Virus record (IMG/VR): IMGVR_UViG_3300032240_001498
Coordinates: 1-64,000 of that record
DNA from: a virus
Taxonomy: Duplodnaviria > Caudoviricetes
Direction: 5' to 3' (one strand)
Length of the DNA stretch: 64,000 bases
A model generated the notes under the pieces. That model was not told the origin of the DNA. It worked only from the letters and a program-made list of their open reading frames with translations, and made no database searches. The translations under genes and the position numbers were made by a program. Shown one piece after another: positions 1-64,000 of the stretch. Position 1 is the first letter of the stretch. Every line of letters starts with the position of its first letter.

Positions 1-1
1 A

Positions 2-337
2 GTTAGCAAAAAACTAAAATTTGTTGAGACACGAGTAGAAGACGACACTACTAACACGGAGTACAAGTGTAAAGTAAAAGTACAGTTAGCTGGCGACAGC
101 ATATGGGACTGCAACTTAAAGACAGTTACTATTACGGAAATTTGCATTAGCGAAACAGACTGGGGTGATGGCGATACTGGCATACACATAGGCGTTGTAC
201 ACACAGGTGGTGACGAGAGCTGGCGTATATACACAGACAGCGGTTTTGAAGCGGCTGTTAGCGAGCTATTAGGGACTGATGTATGCTTTACGGAGCAGGG
301 AATGCAAGACGACGGCTACGCGAGCATGGAGTTGTAA
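2..337 (+). CDS. 5'-truncated hypothetical phage protein (missing from ORF track)
   Basis: Frame 2 is open from the window edge to TAA at 335-337 (VSKKLKFVE...IYTDSGFE...FTEQGMQDDGYASMEL*). Confidence 0.8.
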   Translation, partial: VSKKLKFVETRVEDDTTNTEYKCKVKVQLAGDSIWDCNLKTVTITEICISETDWGDGDTGIHIGVVHTGGDESWRIYTDSGFEAAVSELLGTDVCFTEQGMQDDGYASMEL

Positions 338-375
338 TTACGCAACAAAGACCCTACTAACACTAGGGTCTTTGG

Positions 376-404
376 TTGACAAATGGTAAAACTTGTGCTA
401 TAAT
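376..404 (+). promoter_or_regulatory. sigma70-type early promoter
   Basis: TTGACA 376-381, 17 nt, TATAAT 399-404; 10-bp hairpin upstream (347-356/364-373); AAGGAG before ATG 431. Confidence 0.9.
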
Positions 405-430
405 ATACACATACACTAAAGGAGCGACAC

Positions 431-628
431 ATGTACAACATCGTAGAAAACCCGATTCCACGCAGTGGATTGTTCGTAACACAGACTCTCGGCGAGATCC
501 AGGACATGATTGAATCTATGCCTGCCAAGCAAAGGGCAGATGCCTATCTGATCATGCAGTTGACGCTAAACTCATGTCATCAGTTGGTAGAGGACGAGAT
601 CCTGTCTAAAGAAATATTCGCTGGCTAA
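431..628 (+). CDS. hypothetical early protein
   Basis: Follows promoter and strong SD. Confidence 0.8.
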   Translation: MYNIVENPIPRSGLFVTQTLGEIQDMIESMPAKQRADAYLIMQLTLNSCHQLVEDEILSKEIFAG

Positions 629-683
629 GATTACTGTCTCCCTGGGTTAACCGATGATAAGCTACCTTGTAGCATCCCAGGGG

Positions 684-712
684 TTGACAGTATTGGTAAA
701 ACCTGTTATACT
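684..712 (+). promoter_or_regulatory. sigma70-type early promoter
   Basis: TTGACA 684-689, 17 nt, TATACT 707-712; stem CCCTGGG 640-646/CCCAGGG 676-682 upstream. Confidence 0.9.
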
Positions 713-740
713 ACACACTTAAACACTAAAGGAGCTTGAA

Positions 741-1082
741 ATGGGATTTTTTACAGACACGCAGTTTGATTCATCGGCCGATATGCTGGACGCCATCAAC
801 GAAGTGGTGAGCCGTCATGTGCAGGGTATGCGTAAAGAGCCTGCAAGCCGTTTGGGACTTGACGACCGTTGCGGTATGTTGTATGTTGATGAAGACACAA
901 TCGTATCGTACACAGGCTCGCGCTTGGACTACTACGGTGGCTTCGAATATATCAAAGAGGGCGAGGGTCGCACTACATTGGGCGAGTTTACTTTCTACAC
1001 AACAGAGAGCGACCGCGTTGCAGACGCTATTGAAAATCTTATGGAGTTCGACGGCGAGTGCGAAAGTGAGGACGCACAATGA
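741..1082 (+). CDS. hypothetical acidic early protein
   Basis: Promoter plus AAGGAG SD; ATGA overlap with next ORF. Confidence 0.85.
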   Translation: MGFFTDTQFDSSADMLDAINEVVSRHVQGMRKEPASRLGLDDRCGMLYVDEDTIVSYTGSRLDYYGGFEYIKEGEGRTTLGEFTFYTTESDRVADAIENLMEFDGECESEDAQ

Positions 1083-1294
1083 AAGCTATCGTTGAGGGGC
1101 AAGAGGTCACTGTAGGAGACTGCGTGGGCTTCAAGTCAGACATCGAGCAGTCGGGTGTGATCGTAGAGATCAAGAAGACTGTCTGCTTTGGGGTTGCCCT
1201 TGTGCTAGAGAACAAGCACGGCTTCTCTGGGGACTACATTGGTGGGGACACAATAACCACACAGTTAGCCAGGGATTGTTGGATCGATGGTTGA
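1079..1294 (+). CDS. hypothetical protein
   Basis: ATGA-coupled to upstream gene; its TGA stop lies inside the next promoter's TTGACA. Confidence 0.8.
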   Translation: MKAIVEGQEVTVGDCVGFKSDIEQSGVIVEIKKTVCFGVALVLENKHGFSGDYIGGDTITTQLARDCWIDG

Positions 1295-1319
1295 CAAGAT
1301 GGTAAATCGGTGCTATACT
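1291..1319 (+). promoter_or_regulatory. sigma70-type early promoter
   Basis: TTGACA 1291-1296, 17 nt, TATACT 1314-1319. Confidence 0.9.
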
Positions 1320-1346
1320 ATACACTTAAACACTTAAGGAGCTGAA

Positions 1347-1835
1347 ATGGGTACACGAAGCATGATTGGTATTGAGAATCCAAATACCAAAGGCGTTAAG
1401 GCAATCTACTGCCACTGGGATGGTTACTTGCAACACAACGGCGCTATCCTCAACGAGCACTATGCCGCAAGCCCTAAGGTCAACAATTTGATCGCGCTAG
1501 GCGACATGAGTTCCTTGCGCCCAGAGATTGGGGAGAAGCACGCCTTCAGCGAGTTTGAATTGCGGGCTGAAGAAGTAGCAGGTTATAAACTGTTGACTGA
1601 GAACTGGTGTACATTTTACCAACGCGATCGCGGCGAGACTGCTCCTTACAAGGCGTTCAATACAGCCAAAGAGGCAGTAGAGCATTACGATCACTGCGGT
1701 GCTGAGTACTTCTACTTGTTCCGCTATGATCCAGACTTGAACACTGGCAAGTGGTTCTACAAGAAGGGTAGTGCTGGCGCTTGGAAGCGTTTGAGCACAG
1801 CGTTGTCTAAGATCAAAGAAGAGGAGTTCGCATGA
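1347..1835 (+). CDS. conserved hypothetical phage protein (MGTRS...IYCHWDGY type)
   Basis: N-terminal motif recalled from many phage early genes; strong SD. Confidence 0.85.
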   Translation: MGTRSMIGIENPNTKGVKAIYCHWDGYLQHNGAILNEHYAASPKVNNLIALGDMSSLRPEIGEKHAFSEFELRAEEVAGYKLLTENWCTFYQRDRGETAPYKAFNTAKEAVEHYDHCGAEYFYLFRYDPDLNTGKWFYKKGSAGAWKRLSTALSKIKEEEFA

Positions 1836-2041
1836 AGAAGGTCATTGTACGCACACAGCTCTATCAAGAACTTGAAGTGCCTGAGTCGTGGGATCGATAC
1901 GATGTATACGACTTCCTAGCAGAGCATCAGTCGTTCCGTGGAGCCTTTCAAGGTGCAGGTAACGAAGAAGCCCGTATCGTCGATCTTGGCGTTACGGAAG
2001 AAACAGTAACAGAAATGGGCGAGGAGGCCTTTGATGAGTAA
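1832..2041 (+). CDS. hypothetical protein
   Basis: ATGA overlap with upstream gene. Confidence 0.75.
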   Translation: MKKVIVRTQLYQELEVPESWDRYDVYDFLAEHQSFRGAFQGAGNEEARIVDLGVTEETVTEMGEEAFDE

Positions 2042-2099
2042 AGTAATCGAATGGATGGTTCAACAACTACTAAAGGAACAAAATGAGCGCGATGAGTGA
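2034..2099 (+). CDS. 21-aa micro-ORF (MSKVIEWMVQQLLKEQNERDE)
   Basis: GAGGAGG at 2021-2027, ATG 2034, TGA 2097-2099; overlaps both neighbours. Confidence 0.5.
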   Translation: MSKVIEWMVQQLLKEQNERDE

Positions 2100-2265
2100 T
2101 CTAGCATATGATATCGAACAGCTATACATCGAGGGTTATAGTCCTAAGACTATCGCGGCGATGTTGAGTTGCCCAATCGAGCAGGTCTACGGATGGCTTG
2201 AGTCAAACAATGTGGCAGAAACGCCACAAGATGAGTTTGATCCCTACCAAACAATGAACAGTTAG
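2083..2265 (+). CDS. small hypothetical protein, possible HTH
   Basis: SD AAAGGA; GYSPKTIAAMLSCPIEQVYGWL resembles an HTH. Confidence 0.7.
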   Translation: MSAMSDLAYDIEQLYIEGYSPKTIAAMLSCPIEQVYGWLESNNVAETPQDEFDPYQTMNS

Positions 2266-2268
2266 GGG

Positions 2269-2297
2269 TTGACATTTGGATAGCTTGGTGCTATACT
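2269..2297 (+). promoter_or_regulatory. sigma70-type early promoter
   Basis: TTGACA 2269-2274, 17 nt, TATACT 2292-2297. Confidence 0.85.
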
Positions 2298-2350
2298 ATT
2301 AACAGTTAGAGATAGTTCTAACGCATTTTTACACACAGAAGGAGTTAGTT

Positions 2351-2752
2351 ATGTCAGTTTTTTCACATGCAGGTGTTTCTAAGTTGGACGGTCAGTTCAA
2401 GGTTCGTTTTGCCAATGACGTGATGCGTCAAAAGGTCTTGATCAAGAATGGTCACACTGATATCGATATCATTGAGTTGAAGAACCCAATGACCAAAGAA
2501 GATGCAGTTGCCTTCCTGTTGTCGATTGATTTCGATAACGGCAACAAGGCAGTTCGTGCCGCTCTTGAGGAAGCCGCTGGTAAGCGAGCTCCCAAAGCAT
2601 CTAAGCCTGCAAAGGCACCTAAGGCTAAGGTCTCTAAGCCTGTTGCTAAGGCAACGAAGACTCCGGTAGCGAAGACTACCAAAGCGCAGGTGCAGACTCA
2701 AGCGCAGGCAGTTAAGGCTGTGATCGCTGAGTTGGAAGACGCACCTTTCTAA
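2351..2752 (+). CDS. hypothetical protein with basic K/A/P-rich histone-like tail
   Basis: C-terminal PKASKPAKAPKAKVSKPVAKATK; SD GAAGGAG. Confidence 0.8.
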   Translation: MSVFSHAGVSKLDGQFKVRFANDVMRQKVLIKNGHTDIDIIELKNPMTKEDAVAFLLSIDFDNGNKAVRAALEEAAGKRAPKASKPAKAPKAKVSKPVAKATKTPVAKTTKAQVQTQAQAVKAVIAELEDAPF

Positions 2753-2812
2753 ACGCAAGTGCCGTGGCGAGGGCCAACGAGAGAGCCCTCACTAATTTTT
2801 CAAAGGATGTCT

Positions 2813-2998
2813 ATGTTTAAGATTCTCAGTTTGGTTGCCTTAGCGATTGTGATTGTGGCCGTTGGCCCGCTGTTGACGATCTGGGCCTTCAATACCTTAT
2901 TCCCAAGTTCTGCTGTGGCCTATAGCCTGGAGACTTGGTTTGCTGTGGTTGTTCTAGGAGCTTTCTTCCGTGCCAATGTTTCAGTCAAAAAGTCCTAA
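2813..2998 (+). CDS. small two-TM membrane protein
   Basis: Two hydrophobic stretches; start moved to ATG 2813 after AAGGA. Confidence 0.7.
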   Translation: MFKILSLVALAIVIVAVGPLLTIWAFNTLFPSSAVAYSLETWFAVVVLGAFFRANVSVKKS

Positions 2999-3419
2999 GA
3001 CAGAATACGTTGCCCTAGTGGCCAAGGACTGGCGCGATGCTGGTCCCGAGATTCAGCGACTAGGAGAGCGTATTGATGCAGTCCGTAGAACCATTGCTCA
3101 GCTGAACAAGCGCAAGCAGAAGTGGGCTCTACGTCAATGGAAAGAAACAGAAGCACTCCTAGTTCGTCGTTGGAAGATCGCAGTCGATCTACAGCATTGT
3201 GGCGCCAAAGAGTTCAGCCCTGTTGCCAACACAGCGACCTACAATATCGACTATGATTGGTTTGAGAAGAGCGAAGAGATCGGTGGGATCCCTTTCTTTG
3301 ACAACATCACCTACTGGTGCGTAGAGAAGTTTGGTATTACCGGCCGCCCTAGCCTAGACTGGAGTTGGGAAAGAGCGATGGAGCAAAAAGTCCAAAAGGC
3401 TAGACAAGGCGTCGCATAG
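2970..3419 (+). CDS. hypothetical protein (start uncertain)
   Basis: 149-aa ORF in the early array. Confidence 0.65.
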   Translation: MPMFQSKSPKTEYVALVAKDWRDAGPEIQRLGERIDAVRRTIAQLNKRKQKWALRQWKETEALLVRRWKIAVDLQHCGAKEFSPVANTATYNIDYDWFEKSEEIGGIPFFDNITYWCVEKFGITGRPSLDWSWERAMEQKVQKARQGVA

Positions 3420-3429
3420 GTGCTATAAT
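3401..3429 (+). promoter_or_regulatory. sigma70-type promoter embedded in upstream CDS end
   Basis: TAGACA 3401-3406, 17 nt, TATAAT 3424-3429. Confidence 0.75.
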
Positions 3430-3472
3430 TTATAAATGCTGGAGAACAGCACAATACAGAGGAAACATAAAA

Positions 3473-3742
3473 ATGAAAAGAGTTAATCTAGAAACCAAAA
3501 CTGGTAAGGTATTTCAAGCATTGCAAGCTGGCAAGAAGTTGACTGCCTCACAAGCCAAGAAGATGGGCATCGGCAATATCGCCGCAGAAGCAAGCCGTCT
3601 TCGCCAAGCTGGCTACGCAATCTATGCCAACACACGTACCGCTGGTAACGGTGTTGATGTAACAGAATACGAGTTGGGTAAGCCATCTCGTCAAATCGTT
3701 GCTTTAGGTTACAAAGCCAAAGCAATGGGTATCACGCTCTAA
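3473..3742 (+). CDS. winged helix-turn-helix DNA-binding protein
   Basis: LQAGKKLTASQA..GIGNIAAEASRLRQAGYAIY...YELG pattern typical of T4-like phage wHTH proteins. Confidence 0.75.
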   Translation: MKRVNLETKTGKVFQALQAGKKLTASQAKKMGIGNIAAEASRLRQAGYAIYANTRTAGNGVDVTEYELGKPSRQIVALGYKAKAMGITL

Positions 3743-3754
3743 AGAGTCGCTCCA

Positions 3755-3829
3755 AGTCCCGGGGGTAGTGTCCCGGGCAACCCCCCCGAGTCCCGACCCG
3801 CTGTGAAGCGCCGTTGGGACTCACCTTTT
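3755..3829 (+). ncRNA. candidate structured RNA or complex terminator
   Basis: 10-bp stem 3788-3797/3813-3822 capped by CGCT-GTGA-AGCG (GNRA loop), plus upstream G/C stems and a CTTTT tail. Confidence 0.4.
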
Positions 3830-3866
3830 GTGGCTAAAATACAACAAAAATAATCACAGATTTCGG

Positions 3867-3895
3867 TTGACATTTGGTTAAACCGGCCGTATAAT
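3867..3895 (+). promoter_or_regulatory. sigma70-type early promoter
   Basis: TTGACA 3867-3872, 17 nt, TATAAT 3890-3895. Confidence 0.9.
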
Positions 3896-3926
3896 ATACA
3901 CATACACTAAGCAAACAGGAGCTCAT

Positions 3927-4286
3927 ATGAAACTGCACATCACTACACAATACATGGAAAACTATGGTGCCCACGATTGGGACGGTACAGGTGCTTGCCC
4001 CCAGTACTGGAAGTTCAAAGGCGGTGAGGACTATTTCTATCAGCTGGGCAACGAAACCCCTAGCGCAGAGCACCTCGCTGAGTTGATCACTGTTCTCCGC
4101 CCTCGCTTTGAATACGACAACGAAGCGGCCCGCAACTACATGGTAGGCTACGGTGTGGTCGCTGATGACTACATGACAGAGTATGAGCAGAGCCAGTTGG
4201 AATACGAAGGTCGTGTGATCTATCCTGCTGTGATGCTGGCGCCTTTGGCAGAAGTGGCGCCTGAGTTTGCCTACTTTGGAGCCTAA
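3927..4286 (+). CDS. conserved hypothetical phage protein
   Basis: TQYMENYGAHDWDG...QYWKFKGG motif; SD CAGGAG. Confidence 0.85.
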   Translation: MKLHITTQYMENYGAHDWDGTGACPQYWKFKGGEDYFYQLGNETPSAEHLAELITVLRPRFEYDNEAARNYMVGYGVVADDYMTEYEQSQLEYEGRVIYPAVMLAPLAEVAPEFAYFGA

Positions 4287-4287
4287 C

Positions 4288-4473
4288 ATGATCCGTGTCG
4301 ATTCCCGCCTCAACGAACTAGAAGTCATGGTAGTGGCAGATCACCTAGAAAAGAAGGGTGTCAAGAGCTATGAGCTCCTCCAGGGCAACCGTTGTATTTG
4401 GGCCACATACGGCTTGATCAACGAATACTACATCTTTTCGAAGGGTCAATTGGTTGACATTCAGATAGATTGA
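4288..4473 (+). CDS. hypothetical protein
   Basis: ATG 4288 directly after upstream TAA. Confidence 0.7.
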   Translation: MIRVDSRLNELEVMVVADHLEKKGVKSYELLQGNRCIWATYGLINEYYIFSKGQLVDIQID

Positions 4474-4482
4474 CCGTACAAT
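4454..4482 (+). promoter_or_regulatory. sigma70-type promoter embedded in upstream CDS end
   Basis: TTGACA 4454-4459, 17 nt, TACAAT 4477-4482. Confidence 0.85.
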
Positions 4483-4512
4483 ACATACTTAAACACTTAA
4501 AAGGAGCGATAG

Positions 4513-4836
4513 ATGATTACAGCAGACGTTATCAAAGCAGGTAAGGTTTTGGCAGAGCAAGCAGGCCGCGCAGAGTACGCCAAGTGGGGCGGTGATGGCG
4601 GTTGCTGTGGTTTTGCTTGGGTTGAGGTCTACGTGGACCGTACCAACTCTAAGCAGGCCCAGGAGTTGATCAAAGCAGGCTTCCGCAAGGACTACAAACC
4701 CAAATGCTTGAGCATGTGGGATCCAGCTGGCTTGCCAGTGCAGAACATCGACATCAAAGAAGCCGGTGCCTATGCCTATGCCAACTATCTGCAGGCACTG
4801 GGTTTGAAGGCCTACGCTGGCTCGAGGATGGACTAA
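4513..4836 (+). CDS. conserved hypothetical phage protein (CGFAWV...SRMD type)
   Basis: Motif recalled from diverse phages; strong SD. Confidence 0.85.
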   Translation: MITADVIKAGKVLAEQAGRAEYAKWGGDGGCCGFAWVEVYVDRTNSKQAQELIKAGFRKDYKPKCLSMWDPAGLPVQNIDIKEAGAYAYANYLQALGLKAYAGSRMD

Positions 4837-5060
4837 TGAGCAAGGTCCAGATCGAGGGCCTTAACAACCGTCAGCGAGCCATCGCTGATGTGTTGTGGAT
4901 GATGCAGAGCCGGACAGAAGTTGAAGCATTCGTCCGGGCGCTTCATCCTAGCATGCGGGCCGATGCAGAGACCGTGGTAGAGATGATGATGTTGGCGGTG
5001 TGGGATGACATAGACACCGTGGACGAATCCACTAAATTAATGCTTGACAATCTCAAGTAA
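4836..5060 (+). CDS. hypothetical protein
   Basis: TAATG overlap at 4834-4838 fixes the start. Confidence 0.75.
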   Translation: MSKVQIEGLNNRQRAIADVLWMMQSRTEVEAFVRALHPSMRADAETVVEMMMLAVWDDIDTVDESTKLMLDNLK

Positions 5061-5072
5061 AGACCGTATAAT
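5044..5072 (+). promoter_or_regulatory. sigma70-type promoter embedded in upstream CDS end
   Basis: TTGACA 5044-5049, 17 nt, TATAAT 5067-5072. Confidence 0.9.
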
Positions 5073-5103
5073 ACACATTTAACACACAGAAAAGGACTAA
5101 CAA

Positions 5104-5976
5104 ATGGCTACAGCAAAAGCAAAGAAGGCGATGCCCGCAACCAATCTCTTGGAGTTTGATGCAGAAGCTATCAAGCTTCGTGAGCGCGAAGTTGCTAAAG
5201 AAACTGATGAGCAGATCATCACACGATTGGGCGAGCGTTTTGCTATCCTCACTGAGATGACCAAAGCTGTCAAGAGCGGTGATGTACGTGCTATGATCGT
5301 GTCAGGCCCTCCAGGTGTTGGCAAGAGCTTTGGTGTAGAAGAAGTACTTACCAAGGACGACTTGTTCAATGTTCTAGGCGAGCGCAAGCCACGTTATGAG
5401 ATCGTTAAGGGTGCCATGAGCTCCATTGGACTCTACGCTAAACTCTACGAGTACAGCGATGCCAAGAACGTTATCGTATTCGATGACTGCGACTCAATCC
5501 TTATGGAAGACCTTAGCTTGAACATTCTCAAGGGTGCCCTAGACTCATCCAAGAAGCGAGTTATCCAGTGGAACACTGACAGCCGCTTGCTCCGCAGTGA
5601 AGGCATCCCAGACAAGTTCGAGTTCAAGGGTGCGGCTATCTTTATTACCAACATCAAGTTCGAGCATGTCAAGAGCAAGCGACTGCGCGATCACTTGGAT
5701 GCACTAGAGAGCCGTTGCCACTACATTGATCTGCAGATGGACACAGAGCGTGAGAAGATCCTGCGCATCAAGCAAGTGGTTACGGATGCAGGTATGCTGG
5801 ATCACTATGAGTTCGAGCCCATCCAGAAGGACGAGATCGTAGAGTTCATTGACGCTAACAAGAGCAAGCTTCGTGAGCTGAGCCTGCGCATGGTACTCAA
5901 GATAGCAGACCTCCGCAAGAGCTTTCCAATGAACTGGAAGGCCATGGCTGAGACTACCTGTATGCGGAGAGCCTAA
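5104..5976 (+). CDS. AAA-like P-loop ATPase
   Basis: Walker A GPPGVGKS, Walker B IVFDDCD, putative arginine finger ALESRC. Confidence 0.85.
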   Translation: MATAKAKKAMPATNLLEFDAEAIKLREREVAKETDEQIITRLGERFAILTEMTKAVKSGDVRAMIVSGPPGVGKSFGVEEVLTKDDLFNVLGERKPRYEIVKGAMSSIGLYAKLYEYSDAKNVIVFDDCDSILMEDLSLNILKGALDSSKKRVIQWNTDSRLLRSEGIPDKFEFKGAAIFITNIKFEHVKSKRLRDHLDALESRCHYIDLQMDTEREKILRIKQVVTDAGMLDHYEFEPIQKDEIVEFIDANKSKLRELSLRMVLKIADLRKSFPMNWKAMAETTCMRRA

Positions 5977-6302
5977 TGTACACAGACCACAGCGATCGCA
6001 TTGCGCTCAAGCAGTACGGCTGTACATACCTTGGGCCCACATACGATGCACGTACACACAGGGGGCCCAGCCCCTACTGTGGCTCGCATGATCTAGTACA
6101 AGGCACGCTCTACTGTACTACACACTACGAGCAGATGTACGTAAAGGGTAGCGCATTGCGTAAGCGCACTAAGGATCAGCGTAGGGCCAATGCTATCCGT
6201 GAACTGATGTCAGACTTCAATGCGGCCCTAGAGGAGTTGGAGTCAGAAGGCTTTGATGTCTATGCACCTAGTGACATGAAGGAGCTGGATCAAGAGCTCT
6301 GA
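5976..6302 (+). CDS. hypothetical protein with Cys/His cluster
   Basis: TAATG coupling; C..PYCG...YCTTH. Confidence 0.75.
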   Translation: MYTDHSDRIALKQYGCTYLGPTYDARTHRGPSPYCGSHDLVQGTLYCTTHYEQMYVKGSALRKRTKDQRRANAIRELMSDFNAALEELESEGFDVYAPSDMKELDQEL

Positions 6303-6474
6303 GGCGAGGTGGCCGGGGTGCCCAGGGGGGTGGCCGGCCACTGGTGCATGCATAGTGTTGCGCACAAGCAACAAGCATGCCGTAAATTGGTAAAATCACC
6401 CCCCAGTTAGATGGGATCACCAGGGGCCGAGATCTTGACCACCATGAGAATTTTGCGCTAGAATTTTTTATCGT

Positions 6475-6499
6475 AAAAAAGCCCTCTCTAGGAAGGGCT
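6475..6499 (-). terminator. intrinsic terminator
   Basis: Minus strand AGCCCT-TCCTAGAG-AGGGCT followed by a T run. Confidence 0.75.
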
Positions 6500-6551
6500 A
6501 AGGATTCGGGCATGTCCCGTATAGTACGTCAACAGTGATTGCTTAGAAGAT

Positions 6552-6611
6552 CTATAGCGTTGCCGCCGGTGGATTCTCTAAATGGAGTAGCTTCTTAGCT
6601 CGTTTATACAT
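6552..6611 (-). CDS. 19-aa micro-ORF MYKRAKKLLHLENPPAATL
   Basis: GAGGAG SD (6619-6624) 7 nt before ATG; terminator downstream. Confidence 0.5.
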   Translation of the reverse strand: MYKRAKKLLHLENPPAATL

Positions 6612-6722
6612 AGTATATCTCCTCTGTTGTAATAATAGTTATCGCACTCTTGATAAAACCACCTCTTATGGGCTAATTCAAGATCAAAAATTTTTTTGCG
6701 CAATTTTTTTAAATATCGCTAT

Positions 6723-6953
6723 ATGATTCCCGCTACTCGTCAATACTACGTACTCAATCAAGATCCCCGTGCCGCAGAAGTGTTCGCATTTATCTCCCAG
6801 CATAAACTTCAAGTTGAAATCCACGCTCGTCGCACACGTTTTTGGGTTCCCACTGATTGCAGTATCTACACAGAGTTTGCCATTCGCTTCTCAGACACCT
6901 GTCCAGAAGTCACAGAATCACCAGACAACTACGCTACGGGTAGAGATGATTGA
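6723..6953 (+). CDS. hypothetical protein
   Basis: TAAATA 6710-6715 precedes ATG 6723. Confidence 0.7.
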   Translation: MIPATRQYYVLNQDPRAAEVFAFISQHKLQVEIHARRTRFWVPTDCSIYTEFAIRFSDTCPEVTESPDNYATGRDD

Positions 6954-7506
6954 TTTCACTCTAGTCATTGATTCAGCTCTAACCCATGATCAGTGTGATC
7001 AGCTGATAGCACAAGCTGAGTCAGCTGGATTAAGTTCTAAGCATCTGGCTACGCATCTACACTATCGTCACTATGACTTCCCATCCGTTCACCCCGTACT
7101 CACTGATTTAAATGCTCGTTGTCTAAGTGCCTATACCGCTGAATTTCCACAACTACTCTATATAGACAATGGGCTGGAGTTCAGTCCTTGGCGTTTCAAG
7201 CATTTTCCACCCACTTATGCGTTTGATCGTTGGCACAGTGAACATAATCTAGCTGTAGCACATCGTGTACTGTGCGTAATCGTATATTTGTCAGATAATC
7301 GCTGTGGCACAGAGTTCATGCATGATTCTACAGTTATAGAGTCACGTAAGGGTCGTGCTGTAGTGTTTCCTACATTCTGGACACATACTCATAGAGGACA
7401 GCTAGATCCACTCAAGCTAGATCGCTATATCATGAGCACCTATGCACACTTTGTACCCACTAACTCAGAATGGGTCAAGTCAAATCCTACGAAAATCATC
7501 TTATAG
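6946..7506 (+). CDS. 2OG-Fe(II) oxygenase
   Basis: WHSE...VIVYLSD...GTEF...VFPTFWTHTHRG double-stranded beta-helix motifs; start moved to 6946. Confidence 0.8.
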   Translation: MIDFTLVIDSALTHDQCDQLIAQAESAGLSSKHLATHLHYRHYDFPSVHPVLTDLNARCLSAYTAEFPQLLYIDNGLEFSPWRFKHFPPTYAFDRWHSEHNLAVAHRVLCVIVYLSDNRCGTEFMHDSTVIESRKGRAVVFPTFWTHTHRGQLDPLKLDRYIMSTYAHFVPTNSEWVKSNPTKIIL

Positions 7507-7519
7507 TCTAAATAAGTGT

Positions 7520-7750
7520 ATGACACGCTTGTACACTTATCATATCATAAAGCAGACACTTAAATTTGCACCTTGCCCACTATTTGTGCTAGGGTTCGTA
7601 TACAGTCTATTTCAATCTAGCGCAGTATGTGGATTGTCAGATCACTCTATGACTTGCATGTGGGCTCTAATGGCTCTAGCACATGCCCTACCATATGTAC
7701 AATACTGGGAAGTTAGTCGTTGTCCAAAAGGCTGTGGTTGTAGCGATTAA
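7520..7750 (+). CDS. small membrane protein
   Basis: TAAATA-N5-ATG start; hydrophobic segments. Confidence 0.6.
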   Translation: MTRLYTYHIIKQTLKFAPCPLFVLGFVYSLFQSSAVCGLSDHSMTCMWALMALAHALPYVQYWEVSRCPKGCGCSD

Positions 7751-7775
7751 TTTGTAATCTAGTTTAAATATCAGT

Positions 7776-8057
7776 ATGGGAAACAGCCTGTACTTACCGG
7801 GCAAGATGTACTTGCCAGATCTACACGCATTTGACTATGTGGCATCAGCTCCATGGCCGGGCTGTGACTGTGACCATCAAATAGACTGGGTTGACAGCAT
7901 CCTAATCCTAGAGTCTTGGTTGGAACAGTATGTGGGCAGTCACTACTCACACTGGGCCTATCACAACATGGGATGGGGATTGAAACCGGGCTATTGCAGT
8001 CTGGCATTTCGTCGGGCGCCAGATCGTACTCTATTCCTACTGCGCTGGGCTAATTAG
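7776..8057 (+). CDS. hypothetical protein
   Basis: TAAATA-N5-ATG. Confidence 0.75.
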   Translation: MGNSLYLPGKMYLPDLHAFDYVASAPWPGCDCDHQIDWVDSILILESWLEQYVGSHYSHWAYHNMGWGLKPGYCSLAFRRAPDRTLFLLRWAN

Positions 8058-8061
8058 AGTT

Positions 8062-8295
8062 ATGTACAACCTAAACAAGATGCGGGCACATATAGCCCAA
8101 CTGGAACAGCGCAAGGCCAAGATTCAATTCTATGAACAGCAGGTCAATGCGTCCCTACCTGTGGATACCAATCACATCAACAGTGACGGGCAACGCCGGC
8201 TCCGTGAGATCACAGCAAGCCTAAATCGTATACAGAATCAAATTGATCAGTATAATGAAAAATTGGTCAAGTTTACTCCTCCTGATACTCCATGA
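8062..8295 (+). CDS. small coiled-coil protein
   Basis: Heptad pattern; TAATTA-N5-ATG. Confidence 0.7.
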   Translation: MYNLNKMRAHIAQLEQRKAKIQFYEQQVNASLPVDTNHINSDGQRRLREITASLNRIQNQIDQYNEKLVKFTPPDTP

Positions 8296-8474
8296 CAGAA
8301 ACAAGATCGAGAACTCTGGCACGTACTCTGGCCTATAGGGTCACGGCCCTGGCTATTACTGCTCTATGGACTGGATTGAGTGATGCTGTACTAATACACG
8401 TTATACTTGCGGCCCTGCACTATGTGATGGAACGAGCATGGTTGCGGGTCTCTTGGGGTCGAGTTGATACGTGA
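8292..8474 (+). CDS. DUF2061-like small membrane protein
   Basis: ETRSRTLARTLAYR...HYVMERAW...WG pattern. Confidence 0.7.
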   Translation: MTETRSRTLARTLAYRVTALAITALWTGLSDAVLIHVILAALHYVMERAWLRVSWGRVDT

Positions 8475-8992
8475 CACAGAGCTGTTGTGTGACCTATTGG
8501 CCCGATCTTGATCGAGCTATAGCTCTCAAGCCTGACCTCATAGTCATAAACGAACCTGGGCAACATCTCAGTCTAGGCCGTGAGGATTTGATCTCGCCTG
8601 AAGAGGAGGCACGGGCTCAAGCCTGGGCGGCTCGTTGGGGGCATCAACGTTCAGCAGGCTGGCTCCTACAGCAGATTATAAAACTGCGCCTGCCCCTGTA
8701 TCTGGATCAAGATATCGAATATTGGGACAGCGATCAAGAGCCCGGAGCACAAGAAACCTGGGCTCCTAACGATTTCTTGGGCTACTATGAACCTTGGGGG
8801 TTGGATCTATGGAGCCGCTATGGACGAGGCAGTTTTAGGCACCCCTGCACACCTTTTACCATGCGCTGTGAAGTTCTAAGGGCTATTGAGCCCGATGTGC
8901 GTACACCTGAATTTTGGTCTTGGTTTACTGGAGTAGCGTGGCCCAGCGAGTTTCTACTCTATGGCTGTGTTGAACGTTATCTGCGTAGATAA
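8471..8992 (+). CDS. hypothetical protein
   Basis: GTGA overlap with upstream gene; 173 aa. Confidence 0.65.
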   Translation: MTQSCCVTYWPDLDRAIALKPDLIVINEPGQHLSLGREDLISPEEEARAQAWAARWGHQRSAGWLLQQIIKLRLPLYLDQDIEYWDSDQEPGAQETWAPNDFLGYYEPWGLDLWSRYGRGSFRHPCTPFTMRCEVLRAIEPDVRTPEFWSWFTGVAWPSEFLLYGCVERYLRR

Positions 8993-9058
8993 TACCTGTG
9001 ATTTTTCTGTTTTACCGCTCGCCGCTTCGCGGCTAGGATGCGTTCCGAAACTCGCCCA

Positions 9059-9883
9059 TCAGAAGTAGAAGCCGTTGGGTCTGCGCATATAGGTCTCACA
9101 GCCGTCAAGTGTGCAGTTGTCCTTGCGGTGATCACACCAGAATTGAACTCCCAGCCCTTGCGCAATGGCCATGCCCACTGATTGGTTGGCCACATAAAGG
9201 TCACTGCCCGCAATGACCTGTGCCAACTCCAATAGATCGCGAGTTGGATAGTAGGTGACCTTAACACCAAAGTCCCGTTCATAGTTGGCATGTTCTTCTG
9301 CTGTGCCTACGAACAGGCATTGATCTGCATTGGCCGCCATCTGTTGCCATACCTGATGTACTTCACCGTTGCCATAGCGATCTGTCTTGCTGATCACAAT
9401 GGGCTTGCCTTCAACACGGATAGGCTGGTTCGTGCCCAGAGTAAGCCAAGGCTGTGTGATCTCTGGTTCCCACTGATCTGGATCAAGTCCCACTGCTAGA
9501 CTGTAGAGTCGACCATAGTGTCCCTTGTCAATCTGATTGCCATAGAACCAACAGCAGATGTTGTCCAGAGGATGGGTAATTGCCTGTCCCTCATAGACTG
9601 CCCATTTGGTAATGTAGCTCTGTGCTTCGATCAAGGGTTTGAGTAGATCAAAGTCTTTCTTGGTCATACGACCACTGTGACTGCCACCGTTGGGCCAACC
9701 TATGACTGTTGAGCACAGGTGATCTAGATTTTCTAATCTAAGGTAAAATTCGCCCCCACCTAGCAAGCGGATAGGAATCATGGAATAAATGATGTCGCCA
9801 AACGTCCATGTTTGACTAAAGGTCAGTGGTTGCCCTGCTACAACGGGTGCTGGTGTGTATGGGCCGGGAGTGAATTTGTACAT
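9059..9883 (-). CDS. glycosyltransferase family 9 (heptosyltransferase)-like protein
   Basis: GDIIYSMIPI N-terminal motif; DLLELAQVIAGSDLYVANQSVGMAIAQGLG C-terminal motif. Confidence 0.75.
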   Translation of the reverse strand: MYKFTPGPYTPAPVVAGQPLTFSQTWTFGDIIYSMIPIRLLGGGEFYLRLENLDHLCSTVIGWPNGGSHSGRMTKKDFDLLKPLIEAQSYITKWAVYEGQAITHPLDNICCWFYGNQIDKGHYGRLYSLAVGLDPDQWEPEITQPWLTLGTNQPIRVEGKPIVISKTDRYGNGEVHQVWQQMAANADQCLFVGTAEEHANYERDFGVKVTYYPTRDLLELAQVIAGSDLYVANQSVGMAIAQGLGVQFWCDHRKDNCTLDGCETYMRRPNGFYF

Positions 9884-9952
9884 TAGAATCCTTTATATGC
9901 GTATATAATAGCATATTTAATGAGTCAATGCAAGGGTGTGTAGAATCGTGAG

Positions 9953-10381
9953 TTAGTTGTACCAGCGTTGCTGGATATCTAGTGTTACAGCAATTCTGCC
10001 GTTGCCGTTGACCAGTTCTGCTGACCAAGTGACGTCTTTACAGCCTAGACGGCTTTTGATACGTGTTAGAGTATAGCGCATGGTTATGGGCTGATCTAGA
10101 GTAATGTGTCCAGGCCACTTGAAGTTGCGAAACCCCAAGTTTACCACATTTTCGTTGTTGATTTTTACCACTCGAAAAAAGTAGTCTCGGAGCATGTTCA
10201 TTTCCGAAGTGCCGGGAACAATGGGGCGCCCCTGCTGATCTAGGGGTATATCACCCTCCCATTCGAAGTCCTGGCTTGTGGGCGTAAATGGCACAGTTTC
10301 AAAGGCAATGCCCAGATCACATTCTGCCACACTCACGCTCTGGGGAAGGGGCTGAAGTTTTGTATCGACGGTAAATAGCAT
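9953..10381 (-). CDS. MaoC-like hotdog-fold protein
   Basis: NLGFRNFKWPGHITLDQPITMRYTL...VTWSAELVNGNGRIAV resembles the MaoC C-terminal half. Confidence 0.55.
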   Translation of the reverse strand: MLFTVDTKLQPLPQSVSVAECDLGIAFETVPFTPTSQDFEWEGDIPLDQQGRPIVPGTSEMNMLRDYFFRVVKINNENVVNLGFRNFKWPGHITLDQPITMRYTLTRIKSRLGCKDVTWSAELVNGNGRIAVTLDIQQRWYN

Positions 10382-10428
10382 AGTAATATATTTAACCACA
10401 ATCGGATATATAAAAAGGAACTAACACT

Positions 10429-12141
10429 ATGCCAGTACGCAGTTATCAAGGTAAAGAAGGCCTTGCTTCCGGAGCAACATTTAAGCCCCATAGAGGTGAG
10501 ATATTTGTTGACCTCGATACTCTATCATTTAGAATCAGCGACGGTGTAACACCCGGCGGTATTGCTGTAGCCAGCCAAGGTGGCGGCAGTGGAGCCAGCA
10601 GTTTCCAACAGTTAACTGGACAGATCAGCGAAGTACAGATCCCCAGTGGATTAATTACCAATACCATGTTGCGCACCGACTCTGTGGCCACAGCCACATG
10701 GTTATTGAGTGCTAATGGGCTAGGTGGCTTCAGTTGGTCCAGCCCCACATCAGGTGGCGGTGGTGGTTCAGTATCCAATGTAGGACGCACCGGCGACTAC
10801 AACGACCTAACACATATTCCTCCGTTTAAAGTAGTTTCAACCAGCGGTAGCTTCTATGACCTTTTAGATTATCCTACAGTAGTCAGCGTATTCCGCAATG
10901 ACGTAGGATATCTAACTTCTGCTACACTTTCAGCGTTTGTTACCACAGCAACATTGAACACCGCAGTTACCAATGCAGTGGGCAATCTAGTTGGATCAAG
11001 CGGAACAACTTTTGCAGTTATCCAACAGTTGAGTTCGCTACTCAGCACCAGTACTTCAACACTATCATTGATCACTGGACAGATTGCCAATAAGCTGGAC
11101 ATTAGTACAGCCACAACATATACCACACAACAAAAGGCCATTGGTCGCAATAATCTAGGGTTGGCCACAGTGGCCGCCAGTGGTAGCTACAATGACCTAG
11201 CAGACAAGCCTGCTACATTTACCATTGCTCCTGCAACCACATCAACTATTGGTGGCGTTGTTGTTGGCTCAGGACTTAGTGTTGATAACACTGGTAGACT
11301 AGGACTGGCTACAAGTACAACAATCATTGCAATATCTAGTCCTGTAACATTGAAAGGGCAGGTAGGACAATTAGCAGGTACGCTACAAGCTGATCAGAAT
11401 TACATGTATATTTCTCGTAGTTCATTTTCACCAACCCCGTTTGTAACAGCCAATGCCAGCTCAACCAGTACCAACGTTATTCCAGCATTTTCAAGTGTAT
11501 TGGCCAATCAGATCAATCAATTGCAGGGCAGTTATCAATCAGGTGCGTGGAACATCTGGAATCAATCTTATTCACAGTTATATAGTGTCACCAGTGTCAA
11601 CGCAATTGGCGGCACAGCATATTTTACCCTTGACAATACACTGACTTACGGATCAGGCGATACATTCTACATTCAACAAACTGATACCATTGGCCGCATT
11701 GGCATAATGGACAGCTACGGTGTAAGTCAGCAGGGCGTTACAGGAGCACCTGTAATATCTGTTCCGGGTACTATAGACATGCCACTTGGTCAGGCTTATG
11801 GTACGACCTCAACCATGATGACTGTTGACTGTACGGGAATTACCTACGGAGAAATGACTGTTAGCTTCACCGATCCTAACAATACAGAATACTACAAGGG
11901 CACACTTGAAGTGTTTGTCTATCCAGACAATACCTACATTATTCACCCAAACATCACTGGTAACAAAACTGATAGGATTACGCTAGGATTTAGCTCAGGT
12001 AATTCTGCGCCATATTCCAACGCCGGTGTTATCAAGATTCCAGTTTATAACGGTAATAAAAACATCAGCAATGACACCACCGCATCACGTGCAGGTGTAA
12101 CCAACATAAAATATTCTTGGTTAGTCAGAACCAATATCTAA
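10429..12141 (+). CDS. tail fibre/virion appendage protein
   Basis: Mtd-N-like start (GEIFVDLDTLSFRISDGVTPGG); GDYNDL/GSYNDL fibre repeats; S/T/G-rich. Confidence 0.75.
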   Translation: MPVRSYQGKEGLASGATFKPHRGEIFVDLDTLSFRISDGVTPGGIAVASQGGGSGASSFQQLTGQISEVQIPSGLITNTMLRTDSVATATWLLSANGLGGFSWSSPTSGGGGGSVSNVGRTGDYNDLTHIPPFKVVSTSGSFYDLLDYPTVVSVFRNDVGYLTSATLSAFVTTATLNTAVTNAVGNLVGSSGTTFAVIQQLSSLLSTSTSTLSLITGQIANKLDISTATTYTTQQKAIGRNNLGLATVAASGSYNDLADKPATFTIAPATTSTIGGVVVGSGLSVDNTGRLGLATSTTIIAISSPVTLKGQVGQLAGTLQADQNYMYISRSSFSPTPFVTANASSTSTNVIPAFSSVLANQINQLQGSYQSGAWNIWNQSYSQLYSVTSVNAIGGTAYFTLDNTLTYGSGDTFYIQQTDTIGRIGIMDSYGVSQQGVTGAPVISVPGTIDMPLGQAYGTTSTMMTVDCTGITYGEMTVSFTDPNNTEYYKGTLEVFVYPDNTYIIHPNITGNKTDRITLGFSSGNSAPYSNAGVIKIPVYNGNKNISNDTTASRAGVTNIKYSWLVRTNI

Positions 12142-12153
12142 GGAGATATATTA

Positions 12154-12450
12154 ATGACAACAGCTATAACAACTTGCGTACTTTGGGCCCGTCCGTTGGC
12201 GCAATGTAACATGAGCAAACATCTAAACAAACGTCTAACAGAAGCAGGCATTACTGTGGATCTTAGAGTTGTTGACAATTTCAAATGGAAGTGGGATGAC
12301 TTCAAAGCGGCCGTTCCGGATTGGAGCATACTGCCCTGTATCATAAGAGGTGATGGCCATCGTATCTCAAATAATGCGGCCTTGATCGAGTGGATTGGTC
12401 AAGATCCTGAGCATGCCAAAGAAAAAGCAACCCCATTGATTCCAAAATAA
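12154..12450 (+). CDS. glutaredoxin/thioredoxin-fold-like protein
   Basis: ILPCIIRGDGHRI resembles the TVPQIFIDG motif; no canonical CxxC. Confidence 0.4.
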   Translation: MTTAITTCVLWARPLAQCNMSKHLNKRLTEAGITVDLRVVDNFKWKWDDFKAAVPDWSILPCIIRGDGHRISNNAALIEWIGQDPEHAKEKATPLIPK

Positions 12451-12451
12451 T

Positions 12452-12808
12452 ATGAGCCAAAGACAATTTGTATACGACTGGGATTTCAGCAAGTTTGAAA
12501 CCACTGCCCGAGTAGGTGCCCACACTGATGTGATTACTCGCATCTATTGGACTCTAACAGGCAGCGATAATCAAGGAAACTCTGCGCCCTTGTATGACAG
12601 TACAGAAATACCTGTTGAGTGGATTTTAGAACAAACAGACCCCTTTGTTCCGTATGGTCAAATGAGCAAGGAACAATGTCAAGAACTAATAGAAACAGTA
12701 CTAGGCGAAGATGAAATTACTCGTCTAACAGACAATTTAAAAATACAGCTAGAACAGCTGGAAGCCACGCAGGTTACTGCGCAGATTCCCCCCTGGTTAA
12801 AAACCTAA
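12452..12808 (+). CDS. putative fibre-associated chaperone-like protein
   Basis: YDW....E......DVITRIYWTLTGSD...FVPYGQMSKEQ pattern typical of fibre-adjacent genes. Confidence 0.5.
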   Translation: MSQRQFVYDWDFSKFETTARVGAHTDVITRIYWTLTGSDNQGNSAPLYDSTEIPVEWILEQTDPFVPYGQMSKEQCQELIETVLGEDEITRLTDNLKIQLEQLEATQVTAQIPPWLKT

Positions 12809-13558
12809 GGTTTTTTTGTTAATCGTAGGATCAAACTTTTCAATAATTGGCGCCATGATTTTGTCCTGAACCTGCAGGTTTTGTGTTTTATGTAAATTTG
12901 CAGAGACAGCTTCGTGTAGTACTGCTAATTCAAGTTCCTTACGTCCCAGATCTAATCCCCATTTGCCTTTTAACTTAGAATTAAAAAATTCTAAGTGTGC
13001 TTTAATATCGGCATGGCCGTCGACTCCGTTGCCATTAAAATCATTCTTGCTTGGTTTATGTGGAAATATATCTATTCTAGGTAATTGAGGTTTGTACAAC
13101 TTGTGTATGTTGAGATCTCGATCTGCGGGATATCCAAAATCTGGATCATCGGGGAATGGATAAAACGTAAATTGATAGTCTATATTGTATGCTTTGTTAG
13201 CCATCAAGATTGCAGTTGAATTTTTAATTAGATCATTATTCCAACTCCAATATTTTTTAACAAACGATTTGTCATAGTATTTGCTAAAGAAAACTGATCC
13301 GCCGGCAGTCCATTCATTATTAAGATATCTATCTTCCCTAGTCCATGTTGACCATTGTACTATGATCTTATCTCGTTCGGTAAACTTATTAGCAAGGTCA
13401 CATTCCATGATACGGTGCATGATCCCTACATTTCCAATGCCTCTATATCCCCAGTTATAAACCGGCTTATCAGTTGCATATCGAATCATGTCAGCCCATG
13501 AGGGCCACTTGTAGTGTGTCCAAGAACACCCAAAGCAAAATATTCTATCATAGTCCAT
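12797..13558 (-). CDS. SGNH/GDSL hydrolase-like protein
   Basis: FCFGCSWT (block I), NWGYRGIGN, late GH motif; start at ATG 13558 after TAAATA. Confidence 0.6.
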   Translation of the reverse strand: MDYDRIFCFGCSWTHYKWPSWADMIRYATDKPVYNWGYRGIGNVGIMHRIMECDLANKFTERDKIIVQWSTWTREDRYLNNEWTAGGSVFFSKYYDKSFVKKYWSWNNDLIKNSTAILMANKAYNIDYQFTFYPFPDDPDFGYPADRDLNIHKLYKPQLPRIDIFPHKPSKNDFNGNGVDGHADIKAHLEFFNSKLKGKWGLDLGRKELELAVLHEAVSANLHKTQNLQVQDKIMAPIIEKFDPTINKKTLGF

Positions 13559-13577
13559 GAGATATTTACTGATTAAC

Positions 13578-13610
13578 AAAAAAGCCCAAAGCGGTTTAGG
13601 CTTGGGCTTT
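13578..13610 (-). terminator. intrinsic terminator
   Basis: Minus strand AAAGCCCAAG-CCTAAACCGC-TTTGGGCTTT-TTT. Confidence 0.75.
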
Positions 13611-13778
13611 GTCGTATGCTCTCATAGCTAACTGTCTAGCTAACCATAATCTAAATTTTACATAGTCTGATAATTCAACATCTTCGTGTACTAACTTACC
13701 AAACTTTTCAGCTTGTCGATTACGGCCAAATGTGACCTCATCGTCTATTATGAGATCATCATTGTCGCCTAAATTTAG
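13596..13778 (-). CDS. 60-codon protein-like ORF lacking a start codon (possible recoded extension)
   Basis: LNLGDNDDLIIDDEVTFGRNRQAEKFGKLVHEDVELSDYVKFRLWLARQLAMRAYDKAQA*, in the +1 frame after the stop of 13780-13974. Confidence 0.5.
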   Translation of the reverse strand, partial: LNLGDNDDLIIDDEVTFGRNRQAEKFGKLVHEDVELSDYVKFRLWLARQLAMRAYDKAQA

Positions 13779-13779
13779 T

Positions 13780-13974
13780 TTACTTTGCGGCTGGAGCGGC
13801 TGGTTTTGCGTCCGCCTTTTTATGCTCTTTTTTGTCGCTTTTGGTAGGCGTAACTTCTGCCTTCTTCTCTACTTTAGCTGGAGCTGATGCTGGTGTTGCA
13901 GGAGCTTTGGCTGGTTCTGCGGCGAATACTGATACTGCTGACAATGCTACTAAGGTTGCGATAATTTTGTTCAT
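13780..13974 (-). CDS. secreted low-complexity A/P/K-rich protein
   Basis: Signal peptide MNKIIATLVALSAVSVFA|A. Confidence 0.8.
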   Translation of the reverse strand: MNKIIATLVALSAVSVFAAEPAKAPATPASAPAKVEKKAEVTPTKSDKKEHKKADAKPAAPAAK

Positions 13975-13984
13975 GATATTTCCT

Positions 13985-14299
13985 TTAAGGTTGATTTTGA
14001 ACTAACACCAGTCTGTAGCAATTACAGTTAGCATCAAGAATGTTTTCATAATGATAACCGTACGGAACAGGTTGTGGTTGGGTGTTAGGATACACTACTG
14101 TTGGTTGTTGTACGATCACGGGCTGTGGCCTTGTGATCGCATAACCCACTACGCCTCCTATCACAAGCGGCGCAACCCAACCGTATGGATTGTAGTAACC
14201 ATGATGTGGACCATAATGATTCCAATGATTCGGATTTGCTTGGCTTGTCCCACTTATCAAGAGCAAACTCGCAAGCGTTAAGGTGTGTAGTAGTTTCAT
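13985..14299 (-). CDS. secreted Pro/Tyr/His-rich protein
   Basis: Signal peptide ...GTSQA|N; GWVAPLVIGGVVGYAITRPQPV motif; SD GGAGG. Confidence 0.8.
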   Translation of the reverse strand: MKLLHTLTLASLLLISGTSQANPNHWNHYGPHHGYYNPYGWVAPLVIGGVVGYAITRPQPVIVQQPTVVYPNTQPQPVPYGYHYENILDANCNCYRLVLVQNQP

Positions 14300-14344
14300 A
14301 CATAATGCCTCCTAGCATATATATACAACGCCTATGGACTGGAG

Positions 14345-15034
14345 TTAGTTGACAGGATTTGAACTATTTTCTAGGGCGTCAGTTGCATCGAGTAGATCGG
14401 CAATGTGTCCAGAATTTCTAAGAGCTTTGAACGCTAGGTTACCAGTTCCGAACTCGCCATCACGTGCGAGACTTTTTCTTCGGAACAGGCTTAACATGGT
14501 TTTGATTTTTTGTAGTATAGGAAGTTCATTGACAGCAATGGCTTTTTTAATCACAACTTCCCACTGATATGCCAGAGTTTTTACACCTTCAAAATCATAA
14601 CTTTTTAGTGGCGGTGCAGGCTTCTTCAACCACTCGTTTGTCAGCAAACTGAAGGTAGAGGTCACTGCTGGTTCGTTGGAATTTTCTGCATACAGCTCTA
14701 CAGGTATGCCCGCAAGTTTGAGGGGATACATGCGTTTCCACTCCTTTCTTTTGGCATCAAACAGCTTTTTTACATCACCTTCATATTCGACCTTATTGTA
14801 GTCGATTACTATATGTAGATCAATATCAGACCATTGTGTATACACGTAGTTGGCTTGAGACCCCGTGATTAAAACGTCTTCGATCGGCGCCGAAACCGAC
14901 AAAAAATCGTAGAATTCCTTGGCGATTTTAAGCAGTTTGACCTGGATTTGACGTCTAATTTCTTCACCTTCCCATAGAGCAGGGTTTAGCTCATCATGCA
15001 GTTCGATCGGTGGATTGTATTCAAAGATGTACAT
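14345..15034 (-). CDS. Pol-beta superfamily nucleotidyltransferase
   Basis: ITGSQANY....SDIDLH (GS..DxD) plus third acidic residue in PVELY. Confidence 0.85.
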   Translation of the reverse strand: MYIFEYNPPIELHDELNPALWEGEEIRRQIQVKLLKIAKEFYDFLSVSAPIEDVLITGSQANYVYTQWSDIDLHIVIDYNKVEYEGDVKKLFDAKRKEWKRMYPLKLAGIPVELYAENSNEPAVTSTFSLLTNEWLKKPAPPLKSYDFEGVKTLAYQWEVVIKKAIAVNELPILQKIKTMLSLFRRKSLARDGEFGTGNLAFKALRNSGHIADLLDATDALENSSNPVN

Positions 15035-15041
15035 ATGATTA

Positions 15042-15058
15042 TATTTATGGATTAAATA
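15042..15058. promoter_or_regulatory. back-to-back late-type promoters
   Basis: TATTTA 15042-15047 (minus-strand TAAATA) and TAAATA 15053-15058. Confidence 0.65.
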
Positions 15059-15063
15059 TGACT

Positions 15064-15624
15064 ATGACCAGTTTTGAATCACTCGCCGGGAAAATCCTTG
15101 TAGCCCAACCAAAAAATCAAAGTTCTCACTTCGCAAAAAGTGTGATTTTACTTGCCCAACATGGCATCAACGGAGCATGGGGTGTTATGGTCAACAAAGA
15201 AGCATCTAGCGTTGATATTAAAACTGTAATGTCGGCCGCTGGTATTAATTACCCCGGTCATGCATCGGTTTATATAGGCGGTCCTGTAGAACCTACAAGA
15301 GTACATATTGTTCACACAATGGATTGGTCTAGTAACAGTACACTACAAATTGCACCTAACTTAGGTATCACTGGAGACTACAGTATCCTGTCTGCAATAG
15401 CAGGCAATGACGGTCCTTTATTATGGAGAGCAGGTATAGGATTAGCGGCTTGGAGTGCAGGACAGTTAGATGGAGAGCAAAGTGGCATAGCACCATGGAT
15501 GCCCGATCATAGATGGCTAACAGCCGATGCTACTGAAGATATATGCCTAAGCGGTACTGGTGACGAACAATGGCAACGAGCAATTAGTCACTGCGTGAAT
15601 CAAAAAATTTCAACTCTTTTTTAA
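15064..15624 (+). CDS. YqgE/AlgH (DUF179) family protein
   Basis: LAGKILVAQP...FAKSVILL...GAWGVMVNK, YIGGPVE, G.AAWSAGQLDGE motifs. Confidence 0.85.
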   Translation: MTSFESLAGKILVAQPKNQSSHFAKSVILLAQHGINGAWGVMVNKEASSVDIKTVMSAAGINYPGHASVYIGGPVEPTRVHIVHTMDWSSNSTLQIAPNLGITGDYSILSAIAGNDGPLLWRAGIGLAAWSAGQLDGEQSGIAPWMPDHRWLTADATEDICLSGTGDEQWQRAISHCVNQKISTLF

Positions 15625-16279
15625 CAACACCTGATTGAGTGTTGTCAACTGCATCTCGAATCCATTCAAATACCAGATGATTTTTTAGGTCGCCGTCAAG
15701 GTGATTGCATCGAGGATCTCGATCCATTATGCTGGGATCACACCCAATTAAACTCAAGTCAATTAACGCAGGTTGAATCTCAACTCCGCTGTTAAATCTA
15801 TAGCTACCTACATCCATACACCATAGATGAATAATTTTTTTATTCAAATTTAATAAAGTGTGTCTGTCAAAATATTCAATTGCTGACAGGTATTCTAGCT
15901 GTTCTTTTTCCCAATCTTGCAGGTGCAGATAGTACCCTCTGGCGGCATCGTATATAGGTTTCTTGAAAGGATTGTAGCTGTACCATTTGGGTTCAAGCAC
16001 ATGTCCTACACTTAATTTTCTAACTTGTCTGTGAAATAATCTGCCGGGTCTGGACCAAAAGAAAACACAAATATCTGGAACTGAATTAGATTGAAGCAAC
16101 GGATTAAATTGATTTATGATTAGATCCCAAATGCCACTGCCGCCGACTCCCGTGTTTACGGTTTTAATGTTGTAGTGTCTTTCTAGTTTGATCATATAAC
16201 TGTCATAGCCCTTAAGAAGACTGTGACCGTTTATACGTTCAGCGCAAAAACTATCCCCAAAAAATCCTATGGTCTTCAT
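15584..16279 (-). CDS. SGNH hydrolase-like protein
   Basis: IGFFGDSF, NTGVGGSG, NH motifs. Confidence 0.6.
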   Translation of the reverse strand: MKTIGFFGDSFCAERINGHSLLKGYDSYMIKLERHYNIKTVNTGVGGSGIWDLIINQFNPLLQSNSVPDICVFFWSRPGRLFHRQVRKLSVGHVLEPKWYSYNPFKKPIYDAARGYYLHLQDWEKEQLEYLSAIEYFDRHTLLNLNKKIIHLWCMDVGSYRFNSGVEIQPALIDLSLIGCDPSIMDRDPRCNHLDGDLKNHLVFEWIRDAVDNTQSGVVKKELKFFDSRSD

Positions 16280-16851
16280 GGTAACGGGCTGATTTCATTC
16301 AGTAGGGTTGTTTCAATATTTCCACATGTGTAGTTAAAAGAAATAATTGTCTTGCGAATGTTTGACGATAGCCTAGGAGCTCTATGAATTACATGACTAG
16401 GGAATACTATAATATCTCCTTCAACTAGATCAGGAACTATCTTTATTTTTTGTGTTGTAGGATCCATCAATTCAGTGATAGGACTGCTGGGATCCATTTC
16501 TAAATAATAAACACCTACCCATGTTGAACCGTGAATATGCCAATTGTGTATGTCATTTTCTACATACTGTTGGAACCATAGATTTTCTATGTTAACATCT
16601 TTGTAACCTACTTGGTGCATCATTTGCACCAGTCGATGTTGTAGGATAGGAGCAAACAGTCTGACCCATGGACGGTCTACATTTTTACTGTCGCCCCAAT
16701 CAAGTTTATCAACACGATCGACATCATCACTGCCTGTGCGAGGATGTTCTGAAGGCCACCTATCAAGCAGAGACAGCAATCGATCTTTGATCATACTGTG
16801 CTGTTCTATCTTATCTACTAGATAGAACGAATTCATTTGATAAACTTGCAT
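16276..16851 (-). CDS. 2OG-Fe(II) oxygenase (TIGR02466-like)
   Basis: WFQQY...HNWHIH...GVYYL...EGDIIVFPSHVIH...RKTIISFN. Confidence 0.8.
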   Translation of the reverse strand: MQVYQMNSFYLVDKIEQHSMIKDRLLSLLDRWPSEHPRTGSDDVDRVDKLDWGDSKNVDRPWVRLFAPILQHRLVQMMHQVGYKDVNIENLWFQQYVENDIHNWHIHGSTWVGVYYLEMDPSSPITELMDPTTQKIKIVPDLVEGDIIVFPSHVIHRAPRLSSNIRKTIISFNYTCGNIETTLLNEISPLP

Positions 16852-18302
16852 TAGTCCTTCTCTGGATTAAGTCCTGCTAACAGTTCTCTAACCTTACTGC
16901 TACCTTGGACACCTTTAATCTTATTAATACCAATACCTTCTGTAGGATCTACAGATTTAATTTCACCTGTTTCTTTATCAATAACAGTTGATGTCTTTTT
17001 AAGATTAGCGTAGATACTTTCTCTAGGTTTAGCAAAGCCACCGTTGTCTTCATCTTCGAACAAGTCTTTAATTCTAAGTGTGTCAACGTCAAATTCCAAG
17101 TCAACCTTTTGACCTACGCCTGATGAGTTACGTGTCTTCATAAACTGGATCTGATAGCGTCCACGTTCCTTCATTGCTCGACTTGTAAAAATACCAATCA
17201 CGTTATCTGCTGTTTGAATCTTAGATAGTCCACCCGAAATATGACTGTGATCAAATTCAATTTCTTCAACTGCTGAACGATTCAACTGACTTGCAGTGAC
17301 AACAATAGCCTGTGTTTCCATAGCCAAGTTGCGCAGTTCTTCTGACACATATTTGTCCTTGACAAACAAGTCGCTTGGACTGACTTTGATACTCAACGGC
17401 ATCATTAAATCCAAATAGTCAATTAGAATAACGTCTGGCTTGTAGCCTTTTTTGACCTGATACTCTTTCAAATATGCACGGATGTCGTTAGCGTTCTTAC
17501 CACTTGGCATATATTTGATCTGTACACTACCAGATTTCTTTCCAGTCATCCTAACTTTAAGTTCTACGTCATCAAGACTCTTGAAAATTTCACGAGTTGG
17601 AATATCAGTAATCATACTATCCATACGCATGGCCACCAAATTTTCAGCCAATTCAAATGTTAGATACAAAACATTTAAACCTGCAAGTGCCCAGTTGATT
17701 CCTTGATTGGCTAAGAACAAACTCTTACCGCCACCTGACGCCGCACACCAAATGTTAAGTTCTCCGCGATTAAATCCACCATACAATTTCTTGTCAACGC
17801 TAGGCCATCCTGTGCTAACTTGACCGTTTGTGTTCTTCAATCCTTCAAGACGTTTACGTGGATCTTCAAAATAATCTGTACCCATGTCTTTCTGCAGACT
17901 AATCTGTACAGCATCCTTAATCATTTTTTCTACTGGACCGTAGTCGCCTTTATCCAACAGATCTGCTGATTTTAAAATTGCTCTTTCCAGTGCTTTGTGA
18001 CGTGAAAATTGCTCAAATTCTGCCATCAACCAATCATAGTTTTCCTTGGGCAGAGCCGCTGGATTTAAGTTGGTGTCGCACGATGCATTAACAATTGAAG
18101 CCTCTGGCATGACTTTGTATTCGTCGACATAATGTTTAATAAAGCCTGCTACGTCCTGCAATTTTCTGTCGAAATTTTCGGGGTCAAATATGTTGTTACA
18201 CCGAAAAAATGTCTCGGCATCGCTCATGAACATTTCAATGTAGAGCTTCTGAACGTCTGAACTGTAGTTAGGTATTTGATTAGTCGTCATGTTTGTTTTC
18301 AA
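16851..18302 (-). CDS. replicative DnaB-like helicase (T4 gp41-like)
   Basis: Walker A AASGGGKS, ILIDYLDLM, TASQLNR, KTRNS. Confidence 0.95.
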   Translation of the reverse strand: MKTNMTTNQIPNYSSDVQKLYIEMFMSDAETFFRCNNIFDPENFDRKLQDVAGFIKHYVDEYKVMPEASIVNASCDTNLNPAALPKENYDWLMAEFEQFSRHKALERAILKSADLLDKGDYGPVEKMIKDAVQISLQKDMGTDYFEDPRKRLEGLKNTNGQVSTGWPSVDKKLYGGFNRGELNIWCAASGGGKSLFLANQGINWALAGLNVLYLTFELAENLVAMRMDSMITDIPTREIFKSLDDVELKVRMTGKKSGSVQIKYMPSGKNANDIRAYLKEYQVKKGYKPDVILIDYLDLMMPLSIKVSPSDLFVKDKYVSEELRNLAMETQAIVVTASQLNRSAVEEIEFDHSHISGGLSKIQTADNVIGIFTSRAMKERGRYQIQFMKTRNSSGVGQKVDLEFDVDTLRIKDLFEDEDNGGFAKPRESIYANLKKTSTVIDKETGEIKSVDPTEGIGINKIKGVQGSSKVRELLAGLNPEKD

Positions 18303-19278
18303 GTTGTTTCTTTAAAAGTTTAATTTTTGTCTCGCCTGTCTCACGGTATTGTAAGATGGTGAAAAATGTGTAAATTCTGCCAAATTTCTTCACTGCATCT
18401 GCTACGTCTTTTACGTCTGGTCCCCAATCTGGCAAACTAACCGACCAATGATTGTCTATGGCCGCGGATATTAATTTAGCCCCAGGCTTGTCATTGTCAG
18501 GGACAATAATGACTTCACGCCCAAGTGCAGAAATTCGTGAAATTTGAGTGGGATTTGGCTCATTGTGCATGATAGCAACACCATCAACCGCAATGGCATC
18601 AAACTGTCCTTCGACAACTATCACAAATTTTCTATTTTCGTCTTGTCTGTCCAGGTTAAAAACGTATCCTGGTTGAGCAGTGGTCAAGTACTTTGGCTTG
18701 CCTTCCTTAATTTTTCGGGCTGTCCAGCCTACAACCACATTTTTATGAAAAAATGGCAAAATTACGCGATCCTTGTAACCAGCCTCTGGAGTCCACATCC
18801 AGTCATACCAGTCGAGCTCCATGCCACGGTCAAGTACATAGGCAATGACATTTAAAAAATCCTCATCCTCACAACCTTCGTCAATCCACTGATCTATGGT
18901 TTTGCAATTTTCTGGCAAATTTCGTGGTTCCAACCCAAAATTTAGGGGTATAGGTGTTTTGTCTAATTCTTCTTTATTCTTAAGTGCTTCCAGTGATAGC
19001 TTGCTGATGTCACTGTCTGGTACTCCCATCCACCTCATGAGATTTTTAGTATTTTTACTTAATAGTTTACCAGGCATCCACCCAGCTTTGAACCCACAGT
19101 TAAAGCAATGATATTGAAAACCGTCATCACCTGAGGTTTTTACGCCGCCACGTTGTCTCTTGTCTGGTGAGTCTCCGTTATGGACGCAACAAGGTGCGTT
19201 GAAGCTGATCCACCCACTTGGGGTTGCCTTTCTTTTCGGAGGTAAGAAGTTTATAAAGGTCGCTTGAATCAGGTTCAT
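18280..19278 (-). CDS. DNA primase (T4 gp61-like)
   Basis: Zn finger PCCVH...YHCFNC; TOPRIM VVEGQFDA and PDND. Confidence 0.92.
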   Translation of the reverse strand: MNLIQATFINFLPPKRKATPSGWISFNAPCCVHNGDSPDKRQRGGVKTSGDDGFQYHCFNCGFKAGWMPGKLLSKNTKNLMRWMGVPDSDISKLSLEALKNKEELDKTPIPLNFGLEPRNLPENCKTIDQWIDEGCEDEDFLNVIAYVLDRGMELDWYDWMWTPEAGYKDRVILPFFHKNVVVGWTARKIKEGKPKYLTTAQPGYVFNLDRQDENRKFVIVVEGQFDAIAVDGVAIMHNEPNPTQISRISALGREVIIVPDNDKPGAKLISAAIDNHWSVSLPDWGPDVKDVADAVKKFGRIYTFFTILQYRETGETKIKLLKKQLENKHDD

Positions 19279-19284
19279 GCAACT

Positions 19285-19313
19285 ATTTTAACTTCTAAAT
19301 AGGACTTTGTCAA
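19285..19313 (-). promoter_or_regulatory. sigma70-type promoter of primase, apparently leaderless
   Basis: Minus strand TTGACA, 17 nt, TAAAAT, 6 nt, ATG 19278. Confidence 0.75.
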
Positions 19314-20196
19314 GTTTTCCGTTGGGCCAGTATGGTTGTCCGGGAGTCGGATTACCAGGTACGCTGGCTCCGTACCAATTTGCACCAAGTGCGTCACCAT
19401 CTGGAATGTACTTGACTTTGAAATTGGTATAGTTACCATTTAGATTGACGTAGTCAACCCCGGTAAAACTGCGGTTATAAGGTATTGATTGCAGTAGAGC
19501 ATATGATTCATTTGCATTGCCCTGTCCACTAGGTGTATCTTCCAATGTTCCATAGATGTCTATATGTCCTTTGAATTTTGTTAGGTAAAATGCAAAAGTT
19601 TGCAGGCCATTATTTGAGTTAAATGCAGGATTTGCCTCAATAGTACCACTGCTAAATGTCCACCAATTGAATTGTGGTATACCTTGACGGTCAAGTGGGG
19701 AGTCTCGATACCAGTTGAACGCATCTGTTGAAAAACTTTCGGTCAAGAATGGCTCAACGTCTTCGCGAATCTCGGCCGTACCATTCACTCCATAATAAGT
19801 ATTGGAGTAGGTTGGGACGTAACTTCCGTCAGCGCCAAGAGCAGTAACACTAAAGGTGTATGTCTTGGGTGCAAGATCCATTGTGTCGCTTTCATCAAGA
19901 GTTAGAACAGCTAGGCCGCGTGTACTTGTAGTAACACCGTCGTCTATGATGGCTAATTCTTTTGGCTGGAACGGCATAATGTTATCGTGGTCGAACATTC
20001 TGAAGAAAAATGTGCCGCTTGAGATTGGGACTGGCTTTTGGTCTGAATTTTTAAACTGTATTTGGACCTTGTTTTTAAGTCCCTTCTGAAAAATAAGATT
20101 GCGTTGGTACATGACGTTGTTAACACCCCGTGAGTTATCCAGATCTAACGTGATAGCGTAAGAGTTGGTATATAAATAGATTGGTAATTTCTGCAT
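19288..20196 (-). CDS. hypothetical protein, probably virion structural
   Basis: TATAAATA 20203-20210 upstream; beta-rich composition. Confidence 0.7.
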   Translation of the reverse strand: MQKLPIYLYTNSYAITLDLDNSRGVNNVMYQRNLIFQKGLKNKVQIQFKNSDQKPVPISSGTFFFRMFDHDNIMPFQPKELAIIDDGVTTSTRGLAVLTLDESDTMDLAPKTYTFSVTALGADGSYVPTYSNTYYGVNGTAEIREDVEPFLTESFSTDAFNWYRDSPLDRQGIPQFNWWTFSSGTIEANPAFNSNNGLQTFAFYLTKFKGHIDIYGTLEDTPSGQGNANESYALLQSIPYNRSFTGVDYVNLNGNYTNFKVKYIPDGDALGANWYGASVPGNPTPGQPYWPNGKLDKVLFRS

Positions 20197-20216
20197 ACAG
20201 CATATTTATAGGTTAA

Positions 20217-20606
20217 ATGAAGTCAAACAAAGATCAAGAATTCCAAAATAAGTTTCCTTTTATAAGTTGCATAAAAGTTAATGAAAACGAGTACGTTGGC
20301 ATTGTCATTAACAATGACGCCAACGTTACCAGCATCTACGACTTCAGCGTAATACGCACAGAATTTGAAAAATCCAGCTTTTTAGAGCTTGGAGAGACTT
20401 GGTGGTGGGAAAGTAATCGCAAAATTCCCATTAATATTTTCTTGAAGCAAGAAATGACTGTTTTTAGACCCTACATCAAAACATTCAACAGTAAAGACAT
20501 TGTAATACTGTTTGGTCCAACCGTAAATTTGAGCGAAATTGCAGAAAAACGCATCAAACGTAAATCAATACAATTAGTTAGAGCACCTAGGCGTAGGGAT
20601 AGCTAA
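20217..20606 (+). CDS. conserved hypothetical protein
   Basis: Lone plus-strand ORF; LGETWWWESNRKIPINIFL motif. Confidence 0.75.
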   Translation: MKSNKDQEFQNKFPFISCIKVNENEYVGIVINNDANVTSIYDFSVIRTEFEKSSFLELGETWWWESNRKIPINIFLKQEMTVFRPYIKTFNSKDIVILFGPTVNLSEIAEKRIKRKSIQLVRAPRRRDS

Positions 20607-21162
20607 TTGCTTCGCAGATTTGATTCATCTGCACCACAATCGCATGAGCATAGGCAACAGCATGACTTTTCTTAAAGTAGTAAGCGTCTTCTGTTTTAAC
20701 CCAGATTTCATCTTTCACTGCTTGGAAGCCCTTTTCACTGACAATCGAGACGAGATGCTTTTTCCCCGGTCTCAACAGGGCTAAAAACATTGCCAGTTCT
20801 TCAATACTTCTAGGTTTTAGTTCCGCTACCAAATTATGATATCCGTTTACATGGAATATCAAATCACAAAAATCCTTTTGTTCCAATAAATCCCATAATG
20901 GCTCAACAGCCAGCAGATCTTTGATGTGTTTTTCGCTTTTTATTGAATTGTACACACTGGCATTCAAAAAGTCTATCTTAAAATAGCCTCTATCTTCTGC
21001 TTCCTTGTAATCTATAGTAGATAATCCTGTTAAGGGGTTGTAGGGAATGGAATGACAGTACACACCTGTGTTATGTTTCTTATCTCCGTTGGTTGCCGTG
21101 ATCGTTTTCACTAGATCTAGTACTTTTGTTCTATCAGCAAAGTCGATATCAATATCTGGCAT
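20587..21162 (-). CDS. miniature DnaE/PolC-like (family C polymerase) protein
   Basis: PDIDIDF, YFKIDFL, ALLRPGK and YFKKSHAVAYA match DnaE motifs in order. Confidence 0.85.
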   Translation of the reverse strand: MPDIDIDFADRTKVLDLVKTITATNGDKKHNTGVYCHSIPYNPLTGLSTIDYKEAEDRGYFKIDFLNASVYNSIKSEKHIKDLLAVEPLWDLLEQKDFCDLIFHVNGYHNLVAELKPRSIEELAMFLALLRPGKKHLVSIVSEKGFQAVKDEIWVKTEDAYYFKKSHAVAYAHAIVVQMNQICEAISYPYA

Positions 21163-21857
21163 TACTCTATCCCACTTCCTTCACAAATTTCTCTCACAAC
21201 AGCAACATCTTCTTTGTGAGTTTTAAAATGTTTAACCCAATAGGGAATATCAAGTGCCTTGTCGATCAGTTCTAATTGCTCGTCATTGAAGTTTTCAAGC
21301 ATGCTCTTGCCACTTGAACAATTTAACATGACCCATGCAGAAATCTTGCCATTCTTGATGTCGTGTACTGCACGATTGAAATTGACATAGTTGAAATAAT
21401 GATTCCATTGAGCCCCACTGGTGTCGCCCCACTCAATCATTGTTGTAATAGTTCGCTGGCATGCGGCTTCAACTGGTTCTATCTTCAACATTTCATAAAG
21501 ATAGGTATCATACAGTTCGTCTCTGCACCAATGATCAAGTTTAATATCACTCTTGATCACAAATTCTATAAACTTTTCTGGATACAATGGATTTACATTG
21601 TTTAAGAAACTGCCAAATTTTACAAAGGCATTGTAGTATGCACTTTTGCAAAACTCGTCATAGGTTTTTTGCTTTTTTGAACCTTGTCTGATTTTATAAA
21701 ACTGATTGAACGCATAAAATCCACTCTGAACACGTTTCTCGTCCTTTTGCATTGCTCTACGCTTAGGTTCACACATGTGAGCAAACAAGGTCTTCTCTTT
21801 CATGAAGGCCTTGCCACAGTGACTACAATTAAAAGGTTGTTCAGCCAATTGGATCAT
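21162..21857 (-). CDS. conserved hypothetical protein with N-terminal C2H2-like Zn finger
   Basis: CSHCGKAFMKEKTLFAHMC. Confidence 0.75.
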   Translation of the reverse strand: MIQLAEQPFNCSHCGKAFMKEKTLFAHMCEPKRRAMQKDEKRVQSGFYAFNQFYKIRQGSKKQKTYDEFCKSAYYNAFVKFGSFLNNVNPLYPEKFIEFVIKSDIKLDHWCRDELYDTYLYEMLKIEPVEAACQRTITTMIEWGDTSGAQWNHYFNYVNFNRAVHDIKNGKISAWVMLNCSSGKSMLENFNDEQLELIDKALDIPYWVKHFKTHKEDVAVVREICEGSGIE

Positions 21858-22306
21858 TCGTATTCTTTTCGTTGTTTCTTATCGAAACCCATTTTATCAA
21901 ACAGTTCTTCTTTATCAGCCTTGGTCATCATCTTAGCCCATGCCTTGATGTCACTGAGCTTCATTGCAGGATTTAATTCTGCTAACAGCTTTTCAATTTT
22001 AACTGCTTTTTCTTTTGTGCCTGCTTTGAGATAGGGATGGTATGTCTTAACACCTGCGCCACAACCTGCAAACAGTTTCCACAGCAATTCTTTATGATTC
22101 TTGCTTAGAACCCAGTGATGTTTGTTTACAAGCTCGTTAGTTCTTTCTAAGAACCATTCTTGTAATTCAGTATCACCTTGTACATTGGAACTGTATCGCA
22201 TTAAAATAAATGGACTGAACTCTTTCTTTTCTTCGGGCGTAAGTTTACTATAGAAATCATAATCTCTCATGTCTATAGCGTTTAATTCTCGTTTGATGTC
22301 AAGCAT
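21854..22306 (-). CDS. clamp-loader small subunit-like protein (T4 gp62-like)
   Basis: KKEFSPFILMRYSS...NELVNKHHWVLSK.HKELLWKL pattern; replication context. Confidence 0.6.
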   Translation of the reverse strand: MLDIKRELNAIDMRDYDFYSKLTPEEKKEFSPFILMRYSSNVQGDTELQEWFLERTNELVNKHHWVLSKNHKELLWKLFAGCGAGVKTYHPYLKAGTKEKAVKIEKLLAELNPAMKLSDIKAWAKMMTKADKEELFDKMGFDKKQRKEYE

Positions 22307-22592
22307 CTTTGTCCTTGCTTAGGTGATATATTATTTTAACACGTTCCAGGGCTTCTTGTAAAGTAGGATTGGTTTTTGCCATTCGACGAATTTCACCCCA
22401 AAGTTTATCTTCCATAATGTGATCGTGCAACGGACGACCGTCTTTAGTGCGTGGATCAAAGTTTGGTTTGGTAGGATCATAGTCCCATCCTATTGCTTCT
22501 CGTGTACTAGGATCGGCACCAAATTCTCGAGCGTAAGTCACTCCGTTCGACCGTTCATAAATGTACTTTGCACCTGGTTTAAGACTGCCCAT
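22299..22592 (-). CDS. hypothetical protein
   Basis: Coupled ORF in replication operon. Confidence 0.7.
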   Translation of the reverse strand: MGSLKPGAKYIYERSNGVTYAREFGADPSTREAIGWDYDPTKPNFDPRTKDGRPLHDHIMEDKLWGEIRRMAKTNPTLQEALERVKIIYHLSKDKDA

Positions 22593-22593
22593 A

Positions 22594-23097
22594 TTACCAA
22601 CATTTAGTATAGTCTACGATTTCACTCTGTCTACTAACTTCTTTAACAAAAAACGCACACATAGGTTCGTCACCACCAGTAAGTGGTGTTGTTAGTAGTT
22701 GGCCAGGTTTCATCTTTGGAAAGTACCATTTGACATCTTGGTACACATTAATAATATCAATATCATGGAATTCAGGACGAAAGCTGGTTAACGGATTGAA
22801 ACAAAATGTCCTAAATCCTCGATCGTTTAGACTGGTTAACGGTAGAACTTCCATTTCCGGGCCTTCCGGGTCACCTACAATAGTACACCAATCTAGTGGC
22901 ATAGTTACTTGGTATGGACCAACTTGCAATACTGCGGCAGGGCCGGTAAATGACTCTAAAAAGATCAAAGGAAGAAAAAAGTAATCAGGATTTTGGGGAT
23001 CGCTATTGTCCAAAACTGAGTAGCGAAAGTCTTCGTCTATCTCCTCTGGAAGATCATTCAAATAGAATGTCTTGTTATCTAATGTTAGTATCTGCAT
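22594..23097 (-). CDS. conserved hypothetical protein, possible degenerate Hint fold
   Basis: Start moved to MQILTLDN; strand pattern resembles Hint domains. Confidence 0.55.
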   Translation of the reverse strand: MQILTLDNKTFYLNDLPEEIDEDFRYSVLDNSDPQNPDYFFLPLIFLESFTGPAAVLQVGPYQVTMPLDWCTIVGDPEGPEMEVLPLTSLNDRGFRTFCFNPLTSFRPEFHDIDIINVYQDVKWYFPKMKPGQLLTTPLTGGDEPMCAFFVKEVSRQSEIVDYTKCW

Positions 23098-23105
23098 CTT
23101 GGTAT

Positions 23106-23798
23106 TCAATCCTTTATTATTATACTTTTTAATCTTTGATAGGCCATGACAGGATTTAATGAAAAATTCCACTTGGAAAACTTGCGTGAAAATACTTCAG
23201 GTGTCATAACATCTAATTTTAATTCCCAATCTCTTTCAGTTAAAGGAATTAAATGCGCCATAGGTGTTCCTGCCTTAACATTTAACATTATACTTGATTG
23301 CGGCTTTTTAATCAAGCAGTTTATGTTACTTTCGTGTTGATATCTAAACTCGGATATACCTGTAACTGTGGTAAATTCTTGAGGATTATTTTGCCACCAT
23401 ATTGGTTGTGACCACATCCATTCAATCGGTTCACTGCACCAAATATACCAAGGTGATACAAATTTTATATTGGTGTAGCCGGGCCAGGCGCCAGCGGCTT
23501 GTACGTTTACATTATGGACTTCGGCAGGACTTATATTATTAAATCTCATACCAGAATCTATATTACCAGTTCCGTCATTGTTGATTGCAATCGAGTAATC
23601 TGCCCACAGGGGAATTATCATACCCTTGGAAAACAACTCTTTAGCGGCAGGACATTGTCTTACATTTTTTACATCTTCGCCAGGTTTACCAGGAAGTCTT
23701 TTAAACCAGTCAGGGACAGCTTCCTCAGCTTTGGTAATAGGAAATAAGTCGATCAGCATGCCAGATGGTGCATACGCTTCAACTATGATCTTACTCAT
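23106..23798 (-). CDS. DUF6065-like hypothetical protein
   Basis: PDWFK..P...VRQCPA...GMIIPLWAD...KFVSPW...AGTPMAHLIP. Confidence 0.55.
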   Translation of the reverse strand: MSKIIVEAYAPSGMLIDLFPITKAEEAVPDWFKRLPGKPGEDVKNVRQCPAAKELFSKGMIIPLWADYSIAINNDGTGNIDSGMRFNNISPAEVHNVNVQAAGAWPGYTNIKFVSPWYIWCSEPIEWMWSQPIWWQNNPQEFTTVTGISEFRYQHESNINCLIKKPQSSIMLNVKAGTPMAHLIPLTERDWELKLDVMTPEVFSRKFSKWNFSLNPVMAYQRLKSIIIKD

Positions 23799-25252
23799 GG
23801 AGTTTTAACCTTTTCAATTGAAAAGGGATACTTAGCTTCTTTATAAAACTTTTTGCGTTCTGTTAGGTGTCGTTTGGCGTATTTGGTGTTCGCTGTGATG
23901 TCCCAGATTTGTACGAAGTCTTTATCTTCTGCTTTGCGAATACCTCGTCCAATACTTTGTATAACTCTAACAAAGCTCTTTCCGGCTTCCAAAAGAACCA
24001 AATTAAAAATACGAGGGATATTAATACCCACAGCGGCCACACCATAAGTCGCCACAATAATCTTGTCATCATTAGTTGCCACTTCACGATATTGTTCCTT
24101 GCGTTTTGTTGATTTAATTTTACCACTGATAAAAACCGCTTCAGGAATCTCGTTAATGATAAACTCTCCTGTTTCGATCCTATCTACTAATACCAAGGTG
24201 TTGCCAGTATCCGCAATTCCCTTGACTAACTTACTGACCCATTCCATTCTAGTATCATCGGTAACAAGATACTTTAATTCTTCAGGGTAAGTTTGGAATT
24301 CTTTCCATTCTTGTGTTTGAATTACATTAACGTGGCATGTACTTAGGATACCTTTTTCTTGTAATTCGTGTGCAGTAACATAACCTACTACTTGCCCAAG
24401 ACTACACTTAATGCTTTCAAATTCAAGCGGATCTTTAGGAACAGTACCGGTTAGTCCCCAACGGATAGGAGCATTGCGCAGGTTCTGTGTTAATAAATTC
24501 TTTAATACTTCTGCTTTGGCTTGGTGAACTTCGTCAACAATAATACAGCTAACACCCTCAAGGAACTCAGCTAATGTAATAAGGTCGGCTTGTCCGTTTT
24601 TACTTTTCTTATCTAAGATATTAAGTGACTGCCAAGTACAAATGGTATGTGTTTTACCTAGATCTTTACGATCGCCGTAGTATACACCAACATCAAGACC
24701 TACGTTAACATAATCTTCTTCAGTTTGTTCTACAAGACTTTTGTTTGGAACAATAACTAGACTTCGGCCGTATTTTTCACAAATCTTACTCAAGGTAGCA
24801 GTCATAATAGTCTTACCTGCACCTGTTGCCACTGACTGTAATGCCTGTGGATTTTCTAAGAATGTGTTGACTACTTCAACTTGGTCGTCACGCAACCTAA
24901 TAGGCTCTCCTGCAAAGCGATGTCCTTCAGGCCAACATAGATCGCCCCAAAAGTCTTCTTTGATTTTTTCAAATTCTAATACAGGGCTAACTCGTTCGTC
25001 TTCTACTTCAATATAATACCCCTGACTTTCTAAGTAGGGCAATATTTGATCAAGCATACTAACATAGGTAGTACCGCCAAGTCCAAAGAAAGAGGTACAC
25101 CCGTCCCATCGACCTAGTTTGTATGCAGGTTGATAACGGGCGGCCTGATTAAAATACTTGAACTTCTTAACTAATTCTTTTCTAGTATCTAAATCTAAAT
25201 TCTCAAATTTTACGTTGACCTCATCTCTGATGATCAATTTTGCGGTAGACAA
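23795..25252 (-). CDS. uvsW: UvsW-like SF2 DNA helicase
   Basis: RDDQ, ATGAGKT, IVDEVH, LTGT, QSIGRGIR. Confidence 0.92.
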   Translation of the reverse strand: MSTAKLIIRDEVNVKFENLDLDTRKELVKKFKYFNQAARYQPAYKLGRWDGCTSFFGLGGTTYVSMLDQILPYLESQGYYIEVEDERVSPVLEFEKIKEDFWGDLCWPEGHRFAGEPIRLRDDQVEVVNTFLENPQALQSVATGAGKTIMTATLSKICEKYGRSLVIVPNKSLVEQTEEDYVNVGLDVGVYYGDRKDLGKTHTICTWQSLNILDKKSKNGQADLITLAEFLEGVSCIIVDEVHQAKAEVLKNLLTQNLRNAPIRWGLTGTVPKDPLEFESIKCSLGQVVGYVTAHELQEKGILSTCHVNVIQTQEWKEFQTYPEELKYLVTDDTRMEWVSKLVKGIADTGNTLVLVDRIETGEFIINEIPEAVFISGKIKSTKRKEQYREVATNDDKIIVATYGVAAVGINIPRIFNLVLLEAGKSFVRVIQSIGRGIRKAEDKDFVQIWDITANTKYAKRHLTERKKFYKEAKYPFSIEKVKTP

Positions 25253-26460
25253 ATAGTTGCTCCTTGGGGCTTCTTATCATTATAATACACTATGTTGGCT
25301 GGTGAAGTCAAGAGAATGTTCATACTAAAATGCATATTGCTATAATAACCTAAGTTGATCACAGTATTAAACACAATACCAGATTTTACCAGTGGCTTAG
25401 GAATTTTCGTACTAACAAACACAATCTTTGTATCGTCATGAATATTGTTGTTTAGCTCATTGTCTTTGACATACTGATTGAACCCGCCATTATCTTGGTT
25501 TGGAGTTCTAAACATCACTGCTATATCTTTGTTTGCAATACCAATTGATGCGGCATACCTATGCCATGCTTCGGTGTGTTTGATCTCACTGCCTCCCGGT
25601 ATGACTATCAAAATAGGACCACCAAAAAGCAAAAGTTCTTTGAAATTTTCTAAATCATATACTCGACTATCAACATAAACCATTCCTGCGGCATTTAATA
25701 ACGCTGTAGTAATCGGAGAGCACTCGCTATTTCGCAATTCAGATGCAATCGCATCATCCCAAATGCTAACACCGTAGTTCTTTGAATGAAGTAAAAATTC
25801 TACAACATTACTTGTATCTAATACTGGAATTTTATTAGATGCATTTTTAAATGCAAATTTAGAATCAGTCTTAACTGCGATAACTGCATGATCATTTGCA
25901 TTATCAATAATCGTGTTGATATCGTTATACCACTCAAGAAATGTAGCGTCTGCTGTAAAATTTCTAGATAATAAATTTGACCCGAGCCATAACACAGTTT
26001 CTTCTCTTAGACTAAATGCCCATACCTTATCTTCGTGATTCCATTGACCAACATAGGCCTTGGCAGTTGACGATGTATAAATGTTTTCCGGAACCACTGC
26101 TGACTCAGATACAAATTTCTGAATAGCTTTAATTAGTTCTTCATCATATGGAAACTTTACCTGTATAAAACCATTGCGTACAGTAATAGCCTTTTCAATA
26201 AACAGTTTTCTGAACGGATGCGCAAAGACAGGATTGTCTAAATCAATCTTAGTTTTGAAGTAGACTTCTAATGGAACTTGATACTTCTTGAGAAGTTTAA
26301 TAGATAACGCGGCCTGCTTTTCGGTAAGAGTATTGCCGTTGGACAGTTGAGTAGCCAATGACTCAACGAAATTCTTTTCCCAACCGGGAGATACAATCTC
26401 AGGGTCGAATAGAAAGGTGTCGCCACATGCTAGGCGTTGTATTAGAGTTTCGACAAACAT
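25234..26460 (-). CDS. hypothetical protein with HARP-like domain
   Basis: VKFPYDEELIKAIQKF...WNHEDKVWAF resembles HARP. Confidence 0.55.
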   Translation of the reverse strand: MFVETLIQRLACGDTFLFDPEIVSPGWEKNFVESLATQLSNGNTLTEKQAALSIKLLKKYQVPLEVYFKTKIDLDNPVFAHPFRKLFIEKAITVRNGFIQVKFPYDEELIKAIQKFVSESAVVPENIYTSSTAKAYVGQWNHEDKVWAFSLREETVLWLGSNLLSRNFTADATFLEWYNDINTIIDNANDHAVIAVKTDSKFAFKNASNKIPVLDTSNVVEFLLHSKNYGVSIWDDAIASELRNSECSPITTALLNAAGMVYVDSRVYDLENFKELLLFGGPILIVIPGGSEIKHTEAWHRYAASIGIANKDIAVMFRTPNQDNGGFNQYVKDNELNNNIHDDTKIVFVSTKIPKPLVKSGIVFNTVINLGYYSNMHFSMNILLTSPANIVYYNDKKPQGATICLPQN

Positions 26461-26912
26461 TAGATATGCACATCTTCCATTCCGGCTGTTCTAAGTTTGA
26501 TAATGTTAGAAACTTGCCATTGTTTAATATCAAGGCCCTTAATAATTCCTAACCATTGATTACGCAACAATGCAAATTCGTTGATAATCTTTTCTAGGTC
26601 AACTACGTCGGCCTCACCGTCAACATACTTTTCGCAGTCTCTGCTACTCAAAGCTCGTTGATAATTTTCAAGATACTTCTTAAACGCCTTACTACGAGTA
26701 CGTCTAAGTTCAATATTTAGATATTCCAACACAGCTTCAATTTCTTGAAGCTGGTTGAAACGTTGTTCAACAATGCCAGGAAGTGCGGCACTGGATTTCT
26801 CAAGATTTCCATATACCTTAACTTCCTTCCTAGCCTCGTCTAATTGAGAATAAAAATACTCAATACAATCGGGCAAGTGAGAAATATCTCGACTAACCTT
26901 ACTGTACCACAT
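26460..26912 (-). CDS. uvsY: recombination mediator UvsY-like protein
   Basis: ALSSRDCEKYVDGE...RNQWLGIIKGLDIKQWQVSNIIKLRTAGMED. Confidence 0.85.
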   Translation of the reverse strand: MWYSKVSRDISHLPDCIEYFYSQLDEARKEVKVYGNLEKSSAALPGIVEQRFNQLQEIEAVLEYLNIELRRTRSKAFKKYLENYQRALSSRDCEKYVDGEADVVDLEKIINEFALLRNQWLGIIKGLDIKQWQVSNIIKLRTAGMEDVHI

Positions 26913-27166
26913 TAATATTCCTCGTCTTCGTAACCCATATTATCTTCGTCATATGGCTCGTCATCGTCCACTCCTTCTTCTTCTATCACTAATTTGATAG
27001 CGTCATCGAGGTGGGGATCGTAGCCAGTATAACCCGACAATGTTTCAGCACTAACATCGTTGCCTAGCAAAAAATCAACGTATTGATTAGCCGCCATTTC
27101 ACGATTCTTTTCTGGAATGTATTCACGGAATATATCCCAAAGGGTAATAATTAGATTCTCATCCAT
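26912..27166 (-). CDS. conserved hypothetical acidic protein
   Basis: Coupled between uvsX and uvsY. Confidence 0.75.
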   Translation of the reverse strand: MDENLIITLWDIFREYIPEKNREMAANQYVDFLLGNDVSAETLSGYTGYDPHLDDAIKLVIEEEGVDDDEPYDEDNMGYEDEEY

Positions 27167-28230
27167 TATGCTTCTTCTTCCTCAGTAGTAGTTTCTGTTG
27201 TAGTTAAAGATTCTGCCGCCTTGGCATCCCACTCGTTCATAATAACATGTAGTTTATCTTCAGTCCAATTCTTACGGAACTCTGCAACAATCTCACCAGT
27301 TTCTTTGCTGGTGTATGCTAATTTATTCCCGACTTTAGATAATACACCCATTTTCTCAAACATGTCAACCAAACCGCTTGTGGGGCTCATACCAGTTGAA
27401 TATGGAATCTCAACTTGAACACTTTCAAAAGGTTTAGCATAACGTGTCTTCATGATCTTACATGCTGAACGGATACCTAATACGTCAGACACTTTGTTAC
27501 CATCTGCGTCAGTTTTCAGTTTGAGTTTCTTCATAGCAACAACAATACTTGATGCGTAAACGAAACCTTGACCACCTGAAATCTTGTCATCTGGATCAAA
27601 CATATCTTGACTTGCGTAAGTGTGATTTGTACAAACCATACCTACGTTGTAACTACCAAACATGTTTACACAGTTACGAACAAGTGATGTAAGTGCTTTA
27701 GGTTTACGGCCCATATCACCTTTCATTTCACCTGCTTCAAACTGATTAACGTCTGTTGGAGTAAGCAACATACCTAGCGAGTCAATAACAAACATGACCT
27801 TGGGACGTTCGTCTTCGGGCATTGTCTTGTACTCTTTCATGAATTCTGAAATGGTTTTTGCCACATCATCGATCATTGCCATGTTAAGTTTTAGCAACTT
27901 TTCATCGCTAATATCAACACCTAAGTCCAACAACCACTGCTTGTCCAAGGCATTTTCGCTGTCAATTAATACAACATAAATGCCTTGTTCTTGTGCCGCT
28001 TTAATAATGTTACCTGAACAGATATACGATTTACCTGCTCCTGATTCACCCGCAAATACCGTTACTTTGCCTAGTGGAACTCCTTTAAAGAAGTCACCGG
28101 AAATAAGGTAGTTGAGTGCGTAATTGCCCGTTGAGATCCAATCTGTTGGATCATTGAAGCCTATACCAAGTCCGTCGATTGACTTGGTGATAGACTTACG
28201 GAACTTCGAAATATCGAAGGCTTTTCCCAT
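27166..28230 (-). CDS. uvsX: RecA/UvsX recombinase
   Basis: GESGAGKS, LIDSENA, FVIDSLGML, ISGGQG..YASS. Confidence 0.95.
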   Translation of the reverse strand: MGKAFDISKFRKSITKSIDGLGIGFNDPTDWISTGNYALNYLISGDFFKGVPLGKVTVFAGESGAGKSYICSGNIIKAAQEQGIYVVLIDSENALDKQWLLDLGVDISDEKLLKLNMAMIDDVAKTISEFMKEYKTMPEDERPKVMFVIDSLGMLLTPTDVNQFEAGEMKGDMGRKPKALTSLVRNCVNMFGSYNVGMVCTNHTYASQDMFDPDDKISGGQGFVYASSIVVAMKKLKLKTDADGNKVSDVLGIRSACKIMKTRYAKPFESVQVEIPYSTGMSPTSGLVDMFEKMGVLSKVGNKLAYTSKETGEIVAEFRKNWTEDKLHVIMNEWDAKAAESLTTTETTTEEEEA

Positions 28231-28244
28231 AGTCTATCTCCCTA

Positions 28245-29255
28245 TTACTTCTGACGATTGCGAATCATTGCAAGAATGTCTTGCGCTCTTGCACTTGCTT
28301 CACTGCCGCTCGACGCTGGTGTAGCTTTCTCTGCCACAGGAGCCTCTTCAGCAACTTTAACTGCGGGTGCTGATGCCGCACTCTCAAAAGGGACATCGTC
28401 TTCATCCACTGATTTAGCCGCTGGTGCCGCCGCTTTGGTATTGCTACCAGTTGCAGAACCACTACCGCCCATACCTGCTGGCTTGAAGTATTGACCCCAA
28501 CGTTCCATGTCAAATGCTTCACCGTCGACTGACGCTTCAAACATTTCTTTCATGACCTTGAGTTCAACTTCGCCTGGCTTTTTAGGTAGGAAGTCTTTGA
28601 GATTAAACAAACCATGCTCTTTAATAGCCGCTTGTTCTGCATCATCTAATGCACGTTCACGACGAGCATACTTAGATGTAGAGTAGTCAGCGTAACCACC
28701 TTTTGATGTCTTGGTGATTTTAAAGTCAACACCACGTAGGATGTCTGTTGGCAAGTCTTCCATATCTGGATCCATCAGTGCCGCTTTAACAATGTTAAAG
28801 ATCTGGCTACCGATAATGAATCTACGGATTGGATTTTCGGGAGTCTTGTCTTCCTTCAGTGGGCTATCAACTACGAAGCCTTGGAACAAGTAACTGCGCT
28901 TCTTCCAATACTTACGACCCATATCTTCCAAACTCTTGTCCTTAAACCAAGGGCGAACCTCAGTAAGAATTGGACAGGTCTCGCCCCACATTTCCATGCA
29001 AGGTACTTGAACTGTTACAGGTTTAGAATTTGTTTCTCCCTTTACACCTGCAAACGGCAATTTGATCATTGCACGTTCGATCCAGAAGAAGGTGTTGTCG
29101 CCATCAGCGTCTGGTAAGAAACGGATGACTGCTTCTGAATTTTCTGGGATATTCCAATGTGGGTAAATTGCGTTGTCGCCACCACCAGTCGATTGACCAC
29201 TTGATTTTTGTTGCGCTTCTTGAAGTTTAGCGCGGATTTCTGCTAACGTTGCCAT
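28245..29255 (-). CDS. single-stranded DNA-binding protein (T4 gp32-like)
   Basis: AVIRFLPD, CPIL, YWKKRSY, GVDFKI.KTSKGGYADYSTS; acidic low-complexity tail. Confidence 0.92.
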   Translation of the reverse strand: MATLAEIRAKLQEAQQKSSGQSTGGGDNAIYPHWNIPENSEAVIRFLPDADGDNTFFWIERAMIKLPFAGVKGETNSKPVTVQVPCMEMWGETCPILTEVRPWFKDKSLEDMGRKYWKKRSYLFQGFVVDSPLKEDKTPENPIRRFIIGSQIFNIVKAALMDPDMEDLPTDILRGVDFKITKTSKGGYADYSTSKYARRERALDDAEQAAIKEHGLFNLKDFLPKKPGEVELKVMKEMFEASVDGEAFDMERWGQYFKPAGMGGSGSATGSNTKAAAPAAKSVDEDDVPFESAASAPAVKVAEEAPVAEKATPASSGSEASARAQDILAMIRNRQK

Positions 29256-29334
29256 AATGTTTTTCCTTAATGTTTATTTTATGTGCCATTCTTTTAAAGC
29301 CAACTGACTAAAAAAGAAAAAGTGCATACATGTT

Positions 29335-29363
29335 ATTGTACGCACTTTTATTTATCATGTCAA
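29335..29363 (-). promoter_or_regulatory. nested sigma70 and late promoter of gp32
   Basis: Minus strand TTGACA, 17 nt, TACAAT, with TAAATA (29349-29354) inside the spacer. Confidence 0.75.
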
Positions 29364-29399
29364 GCATCACTTGACTGGAAATTCGGTTATTTTAGCCAA

Positions 29400-31643
29400 T
29401 TAATTTTTATTAAACAGGTCTGGTCTTTCTTTCTTTAGTTGATCTAGCTTCTTTTTGGCGACTTCATTATTATCTGGATTATTCTGTTTTCCCATTTTCG
29501 GATCGCCTTTCCTGCGACCCGGTTGAATTCCAAATGCCTCGTCTGTTGATGTAGGATTCTTAACATGTTTTAACGGATCAAACGAATCTTTACCTTCGTC
29601 ATACTTGTTATATTTGGCCTTGATTGGTTCTAAGTCTTTACCTTTCTTACCTGCATCAGCTAATTTTTTCATGCCTTCTTTACCATACTTCATCATGCCT
29701 TTAGCGGCTTTACTCATTGTTTTCTTTTCAGCTTCAACTAATGGAGGTAGACCTGCAAGTCTGCGCATTGTTTCCATTTGGTTCTTAGCTTCAAACTTGT
29801 CTTGTAAATGATGCACTAACTTCTCAGCAAGTTCACCTGCGTAGTCACCGTGCTCTTTGGCAACTTGGATACCAACTGCTGTAGCGCCTAATGGGCATCC
29901 ACCAGTCTCGCGATCGATATGACTTAGTACTTTTTCAGCAATTTCTTTGATTGGTAAAATACTAGACTGACCGTTTGGCATTTCATTTTCTTCTTCCATA
30001 TCAACGCCACCTGTATCTGCGCCTGGTTTGATAGATCCACCTTTGGCCTGCATACGTAGCTTTTGTAAGAAACTTGCATCATCATCTTCTTCATCACTGT
30101 CAGTTGGAGCAGTCATTGGAGGAGCTTCTTTGCGTAGACTTGGATCGATTGTAGGGCGAATTGATTGGCCTGTTATACGATTCCATTCTGTTTCTGCAAA
30201 CTCTGGATCCATACCGTGCCCAACTAATAGTGCATCAAAATCTTGTTGCAATTTTTCGTCTGGCTTAACTTCACCGCTTCTAATTTTATCACGAAGTGCT
30301 TGTACTTTAGTATAGATTTCTCTACCATTTGGACCTAGGTCTTGATAAGCACCTTCGTTCATACCTAATTCTTTTTTACGTTTAGCTAATCCTGCCTTAC
30401 TACTTAGATTACGTTCGTCATCTTTTTCTAAATCTTTATGAGTAGTTCTCCAGCTATCATCCTTGCCATCAGATTTTTGTTTGCGCAGATATGCAGGAAC
30501 ATCAACTTTCTTTGGACCCTCTACGATTTCATTTGCCCATTCTTCAAATGCTTCCATTCCTTCTTTAGGATGATCATGATCATCGCATTCGCAGTCGTCA
30601 ACTGGTTTACCGCAGTCGTCACACGTTTCTTCTTTGTCTTCACCGACATAGTCAGCTAAGTCTAGTTCGCCTGCTTCTTGCATGATACTGTAAAGCAACG
30701 GAAAGTATTGTGTTAGGTCTTCTTTGAAACTGCTTATTGTAAATTTAGATTTATAATCTTCTAGTGTTGCTTGATCTAGTTCTGACTGTTCTGCAAGGTC
30801 TGCGTTTTCTAAACCTTCTCTCCACTCTGTGTAATAAGTTTGCTTAGATAAATTTTCAATAGTTGATCTTAATTCAGATAGCTTTGTACTTGCACGATCG
30901 ACAATACCAACAGCTTCTTGTGTTAGTTGTTCTGACTGACCAACTTGACGTTTGAATGTACTCAATGCCTTGATCTGCTCGCTCATCTTGATAATTGACT
31001 GGCCAGCTTGATCGTATGTTGCGCCACCGTTGGCCACGTGACGTTGCATGGCCTTTGCACCAGCCATGTGTACCATAGGATACTTAAAGCGTTCGCCGGC
31101 TTCGTTTTGAATAAAAATTGATTGAATATTATTGCTACGGCTACGAGCACCTCGGTCTTCACCAACTTTGTTGTTGTGGCGAATAATTAGTAAGGTCTTG
31201 TCTAGTGGGCGGTAACTGCTCTTTGAGCTACCGTACATTGTTGATTCTGTCATGTTGTCTTCCTTGGATCCGTTTTGTGCAAGATATTGAAAATCATTTT
31301 TTTCTAAATTGCCCTTAGTGATGTCTCTTGGGTCAAAACGTAGTAGTCTACGCATTGCGAATTGTCTCATTTCTTTTAAGAAATCAAACCAAAATTGTTG
31401 GGTGATAGGGTCACGCTCTTCAACTATTCCTTGACTGTAAAATAATTTTAAATTACCTAAGTCGTTAATGCTAACGCTGATACGTCCCAGGTTATTTCCT
31501 TCTACAACAAAGTCAAAGTCGAAAAATCGTGCTTCTGTAGGATCAACTGTGACTGCACCGCTTTCGTCGCCCATTTGTAGGTTAGAAAAGCGACTGCGTA
31601 CTTTGTCAAATAAATCCTGTGAAATTAGTTCTATAGCATTCAT
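29400..31643 (-). CDS. large hypothetical protein, likely head-internal
   Basis: Late promoter; modular acidic and basic segments. Confidence 0.75.
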   Translation of the reverse strand: MNAIELISQDLFDKVRSRFSNLQMGDESGAVTVDPTEARFFDFDFVVEGNNLGRISVSINDLGNLKLFYSQGIVEERDPITQQFWFDFLKEMRQFAMRRLLRFDPRDITKGNLEKNDFQYLAQNGSKEDNMTESTMYGSSKSSYRPLDKTLLIIRHNNKVGEDRGARSRSNNIQSIFIQNEAGERFKYPMVHMAGAKAMQRHVANGGATYDQAGQSIIKMSEQIKALSTFKRQVGQSEQLTQEAVGIVDRASTKLSELRSTIENLSKQTYYTEWREGLENADLAEQSELDQATLEDYKSKFTISSFKEDLTQYFPLLYSIMQEAGELDLADYVGEDKEETCDDCGKPVDDCECDDHDHPKEGMEAFEEWANEIVEGPKKVDVPAYLRKQKSDGKDDSWRTTHKDLEKDDERNLSSKAGLAKRKKELGMNEGAYQDLGPNGREIYTKVQALRDKIRSGEVKPDEKLQQDFDALLVGHGMDPEFAETEWNRITGQSIRPTIDPSLRKEAPPMTAPTDSDEEDDDASFLQKLRMQAKGGSIKPGADTGGVDMEEENEMPNGQSSILPIKEIAEKVLSHIDRETGGCPLGATAVGIQVAKEHGDYAGELAEKLVHHLQDKFEAKNQMETMRRLAGLPPLVEAEKKTMSKAAKGMMKYGKEGMKKLADAGKKGKDLEPIKAKYNKYDEGKDSFDPLKHVKNPTSTDEAFGIQPGRRKGDPKMGKQNNPDNNEVAKKKLDQLKKERPDLFNKN

Positions 31644-31654
31644 GTGTGTATTTA

Positions 31655-33247
31655 TTAAAAACTGGTACTTACGTATATCGGCAATGGAAGCTCCATTTCG
31701 TTGTTTACATAGTCGTGCATGGTATCGTAGACCGCAGGATCCCAGTCTTGTAACTGCATGATCATGCGTAGATTTACCAGCATAGACGCCACTAGATCGT
31801 CTGGCTCTTCGTTTTTACCTGCAAAACTTGTACCTGTAGCAATGTATGTTTTTAGCTGACTGATAAATGCCTGCGAGTTAATAGTCATCTTTTTCGTTTC
31901 GATTAGATGTTTTAGTTTGGCGCAGGTAGCAATCTTGGCTTTTTCTGTGGTATTGTAACCCTTACGATAGCGTCTAGTATTGCCCTTTTTAATAGGCTCG
32001 CTTAAGAACATGCCTGGGAACGTTTCTTCGCCTAGCTCGTTGATGGCTACTAGAGCACCTTCACCTAGTGTATTATTTTCTACTGAATAGTATATGGTAC
32101 TTTGTACGCCTTTTTCGATACAGGCATCATCAATAAATCTACACATGTCTCGTAGGATTTTAACTTGACTTTGTACAGGTGTAAGATTGTGGTGCCATTC
32201 TCCTACTTGTATTAGACTTGGTAATTCTGTTACTTCAATGGCCGCATAATTGCCGCCTGTGCCTAGTGCAGGATCTAGACTTAGGATATACGTGGATTTA
32301 GGATCAATCTTTTTGTACCAACGTGCTTGACCCATTTTCATAGTTGGCTCGTTTCCTACCATAGCCGCTAGGTGAATACTGTTGATCAGCGTTTCGTCGT
32401 ATACTAGAAACTCGCAACCGTATTCTCGACGGAAGCGTTCTTCACCGATACGCCCTCTTTCTACATCGGCCCATGCGTCATCGCGATCCGGGTGATCTGA
32501 CCAGTGGCTTGTATATGCATGGAATCCGTTAACACCTAGATTGTCTTCTTTTTGGTTTCCAAACTCATCTTCAGTTTTGATAGCACCAAACCATATTTCA
32601 GCAAACTGATCTTCGTCTGAGTTAGGAGTTGAAGTGATAATTGCTTTACCACCAGTTGCCAGTGTAGGAGATATCGAAGTCCAGAATTCTTTACCAATAT
32701 TATCAGGAACGAAGGCAAACTCGTCACAGTATAAGAGTGATATAGACATACCACGACCTGTGTTTTCTGTAGTTGTCTGCGCTACGATACGTGAGTCATT
32801 GTCAAACTCGATTGACTGTTTATTATAACTTTTAACACCACAGCGAATATGATTAGGGCAAGTTTCATATGCATAGCGTAGGCGTTGCATAATTTCTTGT
32901 GCGCCAGTGTACTTGTGTGCGGCGATAAGAATAGTAACGTTGGGATTAAACATAGCATACCAGAGCAAGTACCCCACTGCTGTAGTTGTTTTACCACTTT
33001 GTCGTGGTAGCATGTTTACGTTAAATCTATACTCGTGTAGGCTATCTACAAGACGATCTTGATACTCATATGCTTCGTATTGTATTTGCCCACGAGTTGG
33101 GTGCTGGATATAGAAGAACTTTTTAAGGAAATATTTGTGACCAGTATCAAGGTCTGAACACAACCGCAAATCAACAATATCCTGCTCTGAATATTTCAAA
33201 GTCTTATTGGCTGTTTTGATTAGGTTGTTACTATTGGATAAACTCAT
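31655..33247 (-). CDS. terL: terminase large subunit (T4 gp17-like)
   Basis: PRQSGKTT, LLYCDEFAF, TSTPN, LSLDPALG, DDLV. Confidence 0.96.
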   Translation of the reverse strand: MSLSNSNNLIKTANKTLKYSEQDIVDLRLCSDLDTGHKYFLKKFFYIQHPTRGQIQYEAYEYQDRLVDSLHEYRFNVNMLPRQSGKTTTAVGYLLWYAMFNPNVTILIAAHKYTGAQEIMQRLRYAYETCPNHIRCGVKSYNKQSIEFDNDSRIVAQTTTENTGRGMSISLLYCDEFAFVPDNIGKEFWTSISPTLATGGKAIITSTPNSDEDQFAEIWFGAIKTEDEFGNQKEDNLGVNGFHAYTSHWSDHPDRDDAWADVERGRIGEERFRREYGCEFLVYDETLINSIHLAAMVGNEPTMKMGQARWYKKIDPKSTYILSLDPALGTGGNYAAIEVTELPSLIQVGEWHHNLTPVQSQVKILRDMCRFIDDACIEKGVQSTIYYSVENNTLGEGALVAINELGEETFPGMFLSEPIKKGNTRRYRKGYNTTEKAKIATCAKLKHLIETKKMTINSQAFISQLKTYIATGTSFAGKNEEPDDLVASMLVNLRMIMQLQDWDPAVYDTMHDYVNNEMELPLPIYVSTSF

Positions 33248-33261
33248 ACGTTTATTTACTG

Positions 33262-33289
33262 AAAAAAATAGGCTCCGAAGAGCCTATTT
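33262..33289 (-). terminator. intrinsic terminator with cUUCGg loop
   Basis: Minus strand AAATAGGCTC-TTCG-GAGCCTATTT-TTTT. Confidence 0.9.
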
Positions 33290-33304
33290 GGTAAGTTACT
33301 GTTT

Positions 33305-34048
33305 TTAGATATTCTTAATAAAGCCTTGATATTCTTGGAATAGCTTCTGTGTCATGTCTACTAATGTATCTTCTTGTACAGGAGCCTCTTCGTGAGCCAC
33401 TGCTTCTGGTAAGTTGTTGTTAGCTGGAGTAGATGTGTAATCAAAATTGCGTACTTTGTTTAAGATGTTTGCAAAATCGTTTGGATTGTAATCTCTAGTT
33501 TGTTCTTGTGGACTGTTATCAAATTGACGTAAACTTTCTAAGCCTAATTCATCTTTGCTTGTGCCTGATAATTGGTCAGCCATGTCAGTTACTTCATCGG
33601 CCATTTGACCAACGTCTTGTGTGCCGCCTGGACCTGCTGTGCCTAATTCTGCGCCAGTGTCGCCCATGTCCATACCTTCGTCATCCATGCCTGCGATTGC
33701 ATCAATAGCAGATCTCATGTCGCCGTCAGTATCTTGGCCAGGTGCACCAGTTAGTGGATGCTCTTGTGGATTGATATCCTTTGGACCAACTTCCTTCATA
33801 CCCGCTAGGTTTAGGATGTCGCGTAGCATTGTGCTAACTTCGTTACCGTTTGCGGCAGAAGCATTAATGCTAAAACTTGCAGGAACCGACGGAGCCGATG
33901 TAGGAGCCATAATTGGCATACCAGCTTCGGCAGCGATAGATTCTGTAATGACCGCAACTGTTGGATCATTGGCCATTTGAACCATTGGCTTTGGTGAGTT
34001 GGCCTCATCTAGTTCAGCTAACTTTTTTAGTACGTCGATCATTTGCAT
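33305..34048 (-). CDS. acidic hypothetical protein (possible scaffold or internal protein)
   Basis: D/E/M-rich; start moved to MQMIDVLKKLAELDE. Confidence 0.7.
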   Translation of the reverse strand: MQMIDVLKKLAELDEANSPKPMVQMANDPTVAVITESIAAEAGMPIMAPTSAPSVPASFSINASAANGNEVSTMLRDILNLAGMKEVGPKDINPQEHPLTGAPGQDTDGDMRSAIDAIAGMDDEGMDMGDTGAELGTAGPGGTQDVGQMADEVTDMADQLSGTSKDELGLESLRQFDNSPQEQTRDYNPNDFANILNKVRNFDYTSTPANNNLPEAVAHEEAPVQEDTLVDMTQKLFQEYQGFIKNI

Positions 34049-34049
34049 G

Positions 34050-34637
34050 TTATTTCTTCCTTGGATCATAGTCCGTTTCTTGGATTGGACTTGTGTTATT
34101 TTGAGGAACGTCGTTAGTTGTTTTCCCGTCTACTGAACTTGGAATAACTTCGCCTCTTTCTTTACGCATGGCCTTAAGGTCATCGTTCAATGTCTTTACA
34201 AGACTTGTATTGTATTCAGTGCCATAGTATGACTTGGTGTCTATTTTTGCCACTTCTGTATAATCTGGATCTTGTAGTAATGCGCCTTCACGCTTGTCAT
34301 GTGGTGCCTGGTACGCTTCTGTCGGCTCACCTGGTTTACGGACAACAACATAGTCGGGTCCTTTTTCAATACCAGCTGAAATATATTCGTGTAGTTCATA
34401 CGATGTAGTTGGATACTCTAACGCAACTTCGTATACTGTAACTTGTGAATTACGAATCTTTGGAAAATCTAGCGGTAAAGATTGAATTGGTGATGTGCCT
34501 GTTTTTTTGAAACTTGATACAACAAAGCGTTCTAGCATTTGCTTTAATTTGTCTTCGCCAGCAAACTCTCCTGCGATCTTAATTTTAAAATCGTAGAGCT
34601 TTTTGCTTTCGCTAAGGTATTCTTTAAATGTTTTCAT
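34050..34637 (-). CDS. hypothetical protein with capsid-targeting-like N-terminus
   Basis: MKTFKEYLSE resembles the T4 internal-protein CTS MKTYQEFIAE. Confidence 0.7.
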   Translation of the reverse strand: MKTFKEYLSESKKLYDFKIKIAGEFAGEDKLKQMLERFVVSSFKKTGTSPIQSLPLDFPKIRNSQVTVYEVALEYPTTSYELHEYISAGIEKGPDYVVVRKPGEPTEAYQAPHDKREGALLQDPDYTEVAKIDTKSYYGTEYNTSLVKTLNDDLKAMRKERGEVIPSSVDGKTTNDVPQNNTSPIQETDYDPRKK

Positions 34638-34653
34638 AGTTTATTCCTACCCT

Positions 34654-35136
34654 TTATTTATCCATGTTTTTAAGTTTTGCTATGAGACTGTTACGGTCAG
34701 CAATCACATAACCTTCACCTGCAACCACGCTATTTCCGTCATTAGGGTTATCTTTTTTGTCAATTGCCAGCTTTTTAAGCTGTAATTCCACCATTTTTAG
34801 CTTCTTATCAATCTTTGCTGACTTAGCTGTAATAGCGGCGGTAAGCATATTGCCCGCAACTTCAAACATTCGAGTACTATAACGGGCTTCTACATTCATA
34901 CCTAAATCATATATGTCATCAAATGCTTCTTCTGCTTTTTTAGCCAGTGCATCTAGCTCACTGTCACTGATATCGCCCAGGCCCTTGACCTGCGGAAGGG
35001 CCGCTGAGATTTTGTCAAATTCGTCTAGAGTAGCTTGTAGATTCACATGAGCAGGAGGGCTTGCTACTGGAGGTAACTCTACAGGCTTTTCGTCTGCAGG
35101 AGCAATGTTTAATAATTCTTCAAGTTTCTTAGTCAT
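34654..35136 (-). CDS. probable terminase small subunit (gp16-like)
   Basis: AFDDIYDLG..VEARYSTRMFEVAGNML helical pattern; near terL. Confidence 0.55.
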   Translation of the reverse strand: MTKKLEELLNIAPADEKPVELPPVASPPAHVNLQATLDEFDKISAALPQVKGLGDISDSELDALAKKAEEAFDDIYDLGMNVEARYSTRMFEVAGNMLTAAITAKSAKIDKKLKMVELQLKKLAIDKKDNPNDGNSVVAGEGYVIADRNSLIAKLKNMDK

Positions 35137-35149
35137 AACATTACTTATT

Positions 35150-35587
35150 TTATTTCTTCCCAGTATGGAAAATATCGTTCTCGTTTAAGACCCTAAATTT
35201 CATGCCTCTAGATTTGGCCCACTGCGTTGCTACCTGCCATTTGGCTTGATTCTTTACAAACTGCGCTTGGTTATAGGGATTTTTTCCAACTTTTTCAAGT
35301 ATTTGCTGATTGGCTGGTTTTATTTCCCATAGCTCAATGTGCTTCTTTTCCTGCTTGTCTTCAAACATTACTAGGAAGTCAGGAACATATACAGTCTGCT
35401 TGCCAGTAAGCGGATCTCTGTAGGGAATTCTAACAGGTTCGCTGGCCCACTGTTGTATAGCTGGATTATTATCACACATACGCATGACTGCAATTTCCCA
35501 ACTACTGCGGTAGATGGGCACAGTTGAGCCTATGTATTTTTCAGGGTTTTTTAAATTGTATTGACCCTTGGCAAACTTTAAACTCAA
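35150..35587 (-). CDS. head completion nuclease (T4 gp4 / TnsA-like)
   Basis: KYIG...IYRSSWE...WASE...IPY...YVPDF...EIKP...N.AKW. Confidence 0.9.
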   Translation of the reverse strand: MSLKFAKGQYNLKNPEKYIGSTVPIYRSSWEIAVMRMCDNNPAIQQWASEPVRIPYRDPLTGKQTVYVPDFLVMFEDKQEKKHIELWEIKPANQQILEKVGKNPYNQAQFVKNQAKWQVATQWAKSRGMKFRVLNENDIFHTGKK

Positions 35588-35964
35588 GATAGGATCTCTC
35601 TAGTAACTGACGGAGTAGTTCCGTAGGCCGCACTCTGACCAAGGAAGCTGGTTTTAAATCTATTAAAATTTAAAATTTCTGTAACCAGTGCGTTTAGTTG
35701 TATACCATCTAATCCTTGAATGTTTTCTAGAACCTGCATGGGATTGTAATCATCAATAGATGCTTGATACAAAATAACATAGGCAATGGTATCTGATGCA
35801 ACATCACTAAATCCATTGCTACCAAAAAATCCTTTTAATGCATCATATACTCCTGCATTGATGGGAAGATTTACATTATAAAAATTATTGATAATATTTT
35901 TAGTAGCAGATGCGCTATCTCCATTTGCAACATCTATTTGCGGAATGTTTGTATATATTTTCAT
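35584..35964 (-). CDS. hypothetical protein
   Basis: Coupled on both sides within the structural operon. Confidence 0.75.
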   Translation of the reverse strand: MKIYTNIPQIDVANGDSASATKNIINNFYNVNLPINAGVYDALKGFFGSNGFSDVASDTIAYVILYQASIDDYNPMQVLENIQGLDGIQLNALVTEILNFNRFKTSFLGQSAAYGTTPSVTREILS

Positions 35965-35965
35965 A

Positions 35966-37825
35966 TTAGTTGTTTATCGCCGTAGGTGGACCTAATTTGT
36001 ATTGTGGCTTCTGATCAACTCCATCTTGATATAACGGAACTGAGTCTAGCGTAGATTTAACTACTGGTCTACTGGTAGTTTCAATAATTTTAGTGATACC
36101 ATTAGTAACTTCAATTGTTTTAATTGTCCGGCTTCCGTCGGCATTAATGGTTAACGTTTGATTTGGGTCTAATCTGGCCTGGATGGCTTCTTGTTCGTTT
36201 GTAAGAATTTGTTGAGCATTTCCTAAGGATGTTCTTTCTGTACCGGATAATTTTGATTGCAATGCCTCTGACGCTGTTATGTTTTCTTGTATTGCATACT
36301 TATTGTCTGTAATTGCCTGTAGTTGCGCACCATATTGACTAGGAGCAATATAACCCTGAGCGGCATATTGTTCTCGAACTGCTATCCCTGCCGCGGCGCC
36401 GTCTGCCGCAATGGCTTTGTTAACTGCGGCATCGACTTCGACTTGTTTAGCTGTGGCTTCTTGAATTTTGGTCAATAATTCTGCTTCCTTGGTATTCTGT
36501 TCATCAAGGGCGTTTTTCAATGCAGTTGGAGTATCTAGTTGATCAAAATCGGCTCCGCTAAGAACCAAATCATTTGCCTTCAATGCGGCTGGAGTACCTT
36601 CATAAAAACTTTTGCCAGGCTGGAGACCAAAGTCTTCGCTTGAAGCCGCTTGAACTTGATTTGGCTGGAAGTTTACCCCATTTAATAATGTTCCTGTTTG
36701 TGGTCCAAATCCCAACGACTTTCCTAGTGAACCTAGTCCACCACCGATTATGCCTCCAAGTAGTCCACTGCCCGGTCCACCGCCCGCAATGGCTCCTTTA
36801 ATTGCACTATTTAAAATGCTTTGGCCTTCTGCTTTAAGAGATGCGTCCGATATATTTTTGTAATTTCTTATCAGATTAGATCCTTGAATTCCTATACTGG
36901 CGATAGACCCTAGTGAGCTGATCGAATTGCCGCTTAGTAGTTTGTCAGTCTGTCCAAATAGATCTTGCGTGCCTGATAGGATACCACCAGGTCCAAATAT
37001 ACTTGAATTACCTCCGCCTGCAATGCTTAATGGACTAGGTGTTAGATCATAATGGAATGTGGCAAAACCTGATGGTTGGTCTCTTGACACACGACCTTCG
37101 CCATAGAATACAGTTTCATATCCTAGGGTACATCTACTCTGTGCAAATTTATTACCCGATGATTGATCAAGCTGATCGTGTTCCCAACTTTCAAATAATG
37201 GATTTACTAGAACATAACTGGTGAAGCGTTTTGCATTTAGTTGATATATTGTTACAGCATTGAAAAAGGGAACACTTTGATTATTGTTCAATCCAAATTT
37301 TCCTGCGCCTCCAGGTCGACCTGTTGGATCTTTAAGGGAAGGGCCGGTCTGATACTTTGTATTTCCGTAGTTTGATTTTGTCTTGTCGCCTGTACCAAAT
37401 TGACTGTTTGTTTTTACTGTCTGTCCCCACCAAGTATCTCTGTAGTAGTATCTAAAATAGTTAACCCACAAGCTGTTTGTAACGTTACTCATGTCATCAT
37501 GGAACGTCATTGATATCGGCTCGTAGCTAATTTTTTGTTGTATCAGTGTTTTTCTATTATATTGATTCAGTGTTTCGACTTGTATTTTAAACTTTGGCAG
37601 GTCAACGGCTTTGACTAACATACCTGCTTCGTAACCTCGCTTTTGTTCGTTCCACTGTACTTCTGATATTGCGGCTGGGTTGATTGAAAACACCACATAA
37701 TAGATCCAACTGGTCTTTGGAGCAAGGGCAAATGTGTCGTCAAGATATAGGCGACTGGCATGAGCATAATCATGCATGTTACCTTGATTTGTAAAACCTG
37801 AGAGATATTCAACTATGGATGGCAT
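35966..37825 (-). CDS. tail-tube-fold baseplate/tube initiator-like protein with long C-terminal extension
   Basis: LVKAVDLPKF...NQYNRK...YEPISMTFHDD resembles gp19/gp54. Confidence 0.65.
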   Translation of the reverse strand: MPSIVEYLSGFTNQGNMHDYAHASRLYLDDTFALAPKTSWIYYVVFSINPAAISEVQWNEQKRGYEAGMLVKAVDLPKFKIQVETLNQYNRKTLIQQKISYEPISMTFHDDMSNVTNSLWVNYFRYYYRDTWWGQTVKTNSQFGTGDKTKSNYGNTKYQTGPSLKDPTGRPGGAGKFGLNNNQSVPFFNAVTIYQLNAKRFTSYVLVNPLFESWEHDQLDQSSGNKFAQSRCTLGYETVFYGEGRVSRDQPSGFATFHYDLTPSPLSIAGGGNSSIFGPGGILSGTQDLFGQTDKLLSGNSISSLGSIASIGIQGSNLIRNYKNISDASLKAEGQSILNSAIKGAIAGGGPGSGLLGGIIGGGLGSLGKSLGFGPQTGTLLNGVNFQPNQVQAASSEDFGLQPGKSFYEGTPAALKANDLVLSGADFDQLDTPTALKNALDEQNTKEAELLTKIQEATAKQVEVDAAVNKAIAADGAAAGIAVREQYAAQGYIAPSQYGAQLQAITDNKYAIQENITASEALQSKLSGTERTSLGNAQQILTNEQEAIQARLDPNQTLTINADGSRTIKTIEVTNGITKIIETTSRPVVKSTLDSVPLYQDGVDQKPQYKLGPPTAINN

Positions 37826-37841
37826 ATAGATATTTAGTCGT

Positions 37842-37871
37842 AAAAAAACCTGGAGGTAAATCCAGGTTTTT
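37842..37871. terminator. bidirectional-type terminator hairpin
   Basis: AAAAACCTGGA-GGTAAA-TCCAGGTTTTT. Confidence 0.85.
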
Positions 37872-37887
37872 GTATTTTACTAATAGA

Positions 37888-38514
37888 TTAGCCTGTAGCC
37901 AATGTACCTAGTGTACGTCCAACTGCTACGCCAATACCGATTGGGTTACCAGTAACGTCTGTTTGGATCGCGTTATCGTAGGCGATAGATAATGTGATAT
38001 CCATAGCATCTGAAGAACTATAATCGCCTTGTTGATATTGTGCTTGTTTTACATAGCAACCTAACAATTCAAATGTTTCTAATACGTTAGGAGTATATGC
38101 ACCATTACCACCGTCAAGGATTTCAATCTTTGTAGTAAATTTATAATCAATACCAGAAGCCGCAACTGCTTGTTCAAAGAAGTCAAATTGTTTCTGTAAT
38201 TGCTCACCAACTAATCTGCTGACAGCACCTGTAACATCATCACGTACAACTAATTGGATATCTTCCCACTTGTGCTTACCGGCGTATTTTACACGACTGT
38301 TATAAACATGTAGTTCAACTTCGTCAAAACTCAAGTTAGGACGACCAACTGTTACGACCTGTTTAGTCATTTCTGAAGTAGGTTTTGATACTCCAAAATT
38401 TTCTAATGTTACACGAAATCTGTACTTTAACTTAGGCATCAACAAGCCTTGGCTTGTTGAACTTTGACCTGGGGGTAGTGGTACAGATAATTTACTTAAA
38501 CTTGCAATAGCCAT
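37888..38514 (-). CDS. tail tube protein (gp19-like)
   Basis: KYRFRV...GRPNLSF..VE...YAGK..WEDI...D...W/YDNA; adjacent to sheath. Confidence 0.88.
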   Translation of the reverse strand: MAIASLSKLSVPLPPGQSSTSQGLLMPKLKYRFRVTLENFGVSKPTSEMTKQVVTVGRPNLSFDEVELHVYNSRVKYAGKHKWEDIQLVVRDDVTGAVSRLVGEQLQKQFDFFEQAVAASGIDYKFTTKIEILDGGNGAYTPNVLETFELLGCYVKQAQYQQGDYSSSDAMDITLSIAYDNAIQTDVTGNPIGIGVAVGRTLGTLATG

Positions 38515-38552
38515 TTAATATGCTCCTTGTTCTATGTTATTTACCATTCCCA

Positions 38553-41500
38553 TTAGCCCTTTGATACCTGGCCAAAGTTTCCTGATTTAATTGCGCCGGT
38601 GTTAAGCAAGCGAACTGGAATGTAGATAAATTCAACTGCTTTAACTGGTTCTATCGCAATATCAACCCATAATTCAGAACGATCAATACGTGCTGTAGTG
38701 TTATTGCTTGTGTCGCATACAACGATAAAGTCATATAGGGCACGTTGTCCAACCAACTCTAATAAGAAACTTTCAACTGCGTTCTTAACTTCGTTGCGTG
38801 TTAGCTGATCATTTGGTTCGAACAAGTATGGACGAACAAGTAGATCTAACTGACGACGAACATAAGCTACTAAGCGAGCTACGTTGATACGGTCCAGCGC
38901 ACTTGTGCTGTTGCTTCTGCTGTAGTTACCAAAGTTTAAAATACCAGAACCATTTAGTGTGGCAATTGGGTTAATTCTAACTGTTTGTAACGCCATTACA
39001 TCACGTACACCTTGTGGCAATGCTGATGGAACAAAGTCACCTTCTGCATTAACATAACCAACTGATGTAGCATTATCTACACCACCACGGCGAACCCCTG
39101 CTGGAGCAAACCATTGATATGACTTAGAGTCACTGTTGATAAATGTGCGTAGCATCATGTGGCTTGGCGGAACAACAATATAGTTACCTGCATTATCGTT
39201 TGCATAACCACTTGGATAGAACAATGCTGTGTAGTCGTCGCGTGTTACTGCGCCGTCTTCGCCGTTGTCCACTGCTTTTGCAGAGTTATTGCCATATGCC
39301 TGAAGTGCTGTACCAGTTGCCTGTAAGCGGAATGGTGTATCACCGATAACAAATGCTGTCTGTGCGCGGTCTGCGTTTAGTGCAACCATGTTTGAGATTG
39401 CTTCAGGATAGCCTGGGCAAGCCATTAGGTTGAATACCAATGTATCTGTATCTTTCAATGCGTTATTGGTGTCAATTAATGATTTGAATGATTTAACAAC
39501 AAATCCGCGTTGTGCATGACGACCAAATGTGCCTGAACCGTCTGCATTGTTAGGACTTACTGTGACCCAACGTGCTGTGTTGTAGGCTGTTGTGGCATTT
39601 GATCCGTCCATTGGGTCACCTGTACGAATATTAACACCGTTATTGTCGTTAATATTGATATAGTTTGCAATGTATTGTTTTACATTGTAACCAGAACGGC
39701 GTAGATTCCATAGGCGTGTACCACGTGGGTATTGAGCAGGATCTGGAGCATCAGGATCAACGAAATCGCTGGCCAACAACTGTGGAAGTGTTCCTGCTGT
39801 TGTTGCGTAACCGTTTGCGGCCCAACGTGCATCGTGGAATACCCAACCATTTGGACTTGTTTGATCTGTAGGATCTTGTGCTTCCCACTTTAATGTATTA
39901 CCATTGTAAACATAGAAGTCCTTACCGTACATATCCATGTCGCCTGTTTGGATCCAGATGTCTCCGTTCTCTAGTGCAGTACCATCGCTTTGTGTAACAG
40001 GTTGTGTTACTGAAATAATAGGACCTGCAGGATCTGTTGCTGGGAAAGCATTCTTGTAACCAGTCCATTTTGTACCGTTGTGATACATGATGTCAACGGT
40101 ACTGAATACGTTACTGTACCATAATGTACTGTCAGCTGGTCTAGCTGTAGGAGCTGTCTTCGATGATGTAAACACTAAAGGAGCCCAGTTACTTGCTTTG
40201 AATGTGTAACCGTCAACTTCTTTTGTACCTGCGGCATAGAAGTTTGTAGTACCAGTCCATGTGTCAGCAAGAGTGTTGTAGGTGTAAGGAGCGAATCCTG
40301 CGGTAGATAAAATATTACCTGGATCTCTAAATTTAATCTCTCCACCAGCAGAGTGTACTATAGAAACAGTACCGTCTGCATTTAGAACAGCGGAAGTATA
40401 TTCAAACCCACCGGCGTTAATTGCAGTAACTAACGCAGACAATGTTGTACCAACTAGGGTAATTGCTGTTTCGTGCTCTAGCATTGAAGAACTTGTACCG
40501 CTTTCTTTGATTGTTAGAACTGCACCATTAGGTAGTGTAGGTGCAGGTGACAATGAAGTGCTGGTAATTGTTGTAGGAGCAACTGCTGAGCGTCTCCAAA
40601 TACGGAAGTCTGCAAAAGAAGCAAAATTGCTTGATGTAGTAGCAGTACCGTTACCGTGGTTGAAATTACTTTCAACAAATAATGTACCTACAGCGATCTT
40701 TGCACCACCTGATGTTTTATCTAGATTATAATTTGCTGTCTGTGCATCAGGATAAACTTGCGCAGAAATCTGTGTCCAATTTTGTGCAGTAGCATTGTAT
40801 TGTTTTACAATCCAAGTTGCACCTTGATCGGGACTGGTTGTTTTGACGTAGACAGAGCCACTTGGTCTTGCACTAAAATCTGGATATTGTGTATGTGGAC
40901 CAACAAATAGCTGTGGGCCATAATATGCCTTGGCTGAGTAGCCTAATGCAGATAGTGTGCTGTTAGTACCACCAATTGTAACTGTTCCAGGATTAGCATC
41001 AGCATAGATGTTTAGTTTACCTGCTTCGGCTTTAGCACCAATACCACTTGTGTGTAGTGTGCTGTTGATGCTTGCGGCAATAGTTGCAACAGTAGAAGCT
41101 GTGCTTACTGCAACAGTGGTACCGTTAATGATCAACGAGCCAGATGCTGTGGCAAAACTTGGATTAGTTGTAGTACCTGCGACTGTTGGGTAGCTTGTTA
41201 CCCATACTGTTGATTTAAATGTGCTTACGTTTGCGTTTGTAGCAAATGCTGTTTCGCCTGAGCTACCAACTTTTACCCAGTTACCGTCTTGATTCTTGTA
41301 TTGGGTTTCATTTGTGTTGCCGTGGTCGGTACAGATTGCATATGAACCTAATGCACCAAATCCTGGTTGAATTGTTACACCGTCATTGTTGACTGTTGAA
41401 ATTGCAGAATTAGACGAATCAATGATAGTTAAATTTTGTACACTGAATGAGCCTGCATTTGCGTCCCACTCAAACACGCCAAATCTAGTATTTGTAGTGT

Positions 41501-41918
41501 CTAACCAATATGTACCACCTGCTGGTGCGCCAACTGGTGCTGAGCTCTTGCCGACCAATTGACCAAGATCGACATCTGCGCGAGCAACAAATACTCTTGA
41601 GCTTACTCCCAGCACTGAATATGCGGCTTGTAATCCGTACTCGTTACGCTCGCCACCGTTTACTGGGTTGTTGCCTGAATCGACTTCAAAGTATGGTGTA
41701 CCAAATGTATCTGTAAGATCTCTCTGACTTGTGATAGTCCAAACTTGGTTTTTATACTTGCTTGTAGTACCGGCCGCTGTGCCAGTTCCTGAAGAATTTG
41801 GTTTATTTGCGGCAGTAGCGATAAAGATTAAAGGTACGGTCCCTGGGGCCGCTGGAGTATAAAAACTCTCGTTTACTATCTGTACTGATACGCCTGGTGA
41901 ATTTAAATTTTGTGCCAT
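38553..41918 (-). CDS. tail sheath protein (gp18-like) with large insertion
   Basis: LNSPGVSV....ES, NEYGL.AAYS.LG, WFAPAG..RG, DRINVARL; start moved to MAQNL. Confidence 0.93.
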   Translation of the reverse strand: MAQNLNSPGVSVQIVNESFYTPAAPGTVPLIFIATAANKPNSSGTGTAAGTTSKYKNQVWTITSQRDLTDTFGTPYFEVDSGNNPVNGGERNEYGLQAAYSVLGVSSRVFVARADVDLGQLVGKSSAPVGAPAGGTYWLDTTNTRFGVFEWDANAGSFSVQNLTIIDSSNSAISTVNNDGVTIQPGFGALGSYAICTDHGNTNETQYKNQDGNWVKVGSSGETAFATNANVSTFKSTVWVTSYPTVAGTTTNPSFATASGSLIINGTTVAVSTASTVATIAASINSTLHTSGIGAKAEAGKLNIYADANPGTVTIGGTNSTLSALGYSAKAYYGPQLFVGPHTQYPDFSARPSGSVYVKTTSPDQGATWIVKQYNATAQNWTQISAQVYPDAQTANYNLDKTSGGAKIAVGTLFVESNFNHGNGTATTSSNFASFADFRIWRRSAVAPTTITSTSLSPAPTLPNGAVLTIKESGTSSSMLEHETAITLVGTTLSALVTAINAGGFEYTSAVLNADGTVSIVHSAGGEIKFRDPGNILSTAGFAPYTYNTLADTWTGTTNFYAAGTKEVDGYTFKASNWAPLVFTSSKTAPTARPADSTLWYSNVFSTVDIMYHNGTKWTGYKNAFPATDPAGPIISVTQPVTQSDGTALENGDIWIQTGDMDMYGKDFYVYNGNTLKWEAQDPTDQTSPNGWVFHDARWAANGYATTAGTLPQLLASDFVDPDAPDPAQYPRGTRLWNLRRSGYNVKQYIANYININDNNGVNIRTGDPMDGSNATTAYNTARWVTVSPNNADGSGTFGRHAQRGFVVKSFKSLIDTNNALKDTDTLVFNLMACPGYPEAISNMVALNADRAQTAFVIGDTPFRLQATGTALQAYGNNSAKAVDNGEDGAVTRDDYTALFYPSGYANDNAGNYIVVPPSHMMLRTFINSDSKSYQWFAPAGVRRGGVDNATSVGYVNAEGDFVPSALPQGVRDVMALQTVRINPIATLNGSGILNFGNYSRSNSTSALDRINVARLVAYVRRQLDLLVRPYLFEPNDQLTRNEVKNAVESFLLELVGQRALYDFIVVCDTSNNTTARIDRSELWVDIAIEPVKAVEFIYIPVRLLNTGAIKSGNFGQVSKG

Positions 41919-41993
41919 TCTATGCATCTCCCATGTAATGGTTTGTTCATCAGTATTTAGCGGTTGCACCAAATTTTACTTGGTTAAATACCT

Positions 41994-42359
41994 ATGAAAA
42001 GGGCACAAAAAAGGGCGGGTATGATTAGATCATTATGTAAAACATGCGGCAAGAGACCTGTTGCAATCAACTATCGCAAAGGTGAAAGAACTTTCTATAG
42101 AAAGATCTGTGACCATTGTGCAAGGGGACGAGAGCCAGGTATGTCTAAATGGCAGTTAGCGGGTTATAAGAAACGAGACACCTGTGATAGGTGCAATTTC
42201 ACCAGCAAGTACGCAGATCAGTTTGATGTATTTTTTGTAGACGGGAATTTAGAAAACTGTCGACATGCAAATCTTAAAACAGTATGTGCAAACTGTCAGC
42301 GGTTATTACATCAACTCAAGCTACCTTGGAAACGAGGGGATCTTCGACCAGATTTTTAA
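41994..42359 (+). CDS. Zn-binding HNH-fold protein with degenerate active site
   Basis: CxxC pairs; DVFFVDGN...NLKTVCANCQ in place of HH.DG...CANCH. Confidence 0.65.
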   Translation: MKRAQKRAGMIRSLCKTCGKRPVAINYRKGERTFYRKICDHCARGREPGMSKWQLAGYKKRDTCDRCNFTSKYADQFDVFFVDGNLENCRHANLKTVCANCQRLLHQLKLPWKRGDLRPDF

Positions 42360-42972
42360 CCTGTTCAAACAAGTCGTCAATAGTGGTATTATTATCTAAC
42401 ACAGCATCAAACGCTGTTCCTACCCAAGCAGTTTCGCTGGCATGGATTTTTGTTTTTTCTAAGTTACTTTTACTTAATGCCCAGCGAGTATTTCCGTTTG
42501 GACCTTTATTTGCGTGAACTGCGTCTTCATACCAAATGGGTTCAGGACCTCGTACTACACGGATCACAATACCGCCAGCATCTTTAATTGATTTGATTTC
42601 ATTAGGAAAACGGCAGTCGCTAATAACAATATCGTCTGTTGAATTACGTAATTTGTTTTCTAAGCTGGCAATCCAAATATCATCATGAAATGCCTTGCGG
42701 CATACTTCTGTACCCCAATATTGTAAGACCCACCGGGGAGTAAGATTGGGCATATTTAGGCGTTGTGACCACCACGGATCTACTTGTTCTCGCCATGCAC
42801 GAGCTTGCGTTGTGCGGCCTTCTAGCATTGTTCGATCCCAACCAAATACTTGAGCTACTGCATCTTTGAGAGAGTTTGCAAATGATTCTCGGCGAAAGCC
42901 ATGAAAGTTAGTTAGATAGTCAGCAATAGTATCTTTGCCAGACCCAATAAATCCACATACGCCAATAATCAT
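42316..42972 (-). CDS. deoxynucleoside monophosphate kinase (T4 gp1-like)
   Basis: GFIGSGKDT, FANSLKD, TPRWVLQYWGTE, DCRFPNE, HASE. Confidence 0.92.
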   Translation of the reverse strand: MIIGVCGFIGSGKDTIADYLTNFHGFRRESFANSLKDAVAQVFGWDRTMLEGRTTQARAWREQVDPWWSQRLNMPNLTPRWVLQYWGTEVCRKAFHDDIWIASLENKLRNSTDDIVISDCRFPNEIKSIKDAGGIVIRVVRGPEPIWYEDAVHANKGPNGNTRWALSKSNLEKTKIHASETAWVGTAFDAVLDNNTTIDDLFEQVKNLVEDPLVSKVA

Positions 42973-43020
42973 AGTATCCCCTTAGTCGATACTATATTTT
43001 ATTACAATATGATGTAAAGG

Positions 43021-43416
43021 TCAATCCTTTTTGGATCTTTTGGTTGTCTTTTTTGCGTTCCAATTTGATATTGGACTTTGGATGTTGGTGTCAGATGGTT
43101 CTACACTTTTGCTTCGCTTGGCAAGTTCCTTGCCATCTGTAGGAATTGTGGCCATGGCCTGCATCATCATTAGATGCTCCATATCTGTGTAGGGAAATGC
43201 CACGTTAAACTTTTCTATAAAACTGGCGCTGTCCATATCTACAGGACGTTTGCTAGATCCGTCAGCCATTGCAGTAGCCATCATGATACGATTTAGATGA
43301 TAGGTACGATCATAGCCGCCTTGGTCTCGCATTAAAATAGCCCCTTGGCTCTTGTGTTCTAGATCTTTTGGCATTTCACCGTTGCCACGAGCTTCCATTA
43401 ATTCACGTATCTTCAT
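43021..43416 (-). CDS. hypothetical protein (MKIRELME N-terminus)
   Basis: Propeptide-like start; coupled to gp13. Confidence 0.7.
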   Translation of the reverse strand: MKIRELMEARGNGEMPKDLEHKSQGAILMRDQGGYDRTYHLNRIMMATAMADGSSKRPVDMDSASFIEKFNVAFPYTDMEHLMMMQAMATIPTDGKELAKRSKSVEPSDTNIQSPISNWNAKKTTKRSKKD

Positions 43417-43417
43417 A

Positions 43418-44176
43418 TTAACCTCTTACAAACCACATTGGTGTTTCGCCTGTTTCACTGTTTCTAATAGCGGTTTCTAGTTTTTCAATCTCTTGCTGAC
43501 CTTCAGCTTTTAGTGCATCACCGTTTAGAGTAGTGCCACCTTGTGGCCCTGCGATTTGATTAAACTTGCTACGAGCTTCACCTAGGATAATTTTACAATT
43601 AGCCAGGGTATAATCTTTGACCCATATACCAGCATACGGATCTCTCACAAGATCAAAGTCTGGTCTATGATTATTAACCCATAATAACAGAGTTTCTTGT
43701 CCTCTAGGACGTTGCATTAGTGTTAATTTCTTGTTAGCAGGATTAAAACGGAAGTTGATAAAACTACCAAACATCTTACCAACTAGATTTTGATAACTTG
43801 CAAAGGCAAAATACGTTGCCAGGCCGCCCATGTTACTGCTACTTAACAAATATGTGTTGGTGTAGGCCAAGTTAAATGGTTCAAATAGAGTACCTGTATC
43901 GCCGCCGCCTGTGCGTGAACCAATACTTCTACGAAATACTTCACGAACACTCATAACTTCGGGCGCTAATTGGTATTCGTTGACGTCTTGATCCAGTGTT
44001 AAAAAAGCATAGCTTTCTTCAACTGAGTTTGCACTACGTTGACGATATACAGCTAGGGCACGATCTATAGCTGTGTTATAATTTTTAGGCTCAAGTTCAA
44101 CGTCAATCATGCCGTCTCCCAGCATGTTTTTAACGTAATCTATAATTTCTTGGCGGGCGTTACTTGTATCACTCAT
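43418..44176 (-). CDS. neck protein (gp13-like)
   Basis: LGDGMIDVEL, WVKDYTLA..K..LG.ARSKF...GPQGG..LNG..L..EG..EIEKL. Confidence 0.9.
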   Translation of the reverse strand: MSDTSNARQEIIDYVKNMLGDGMIDVELEPKNYNTAIDRALAVYRQRSANSVEESYAFLTLDQDVNEYQLAPEVMSVREVFRRSIGSRTGGGDTGTLFEPFNLAYTNTYLLSSSNMGGLATYFAFASYQNLVGKMFGSFINFRFNPANKKLTLMQRPRGQETLLLWVNNHRPDFDLVRDPYAGIWVKDYTLANCKIILGEARSKFNQIAGPQGGTTLNGDALKAEGQQEIEKLETAIRNSETGETPMWFVRG

Positions 44177-44181
44177 GCTTA

Positions 44182-44195
44182 TATTTAGTTAAATA
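44182..44195. promoter_or_regulatory. back-to-back late-type promoters
   Basis: TATTTA 44182-44187 and TAAATA 44190-44195 between divergent gp13 and gp14. Confidence 0.7.
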
Positions 44196-44202
44196 TACTA
44201 CT

Positions 44203-45411
44203 ATGCCAAGACTCTCTTTATACCGTCCCGAAAAGGGCAATGATTTTAAGTTCCTAGACCGGTTAATTAATGAACAATTTCAGGTTGGCGGAACCGATAT
44301 CTATATACACAAATACCTAGGTCCTGTAAACCCTGCGGACGGTGAATCCAGCCCCTCTGTTCCTGTTAATACTAATCCAATAGGCGAGCTGGGAATACAA
44401 GATGTGCTATTGATGGAAAATAGAGATCGTCATTATTCGCCCGACGTATATGTCATGCGATCAATATATACAATACAAGATTTAGACTTTAATCTAAGTC
44501 AGTTTGGTATTTTTTTACAAAATGATGCCATCATGCTTCACGTACACTTACGTTCAAGTGTAGAGTCTTTAGGCCGTAAAATTATGTCAGGTGATGTTAT
44601 TGAATTACCTCACTTGAAAGATGAATATGCATTAGATGACGCAATGGTTGCGTTGAAAAGATTTTATGTTGTACAGGATGTTACCCGTCCAGCTGCCGGA
44701 TTTAGTGCAACTTGGTATCCGCATTTGTTAAAACTAAAGTGCGTACCAATGATAGACAGCCAAGAATTTAGTGAAATACTTGATGAGAAACAGGTTGATA
44801 CACAAGGCAATGATACAAATCAAACCCTACGTGACTTGTTGTCTACCTATAATAGTGCTATTGCAACAAATAATGCTGTATTAGCTCAAGCAGAAGCGGA
44901 TCTTCCTAGAAGCGGATACGACACAACTCCGTTTTATGTAGTTCCCACTAATGATCAAGGCCTTGCTGATGTTGAAGATGTTAGCGATACTAATGTAGAT
45001 ACAACAGCGCAGGGAGCTATTGACGCATCTATGGTATTACGTACCCCTGATCACAATTACTATGTAGGCTACATAACCGATGACGGCAAACCTGCAAACG
45101 GAGCTCCATATACATTTGGAATAGAATGGCCAGCAAGACCTATATTAGGACAAATGCATCTACGAACAGACTATTTCCCAAACAGACTGTTTAGATTCGA
45201 TGGATCGCATTGGATAAAATTTGAAGATAATGTTAGAATGGATGTAACCAATACTCCAAAAGACGGCAATCAACAAACTCCAAACAGCCAAACAAGACAA
45301 ACAGAAGTTACCAGCTTTATCAATAACACAACTACTGCTACTATCGGAACCAAGGTTGTACAGCAACGTCAAGCATTGAGTAAGGCATTAAGACCAAAGG
45401 CGGACAATTAA
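44203..45411 (+). CDS. neck/head-closure protein (gp14-like)
   Basis: GTDIYIHKY, LSQFGIFLQND, GDVIELP, W.PHL..L.C; start moved to MPRLSLY. Confidence 0.75.
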   Translation: MPRLSLYRPEKGNDFKFLDRLINEQFQVGGTDIYIHKYLGPVNPADGESSPSVPVNTNPIGELGIQDVLLMENRDRHYSPDVYVMRSIYTIQDLDFNLSQFGIFLQNDAIMLHVHLRSSVESLGRKIMSGDVIELPHLKDEYALDDAMVALKRFYVVQDVTRPAAGFSATWYPHLLKLKCVPMIDSQEFSEILDEKQVDTQGNDTNQTLRDLLSTYNSAIATNNAVLAQAEADLPRSGYDTTPFYVVPTNDQGLADVEDVSDTNVDTTAQGAIDASMVLRTPDHNYYVGYITDDGKPANGAPYTFGIEWPARPILGQMHLRTDYFPNRLFRFDGSHWIKFEDNVRMDVTNTPKDGNQQTPNSQTRQTEVTSFINNTTTATIGTKVVQQRQALSKALRPKADN

Positions 45412-45412
45412 G

Positions 45413-46843
45413 ATGGAGTTCTTTTACGATGGACAGATAAGACGTTACCTAACACAGTTTATGCGTCTAATGAGCAACTTTAGTTATAGAGATGCTAAAG
45501 GAAAAATTGTACAGGTTCCTGTTCGCTACGGTGACATGAATAGACAGGTAGCACAACTACAAAAGAAGAACAGTGAAAACACTATTCCAAGTGCTCCATT
45601 CATTGCCTGTTATATCAAAGACCTTAAAGTAGCTAGAACTAGAATACAAGAACCTACACATATCAGCAAGGTACATATCAAAGAGCGAGACTCGTGGTAT
45701 AATCCTGCTACAGGGCAAGATGAGTATCTCAACGTAGAAGGCGAAAACTATACAGTTGAACGATTAATGCCTGTTCCTTATGACTTGACCTTTCAAGCAG
45801 ATATATGGACCACTAACACAGATCAAAAATTGCAGTTGATTGAACAGCTATTGGTATTATTCCGACCTAGTTTAGAATTGCAAACAACTGACAATTATCT
45901 AGATTGGACCAGCCTAAGTACCTTGGAACTTACTGAGATGACTTTTAGCAGTAGACAAATTCCACAAGGAACAGAACAAGATATTGATATTTGCACCATG
46001 CAGTTTGAAACGCCTATATGGTTAACAACACCTGCAAAAGTTAAACAGATGGGCATCATTACAAATATTATTACTTCAATATTTGTTGAACCAGAAGGCA
46101 CACTAAATGCAGGAGGGTATCACAATGGCGGTGAAGTTGATTATTTTGCCGGCAGGCAGGCGGTATCAGTTGAAGGTACAACTCTAGGCAATCTCGGAAT
46201 ACTGGTATTGAACAGCACAGCCAAGCTATTAGCACCTGCAGAAGGTGTTACTACTGACGAAGTTCCTTTTAAATATGGAACAAATATCAGTTGGTTAAGA
46301 ATCTTAGACCTATATCCTGGAAAGTTTAAGGCAGGATTAAGTCAAATTAGGATTAAGAAGCCGTCTGGGTCAGAGATTGTTGCACGTATCAGTCTAGATC
46401 CTAATGACGAGTCTATCATGCACCTTGACATAGACTCAGATACTATCCCGGCAAATAACCAAGTTCCTCCGGGCAGTGGAAAAACATACGTTGATGCTAT
46501 CGTTGATCCTACTACCTTTGATCCTACCAGTCCTGTTGCAGGTATAAGATATCTTATACTAGAGGATGTCAACACAGATCCAAAATTAGACTATGCTATC
46601 GCCAACGATACTGCGGCTAAAGCATGGCGAAATTCAGATGCAACATATCTTGTGGCACACGCAAACGATATCGTAACATGGAACGGTTCACACTGGTCCG
46701 TTGTTTTCGATTCGCGCACAGTTACCGATCTCACTTATATAACTAATACTAGAACAGGCATACAATATGTCTGGGATGGCTCCATGTGGGGCAAGAGTTA
46801 TGAAGGTGAATACCGATCTGGTAATTGGCGATTATTTTTATGA
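45413..46843 (+). CDS. tail terminator/sheath stabiliser (gp15-like)
   Basis: FFYDGQIRRY..QF, VPVRYG, MPVPYDL...DIWT.N.DQK.Q..EQ..VLF.P. Confidence 0.85.
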   Translation: MEFFYDGQIRRYLTQFMRLMSNFSYRDAKGKIVQVPVRYGDMNRQVAQLQKKNSENTIPSAPFIACYIKDLKVARTRIQEPTHISKVHIKERDSWYNPATGQDEYLNVEGENYTVERLMPVPYDLTFQADIWTTNTDQKLQLIEQLLVLFRPSLELQTTDNYLDWTSLSTLELTEMTFSSRQIPQGTEQDIDICTMQFETPIWLTTPAKVKQMGIITNIITSIFVEPEGTLNAGGYHNGGEVDYFAGRQAVSVEGTTLGNLGILVLNSTAKLLAPAEGVTTDEVPFKYGTNISWLRILDLYPGKFKAGLSQIRIKKPSGSEIVARISLDPNDESIMHLDIDSDTIPANNQVPPGSGKTYVDAIVDPTTFDPTSPVAGIRYLILEDVNTDPKLDYAIANDTAAKAWRNSDATYLVAHANDIVTWNGSHWSVVFDSRTVTDLTYITNTRTGIQYVWDGSMWGKSYEGEYRSGNWRLFL

Positions 46844-47268
46844 GTAATATAATTTGTAGTGGTGGAATATTTTTAGCAACAGATACTAAAAGATTTTTAT
46901 TTCTTTTACGCAATCAAGGCAAAACTGCTGGTACATGGGGTATTGTTGGTGGCAAAAATGAGCCGTTAGATGGTACACCTATTGCTACACTAAACAGAGA
47001 AATCACAGAAGAAGTTGGATTCCTGCCAGCGATTGACAAGTATGTTCCACTTGAATTGTTTACCAGCAAAGATGAAGGGTTTTATTACCACACATATTTG
47101 CTGTTAACCAAAGAAGAATTTATCCCCAAACTAAATGAAGAACATGTAGGGTACGCATGGTGTGATATAGAGCACACACCAAAACCATTACACAATGGTG
47201 TGCGTGTTACACTTAATAATAAGATTATTAAAGCTAAGATAGATACCGTAATCGATATCTTAACTTGA
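46840..47268 (+). CDS. NUDIX hydrolase
   Basis: Nudix box GGKNE...TLNREITEEVG; ATGA coupling to gp15. Confidence 0.9.
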   Translation: MSNIICSGGIFLATDTKRFLFLLRNQGKTAGTWGIVGGKNEPLDGTPIATLNREITEEVGFLPAIDKYVPLELFTSKDEGFYYHTYLLLTKEEFIPKLNEEHVGYAWCDIEHTPKPLHNGVRVTLNNKIIKAKIDTVIDILT

Positions 47269-48954
47269 TTTACGGACTACTAACAAGTAGAATCCATTCC
47301 ACCAAGCAGTTAAATCTTCCTGATTGTTTAGAATTACTTTAGAGTAAACAACATCTAATCCTGCGGCTTTAATGCCAGCATCAGTTCCGTCAACAACACC
47401 TTCCCAATTAGCATCATCTACTAGAATAAATGCTTCCTTGGCTAATATCTTAGAAAAGTATTTGATTGCTTTTGCTGTGGTATTAGGATCGTGAGGACCG
47501 TCATAGAAGAAAAAGTCTACCGGCTCAATCTCATCTAGATTAACAGCAAACAAGTCTGATTCATAGACTATGACTTTGTTGTCACCTTTGAATCTTTTCA
47601 CATTAGTGATAAAATCTTCTTTGTTATTTGGTGGCATTTCAAAGATGTCATTCGCTGGTTGGTAAGTGTCTTGCCATGTATCAATGCAGATTACTTCTAG
47701 CTTGTTATCTTTTAGAGCCGCACATGCTGTTGCACCTAGCGCACTACCTACTTCTAAATAGCGTGTAGAATTCTTAGCCAACTTATTGATAAGACTTTCC
47801 ATCTTCCAGCTTGTTAATCCAGGAACATCAATGTTTATCATGTCAATAGCACTATTCAATACTGCATCAATAGCCTGTTGGATTCTTGGACTAACAGGTG
47901 TGCTTTGTTTTTTGCTTACAACTTTATCGCAATACTGACATTCCCAGCAATCAAATTTGCAATTTTTAATTTTTTCTCGCCAAATGTTAATTGGCTTTTC
48001 TGTTAGGTTGCCTTCTTCAATATATTGTTCAAAGCCGTCAAACAGAATTTCGTCGCCTTCAATAAATCCTGCAACAATATCAAGTGTTTCGTGAAAGCGT
48101 TCAACACTTTCTCTACCGTGCATTTTAAACACATCGACATAGTCAAGTAATTCTACCCAATCTTCTCTCCAAGGAGGTAAGTTGGCAGTTTTTAATGGAA
48201 CACTTGGATCTTCATGATCCCATTTAGGACAACTTACACGACTGATACTGTCGTTAAAGTATTGAGGACGACCTGTATCTCTAGTGTTGTTAAATTGATA
48301 ATGTTCGTCCATCATTGGGCAAGCACCTAAACAACCTTCATTAGCTAGGAGACTGATAGTAACATCGCGACCTAGATTTTCTTTGACCCAAGTTTTGGCA
48401 GTTTTTAATCTTGCAAGTGCGTCTCGATCGCGCATTAGATCACGATCAATACATACGTAGTCAAATCCAGCTTTTGCATGAGCAACAAATTCAGCAGGAG
48501 TACGTACATTACGCAGAATAGTATTCTTAACATACAGGTCTGGGTAACGTGCTTGTATCTGTCCAGTGCTCATCCAATGCGTATGTGGAAGTATTACTGA
48601 TCTAATACCTGCATCATACAAGGGCTGGAAATTTTCTAGCCAAATATTGAGATTTTCTTGAGTGGGCGGAACTTCAATGTTATTGAAAGTAGCGCAAAGA
48701 GGGATGCCGGTCTCCCTGTTAAGGTTGAACGCGGCATCTATTACAGAGAATGCGTCTTGCTGAGAAACAAATATGTCTCCCATTGCATCTTGATTAAACG
48801 GAGGAATTCTTGATGTAAAGTATATATCAAAGATATAATCTTTATAGTGCTTACAAAACTCTAAAAAATTAAAGTATTGTGCTTCCGTTAATTTTGGGTT
48901 TATCGGTAAGCTGAATATTTTTTGCGTCTTCGCAGTAGTCTGGGATTCGTTCAT
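47260..48954 (-). CDS. U32-family-like (TIM barrel, Cys-rich) domain fused to class I SAM methyltransferase
   Basis: CIDRDLMRD, NEGCLGAC, DVFKMHGRE, CKFDCWECQYC; then YLEVGSALGAT, IDTW, DFFFYDGPH, LVDDANW. Confidence 0.7.
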   Translation of the reverse strand: MNESQTTAKTQKIFSLPINPKLTEAQYFNFLEFCKHYKDYIFDIYFTSRIPPFNQDAMGDIFVSQQDAFSVIDAAFNLNRETGIPLCATFNNIEVPPTQENLNIWLENFQPLYDAGIRSVILPHTHWMSTGQIQARYPDLYVKNTILRNVRTPAEFVAHAKAGFDYVCIDRDLMRDRDALARLKTAKTWVKENLGRDVTISLLANEGCLGACPMMDEHYQFNNTRDTGRPQYFNDSISRVSCPKWDHEDPSVPLKTANLPPWREDWVELLDYVDVFKMHGRESVERFHETLDIVAGFIEGDEILFDGFEQYIEEGNLTEKPINIWREKIKNCKFDCWECQYCDKVVSKKQSTPVSPRIQQAIDAVLNSAIDMINIDVPGLTSWKMESLINKLAKNSTRYLEVGSALGATACAALKDNKLEVICIDTWQDTYQPANDIFEMPPNNKEDFITNVKRFKGDNKVIVYESDLFAVNLDEIEPVDFFFYDGPHDPNTTAKAIKYFSKILAKEAFILVDDANWEGVVDGTDAGIKAAGLDVVYSKVILNNQEDLTAWWNGFYLLVVRKSS

Positions 48955-49705
48955 CTCTACTCTCTAGTAATTTATCGATAGAACTTTGTACGCCTAACGA
49001 TATATTATGTATCCCTGCTTGGACCTGCCCAGCATACTTTGTGGCCATTTGTAGGGCTTCAATTTGATCACCTTCTGGCATCATGGCAATACTGTCCATG
49101 TTGCCTGATGCAATACGACCAAAACTGATAATATCCATAGCGGCCTGTTTACCCATACGTGCAATCCAGTACTTGCGTTCTTCTTCTGCATTTTCTGCGG
49201 CAAACCATTCAAGGTCCTCTTCAGTTTTTGCATAGAATTTAACAATTTCTAAGAAAGCATTAATTTCTCGCTCTGCTTGGAGCATTTTACGTTTCCAAAT
49301 AGTAATATCGTAATCGTTTTTATCGATATCTACTTGCAACATTTCTTTAGCAATTTCGTCAACAGCTTCGGCTTGGTCACGCACCCACTTTTTACGAAGT
49401 AGTTCTGCTTTGCGAAGGCTTGCTTTAATTTCTTGATAAGCGTGATAGCGTGACTCGAGCTCCATATAGGCTTGTCGAACCTGACGCCATGGAGTAAGTT
49501 GACTGCGGGCTACAAAGTTTTGACATTGATAGGCAGTCATACCCATATTTGAATGTACGGCATAGGTCATGATTTCTTTTTCAAAATCACCCATATCGTA
49601 CCTTTTTAGAAAATCGTCATCGATATGTATTTCAGCTACATCTGAAGCTACGATATTTTCTATGTCTTTGATGTATGTGTTTATTTTTTTAGAATTGGAA
49701 TCCAT
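48869..49705 (-). CDS. coiled-coil hypothetical protein
   Basis: GMTAYQCQNFV..SQLTPWRQVRQAYMELE; long helical heptads. Confidence 0.75.
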   Translation of the reverse strand: MDSNSKKINTYIKDIENIVASDVAEIHIDDDFLKRYDMGDFEKEIMTYAVHSNMGMTAYQCQNFVARSQLTPWRQVRQAYMELESRYHAYQEIKASLRKAELLRKKWVRDQAEAVDEIAKEMLQVDIDKNDYDITIWKRKMLQAEREINAFLEIVKFYAKTEEDLEWFAAENAEEERKYWIARMGKQAAMDIISFGRIASGNMDSIAMMPEGDQIEALQMATKYAGQVQAGIHNISLGVQSSIDKLLESRDERIPDYCEDAKNIQLTDKPKINGSTIL

Positions 49706-50630
49706 GTGGCACCTGTGTTTTTCTTACGAAACTGTCAGGTCCTTCGGTCCATCCTAGCTCTTGTGCTTGCTTTACTGGGACAGCCAATCCGAAGTACCTT
49801 TCGTATTGAATATTTATATCCCACACAGTTTGGGCCGCTTTGAAATCGGCTATGACTCTTTGCTGTGCTACAAGTAGATCAGATAGTTGATCTTCGTAGG
49901 CTTCTGCTTTTTCTAAAATTTTGTTTGCTAATGCTGTTTTATCTTTATTGTGTGAAGTTGCTAGATAATCTAAAAATGGTGTGCGTGACCCATTTTGTCC
50001 TTGATTAGCTAACCATTCGCGAGCTTCATGTTTTTGTATTTCCCAAGATGCTTGCTCTAATTTACCACTTGGAGCCATTGTTAAAAATCTACGTTCAAAC
50101 TCATCTTCAATTGTTTCTTTAGCAAATAAGAACATGAAATCACGAACGTCTTTTACGATATCATCAGTTAGCTCTACCTGACGCTTGAAACCTGCATCCA
50201 AGTTTTGTACTGGAGAAATACCATCAGGTCCATGTGCTCTATCTTCTGTGTTTGCTATCCAAACTTTGGCCGCAGTACGATAGTCTGCAAAAAATTGCTT
50301 GCCATTAATTGCTACACTTTCTGTAATGTATGTAACTTTTGCTTTAGGCCATGTATAGTGTAGTGTATCATGCAGGTGTTTACTCATTGCTACGCATTGT
50401 ACATTAAATAGGCTATATAGTTCTTCACAATATAATGCAGGATCTTGGTGTGTGCTGTCAAACAATGAGTTAGGCAGCACATGATCTCCCACAATCATGA
50501 ATACTGTTGCTGAATTTACAAAAGTGTTGATATCATACGCAGGATCTCCTGAATATAATGCGGGAGGTAAAGCTTCTACGTTTGGATAAACTGATACATC
50601 CCAAAAGTCTACTGAATATTCTTGTGTCAT
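49689..50630 (-). CDS. tail-fibre-assembly-like protein
   Basis: EQASWEIQKHEAREW...TPFLDYLA......LANKILEKAEAY motif of phage fibre chaperones. Confidence 0.6.
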   Translation of the reverse strand: MTQEYSVDFWDVSVYPNVEALPPALYSGDPAYDINTFVNSATVFMIVGDHVLPNSLFDSTHQDPALYCEELYSLFNVQCVAMSKHLHDTLHYTWPKAKVTYITESVAINGKQFFADYRTAAKVWIANTEDRAHGPDGISPVQNLDAGFKRQVELTDDIVKDVRDFMFLFAKETIEDEFERRFLTMAPSGKLEQASWEIQKHEAREWLANQGQNGSRTPFLDYLATSHNKDKTALANKILEKAEAYEDQLSDLLVAQQRVIADFKAAQTVWDINIQYERYFGLAVPVKQAQELGWTEGPDSFVRKTQVPHGFQF

Positions 50631-50631
50631 A

Positions 50632-51753
50632 TTAAACTCCTGGACGTCCTGAACTTGCTACTGTAGCCGCCGCCGAAACTGCGTGACCTGAACTTGCACC
50701 ATAGTGCCCTTTGTTACGTGTTGCCGCTGGCATACGTGTTTGTGCGTTGTTGTTATAAGTTGTCTTATCGCACTTGTTGTTTTGCTGGCCGTCATAGTTA
50801 CCAGTCATATAACCCCAGTCTTGTCCTGCCATCATAACGTCTTCGCCGTATGCTGATATCTGTGAGAAGTAGGCAATAGCTGAACCAGATGTTTCGTTAA
50901 ACTGCACACGACCTTGCTGTACGTTGTTGCCAGTACCGCTGTAATGCCAACCATATTTGGTGCTCAATAACTTCATGAATCCGTCTGGAGTAAACTGTGT
51001 CGGTGATCCAAACCATGAATCGTTTGAGTGATAAATGCCTGATGATCCGCCGCCGATTGAGAACCAAGAAATTTCTTGGCCGCCGCAACCTGAAGTTGGG
51101 CCACCACCGCGATTGTTACCAGTGGTGGTATACATGACTTCTGATGGAAAGTGCATCTTTTCTGTTGAGCTCGGACCTCCGCCTGTGCAATAACCGTATT
51201 GATAGGTTGCGGCACTGGTCGAACCGTGTGTTCTGCGGTTTACTGACATGTCCCAACCGCCAACTGTACCGTAGCCCATAACCGCCTGAGGATCGTCGCC
51301 CACATAACCGAATGAATAAGGACTGAATGTACCGCCTGTTTTACTGCGATTGATACCTGTATACAAGTTAAAACTGTCAGTGTGGCTGTTTGCTCCACCA
51401 AAGCCATTGTTTGTACCCAATGAGTAACCGTTATAGTCTGAGAAGAAACCATCCATGTAGTCTCCGGAATACATTAGCTGTTCTCCGCAGTAGTAGGTAA
51501 TATCTGTTGAATGCCATGTCTTGTTTAAGGCACGCCATGAATTGCCGCCCTTATAACCAGCCGCACTAAATCCGTGTGTTAACACACTACGGTATCTGTA
51601 ACCTGCTTGCGGGTTACCCGATGGGCTACCTGGATAAGTCCAAAATGCTGTAGTTCCGTCAGTTACCAACGTTGCGCCGCGGCAGTATGTGTCCGAACTT
51701 GGTAGCGGATAAATGCCCGGAATAATGTTAGTGTTACCAATGTATAATGCCAT
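50632..51753 (-). CDS. Kelch-like beta-propeller virion/fibre-tip protein
   Basis: Repeated GY..GG/YG blades (GFSAAGYKGG, GYCTGGG, GYMTGNYDG). Confidence 0.6.
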   Translation of the reverse strand: MALYIGNTNIIPGIYPLPSSDTYCRGATLVTDGTTAFWTYPGSPSGNPQAGYRYRSVLTHGFSAAGYKGGNSWRALNKTWHSTDITYYCGEQLMYSGDYMDGFFSDYNGYSLGTNNGFGGANSHTDSFNLYTGINRSKTGGTFSPYSFGYVGDDPQAVMGYGTVGGWDMSVNRRTHGSTSAATYQYGYCTGGGPSSTEKMHFPSEVMYTTTGNNRGGGPTSGCGGQEISWFSIGGGSSGIYHSNDSWFGSPTQFTPDGFMKLLSTKYGWHYSGTGNNVQQGRVQFNETSGSAIAYFSQISAYGEDVMMAGQDWGYMTGNYDGQQNNKCDKTTYNNNAQTRMPAATRNKGHYGASSGHAVSAAATVASSGRPGV

Positions 51754-51778
51754 GTTAGTTTCCTCTTATTACTGTTAT

Positions 51779-54295
51779 TTATTTAAGTAGCTGGGCTACC
51801 AATGCTTTTAACTGTGCAACTTCTTCTTTTAGTTGCGCAATTTCGTCTGAATGTTCGTTGTGTCCTGCAATTACCAAGGGCACTAATTTTTCGTACTGTA
51901 CAGTTAGATAGTTTTCGCCGGATTTGCTCTGGCCGTTTTCGTCTACGTCTAATGCCGCTAATCCCACAGCTTGGGGCTGTACAGCCTGTACTTGTGCCGC
52001 GTTCACACCAACCTGTTCACGAGTAGATTTTTGTCCTAGGCTAAGAGCCAGCTCGTTATTAACGTAGATAAATGTATCAAGTGTTTTTAGTTTGGCGCTG
52101 GCACTGGTTACAGGAGCAATAACTGTTTTTAGTCTAATATCAGATGTATTAGAATAAATGTCACCTGTTACATATAGTACGCCGTTGACCTGTATTGCAC
52201 CAGTACCGTTTGATTGTAGTGTGTTGTTGCCTGAACGATATATGTACCATTCGCCAGTACCGTTACCGCGCAGATATGTACCACTGGCGTAATTGTAAGT
52301 ACCAAAGAATAAGGATCCGCCACTTGTAACGTTAATATCGCCTGATCCGTTTACCTGTAAACATACGCCCGAGCCGTTACCTACAGAGTTGTTGTTTAAA
52401 GTCAATGCACCCGATGCCGCACCAGTGATAGTATGGGTAACGCCTGAGTTGCTGATTGTTAGTTGGTTGCTACCGTTGATAGTTGTGAAGTTGCCCGAGT
52501 AGGCTGTAACGCCAGAACCAATCGGTCCTTGGAATGTTGTTGTAGCAATAACTGTTGGGCAGGATAATGTAGTAGTACCTGGATTATAAGTTAGTGATGC
52601 GCTGTTGACGTTAAGTGTTGTGATCGCACCACTTACTGAGTTTGTAAATGTTGGGTAATAAGTAGCGTTGGTTGTAATGTTTGCAACAGTAACACCAGTC
52701 TGCGCCCATTGGAGTCCAGTACCAGTCGATGTCAGTGCGTAACCACTTGTACCTGCAGATCCACCAATGTATAATGCTCCGCGGAGAGTTAGTCCACTTG
52801 CAATATCAACACCGCCTGCAACTGCAAATGCGCCTGTACCTGCTGTACCGTTGGCCGCAGTAGTTGAGTTAACTGTAAAGTCACCACTGCCGTTGGCAAT
52901 TAATCTAATGTTACCTGCGCCGTCTGAAATAATAATACCGTTAGAAACAATGGTTCCGCCTGCATTACCACCTATGATAACTGCGTTGTTGATTGCGGCA
53001 CCAATACTTGTACCAGCACCGTAACCAATTAGGGTATTACTTGCTCCGCTGACTAACGCATTACCTGCATTATAACCAATCAAGGTATTTTGATAGCCAC
53101 CGGCCATTTGGAAACCAGCTTGATAACCAATTGCAGTATTGTTGTAGAAGCCACCGTTACCTGTACCTAGCGCACGATAACCAATCGCCACGTTGTTCTG
53201 CATGGCTGTATTATTGGCAGTATACATGGCCTGATAACCAATAGCAGTATTGTTACCGCCTGTGGCTGTTTGGGCCAATAACGCTTGATAACCAATTGCA
53301 GTATTACCTGCAGAACTTGTCAGTGCGTTACCTGCATAGTAACCAATCAGCGCATTAGTACCACCAGTTAATAGTGCGGCACCTGCACCTGTACCTACAA
53401 CTAAATTTGTTGCAATACTTGAGTTACCTGTACCAAAACGTACACCGCTGTGGAAAGCATCACTGCCTGTTACAATACCACCGCCTGCTGATATACCACC
53501 ATAGGTTACGATAGCACCAGTACCTGTTGATGCAATACCAGATGCGATAGTGATTGCTGTTGATAGTGGTATGCTTATACCAGTAGCACTAACTGTTAAT
53601 CCGTTTAGTTGTGTTGCAATGGCACCAGCTGATTGACTGGCGCTTGATACTAAAAAGTTTAAATTGCCAGATGTTAATTGAACTTGTGCATTATAGCCTG
53701 TACCGCTTACATAAGTTGTACCAGCGTTATTGTAGCTGTTTAGGCCAATGCCTAACGGATATGTACTTGCGCCAACCTGAATAGCAACAGCTTGCGAATT
53801 TCCTGAATTATAAAAGTAGCCAGCAACGTTTGTAGTTGTGCTAACTGTAATACCATATGTAGATCCTGCACCACCAACACCTAAGTTAGCGTTCATGGCA
53901 AACGAACCGCCGATATTTAAGTTACCCGAAATACCTGCACCACCAAATACCTGTAGACTACCTGTTTGTGTTGTTGTAGATTGTATTGGGCTTGTAGATG
54001 CACCAATGTATGTAACACCATTGTATGGGGCAATGTTAACTGCGCCGGTATCTTGTACAATAAGACTTGGTATACCGCTCTTATCTGTAACGGTATACAA
54101 ATAACCAGCCATACTGTCGATCACACTTTGTAACTGTCCGTTCGTACCTTCCCATGCTTGCGTACCATTATCTAGAACACGCACATACGTAGATGCAGAG
54201 CTGGCCGAAGCGCCGCCAGTAAACCTTATGATCGGCTCGGTTGTGCTTGAACCAATGTTTGGCGTTATTAAAATATTACGATCTGTATATGCCAT
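51779..54295 (-). CDS. tail fibre with C-terminal peptidase S74 intramolecular chaperone
   Basis: SDIRLK...GV.A.QV..V.P.AV...YLTVQYEKLVPL plus coiled coil; NTAIGYQA repeats. Confidence 0.88.
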   Translation of the reverse strand: MAYTDRNILITPNIGSSTTEPIIRFTGGASASSASTYVRVLDNGTQAWEGTNGQLQSVIDSMAGYLYTVTDKSGIPSLIVQDTGAVNIAPYNGVTYIGASTSPIQSTTTQTGSLQVFGGAGISGNLNIGGSFAMNANLGVGGAGSTYGITVSTTTNVAGYFYNSGNSQAVAIQVGASTYPLGIGLNSYNNAGTTYVSGTGYNAQVQLTSGNLNFLVSSASQSAGAIATQLNGLTVSATGISIPLSTAITIASGIASTGTGAIVTYGGISAGGGIVTGSDAFHSGVRFGTGNSSIATNLVVGTGAGAALLTGGTNALIGYYAGNALTSSAGNTAIGYQALLAQTATGGNNTAIGYQAMYTANNTAMQNNVAIGYRALGTGNGGFYNNTAIGYQAGFQMAGGYQNTLIGYNAGNALVSGASNTLIGYGAGTSIGAAINNAVIIGGNAGGTIVSNGIIISDGAGNIRLIANGSGDFTVNSTTAANGTAGTGAFAVAGGVDIASGLTLRGALYIGGSAGTSGYALTSTGTGLQWAQTGVTVANITTNATYYPTFTNSVSGAITTLNVNSASLTYNPGTTTLSCPTVIATTTFQGPIGSGVTAYSGNFTTINGSNQLTISNSGVTHTITGAASGALTLNNNSVGNGSGVCLQVNGSGDINVTSGGSLFFGTYNYASGTYLRGNGTGEWYIYRSGNNTLQSNGTGAIQVNGVLYVTGDIYSNTSDIRLKTVIAPVTSASAKLKTLDTFIYVNNELALSLGQKSTREQVGVNAAQVQAVQPQAVGLAALDVDENGQSKSGENYLTVQYEKLVPLVIAGHNEHSDEIAQLKEEVAQLKALVAQLLK

Positions 54296-54329
54296 CTCTT
54301 ATTCCATTGTTCCTGTATTTATTGGTCTA

Positions 54330-54983
54330 TTATAATCCAAAACTTGAGCGATATGCTTGAAACACTAATTTTACTTCAGTGTCACTTAGTACTCTGCTGT
54401 AAAATAGGGTTGGGCCTATCTGTCCGTTAGGAGGTCCGCTGTAAAATAGCTGGAGGTTACCAGCTATGCTTGCAGAACCTGCTAGGTTGTTTTGTGCATC
54501 TAGCACTCCGTTATAATAAAGTTTGCTGGTTGCTGTTCCACCTGCTGAACCTGTTCCGCTAAAACTACCTGCCCAGCAATGCCATGTGTTCAAAGGCACA
54601 GTTGTATTTGAAGTAAGGTCGCCGCCAGTTAGGTAAGTTTCCCAACGCATGTTTGTTGCGTTACCCATGTACAAGTTTGCAGTATTTGAACCAGAAGTAT
54701 AACCAAAAGTTCCGCCTGCACGAGTAGTTAAATTCATGAACTGAATTACTGTATATCCCGAAGTTAAACTCAACGAGTAAGAATTATTACTGGTGATAGT
54801 GTAGGCCGCACCTGGAGTAAAATAGTTGCCCGACCATGCACTTGAAGAGCTTAAGGTTAGCGCCTGATTATCAATTTGATTATATGCGGCTGTGCCTGTT
54901 CCTGGATAGCATTTTGTATTACGAGGATCGGCCATAAAGACCAAACCTGAAAGAGGAATATAAGGTCCTATTGAGATTGACAT
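54330..54983 (-). CDS. concanavalin A/LamG-like virion protein
   Basis: GLVFMADPRNTKCYPGTG...YYNG...YSRVLSDTEV...F. Confidence 0.8.
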   Translation of the reverse strand: MSISIGPYIPLSGLVFMADPRNTKCYPGTGTAAYNQIDNQALTLSSSSAWSGNYFTPGAAYTITSNNSYSLSLTSGYTVIQFMNLTTRAGGTFGYTSGSNTANLYMGNATNMRWETYLTGGDLTSNTTVPLNTWHCWAGSFSGTGSAGGTATSKLYYNGVLDAQNNLAGSASIAGNLQLFYSGPPNGQIGPTLFYSRVLSDTEVKLVFQAYRSSFGL

Positions 54984-54984
54984 A

Positions 54985-57900
54985 TTATTTTCCTCCTTCT
55001 ACGTCTAGTTTGCCGATGTCTTTGCGTTCGGCCCATACTGTATAGAAACAGTTGATTTTCTTGCTCATAATGTTTTCATTACCAATATAAACTTTGTTGT
55101 TTTCGATACGGTCTACATACAGTTTCTGATGCGCACCAATTGGTGTTATATCAATTGTAATTGAACCTTCATCAACTAACGCTGTCCAGTAGTCTGGCAA
55201 TTCAATTACACCGTTAGTACACCGTCCACGTACATAGACTCCATTTTCTGGTCCTTCTAAACTACCGTACTGTAGTTTTTGTCCCGGCTTAGTTGGATGA
55301 TCAATTAAGAAGCTCTTGGCTGTTGCGTATAGTGTACCACCAATGTATACGTTACCTGCAATGCCAACACCGCCGTCAACAATCAATGCACCTGTAGCTG
55401 TTGCTGTAGCATTGGTTGTGTTAGTAATTCTTAAAGTATTTCCAACACTCATAGAGCCGTTAATACTGCTCATCAATGTAGCCGCAGTGATCACGGCGCT
55501 TCCTGCTACTGTTGCTGTATTTGCAACATATAAACTGCCGCCGGAATACAAGTTATTTGTAGTTGAAGCAACTGCCGCACTGGTTGTTGATGTGTAGTAA
55601 CCTGCGATATATCCTGGTTCTGCTTGCGCACCAAATATATAGATACCAAAACCTGCTGTACCAGTGTATGATGTCAAGCTGTCATTGATAACTGTACCAG
55701 CACCAATCGCTGTGTAGATACCAAATGCTGTTGCAGTTGCACTGGTCGGAGCCCAAACTGTCAATGAGCAACGATACCAGTTACCTGTACCAACATATGG
55801 AACAAATTCGCAACGTGCTTGAACAGGATATAATGCGCCTGCTGTATTTGCTACAGCACCTGTTGATAAGTTGAACCATGCTGAGTGTGCTTGGCCTGCA
55901 ATAGTAATGTTGACTGCACCGTAGGTACGATCAGCGGATTGCATAAACACGCTGACTGTAATTGGACCAGTTTGACTAATAGTCTGCTGGAAGTAGTGAT
56001 TACCGTTAGCACTTGTTTCAACAAGTTTAGTAGCATTTAGTGTGCCGTCTGGGCTGTATGTGCTACCTGCTTGATAGGTTGTGTTTAACTTAGACCAGTT
56101 ACCTACTGACCAATCATTGCTGTAGACTAATAAGTTGCCGCCCTGCGCATACAGGCCCTGTGCAACGTTAGCACCACTAGATATTTGGTTGCCAGATAAC
56201 TGTAAGTTAGCACCGCTGTTTAGGAATGTATTCAATCCAATTGATACTGGGCCACCGACAAACAAGTCTTTACCAATACCAACACCACCAGTTACAATCT
56301 CTGCACCTGTCAGTGTTGAGATAGATACTGTTGCGCTGGTTACAGCGATGTATGGTGTAGAAGTTGATGAACCGCCTGATCCACCGCTACCGCCTGTACC
56401 AACTAGAGCACCGTTAGCGTAGATGTTGCGAGCATAAATGTCTCCAGCAACTCCTAAGCCACCGGAAATAATTACAGCGCCAGTTATGGTACTTGTTGCA
56501 CTGGTAACGTTGGTAACTTTAATTTGTCCAGGATGTGTCTGTATGCCAGCACTATCCCATGAAGCACGTAGGTTACCTTGACCGTCTGCAAGTAATATGT
56601 TGTTGCTTGATGTAGCAATAGTTGAACCATCAATACCACCAATTACCACGTTGTATGCACCGCTGGTAATTGCCTTACCTGCTTGATAACCTAACGCAAC
56701 GTTTTGATTTCCTGTTGCAACTTGTAGAGCTTGATAACCAACACCAACGCCTGCGCTTAGTGTTGAGTTGTTGCCAGCGCCTGCATTATTACCTACGTAA
56801 GTATTATATGTACCTGCGGCAATTAAGTTACCTGCATTGTAACCAATTAAGGTGTTACCTGCTCCACTGGTTAGTGTGTAGCCTGCATTGTTACCAACTA
56901 AAGTAGTTTGAGCACCACTCAATGCTGGACCAGCATAAGCACCAATTACAACACTTTGTACTGAACTTGTTGACGATGGGTAACCAGCATTATTGCTGTT
57001 AAAGAATATTGAACCTGCACCAGCGCCACCGTCGTCACCGACTGCAATCTGTGTAGTCTGCCAGCGAATCTTATTAACTGCGGTATTAAAGTTAATGTTG
57101 CCGCCGGCCCAAATGTTGCCGCCAACTCCTAAGCCACCGTTGGTAATTTTTACAGCGGCTGTTGTTGTGCTTGTTGCTTGTGTAGCATTGATAACTGTTA
57201 CAATACCGCTTAGGTTAGTTATACCTACATGAGTTGTTTGACCGCCAACATACAAGTCTTGTGTTATACCAATACCACCAGTTGTGTACAATGCTCCTGA
57301 GCCAGTACCTGCGGCATTGGTTGCGTTCTGTATAAACAACGGATTGGTGATTGTACCACCGTTAAACGCACCAGTAAACGACCCAACGTTCTGTGTTGTA
57401 ACGATTTGATAACCGTTGATCCAGCTGTTGTTGGTCAAGTAAATGCTCTGTGCGCCAATACCACCAGTAACTTGTAATGCGTTACCAGCAATAGTCGAAG
57501 TACTTGCAATAGCAGAACTGATATATGTTGTGCCTGTGATATTTGCTGTTCCACCAACAAACAAGTTACCACCAATGCCCGCACCACCGTAGGTTACAAT
57601 GCTTCCGCTTTGTGTACTGATTGCTTGAGTAGCAGTTGCAATAGTAAATGCACCATTACCAAAGCGAGCCATTTCATAGTTAGCGGCATTAGCAAATATT
57701 AAGTTGCTACCGTAGGTTACCACAGCATCGCCTGCGGCCGCAGTAGCAATAAAGTTACTTGCGGCACCTGCTACACCAATACGGAAGTCTGAATTCGAAC
57801 CAACACCAGTTCTAGTAATCATCAGATCAACATATGAACCTGATGCGCCTGATCTTAATATGTGATCATTGTTGCCTGTTGCATAGATACCATATCCACT

Positions 57901-60900
57901 TGCAGAAGCGCCGTTGATGTGTATCTTACCTTGTAGGTTGCTTGAAACGCCAAGACCTAAATTACCGCCTTGTGCGCCACCGTCAATAACTCCGCGTAGT
58001 GTTTGGTTAGTACCGTTAGTTGTATAGAAACCCAAGTAGCCGTTGCTACCAGATATTGATCCAACACCTGCACCACCTGCGGCAAATGTTTGGTTAGCGT
58101 TCATAAACGCAATACCAGAAATATCTGTACTGAACAAATCACGTCCAATCTGCCAACGTGGGCTTGCTTCAGTTAATTTAATTTCATAAATTGCCTGTGA
58201 GCCACCTGCGTTTGTGATCTGTACACGTGAACTATTATATGAACCAGCAACAATGTTACCGTTAACTTCAAGAGCTTGTCCTGGAAGGGCTGTATTAATA
58301 CCCACGTTACCGCCAAAGTAACCTTGGCTTGCAACTGTCAAGTTACCGTTAATGCCGGCGCCACCGAATACCTGTAGGCTACCTGTAGCTGTGTTACCTA
58401 GTGTGCCTGCCTGTCCGTAGTTTACACCAATAGCCGCATAACCACCTGTGTAGATGTTGCCACCTAGACCAAATCCACCATTCTGTACAATCAATGCACC
58501 AGTTGTTGTGCTTATTGATTGTGTAGCATTGTTGATTGTTAGGGCCGCATTAATTGTACCACCGGAGAAACTGTTGATGTTAGCCGCTGTAATGATTGGG
58601 CTTGTACCAATGTAACCTGCTGTGGCAATGTATAATGTGTTAGCACCAATACCACCAGTAACCTGTAGTGCGTTACCAGCAATAGTGCTTGTGCTTGACA
58701 ATGCACTTGCAATAGCTACTAGGCCGCCATGATATGAATCTTTAGTAACTGCCATGCCACCATAGGTTACTAATGATCCTGTGTTCAATGCAGAAGTAGC
58801 ATTTGTAGTTGAGTTAACAATAATTGCATTTGCTACATAACCACCATTGTATGCGTAAGCACCGATGTTAGCAACTGTAACGATTGGGCTACCGTTAATA
58901 TAACCATTAGTATCAATGCTTAGGTACTTGCCGCCAATACCACCCGGTGTGTAAATTGCGTTGCCTGTTGCACTTGATAAGTTGTATAATGTGCTTTGTA
59001 CTGTTGCTGTGTTGCCAACAGTCAGGCTCTTACCAACACCTGCCCCACCTACAACTTGTAAGCTACCAGTTTGTGTAGTTGTTGATTCAACTGCGCCTGA
59101 GAAACGAGCAGTAAGAGAATATAGTGTATTCCACGGTGTAGTATTATTTCCAAGGTTCCAACCACCTGATGTAGAAGGAATAATATTTCCTTGACTTACC
59201 CAAGCGTTGATACCATCAAATAACATAGAAGCATATGGTGCTGTAGTGTTACCAATGTATAAACCAGAGTTAATTGCAAGAGCCGCGTTACCTGATGCTG
59301 TGCTTAGATAAATTGCCTTGTCACCAGACTGAATACGTGTACTATCAATAATAGTCTGTATGCCGTCAACGTACAAGTCACCTGTTAGGTACATGCTACC
59401 TAGAACGTTTGCATTTCCGCCAACCCATAGGTTCTTACCAATACCAACACCACCAGTAACAACTAGAGCACCAGTTTGTGTACTTGTTGCATCTGCTGTG
59501 TTAGCAAGTGTTAATGCGTTGTTAATTGTACCGCCAGAGAAACTGTTGATGTTAGCACTTGTAACGATCTGTGCGTTTCCAATCCAACCGCTGTCTGTTA
59601 GGTATAATGTTTGAGCGCCAATGCCGCCTACTACCTGGACTGCGTTTCCGCCAACTGTTGATGTACTGCTTAAATTGCTTCCAACATACAGGCTCTTGGT
59701 AATACTTGCGCCACCAGATACTGCTAATGCACCAGTACCTGCGCCTGTTTGATCAGTTGCTGTGCTTACTGTTAAGGCTCCGCCAATTGATAGTGGACTA
59801 CCTGCTGAGTTAATTGTAGTTGCTGTTACGTTAGTGGCAATTAAATTACCGTAGAAGTTAGTACCAGCATAAATGTTACCAACTGCTGATATACCGCCAG
59901 CTGTACGGATAGCACCGCTTGAGTTGTTTATGGCCTGTGTAGTTGTGTTTACATACAATGCAGTAGTAATTGTACCACCATTGAATGAATAGCTACCAAT
60001 GTTGGCCGCTGTGATAACTTTACTGTTACCTACCCATGCCGCGCCAGTTACGTTTAAGTTACCAAACCAACCACCACCACTGACCTGCATTGCGTTGCTG
60101 GCAATAGTTGCAGTGCTGAATCCTGCGGCTGTTGTAATAATATTGTTTTTGGCCGCAAAGTTTCCAGTAGCAGTAAATCTTGCCCACTCAACTGTTGTGT
60201 TTGTACCAAGGTTGTTGTCCCATGCACCGCCAGCGAATACCAACGGAACTTGACTACCTGAACTTGTACCACCAGATGCAATCCAGTGTTCAAACGTTGC
60301 GCCGTTATCGCTTGAGAACGCGGCCATTGCAACTTTAGAAGTATCACCACCAAACAATGAACTGTGTAGTGTATTATTGAAACTTACTAGGTTGCTCATT
60401 GTGTTGGCAGTCTGTATCCAACTCCATGTGCCTGCTGAGCTTCCTGCTAGATGTATACCGTATTGAGGAGTAGCTTGGCCAACTCCTAGTACTGCGCCCA
60501 GTGCAGAACCGTTTGGATTGTAGGTTGTAATTCTACCTATTTCAATCTTATTCTGAATAAACGCTAATGGTATTGCTGTGTTGTTTGATCCGATGTTAAC
60601 AGCATTTAGTGTTGTGTTAATACCAAAGTAACCGTCATAGGTCGGTGATATGTTAAACGGATCAACAAACTCGTAGTATCCGCCTGACCATATGTTGCCG
60701 CCTACTCCTAGGCCGCCATTGGTAACCTGTAGAGCACCTGTAGTTGTTGAAGTGGCCTGTGTACCATTGTTGATAACCAATGGATTATTAATTGTACCAC
60801 CAGAGTAACTGTTAATGTTCTGTGCTGTAATAACAGGGTAGCCACCTACCCATGCTTGATTCTGTACACGCAAGTATCCAAAGCTACCACCACCAACAAC

Positions 60901-63900
60901 TTGTAAAGCATTACCTGCTTGAGTCGCTGTGTTGAATATACTAGAACTTACAGTACCTGTTGTAATTGTAGCTGTACCAACGTTGATTGTTTTAAATGTT
61001 GAGGAGTTAGCCTGAACACGTAATTCGCCACCGATGTATACGTTGCCGCCAATACCAGCACCACCATTGGTAATCTGGAACGCACCTGTGATAGTACTTG
61101 TGGCCTGTGTAGAACTATTGATAATGATCTGCTTGGTAATGGTTCCGCCATTGAAAGCAAACTGATTGATAGTTGCTGTTGTAATTACAACCCCACCGTT
61201 GACCGTTGCAATCTGGTTGACCATCAACATGTCTGAGTATATACCGCCAGACACTACTAGAGCATTTTGATTAGCAGTTGCAGTTGATTCTAATAAACTT
61301 GGTATAAACTGTTGATAACCAACAATCAATGTGCTACCAATGCCCACTCCACCAGCTACAGTAAATGCCGCTGTTTGTGTATTTGTTGCGTCAGTTGTAT
61401 TTGTGAAAGCAATTTGTTTGCTATCAGTTGCTGTAACAACTGGGCTGCCGTTGACCCATGCATCGGGACCAACAACAGTTAGTTGCCCACCAATCCATGC
61501 ACCACCAACAGTTGTCAACGCATTGTTGATATTTGTTGATGTACTTGTACGACTCGTACCTAAGTATAAGTTTTCACTTGCGGCAATACCACCAGTAACT
61601 TGTAAGCTACCGGTTACTGTATTTGTTGAAGATGTATTGCCAACAATTTTAATAGTATTGAAGAAACCATAGCTCCAAGCGTTAGATCCTGTACCTAATC
61701 CGATACCTTGACCACTTGGATTAATACTTGCGTTTGAGCTCCAGCTACTTACACCATCAAACAACAAGCTGGCTCTTACGGTTCCTGGTTTACCTACTGC
61801 AAGACCAGACCCGCTGGCCAATATAGCAGTTGCGGCGCCAGTGCTAACATAAATGATCTTATCACCAGTCTGGATGCTGTTTGAGTTAACGATAGTTTGA
61901 TTGCCGTCAACATATAGGTCGCCGCCTAGATATAATGATCCGCCAATGTTAACGTCTTTACCAATACCAACACCACCTGCTACTGTTAGCGCACCTGTGT
62001 TTGTGCTCAGTGAGTTTGTAGTGTTAGATAAGTTTAATGTGTTGCCAATCGTACCACCTGAGTACTGATTGATCGTTGCTGTTGTGACAATCAATGCACC
62101 AGCTATAGTTCCAGCCTGCTCTAGGTATAATGTCTGGGCACCTATACCTCCAGATGTTATTTCTACAGCATTGCCAGTGATAGAAGTTAAACTGCTTTGG
62201 GTTGAATATAGATTACGGAATCTTCCAACAGCCTGGGTGATATTATTCCAAACATATAGAGACTGCTGTGTACTAATGCCGCCATAGGCTCTTAACGCAC
62301 CAGTAGACGAACTAATAGCCGCTAGGTTAGTATTTGCCCAAATGGGTCCAAATGCCTGTAACTGGCCATCTATATAAACTTGATTGTTAGTGTAAAGGTT
62401 TATATCCCCGTTACTGTTTCCTATATTGATATCAGCAGGATATGTAGAAACTGCTATAGTTAGTGTACTTGCCGCAGTTATATTGTTTGTGACTGTGTTG
62501 TTGAGATTCAACAGTCCAGCAGTGAGGTTTAGATTATTTCCAACTGTAACATTATTAGTAATCGACAAATCACTATAACCTTGTATAGTGCCGTTAACAA
62601 TTATATTACCTTGTACACCAATACCACCAGTAACTACAAGGCTACCGTTTGTCGGAGTAGTTGATAATACACCTGAGCCAATTGTTGCTGTGTTGGTTAC
62701 ATAGAGTCTGTTGGCTACACGAGCTGACCCGCCTACATACAAGTCGCCTACGATACCTGCTCCGCCTGATACTTGTAGGGCACCAGAGTTAACAGATGTT
62801 GATGTTGATGTGTTTACAATCTGTACAGGATAGTGTAGTGGTGTTTGACCGTCATATACGCCTGCATAGTTTGCCAAGTTACCTGTGGTAATGATTTCAT
62901 TAACGCCAATGTAACTCCTGTCAGTTAGGTAGATACTTCTAGCGCCAATACCACCAGTAACTTGTAGGGCATTACCGCTAATAGTACCTGTGCTGTATAC
63001 TGAGCTGGTTGTTATTACAGAACTGGCATTAACCGTTTTAATGTAAGCTGAGCTCCATTGTAGGGCAACAGTACCAATTCCATAGGTGCTGTCGGTAAAC
63101 GGATTCAATCCGCCTTTACTTACCCAGTTGCCTGCGGCGCCTGCGCCACCATCAAATAATAAACTTGACCAGCGATCATTTTCAATACCGTCATCCTTGC
63201 CAACAACGATACCAGAACCTGCTGACTGTATGGCATTGCCTGTTAAGGTACTTAAGAATATAACTTTGTTGCCAATGTCAACACTGGTGCTGTTGATACT
63301 TGTAACAGTTCCCGCAACCTGTAGGCTTCCACCAATAACAACGGTACCACCAATATAGGCTCCACCGTTTTGAATGTTCAGTGCATAAGTGGCTGTACTG
63401 GTGATCTGCAATGGACTTGTAACTGCTTGTCCACCAACAAAACTACCAATTGTGCTTGATGTAACAATCTGCGCACCTGCAATAAAGCCATCTGTGCTTA
63501 GATATAGGTGTGCGGCTCCAATGCCGCCAGTGACCTGTAGAGCATTGCCGGCTATAGTTGAAGTACTATAGCTGACATTGCTCATTGTTATAATTTGTGA
63601 AGTAGAACTTCCACGAGCAAGTACAGTATCTAATGTATCTGTATTAGAGATTGTCACTGTGCCAGTATTGGCAGATACAAAAATTCCAGATCCAGCGGTT
63701 ACTGTTTGAACACCTAAGTTAACAATATTGATTGTTGCAGTTGTACCGCTCTTGGTTACGCTTGCACCGATGTAAGCATCAGTAGTTGCAGTAACGTTTG
63801 TTAGAACACTTCCGCCGCCTAGTAAGTTTAAAGAACCGCCAACTGTTAGATTGCCACCAATACCAACGCCGCCGTCAACAACTAGAGCACCTGTATTTGT

Positions 63901-63999
63901 ACTTGTGCTCTGTGCAAGACTTGTGATTCGGAGTGCATTTGGAACAAATCCACCTAGGCTAGAACCAATTGTTGCTGTTGTAACAATTTCGCTACCTGC
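54985..63999 (-). CDS. giant repetitive tail fibre/adhesin, 5' end outside window (>3000 aa)
   Basis: Frame stays open 114 codons upstream of the track's GTG to the window edge; about 30 T.GAL.V.GG.G repeats; C-terminal KSFLIDHP...LEGPE chaperone-like domain. Confidence 0.9.
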   Translation of the reverse strand, partial: AGSEIVTTATIGSSLGGFVPNALRITSLAQSTSTNTGALVVDGGVGIGGNLTVGGSLNLLGGGSVLTNVTATTDAYIGASVTKSGTTATINIVNLGVQTVTAGSGIFVSANTGTVTISNTDTLDTVLARGSSTSQIITMSNVSYSTSTIAGNALQVTGGIGAAHLYLSTDGFIAGAQIVTSSTIGSFVGGQAVTSPLQITSTATYALNIQNGGAYIGGTVVIGGSLQVAGTVTSINSTSVDIGNKVIFLSTLTGNAIQSAGSGIVVGKDDGIENDRWSSLLFDGGAGAAGNWVSKGGLNPFTDSTYGIGTVALQWSSAYIKTVNASSVITTSSVYSTGTISGNALQVTGGIGARSIYLTDRSYIGVNEIITTGNLANYAGVYDGQTPLHYPVQIVNTSTSTSVNSGALQVSGGAGIVGDLYVGGSARVANRLYVTNTATIGSGVLSTTPTNGSLVVTGGIGVQGNIIVNGTIQGYSDLSITNNVTVGNNLNLTAGLLNLNNTVTNNITAASTLTIAVSTYPADINIGNSNGDINLYTNNQVYIDGQLQAFGPIWANTNLAAISSSTGALRAYGGISTQQSLYVWNNITQAVGRFRNLYSTQSSLTSITGNAVEITSGGIGAQTLYLEQAGTIAGALIVTTATINQYSGGTIGNTLNLSNTTNSLSTNTGALTVAGGVGIGKDVNIGGSLYLGGDLYVDGNQTIVNSNSIQTGDKIIYVSTGAATAILASGSGLAVGKPGTVRASLLFDGVSSWSSNASINPSGQGIGLGTGSNAWSYGFFNTIKIVGNTSSTNTVTGSLQVTGGIAASENLYLGTSRTSTSTNINNALTTVGGAWIGGQLTVVGPDAWVNGSPVVTATDSKQIAFTNTTDATNTQTAAFTVAGGVGIGSTLIVGYQQFIPSLLESTATANQNALVVSGGIYSDMLMVNQIATVNGGVVITTATINQFAFNGGTITKQIIINSSTQATSTITGAFQITNGGAGIGGNVYIGGELRVQANSSTFKTINVGTATITTGTVSSSIFNTATQAGNALQVVGGGSFGYLRVQNQAWVGGYPVITAQNINSYSGGTINNPLVINNGTQATSTTTGALQVTNGGLGVGGNIWSGGYYEFVDPFNISPTYDGYFGINTTLNAVNIGSNNTAIPLAFIQNKIEIGRITTYNPNGSALGAVLGVGQATPQYGIHLAGSSAGTWSWIQTANTMSNLVSFNNTLHSSLFGGDTSKVAMAAFSSDNGATFEHWIASGGTSSGSQVPLVFAGGAWDNNLGTNTTVEWARFTATGNFAAKNNIITTAAGFSTATIASNAMQVSGGGWFGNLNVTGAAWVGNSKVITAANIGSYSFNGGTITTALYVNTTTQAINNSSGAIRTAGGISAVGNIYAGTNFYGNLIATNVTATTINSAGSPLSIGGALTVSTATDQTGAGTGALAVSGGASITKSLYVGSNLSSTSTVGGNAVQVVGGIGAQTLYLTDSGWIGNAQIVTSANINSFSGGTINNALTLANTADATSTQTGALVVTGGVGIGKNLWVGGNANVLGSMYLTGDLYVDGIQTIIDSTRIQSGDKAIYLSTASGNAALAINSGLYIGNTTAPYASMLFDGINAWVSQGNIIPSTSGGWNLGNNTTPWNTLYSLTARFSGAVESTTTQTGSLQVVGGAGVGKSLTVGNTATVQSTLYNLSSATGNAIYTPGGIGGKYLSIDTNGYINGSPIVTVANIGAYAYNGGYVANAIIVNSTTNATSALNTGSLVTYGGMAVTKDSYHGGLVAIASALSSTSTIAGNALQVTGGIGANTLYIATAGYIGTSPIITAANINSFSGGTINAALTINNATQSISTTTGALIVQNGGFGLGGNIYTGGYAAIGVNYGQAGTLGNTATGSLQVFGGAGINGNLTVASQGYFGGNVGINTALPGQALEVNGNIVAGSYNSSRVQITNAGGSQAIYEIKLTEASPRWQIGRDLFSTDISGIAFMNANQTFAAGGAGVGSISGSNGYLGFYTTNGTNQTLRGVIDGGAQGGNLGLGVSSNLQGKIHINGASASGYGIYATGNNDHILRSGASGSYVDLMITRTGVGSNSDFRIGVAGAASNFIATAAAGDAVVTYGSNLIFANAANYEMARFGNGAFTIATATQAISTQSGSIVTYGGAGIGGNLFVGGTANITGTTYISSAIASTSTIAGNALQVTGGIGAQSIYLTNNSWINGYQIVTTQNVGSFTGAFNGGTITNPLFIQNATNAAGTGSGALYTTGGIGITQDLYVGGQTTHVGITNLSGIVTVINATQATSTTTAAVKITNGGLGVGGNIWAGGNINFNTAVNKIRWQTTQIAVGDDGGAGAGSIFFNSNNAGYPSSTSSVQSVVIGAYAGPALSGAQTTLVGNNAGYTLTSGAGNTLIGYNAGNLIAAGTYNTYVGNNAGAGNNSTLSAGVGVGYQALQVATGNQNVALGYQAGKAITSGAYNVVIGGIDGSTIATSSNNILLADGQGNLRASWDSAGIQTHPGQIKVTNVTSATSTITGAVIISGGLGVAGDIYARNIYANGALVGTGGSGGSGGSSTSTPYIAVTSATVSISTLTGAEIVTGGVGIGKDLFVGGPVSIGLNTFLNSGANLQLSGNQISSGANVAQGLYAQGGNLLVYSNDWSVGNWSKLNTTYQAGSTYSPDGTLNATKLVETSANGNHYFQQTISQTGPITVSVFMQSADRTYGAVNITIAGQAHSAWFNLSTGAVANTAGALYPVQARCEFVPYVGTGNWYRCSLTVWAPTSATATAFGIYTAIGAGTVINDSLTSYTGTAGFGIYIFGAQAEPGYIAGYYTSTTSAAVASTTNNLYSGGSLYVANTATVAGSAVITAATLMSSINGSMSVGNTLRITNTTNATATATGALIVDGGVGIAGNVYIGGTLYATAKSFLIDHPTKPGQKLQYGSLEGPENGVYVRGRCTNGVIELPDYWTALVDEGSITIDITPIGAHQKLYVDRIENNKVYIGNENIMSKKINCFYTVWAERKDIGKLDVEGGK

Positions 64000-64000
64000 T

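What the first reader, a model, noticed from the sequence alone, without database searches (positions are those of the whole stretch)
20587..21162. 191-aa mini family-C DNA polymerase retaining all three catalytic aspartates
Seen: PDIDIDF, YFKIDFL, RPG and YFKKSHAVAYA in DnaE order within 191 aa. Established: in E. coli DnaE, PDFDVDF and KFDFLGL supply the three catalytic Asp, and GFNKSH lies in the fingers of a protein over 1100 aa with PHP, clamp-binding and OB domains. Inference: this is either a minimal palm/fingers polymerase, one piece of a split PolC whose partners may be the coupled ORFs 21162-22306, or a decoy of host Pol III. T4-like phages normally use a B-family polymerase, and none is in this window.
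Basis: partly seen in the sequence, partly recalled or inferred. Interest (0 to 1): 0.7.

Follow-up and report, generated by a model that had tools for sequence, protein, structure and literature searches.

The report
Half of a split phage polymerase
This 191-residue gene is a real, strongly conserved gene, but it is only the second half of a two-piece, stripped-down DNA polymerase III-type enzyme already described in giant phages; its first half lies 163 kb away in the same genome, which also has an ordinary B-family polymerase.

Summary
It is not a stand-alone polymerase, a decoy or a remnant. It is the C-terminal unit (phrog_11778) of the split minimal Pol III alpha that Iyer et al. 2021 (PMC7824862) described in group 2.2 jumbo phages.

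- **Partner.** The 173-aa N-terminal unit carries the GS motif (phrog_11127). It lies at 184,098-184,619 of the same 200.6-kb virus record. The adjacent ORFs are not polymerase pieces.
- **Fit to E. coli alpha.** Predicted folds of the two units match residues 278-393 and 400-781, so they abut.
- **B-family polymerase.** An intact 889-aa PolB lies at about 162 kb.
- **Conservation.** The Asp, Lys and Arg-Pro residues are invariant in 85 diverse homologues. dN/dS is 0.05-0.13.

Three results add to the paper:
- A natural 375-aa fused form exists.
- Clostridium phages have a full-size DnaE split at the same point by an HNH homing endonuclease gene.
- Of the E. coli alpha dNTP and template contacts, the steric-gate His, the stacking Tyr and the Arg-Pro are kept. 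Arg390 is an invariant Glu, and the index-finger basic cluster and the body of the thumb are missing.

Catalytic activity is untested. This scan had already reached the same conclusion from the N-terminal half of this genome (e1-5364905). It is a new member of a known kind, of modest interest.

The parts
20587..21162 (-). C-terminal unit of the split minimal Pol III alpha (191 aa). It carries the DxD strand (D3, D5, D7), K62/D64, R131-P132, and the helix-loop-helix with Y161, F163 and H167.
   Evidence: phrog_11778 E 1.7e-62. Invariant D3, D5, K62, D64, R131, P132 in 85 homologues. AF2 pLDDT 95.9. VIA Z 9.4-9.8 on 3f2c 971-1296, 2hnh 400-781 and 3e0d 461-838. dN/dS 0.05 against L009, median 0.125 over 185 pairs. 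Its partner, the N-terminal unit, lies outside the window at G000:C1:184098-184619, minus strand.
21162..21857 (-). 231-aa protein with a C2H2-zinc-finger-like N-terminus (phrog_11058). It is the upstream neighbour and its TAA stop overlaps the ATG of the polymerase unit by one base. It is a conserved neighbour, not a polymerase piece; a role as an accessory factor is only a possibility.
   Evidence: Weak zf-C2H2 hits below the Pfam cut-off. phrog_11058 E 3.7e-57. Present upstream in 81 of 84 related loci. It is also 1-nt-overlapped in the divergent contigs L091-L093. Atlas neighbours are viral C2H2-type hypothetical proteins.
21854..22306 (-). 150-aa protein of unknown function (phrog_11758), second upstream neighbour. 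No polymerase similarity.
   Evidence: Found in 67 of 84 related loci.
20217..20606 (+). 129-aa convergent gene (phrog_11637) whose 3' end overlaps the 3' end of the polymerase unit by 20 bases. It is the most constant neighbour.
   Evidence: Found in 83 of 84 related loci. It is also seen, weakly, downstream of the fused form.
18280..19278 (-). DnaG-type primase (332 aa), part of the conserved replication module downstream.
   Evidence: ORF. Homologues are annotated as DNA primase in Paride and 121Q. Found in 74 of 84 loci.
16851..18302 (-). DnaB/gp41-like replicative helicase (483 aa), part of the conserved replication module.
   Evidence: ORF. Homologues are annotated as DnaB-like helicase. 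Found in 65 of 84 loci.
23795..25252 (-). UvsW-like SF2 helicase (485 aa), the upstream end of the conserved module.
   Evidence: ORF. Its homologue in 121Q is annotated UvsW-like. Found in 68 of 84 loci.

Best explanation
The ORF encodes the C-terminal half of a two-polypeptide, minimal family-C (Pol III alpha-type) nucleotidyltransferase of group 2.2 jumbo phages. The N-terminal half is 173 aa and is encoded 163 kb away on the same strand. It supplies the first part of the Pol-beta-type palm, including the GS motif (R142, G143, S144) that holds the sugar and triphosphate of the incoming nucleotide. This ORF supplies the next strand with the two metal-binding Asp (D3, D5), the strand with K62 and the third Asp (D64), the Arg-Pro that contacts the templating base, and the helix-loop-helix with the base-stacking Tyr (Y161) and the steric-gate His (H167). 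The two proteins are translated separately and assemble non-covalently into one active site. No intein or intron joins them. The enzyme has no PHP domain, no body of the thumb, no index-finger basic cluster, no clamp-binding domain and no OB domain. Shown here: homology, the complementary abutting halves, co-occurrence, a natural fusion, purifying selection and the replication-module context. Inferred: that the heterodimer forms, and that it is a template-directed, dNTP-selective DNA polymerase of low processivity working beside the phage's B-family replicase at the fork or in repair.
For: 1. Family: phrog_11778 over the full length, found in 96 jumbo-phage genomes. Iyer et al. 2021 describe exactly this split minimal Pol III alpha in group 2.2 phages.
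2. Partner in the same record: PF07733 positions 19-97 match at 184 kb and positions 99-121 match at this ORF. The 173-aa ORF scores phrog_11127 E 1e-46 and PF07733 42 bits, above the cut-off. Its GVGRGSS.AS motif is invariant in 48 of 48 sequences and it always ends at ..EFLK.
3. The halves abut on solved structures: N model residues 74-173 match E. coli alpha 278-393 (Z 9.3-10.5) and C model residues 1-188 match 400-781 (Z 9.7).
4. Rosetta-stone fusion: P0194 (375 aa) is phrog_11127 (8-180) followed by phrog_11778 (190-374). The full-length DnaE profile phrog_405 aligns straight across the junction.
5. A split at this point occurs independently: Clostridium phage CS266P1 encodes PHP + PF07733 2-102, then an HNH endonuclease, then PF07733 103-260 + fingers + HHH.
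6. Selection: dN/dS is 0.05 against the closest relative, with a median of 0.125 over 185 pairs.
7. Active-site inventory against the E. coli ternary complex (preprint 10.64898/2026.06.29.735100). Kept: R362/G363/S364, D401/D403, K553/D555, R639/P640, Y754, F756, H760. H760 is the steric gate against rNTPs.
8. A 94%-complete relative has exactly two DnaE pieces, no PHP and a PolB.
9. The gene sits in a conserved block running UvsW ... primase-DnaB.
Against: No biochemical or genetic data exist for any member that I could find. The N-unit model alone has low confidence at the GS loop. Several residues that matter in E. coli alpha are missing. The Arg390 position (R390A lowers catalytic efficiency 27-fold) is an invariant Glu (E170, 48 of 48). 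Arg396 has no counterpart at the break. The segment with Arg709, Arg710, Lys714 and Lys715 (about 642-739) and the body of the thumb (within about 417-537) are deleted. Such an enzyme might bind DNA poorly or act on another substrate. The fused form rests on one 2.4-kb metagenome contig.
Confidence: 0.82

Rival explanations
1. It is a catalytically active two-piece nucleotidyltransferase but not a template-directed DNA polymerase. It could be a tailing enzyme or terminal transferase, or a maker of a nucleotide signal, built on the Pol-beta-type fold it shares with such enzymes.
For: It lacks the body of the thumb, the index-finger basic cluster, the Arg390 and Arg396 equivalents and any clamp-binding part. 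The phage already has a complete PolB.
Against: It keeps residues that only make sense with a templating base and a deoxyribose: R131-P132 (E. coli R639-P640, within 4 A of the templating nucleotide), Y161 (Y754, stacks on the incoming base) and H167 (H760, steric gate), together with K62 (K553, primer phosphate). The gene lies in a primase-helicase module.
Confidence: 0.1
2. It is a stand-alone 191-aa minimal palm/fingers polymerase that needs no partner.
For: All three carboxylates and the finger motifs lie in this one ORF. The model folds confidently on its own.
Against: The GS motif and the preceding part of the catalytic fold (E. coli 278-393), which contact the dNTP, are absent here and are supplied by a separate gene that co-occurs in the same phages. 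A natural fusion joins the two.
Confidence: 0.03
3. The adjacent coupled ORFs (231 aa and 150 aa) are the missing polymerase pieces or obligatory subunits.
For: The stop of the 231-aa gene overlaps this gene's ATG by one base. The adjacency holds in 81 of 84 loci and in very divergent contigs. A zinc-finger-like DNA binder could stand in for the missing thumb.
Against: Neither ORF shows DnaE or PolC similarity. In many relatives 1-4 kb of unrelated sugar-nucleotide genes separate the 231-aa gene from this one. The whole block is a conserved module, so adjacency alone says little.
Confidence: 0.12
4. It is a decoy or inhibitor that mimics host Pol III alpha to hijack or block host replisome partners.
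For: The similarity is to the host-type replicase, and the phage replicates with a PolB.
Against: The parts of alpha that bind epsilon (PHP), the clamp and tau are all absent. The catalytic residues are invariant, which a decoy would not need.
Confidence: 0.02
5. It is a pseudogene remnant or assembly artefact, or the halves are joined by protein or RNA trans-splicing.
For: The short size, and the precedent of the cyanobacterial DnaE joined by a split intein.
Against: dN/dS is 0.05-0.13, the start and stop are conserved in 79 of 81 loci, and thousands of homologues have the same length. There is no room for intein halves and no intein family hit. No intron or other Rfam family lies around either gene.
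Confidence: 0.02

Closest known systems
Split minimal DNA polymerase III alpha of group 2.2 jumbo phages (Iyer, Anantharaman, Krishnan, Burroughs, Aravind 2021, Viruses 13:63, PMC7824862); C-terminal unit = phrog_11778, N-terminal unit = phrog_11127
   Same: Same family and same architecture. Two stand-alone proteins are encoded by distant genes: an N unit that binds the NTP and a C unit with the Mg and template-binding parts. No other Pol III domains are present and a family B polymerase lies in the same genome.
   Different: This copy comes from an uncultivated 200-kb virus record and is only 40-48% identical to isolates. Added here: a natural fused form, an independent split at the same site by a homing endonuclease gene, selection figures, and a residue-by-residue inventory. 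The paper reports no fused form.
Bacterial Pol III alpha (DnaE) and PolC; structures 2hnh, 3e0d, 3f2c
   Same: Pol-beta-type palm with the GS motif and three carboxylates, K553, R639-P640, and the helix-loop-helix with the Tyr and the steric-gate His, all in the same order. The fold match has Z 9-10 over nearly the whole of both units.
   Different: About 364 aa in two chains against 1160 aa in one. It has no PHP, no body of the thumb, no segment ~642-739 (index-finger basic cluster), nothing beyond ~781 (rest of the fingers, clamp-binding, OB and tau-binding parts), and Glu in place of Arg390. The first 73 residues of the N unit have no counterpart.
DnaE in pieces in Clostridium phages CS266P1-P4 (found here; records annotate the parts as hypothetical proteins)
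   Same: The break falls at the same point, between the ..F.RF(L/M).. helix and the DxD strand (PF07733 positions 102|103 against about 95|99).
   Different: The halves are full-size (PHP + palm-N; palm-C with thumb + fingers + HHH). They are adjacent and separated only by an HNH homing endonuclease gene, in a 44-kb genome.
Cyanobacterial split DnaE joined by a split intein (e.g. PMC2664965)
   Same: A family-C polymerase encoded as two distant genes.
   Different: There the break lies elsewhere and intein halves ligate the two parts. Here there are no intein sequences and no space for them.

Membership tests
Split minimal Pol III alpha of group 2.2 jumbo phages, C-terminal unit (phrog_11778) | Full-length similarity to the family profile, about 190 aa | tested here: met
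   E 1.7e-62, residues 3-185 on profile positions 8-194 of 197. The listed homologues are almost all 187-198 aa.
Split minimal Pol III alpha of group 2.2 jumbo phages, C-terminal unit (phrog_11778) | Carries the Mg-binding carboxylates and template-binding motifs, beginning at the DxD strand | tested here: met
   D3, D5, K62, D64, R131 and P132 are invariant in 85 sequences; H167 is present in 83 of 85.
Split minimal Pol III alpha of group 2.2 jumbo phages, C-terminal unit (phrog_11778) | A separate N-terminal unit with the GS motif is encoded at a distant locus of the same genome | tested here: met
   G000:C1:184098-184619 (minus strand), 173 aa, phrog_11127 E 1e-46, 163 kb away. The units are 30-224 kb apart in isolates and about 175 kb apart in a 94%-complete relative.
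Split minimal Pol III alpha of group 2.2 jumbo phages, C-terminal unit (phrog_11778) | The genome also encodes a classic family B polymerase and no other Pol III domains | tested here: met
   An 889-aa PolB with exo and pol domains. No PHP or further finger piece in the 200 kb held, which is 55% complete. The same holds in a 94%-complete relative.
Family C DNA polymerase catalytic subunit (DnaE/PolC) | Pol-beta-type palm with GS motif and three catalytic carboxylates | tested here: met
   Met only by the two proteins together.
Family C DNA polymerase catalytic subunit (DnaE/PolC) | Finger helix-loop-helix with base-stacking Tyr and steric-gate His; Arg-Pro at the templating base | tested here: met
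   Y161 (64/85), F163 (71/85), H167 (83/85), R131-P132 (85/85), mapped through.
Family C DNA polymerase catalytic subunit (DnaE/PolC) | N-terminal PHP domain | tested here: not met
   No PF02811 match in the record or in a 94%-complete relative; the control search hit 14 of 14 genomes.
Family C DNA polymerase catalytic subunit (DnaE/PolC) | Thumb domain, complete fingers, clamp-binding and OB domains | tested here: not met
   The model spans E. coli 400-781 with only about 180 aligned residues. Segments of about 417-537 and 642-739 are reduced to about 34 and 11 residues, and nothing lies beyond about 781.
Family C DNA polymerase catalytic subunit (DnaE/PolC) | Template-directed DNA polymerase activity | not testable with these tools
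Split-intein DnaE (cyanobacterial type) | Intein N and C fragments at the break | tested here: not met
   The N unit ends at ..EFLK and the C unit starts MPDIDIDF. There are no intein families in Pfam scans and the ends are conserved.

The most novel reading that the evidence does not exclude
The two-piece mini Pol III is a dedicated primer-extension ('initiator') polymerase. It takes over the RNA primers made by the bacterial-type DnaG primase encoded two genes downstream and hands them to the phage PolB. This would be functionally like B. subtilis DnaE or eukaryotic Pol alpha (both from my own knowledge). The translationally coupled C2H2-zinc-finger-like 231-aa protein would serve as the DNA-gripping part that replaces the lost thumb. 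A phage fork would then mix a family-C starter with a family-B replicase.
Probability: 0.12. Interest if true: 0.7.

Novelty: new member of a known kind. Interest (0 to 1): 0.35.

Why it matters
At about 364 residues in two chains, this is the smallest known version of the bacterial replicase active site. It is abundant in uncultivated giant phages, with thousands of sequence clusters. If it is active, it defines the minimal parts a family-C polymerase needs, and it shows a phage fork using both family B and family C enzymes. For this scan the main result is corrective. The gene is explained by a 2021 paper, its partner is far away rather than next door, and the phage does have a gp43-type polymerase. 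The natural fusion and the homing-endonuclease-split DnaE give a concrete route by which such a gene in pieces arises. They also provide ready constructs for a first biochemical test.

Tried and rejected
- **Search for more fused forms.** The word-index search for longer proteins found none, which the tool itself rates as weak evidence. A scan of IMG/VR with the fused protein also found none. Only 1 of the 150 best representatives is fused.
- **Joint alignment for folding the fused form.** I aligned the fused protein with both sets of halves, but MAFFT put the N units on the C half. I dropped this alignment and folded the two units separately.
- **Single-sequence search against PDB sequences.** It gave only chance-level hits; the family profile was needed. 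Foldseek alone gave E about 5e-3 to DnaE; the VIA second look gave the clear result.
- **Homing endonucleases upstream of the C unit in relatives.** I expected them in the 1-4 kb inserts, but the inserts are sugar-nucleotide genes instead.
- **DnaQ-type exonuclease partner.** None was found in the 200 kb held; the record is 55% complete, so this is not evidence of absence.
- **Tree to decide whether fused or split is ancestral.** The fused form nests among split forms with weak support (SH-aLRT 88) and the outgroup branch is long, so the direction is unresolved.
- **Rfam scan around both genes.** It found nothing.

Full report
**Observation.**
The minus-strand ORF 20587-21162 is 191 aa and starts MPDIDIDF. 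The four motifs are present in DnaE order: PDIDIDF at 2-8, YFKIDFL at 60-66, RPG at 131-133 and YFKKSHAVAYA at 162-172. Pfam gives only a sub-threshold DNA_pol3_finger hit. PHROGs gives a full-length match to phrog_11778, annotated 'DNA polymerase' (E 1.7e-62). tblastn finds the gene at 39-48% identity in 96 isolated jumbo phages, including Atu_ph07, Phosso, the PA5oct group, GAP32, CBB, 121Q and PBECO4.

**What it is.**
The window is the first 64 kb of a 200,604-base IMG/VR virus record estimated 55% complete. Scanning the record with PF07733 (the Pol III alpha NTPase domain) gives two places. Profile positions 19-97 match at 184 kb and positions 99-121 match at this ORF.

The 184-kb place is a 173-aa ORF at G000:C1:184098-184619 on the minus strand. 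It scores above the Pfam cut-off (42 bits) and matches phrog_11127 over its full length (E 1e-46). In 48 homologues its GVGRGSS.AS motif is invariant and the protein always ends at ..EFLK. So the catalytic fold is cut between the GS-motif half and the DxD strand, and the two halves lie 163 kb apart on the same strand.

This is what Iyer et al. 2021 (PMC7824862) reported for their group 2.2 jumbo phages. [quoted passage not shown] The record indeed has an intact 889-aa PolB with exonuclease and polymerase domains at 161,572-164,241. It has no PHP domain.

A 94%-complete relative of 345 kb shows the same picture: exactly two DnaE pieces about 175 kb apart, no PHP, and one PolB. In isolates the two units are 30-224 kb apart. 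An earlier agent of this scan, starting from the N-terminal half, reached the same reading (e1-5364905). I re-derived it independently here.

**Structure.**
The AlphaFold2 model of the C unit is confident (pLDDT 95.9). Nearly all of it (180-186 residues) superposes on the following, at Z 9.4-9.8 and rmsd 3.4-3.8 A:
- Geobacillus PolC 971-1296
- E. coli alpha 400-781
- Thermus alpha 461-838

The best unrelated chain scores Z 3.0.

The N-unit model is weaker (pLDDT 80.9, low at the GS loop). Its residues 74-173 superpose on E. coli alpha 278-393 at Z 9.3-10.5. Its first 73 residues match nothing. The halves therefore abut on the bacterial enzyme.

A profile of 85 C units aligns in order with E. 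coli alpha at 398-416, 538-641 and 740-769. Two stretches of alpha are therefore strongly reduced, and everything beyond about 781 is absent:
- About 417-537, which holds the body of the thumb, is reduced to about 34 residues.
- About 642-739 is reduced to about 11 residues.

**Is it functional?**
At least 8000 clusters at 90% identity exist, and 388 representatives at 50% identity. In 85 diverse sequences, down to 30% identity, D3, D5, K62, D64, R131 and P132 are invariant. D7 is present in 84 of 85 and H167 in 83 of 85. Across 73 distinct genes from IMG/VR, dN/dS is 0.05 against the closest relative, with a median of 0.125 over 185 unsaturated pairs. 79 of 81 loci start at the same ATG. The remnant and artefact readings are excluded.

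**Do the halves work together?**
Four lines of evidence bear on this:
- **Co-occurrence.** Largely the same phages carry both units (96 and 100 records).
- **Natural fusion.** P0194 is 375 aa, with phrog_11127 at 8-180 and phrog_11778 at 190-374. The full-length DnaE profile phrog_405 aligns straight across the junction. It sits upstream of a convergent phrog_11637-like gene (weak match), as the C unit does here. It rests on one 2.4-kb contig. On a quick tree it nests among split forms with weak support, so I cannot say which state is ancestral.
- **Independent split.** In Clostridium phage CS266P1 a full-size DnaE is broken at the same point. The order is a 412-aa protein (PHP + PF07733 2-102), an HNH endonuclease gene, then a 508-aa protein starting MDIDVDF (PF07733 103-260, fingers, HHH). 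This shows that a break here occurs in another phage. It also suggests the origin: a homing endonuclease gene inserted at the most conserved codons, followed in the jumbo lineage by separation of the halves. That origin is inference.
- **No joining mechanism.** There is no intein and no intron or other Rfam family near either gene. Assembly would be non-covalent.

I could not model the complex.

**Likely mechanism.**
A 2026 preprint on the E. coli Pol III ternary complex (10.64898/2026.06.29.735100) lists the residues around the incoming dNTP and the templating base. The alignments map them onto the phage units.

| E. coli alpha residue | Role | Phage unit equivalent |
|---|---|---|
| R362, G363, S364 | GS motif, contacts dNTP | N unit R142, G143, S144 (48/48) |
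| D401, D403 | metal-binding carboxylates | C unit D3, D5 (85/85) |
| K553, D555 | primer phosphate; third carboxylate | K62, D64 (85/85) |
| R639, P640 | at the templating nucleotide | R131, P132 (85/85) |
| Y754 | stacks on the incoming base | Y161 (64/85) |
| F756 | within 4 A of the dNTP | F163 (71/85) |
| H760 | steric gate against rNTPs (also PMC8485763) | H167 (83/85) |
| R390 | R390A lowers catalytic efficiency 27-fold | invariant Glu E170 (not kept) |
| R396 | can potentially interact with dGTP | no counterpart at the break |
| R709, R710, K714, K715 | index-finger basic cluster | in the deleted segment |

Keeping the templating-base contacts, the stacking Tyr and the sugar gate argues for template-directed dNTP addition rather than some other nucleotidyl transfer. 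Losing the body of the thumb, the basic cluster and all clamp-binding parts argues for weak, distributive DNA binding unless another protein helps. The invariant K134 after R131-P132 might partly replace the lost basic residues; this is speculation.

**Context.**
The block has this order: UvsW-like helicase, 192 aa, 97 aa, 150 aa, 231 aa, [C unit], convergent 129 aa, 302 aa, primase, DnaB-like helicase. It is kept in 80 IMG/VR loci and in Atu_ph07, Paride and 121Q. The 231-aa protein has a C2H2-zinc-finger-like start. Its stop overlaps the C unit's ATG by one base (TAATG). The same arrangement is seen in very divergent contigs. But 1-4 kb of sugar-nucleotide genes intervene in many relatives. 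It is not a polymerase piece. A role as an accessory DNA binder is possible but unsupported.

**Verdict.**
- Its 'split polymerase' option is right, but with the wrong partners.
- The stand-alone and decoy options are not supported.
- The phage does have a B-family polymerase.
- The thing is a new member of a published kind. No activity has been reported in the papers I could search.

Noticed in passing
L089 (Clostridium phage CS266P1, OP172775.1 14053-19499) 1766-5334: A full-size phage DnaE is encoded in two pieces broken just before the DxD strand, with an HNH (HNH_3) homing endonuclease gene between them. All three are annotated as hypothetical protein or endonuclease. Related records CS266P3 and P4 also match.
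   Followed up: partly
L008 1066-2193 (ENA metagenome contig, protein P0194): A natural single-chain form of the mini Pol III (375 aa, N unit + 9-residue linker + C unit). It is the only fused one among the 150 best representatives.
   Followed up: partly
L011, L012, L028, L061, L072, L075: the 2-4 kb just upstream of position 5001: In several relatives a cassette of sugar-nucleotide-type genes sits between the 231-aa gene and the polymerase unit. By their N-terminal motifs the genes look like a cytidylyltransferase, an NAD-dependent epimerase, a cupin and a PfkB-kinase. The window lacks this cassette. A cytidylyltransferase-like ORF also lies near the N unit (L001 164-670).
   Followed up: no
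window 20217-20606 (+) against 20587-21162 (-): Convergent genes overlap by 20 bases at their 3' ends. The 129-aa partner (phrog_11637, unknown function) is the most constant neighbour, present in 83 of 84 loci.
   Followed up: no
window 21162-21857 (-): A viral C2H2-zinc-finger-like protein family (phrog_11058) of unknown function is translationally coupled to the polymerase unit, across very divergent phages.
   Followed up: partly
window 19288-20196 (-): A 302-aa protein with weak similarity to virion structural proteins (phrog_14467, E 1.3e-7) sits inside the replication module, between the polymerase unit and the primase. Homologues in 121Q and Atu_ph07 are annotated as virion structural.
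   Followed up: no
L001 894-1304 (-), i.e. G000:C1:183488-183898: A GroES/Cpn10-like co-chaperonin gene lies two genes downstream of the N-terminal polymerase unit.
   Followed up: no
protein P0222 (233 aa): The first ~110 residues of a C unit continue into a tail that looks like a pseudouridine-synthase-type sequence. This is probably a chimeric contig or a truncated gene.
   Followed up: no

Follow-up and report, generated by a model that had tools for sequence, protein, structure and literature searches.

A candidate fibre-tip tailoring cassette of a marine jumbo phage, with a divergent U32-like barrel fused to an O-methyltransferase domain

RlhA, TrhP and UbiU/UbiV are Fe-S-dependent, O2-independent, prephenate-linked hydroxylases of the U32 superfamily; direct in vitro hydroxylase activity is undemonstrated even for RlhA and TrhP (PMC10990095). 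Two of these systems provide a precedent for hydroxylation followed by O-methylation. TrhP (YegQ; TrhP1/TrhP2 are YrrN/YrrO) converts tRNA U34 to ho5U, from which TrmR (YrrM) makes mo5U, as in the yrrM/yrrN/yrrO pathway of Bacillus (PMC13602947). UbiU-UbiV, a heterodimer that acts with the accessory protein UbiT, carries out O2-independent hydroxylation in ubiquinone biosynthesis, and the pathway later O-methylates these hydroxyls (PMC6747719, PMC10990095). The archaeal U32 proteins of the MJ1657 / Mk0906 type are uncharacterised. The family described below was said in the preliminary description to have no characterised example, and our literature searches likewise found no published study of it.

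We analysed a 64,000-nucleotide stretch of DNA (the window) from a marine uncultured jumbo phage, whose genome is far larger than those of its cyanophage relatives. The ORF list of the window contains a minus-strand quartet, P0004, P0003, P0002 and P0001 (Table 1), with the spacing previously reported: a 1-nt gap (50631), a 17-nt overlap (49689-49705) and an 86-nt overlap (48869-48954). The quartet lies directly behind an S74 fibre gene, also as reported, the upstream ORF P0005 having a Peptidase_S74 domain (PF13884, residues 718-777, E 6.7e-7) and matches to tail-fibre PHROGs 5481, 14572 and 4563. Homologues number from hundreds to thousands for each of the four ORFs, and each falls in a PHROG family of its own (1458, 1409, 1604 and 1417 for P0001 to P0004), so these are real genes and not chance ORFs. 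Conservation of P0001 begins near residue 12, and the N-terminus is about 15 residues shorter in some homologues; use of the 86-nt overlap with P0002 is uncertain.

Table 1. Positions in the window of the cassette genes, their domains and nearby elements
Feature	Position	Strand	Remarks
P0005, 838-aa tail fibre, C-terminal S74 intramolecular chaperone domain	51779..54295	-	upstream context of cassette
T4-type late-promoter-like box AATAAATA	51776..51783	-	23 nt before P0004 ATG
P0004, 373 aa, putative fibre-tip/adhesin domain	50632..51753	-	phrog_1417 / T4-GC 351 ("sericin-like")
P0003, 313 aa, helper protein	49689..50630	-	phrog_1604 / T4-GC 352
Perfect T4 late-promoter consensus TATAAATA	49811..49818	-	within 3' part of P0003
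P0002, 278 aa, conserved partner of U32-like enzyme	48869..49705	-	phrog_1409 / T4-GC 353
P0001, 564 aa, enzyme fusion	47260-48954	-	phrog_1458 / T4-GC 354
Divergent U32-superfamily (beta/alpha)8 barrel with helical C-terminal extension	47905..48924	-	P0001 residues about 11-350
Putative metal/Fe-S site 1, Cys208-x3-Cys212-Pro...Glu217-His218...Cys242	48229..48333	-	after barrel strand 7
Putative Fe-S (or Zn) site 2, Cys332-x3-Cys336-x2-Cys339-x2-Cys342	47929..47961	-	reversed ferredoxin-type spacing
Class I SAM-dependent COMT/CCoAOMT/TrmR-like (cation-dependent) O-methyltransferase domain	47263..47832	-	P0001 residues about 375-564

Ahead of P0004, the AATAAATA box is followed by a ribosome-binding site, AAGAGGAAA. 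A similar late-promoter-like box at 54316-54323 precedes P0005, and TATAAATA lies 106 nt before the P0002 ATG. Such boxes ahead of P0005, P0004 and P0002 suggest that the cassette is expressed late.

P0001 had been described as a U32-like barrel joined to a class I methyltransferase, and the motifs quoted for it are present (IDRDL 169-173, NEGCLGAC 205-212, FKMHGRE 276-282 and CKFDCWECQYC 332-342); the fusion is genuine. The N-terminal domain, for which a structural check of the U32 call had been recommended, does model as a U32-type barrel (AF2, pLDDT 93, pTM 0.91). Its top match among 48,161 solved chains was Mk0906 (5d88; Z 17.0, rmsd 3.1 A, 227 aa aligned), with other TIM barrels at Z 12.2 or less. 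In Swiss-Prot, U32 proteins made up 10 of the 15 top fold matches, the best being MJ1657, TrhP, TrhP1/2, PrtC and RlhA; the MJ1657 match spans P0001 residues 13-348 (E 2.9e-11, TM 0.69/0.72) and includes the C-terminal helical part. Many of the fold neighbours in AFDB and the ESM Atlas are also U32 proteins, and in one viral cluster of near-identical fold PF01136 is found on 20% of members.

At the sequence level the relationship is remote. None of 40 P0001 family members reaches PF01136, and hhalign of the phage family against 34 canonical U32 sequences gave only 81% probability locally (E 1.2e-5) and 93% globally (E 5e-8), with VDVFKMHGRE aligned to the U32 "KIEGR" box. Seven Spirochaetota proteins bridge the two groups, since the phage-family HMM hits them at 1e-15 to 1e-27 and the canonical U32 HMM at 1e-8 to 2e-5; one of them scores 21.4 bits with PF01136, slightly below the cut-off of 22.4. 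From the model and the profile matches, we place the N-terminal domain in a separate clade within the U32 superfamily. The MJ1657 / Mk0906 proteins, which are closest to it in structure, have 10-15% sequence identity to P0001 and lack the methyltransferase fusion; since they are uncharacterised, no function can be transferred from them to the barrel.

Seven cysteines (208, 212, 242, 332, 336, 339 and 342) are invariant in 40 full-length P0001 homologues. Site 1 residues are invariant or at least 90% conserved, and the C-x3-C-P...H pattern occurs also in the bridging bacterial homologues. The site 2 cysteines are the only four invariant columns of a 61-sequence alignment (A2) and are likewise retained in the bridging proteins. 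One T4-like lineage, represented by P0250, has lost Cys208, Cys212 and Cys242 and retains the C-terminal box. The conserved cysteines after strand 7 recall the Fe-S-binding ones of UbiU-UbiV, and by this analogy we infer Fe-S binding at the putative sites. As the preliminary description had remarked, the spacing differs from that of UbiU and RlhA: it is CX3C...C plus CX3CX2CX2C, not the canonical CX6CX15CX3/4C (PMC6747719), and this pattern is conserved throughout a U32-related clade. Because the canonical motif is absent and PF01136 is not reached by any of the 40 members, the catalytic analogy spans a large distance.

The barrel might be no hydroxylase at all, and could perform other metal-dependent chemistry, such as a reductive or radical-type step with two clusters, or serve as a fibre protease or assembly factor beside an independently acting methyltransferase. 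PrtC collagenase is the origin of the U32 family name, but to our knowledge no protease catalytic residues are known in U32. Seven cysteines would allow for two clusters, one of them having an open site, and the unusual motif (PMC6747719), the failure of the clade with PF01136 and the P0250 lineage also fit such a role. Nevertheless we think it unlikely, as all U32 members with a genetically defined role have been tied to O2-independent hydroxylation (PMC10990095) and the fused type of O-methyltransferase needs a hydroxyl beside a second metal ligand, which a newly made hydroxyl would suit.

The C-terminal domain matches PF13578 (Methyltransf_24) over P0001 residues 400-514 (E 5.4e-12; score 47 bits, cut-off 26.3), and its fold matches include 3tfw, Rv0187 (6jcl), COMT (8c9s) and TrmR. 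Residues E401, G403, G407, D485, H488, D513, D514 and N516 are invariant in the 40 homologues; D485, D513 and D514 align to the metal-binding D...DN of TrmR. P0001 thus resembles TrhP plus TrmR in pairing a Cys-rich U32-fold barrel with a COMT-like metal-dependent SAM O-methyltransferase, here in one protein, and may share their logic of hydroxylation followed by O-methylation. That P0001 hydroxylates and then O-methylates its target, a chemistry and order proposed by analogy, seems to us evenly balanced.

The same likeness raises the possibility that P0001 is a one-protein TrhP and TrmR (or RlhA and a methylase). Its products would be 5-hydroxy pyrimidines and, from these, 5-methoxy pyrimidines, formed in tRNA or rRNA of host or phage or in phage DNA, and its site in the fibre region would be incidental. 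When the methyltransferase domain was compared by sequence with the PDB, a single hit was significant, to TrmR/YrrM (5zw3, E 0.0021), which methylates ho5U, and JGI annotates some family members as "YrrM" and one as "YrrM / PrtC". The genes yrrM, yrrN and yrrO are neighbours in Bacillus, which also speaks for a nucleic-acid target. In the fold ranking, the uncharacterised MJ1657 is followed by TrhP and TrhP1/P2, which hydroxylate tRNA, and by RlhA, as the closest characterised U32 enzymes; in cyanophages denV is the next gene, with DNA methylases nearby. However, a domain search of P0001 found neither Peptidase_U32_C, the C-terminal domain of TrhP, nor an RNA-binding domain, and no tRNA gene was found in 200.6 kb of the source phage. 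Unlike TrhP and TrmR, the enzyme showed no tRNA link and is tied to three non-nucleic-acid genes, for a tip-like protein and two helpers, with which it strictly co-occurs in phages. Nucleic-acid modification is therefore distinctly improbable.

The putative tip protein P0004 is rich in G, S, T and Y (16, 11, 10 and 8%), and an HMM of its family hits a 1523-aa Leptospirales Laminin_G_3 protein in the C-terminal region, at residues 1221-1483 (E 2.8e-9). The three labels first given to these smaller proteins survive as leads. A beta-propeller in P0004 is suggested by language-model neighbours, 22-30% of whose members have Kelch or PLL-propeller families; profile self-comparison found no internal repeats. 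For P0003, conserved mainly in its C-terminal half (about residues 166-313), the term fibre chaperone comes from weak, sub-threshold matches to HI1402_helical, XkdW and Caudo_TAP_N. P0002 matched no known fold or family, and calling it a coiled coil undersells a protein with 40 invariant positions among 35 homologues; given these and its strict co-occurrence with the enzyme, it looks like a specific partner. UbiU-UbiV similarly require partner proteins, although neither P0002 nor P0003 is similar to UbiV or UbiT and the setting is a virion module.

The four genes had been predicted to travel together across phages, which they do, and beyond phages as well. The U32-like/methyltransferase fusion is present in 80/80 IMG/VR loci examined; where at least 900 nt of upstream sequence was available, P0002 accompanied it in 69/69 and P0004 in 68/69. 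With an iterated profile P0003 was found in 70 of the 80 loci and in a Leptospirales operon. A scan of 50,697 phage records placed the U32-like domain in 126 of them, P0002 in 128 and P0004 in 111. The cyanophages concerned are the same, and the U32-like domain and P0002 are also present in three Ralstonia phages. The orthologous cyanomyovirus cassette, T4-GC 351-354 (PSSM4_032-035, Syn19, Syn33, P-HM2, S-RIM2, S-RIM12 and S-BM1), also lies behind fibre genes and its products are annotated "hypothetical" or "sericin-like", but identity to the window cassette is only 29-55%. Most relatives have the order tip, P0002, P0003, enzyme, whereas in the window phage P0003 precedes P0002. We found no virion proteomics of cassette-bearing phages in the literature; the three cyanophages of one virion study appear to lack the cassette (PMC3037559). 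Very probably the four genes form one functional unit, with the domains of P0001 as assigned.

The Leptospirales operon, flanked by cellular genes on the chromosome, encodes the Laminin_G_3 protein with its P0004-like end (in the window phage a gene of its own) and P0002-like, P0003-like, U32-like and DUF401-like proteins, the P0003-like gene sitting between those for the P0002-like protein and the enzyme. Such linkage to a surface-type protein would be superfluous for an enzyme acting on tRNA or DNA. In Ralstonia jumbo phage RP31 the P0002-like gene directly adjoins the enzyme gene, and these and a DUF401-like gene adjoin a virion structural gene. RP31/RP12 (ORF137-ORF135) and the Leptospirales operon thus share the P0002-like and U32-like genes with the window cassette, but their barrel stands alone, and a DUF401/CitMHS-like membrane protein replaces the methyltransferase, which again argues against nucleic acid. 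A distant homologue adjoins a tail-fibre gene and a Trp halogenase.

This replacement by a transporter-like protein in two lineages is more easily reconciled with a small-molecule substrate than with a protein one. P0001 could work on a metabolite, soluble or lipid-linked (a quinone-like aromatic, a sugar or a secondary metabolite), adding hydroxyl and methyl groups to it; the tip protein would bind or carry the product or be glycosylated with it, and in other lineages a DUF401-like permease would transport it through the membrane. Enzymes of the COMT/CCoAOMT/TylF type methylate small catechols and sugars as well, and one family member matched TylF (E 0.013). A 26%-identical homologue is clustered with four radical SAM enzymes, a split transketolase, a GT2 glycosyltransferase and sugar epimerases/dehydratases, a second homologue lies immediately beside a radical SAM gene, and fusions of the barrel fold to radical SAM exist; such distant homologues may, however, have diverged in function. 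The substrate of UbiU/V is itself a small aromatic lipid (PMC6747719). Yet the four genes include no glycosyltransferase, sugar-nucleotide enzyme or carrier protein, either in the window cassette or in its cyanophage relatives, and the tight four-way linkage with a tip-like protein would still need explaining, so we regard small-molecule or glycan tailoring as unlikely.

Gene context favours the tip protein, or something attached to it, as target, though we rate such a substrate as less likely than not. Gene linkage does not separate an enzyme that modifies the tip from one required during tip making. The 26%-identical homologue, whose gene cluster is one of sugar biosynthesis, counts against tip tailoring.

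The most likely of these readings, which we still rate somewhat short of even, makes the cassette a fibre-tip tailoring module, expressed late, whose product would be a chemically modified host-binding tip. P0004 would be the tip domain, P0003 and P0002 dedicated helpers, and P0001 the tailoring enzyme. Hydroxylation by the barrel would fall on an sp2 (aromatic-type) carbon, or on some other C-H, in whatever target the module holds, by context the tip protein (for example an aromatic side chain) or an attached moiety; the hydroxyl so formed would then be converted by the methyltransferase into a methoxy group.

The cassette lies within a T4-like tail module, in an IMG/VR record of 200.6 kb that is 55% complete according to CheckV (see the table). 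Its four minus-strand ORFs, with a 1-nt gap and overlaps of 17 and 86 nt between them, are exactly as claimed in the preliminary description, and the S74 fibre placed upstream of them there is P0005, an 838-aa protein with a Peptidase_S74 domain. The stop end of the enzyme gene (P0001) and the end of the NUDIX hydrolase gene overlap tail to tail by 9 nt (window 47260-47268). The Laminin_G_3 domain type is found both in the window (54330-54983) and at the head of a bacterial operon from a Leptospirales metagenome-assembled genome, discussed below. No tRNA or tmRNA genes were found by ARAGORN in the 200,604-bp record of the window phage.

Features of the tail module around the cassette, in window coordinates
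Feature	Position	Strand	Remarks
Tail sheath	38553-41972		
gp15 tail sheath stabiliser	45413-46843		
NUDIX hydrolase gene	46825-47268	plus	Next after gp15
P0001	47260-48954	minus	Enzyme, U32-like barrel and methyltransferase domain
P0002	48869-49705	minus	Helper protein
P0003	49689-50630	minus	Helper protein
P0004	50632-51753	minus	Tip-like protein
P0005	51779-54295		Fibre with Peptidase_S74 chaperone domain, upstream of cassette
Laminin_G_3 (concanavalin-like lectin) protein, 217 aa	54330-54983		Between the S74 fibre and the giant ORF
Open frame, >2890 aa	54985-63999		

Searches for the N-terminal domain of P0001 in Pfam and NCBIfam, and in PDB sequences with P0001 itself, an alignment of enzyme homologues (A1) and a 61-sequence alignment of the U32-like domain (A2), gave no match. 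PF01136 matched neither P0001 nor 40 homologues even at E 10, and was not found in the phage record. A profile-free HMMER scan of 1.84 billion representatives returned 271 relatives of the domain, many of them stand-alone proteins of 340-460 aa. Because methyltransferases and generic TIM barrels swamped the fold search with the full-length model, the N-terminal domain was refolded alone. AlphaFold2 with A2 (61 sequences) predicted a barrel of eight strands, extended at its C-terminus by helices (pLDDT 93, pTM 0.91).

In PDB Foldseek searches with this model the E-values did not separate U32 proteins from MTHFR, but VIA-align against representatives did. Mk0906 (5d88), the only solved U32 barrel in the structural alignment set, ranked first (Z 17.0, rmsd 3.1 Å, 227 of 247 residues aligned), and no other TIM barrel exceeded Z 12.2; the earlier proposal that the domain models as a U32-type barrel is thus upheld. 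Among Swiss-Prot models the best match was MJ1657 (E 2.9e-11, TM 0.69/0.72, residues 13-348), followed by four TrhP entries, TrhP2, TrhP1, PrtC, MJ0090 and RlhA. U32 proteins were at the top in the AFDB clusters and the ESM Atlas as well, and 20% of the members of a viral cluster of near-identical fold (TM 0.91) carry PF01136.

Alignment of A2 by hhalign with the four E. coli U32 proteins alone gave a probability of 53%. These were then replaced by a profile of 34 canonical U32 proteins (4 from E. coli and 30 from Spirochaetota genomes), with which the probability was 81% (E 1.2e-5) in local mode and 92.9% (E 5e-8) in global mode, and K277-x-x-G280-R281 paired with the U32 KIEGR box. Seven bridging proteins in the Spirochaetota match both the HMM of the phage family and that of canonical U32 proteins; the PF01136 score of one of them is 21.4 bits, against a cut-off of 22.4. 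Support for homology to canonical U32 proteins at the profile level is moderate rather than overwhelming. On the combined basis of the fold ranking, the hhalign result and the bridging proteins, we accept the domain as a member of the U32 superfamily. The neighbors of the cellular bridging homologues (cytochrome c7, S8 peptidase/Calx-beta) give no functional clue.

The four-cysteine motif of canonical U32 proteins, CX6CX15CX3/4C, binds a [4Fe-4S] cluster (PMC6747719). It is absent from the P0001 family, in which two other sites are found: C208-X3-C212-P...E217-H218...C242 (C212-X29-C242), and C332-X3-C-X2-C-X2-C342, whose cysteines are the only invariant columns over the 61 sequences of A2. 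Every P0001 motif quoted in the preliminary description is present in the sequence, and its observation that the cysteine spacing is unlike that of UbiU and RlhA extends to the whole clade. Since the bridging bacterial proteins keep both motifs, the variant pattern is a feature of the clade and not the result of decay. The seven cysteines of P0001 could hold two clusters. An alternative is that the barrel would perform a chemistry other than hydroxylation. Most of the twelve U32 subfamilies are uncharacterised (PMC10990095); wherever a U32 protein has a defined role, that role is linked to O2-independent hydroxylation (PMC10990095, PMC13602947).

A homologue from a T4-like phage lineage, P0250 (506 aa, L018:6001-7521), is encoded between UvsW and an Sm-like gene. 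It has kept both the barrel and the C-terminal cysteine box, and has Y, S and T at the positions of Cys208, Cys212 and Cys242. Because of these losses and its long insertions, it may be a paralogue that is non-catalytic or serves another purpose. The homologue P0191 (26% identical, L017:2214-13035) belongs to a gene cluster that contains four radical SAM genes, a split transketolase, a polysaccharide deacetylase-like gene, a GT2 glycosyltransferase and sugar epimerases/dehydratases; a volactin-like protein and DHFR are encoded on the same 109-kb contig. The distant homologue P0208 (427 aa, L008:2705-6804) is on a marine phage contig, where it follows a tail-fibre-like phrog_863 gene, Trp_halogenase and a small phrog_1787 gene, which is another arrangement of fibre plus tailoring enzyme.

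The claimed fusion to a class I methyltransferase is borne out by three kinds of match. Methyltransf_24 (PF13578) is found in P0001 with 47 bits (cut-off 26.3) and in 40 of 40 homologues; the sole significant PDB sequence match of the C-terminal domain is the ho5U O-methyltransferase TrmR/YrrM (E 0.0021); and the fold matches (3tfw, 6jcl, 8c9s, 5zw3, 3ntv and 7cvu) are COMT-type, cation-dependent O-methyltransferases. In SAM motif I (E/D-x-G-x-x-x-G), E401, G403 and G407 are invariant, as are D485, D513 and D514 of the acidic metal triad (D...D-N/D) and N516. In the HMM alignment to TrmR, D485 corresponds to the D of "FIDAAK" and D513-D514 to "DN", which are TrmR metal ligands, and we infer that the three aspartates would bind metal in P0001. 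The domain, which has a Rossmann-type methyltransferase fold, belongs to the cation-dependent class I O-methyltransferases of the COMT/CCoAOMT/TrmR type. Enzymes of the COMT/TrmR type methylate a hydroxyl that has another metal-binding oxygen next to it; catechols, ho5U and some sugars are examples. Unlike the TrhP subfamily, P0001 has this methyltransferase at its C-terminus in place of Peptidase_U32_C (PF16325), which matched neither P0001 nor its homologues.

The cassette matches PHROGs 1417 (E 6e-63), 1604 (E 9e-33), 1409 (E 6e-65) and 1458 (E 7e-165). In cultured cyanomyoviruses its genes are T4-GC 351 (P0004), 352 (P0003), 353 (P0002) and 354 (P0001), syntenic behind fibre genes and all hypothetical, with 351 called "sericin-like"; the numbers are annotated in P-SSM4 and S-BM1 and tabulated in the supplement of PMC3037559. 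The enzyme has been labelled "hypothetical protein" in cultured cyanophages from the P-SSM4 genome onward, and our literature searches found no published study of the family. Cultured carriers are S-RIM2, Syn19, Syn33, P-SSM4 and P-HM2. The virion proteomics in PMC3037559 cover S-SM1, S-PM2 and Syn9, and these three are not among the phages seen to carry the cassette.

Among 50,697 phage records, the U32-like domain occurs in 126 (cyanophages and three Ralstonia phages), P0002 in 128 (the same taxa and two weak matches) and P0004 in 111 (cyanophages only). Relatives of the enzyme were found in at least 589 IMG/VR stretches, and among 8000 candidates scored 1875 protein clusters (90% identity) matched. 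The fusion is present in all of a sample of 80 of the at least 589 IMG/VR loci. Where at least 900 nt of upstream sequence was available (69 loci), P0002 was found in every case and P0004 in 68; an iterated profile found P0003 in 70 of the 80. The four genes therefore co-occur across phages and behave as one unit. In most lineages the order is tip, P0002, P0003, enzyme; in the clade of the window P0003 stands ahead of P0002. In the S-ShM2, S-RIM14 and S-SSM2 group (for example GU071096.1, 34399-35574 and 41396-42409) about 6 kb separate the enzyme gene from those that resemble P0003 and P0002, and no member of the P0004 family was detected by tblastn. This arrangement indicates that the cassette can be split or lose some of its parts.

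The P0004 sequence has a high content of G, S, T and Y, and its counterpart in the Leptospirales protein is a C-terminal domain; this fits a tip or adhesin. It has no Pfam or NCBIfam match. Its feature neighbors in the Atlas (0.91-0.92) include 22% with Kelch and 30% with Beta-prop_PLL, and profile self-comparison found no internal repeat (best E 0.21); a beta-propeller is only a lead. For P0003 there was no Pfam match at E 1 and no NCBIfam match. The Atlas gave leads below threshold (0.76-0.77) to HI1402_helical, XkdW and Caudo_TAP_N, and the Leptospirales homologue has a "weak" precomputed PF27318 match. These hint weakly at a relationship with families adjoining tail fibres, and a tail-fibre assembly chaperone is likewise only a lead. 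P0002 is highly conserved and the most tightly tied to the barrel among the cassette genes, and is without recognizable relatives: neither Pfam nor NCBIfam gave a match, nor did PDB sequences with the P0002 alignment (A4). Both helpers fall only in viral hypothetical clusters in the ESM Atlas. No match supported P0002 as a chorismate-mutase-like supplier of prephenate. The N-terminal extension of a 579-aa homologue, P0143, was considered as a fused P0002 and rejected for lack of similarity.

All four cassette parts also occur in one tight operon on a 6.4-Mb contig (CBDEUV010000002.1) of the Leptospirales genome (L063:12050-19900; also L015 and L020). The first gene encodes a 1523-aa DUF6519/DUF2341/Laminin_G_3 protein whose last ~260 residues match the P0004 HMM in two collinear segments (E 2.8e-9). 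It is followed by P0002-like (phrog_1409, 9e-28), P0003-like (phrog_2618, 3e-18) and U32-like genes, and then by a gene for a DUF401-like permease. The upstream flanking genes tested are ordinary cellular genes and not prophage, the downstream precomputed families are also cellular, and the flanks include signalling genes (ECF sigma factor, SPase II, cyclases). The module looks as if it works without a virion. In a survey of the Spirochaetota, 13 of 301 genomes match the profile, at phage-family strength only in the Leptospirales genome (E 3e-110) and at E 1e-11 to 1e-25 in the others. With the phage-type protein in one of 301 genomes, the bacterial copy is sporadic and the operon looks like a transferred module.

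In the Ralstonia jumbo phage RP31, ORF137 to ORF135 (L006:7371-10056) are P0002-like, stand-alone U32-like and DUF401/CitMHS-like in a row. The last of these, an integral membrane protein (phrog_14035), directly follows the U32-like gene, the same pairing as in the Leptospirales operon. The constant set is the tip-like domain, the two helpers and the barrel. The fourth activity is variable: cyanophages have a methyltransferase and the other lineages a membrane protein, and more distant relatives show radical SAM neighbors or fusions. That a transporter-like protein takes the place of the methyltransferase is the main argument for a rival explanation, the tailoring of a small molecule or glycan; the tip-like domain belongs to the constant set. 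The enzyme could also modify nucleic acid, either tRNA or DNA. The main argument against such a role is that the enzyme is linked to tip and helper genes, and is so again in the bacterial operon.

T4-type late-promoter-like boxes occur at three places in the cassette region. AATAAATA is found before P0005 and again before P0004, where a good ribosome-binding site then follows, and a perfect match, TATAAATA, lies within the P0003 gene, 106 nt ahead of the start of P0002. ATAAATA is under-represented in the whole window, with 9 copies against 16.7 expected. All but one of these are on the minus strand, and the majority are just upstream of minus-strand ORF starts (15042, 20203, 29349, 31649, 34655, 51776 and 54316), a placement that is consistent with T4-type late promoters. 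Scans for sigma-70 promoters and terminators gave background levels only.

Taking the analysis as a whole, we consider the cassette to be most likely a late-expressed module that would hydroxylate and then O-methylate something of the fibre tip. The U32-like barrel would hydroxylate the target and the methyltransferase domain would then O-methylate the new hydroxyl, as happens to the new hydroxyl in the TrhP-TrmR pathway (PMC13602947). In the case of UbiU/V, the oxygen was shown to come from prephenate (PMC10990095, PMC13602947). A more specific version, which we regard as improbable, is that P0001 is the first U32-type protein hydroxylase, an O2-independent, prephenate-linked Fe-S enzyme that would turn an aromatic side chain of the Gly/Ser/Tyr-rich tip domain into a hydroxy or methoxy form, with P0002 and P0003 presenting the substrate. 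Lineages without the methyltransferase would then make a hydroxy, catechol-like side chain, and cyanophages the methoxy form.

New here are the gap in Z-score that sets U32 proteins apart from all other TIM barrels, the proteins that bridge the family to canonical U32, the alternative cysteine pattern shared by the clade, the co-occurrence counts, and the Leptospirales operon with all four parts. The U32-methyltransferase fusion is very common in marine viral data, and its function is made testable by the tie between a U32-superfamily barrel and an O-methyltransferase, the linkage to tip and helpers, and the cultured carriers. If protein hydroxylation is correct, an adhesin would be chemically tuned, in phages and in one or more bacteria, by an enzyme class that to our knowledge is so far known for RNA bases and quinones only. 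If the target is RNA or DNA, the enzyme would represent a new phage nucleic-acid modification. If the host-binding tip is the target, the cassette would give phages a new means of altering adsorption and would add a new substrate class to the U32 family.
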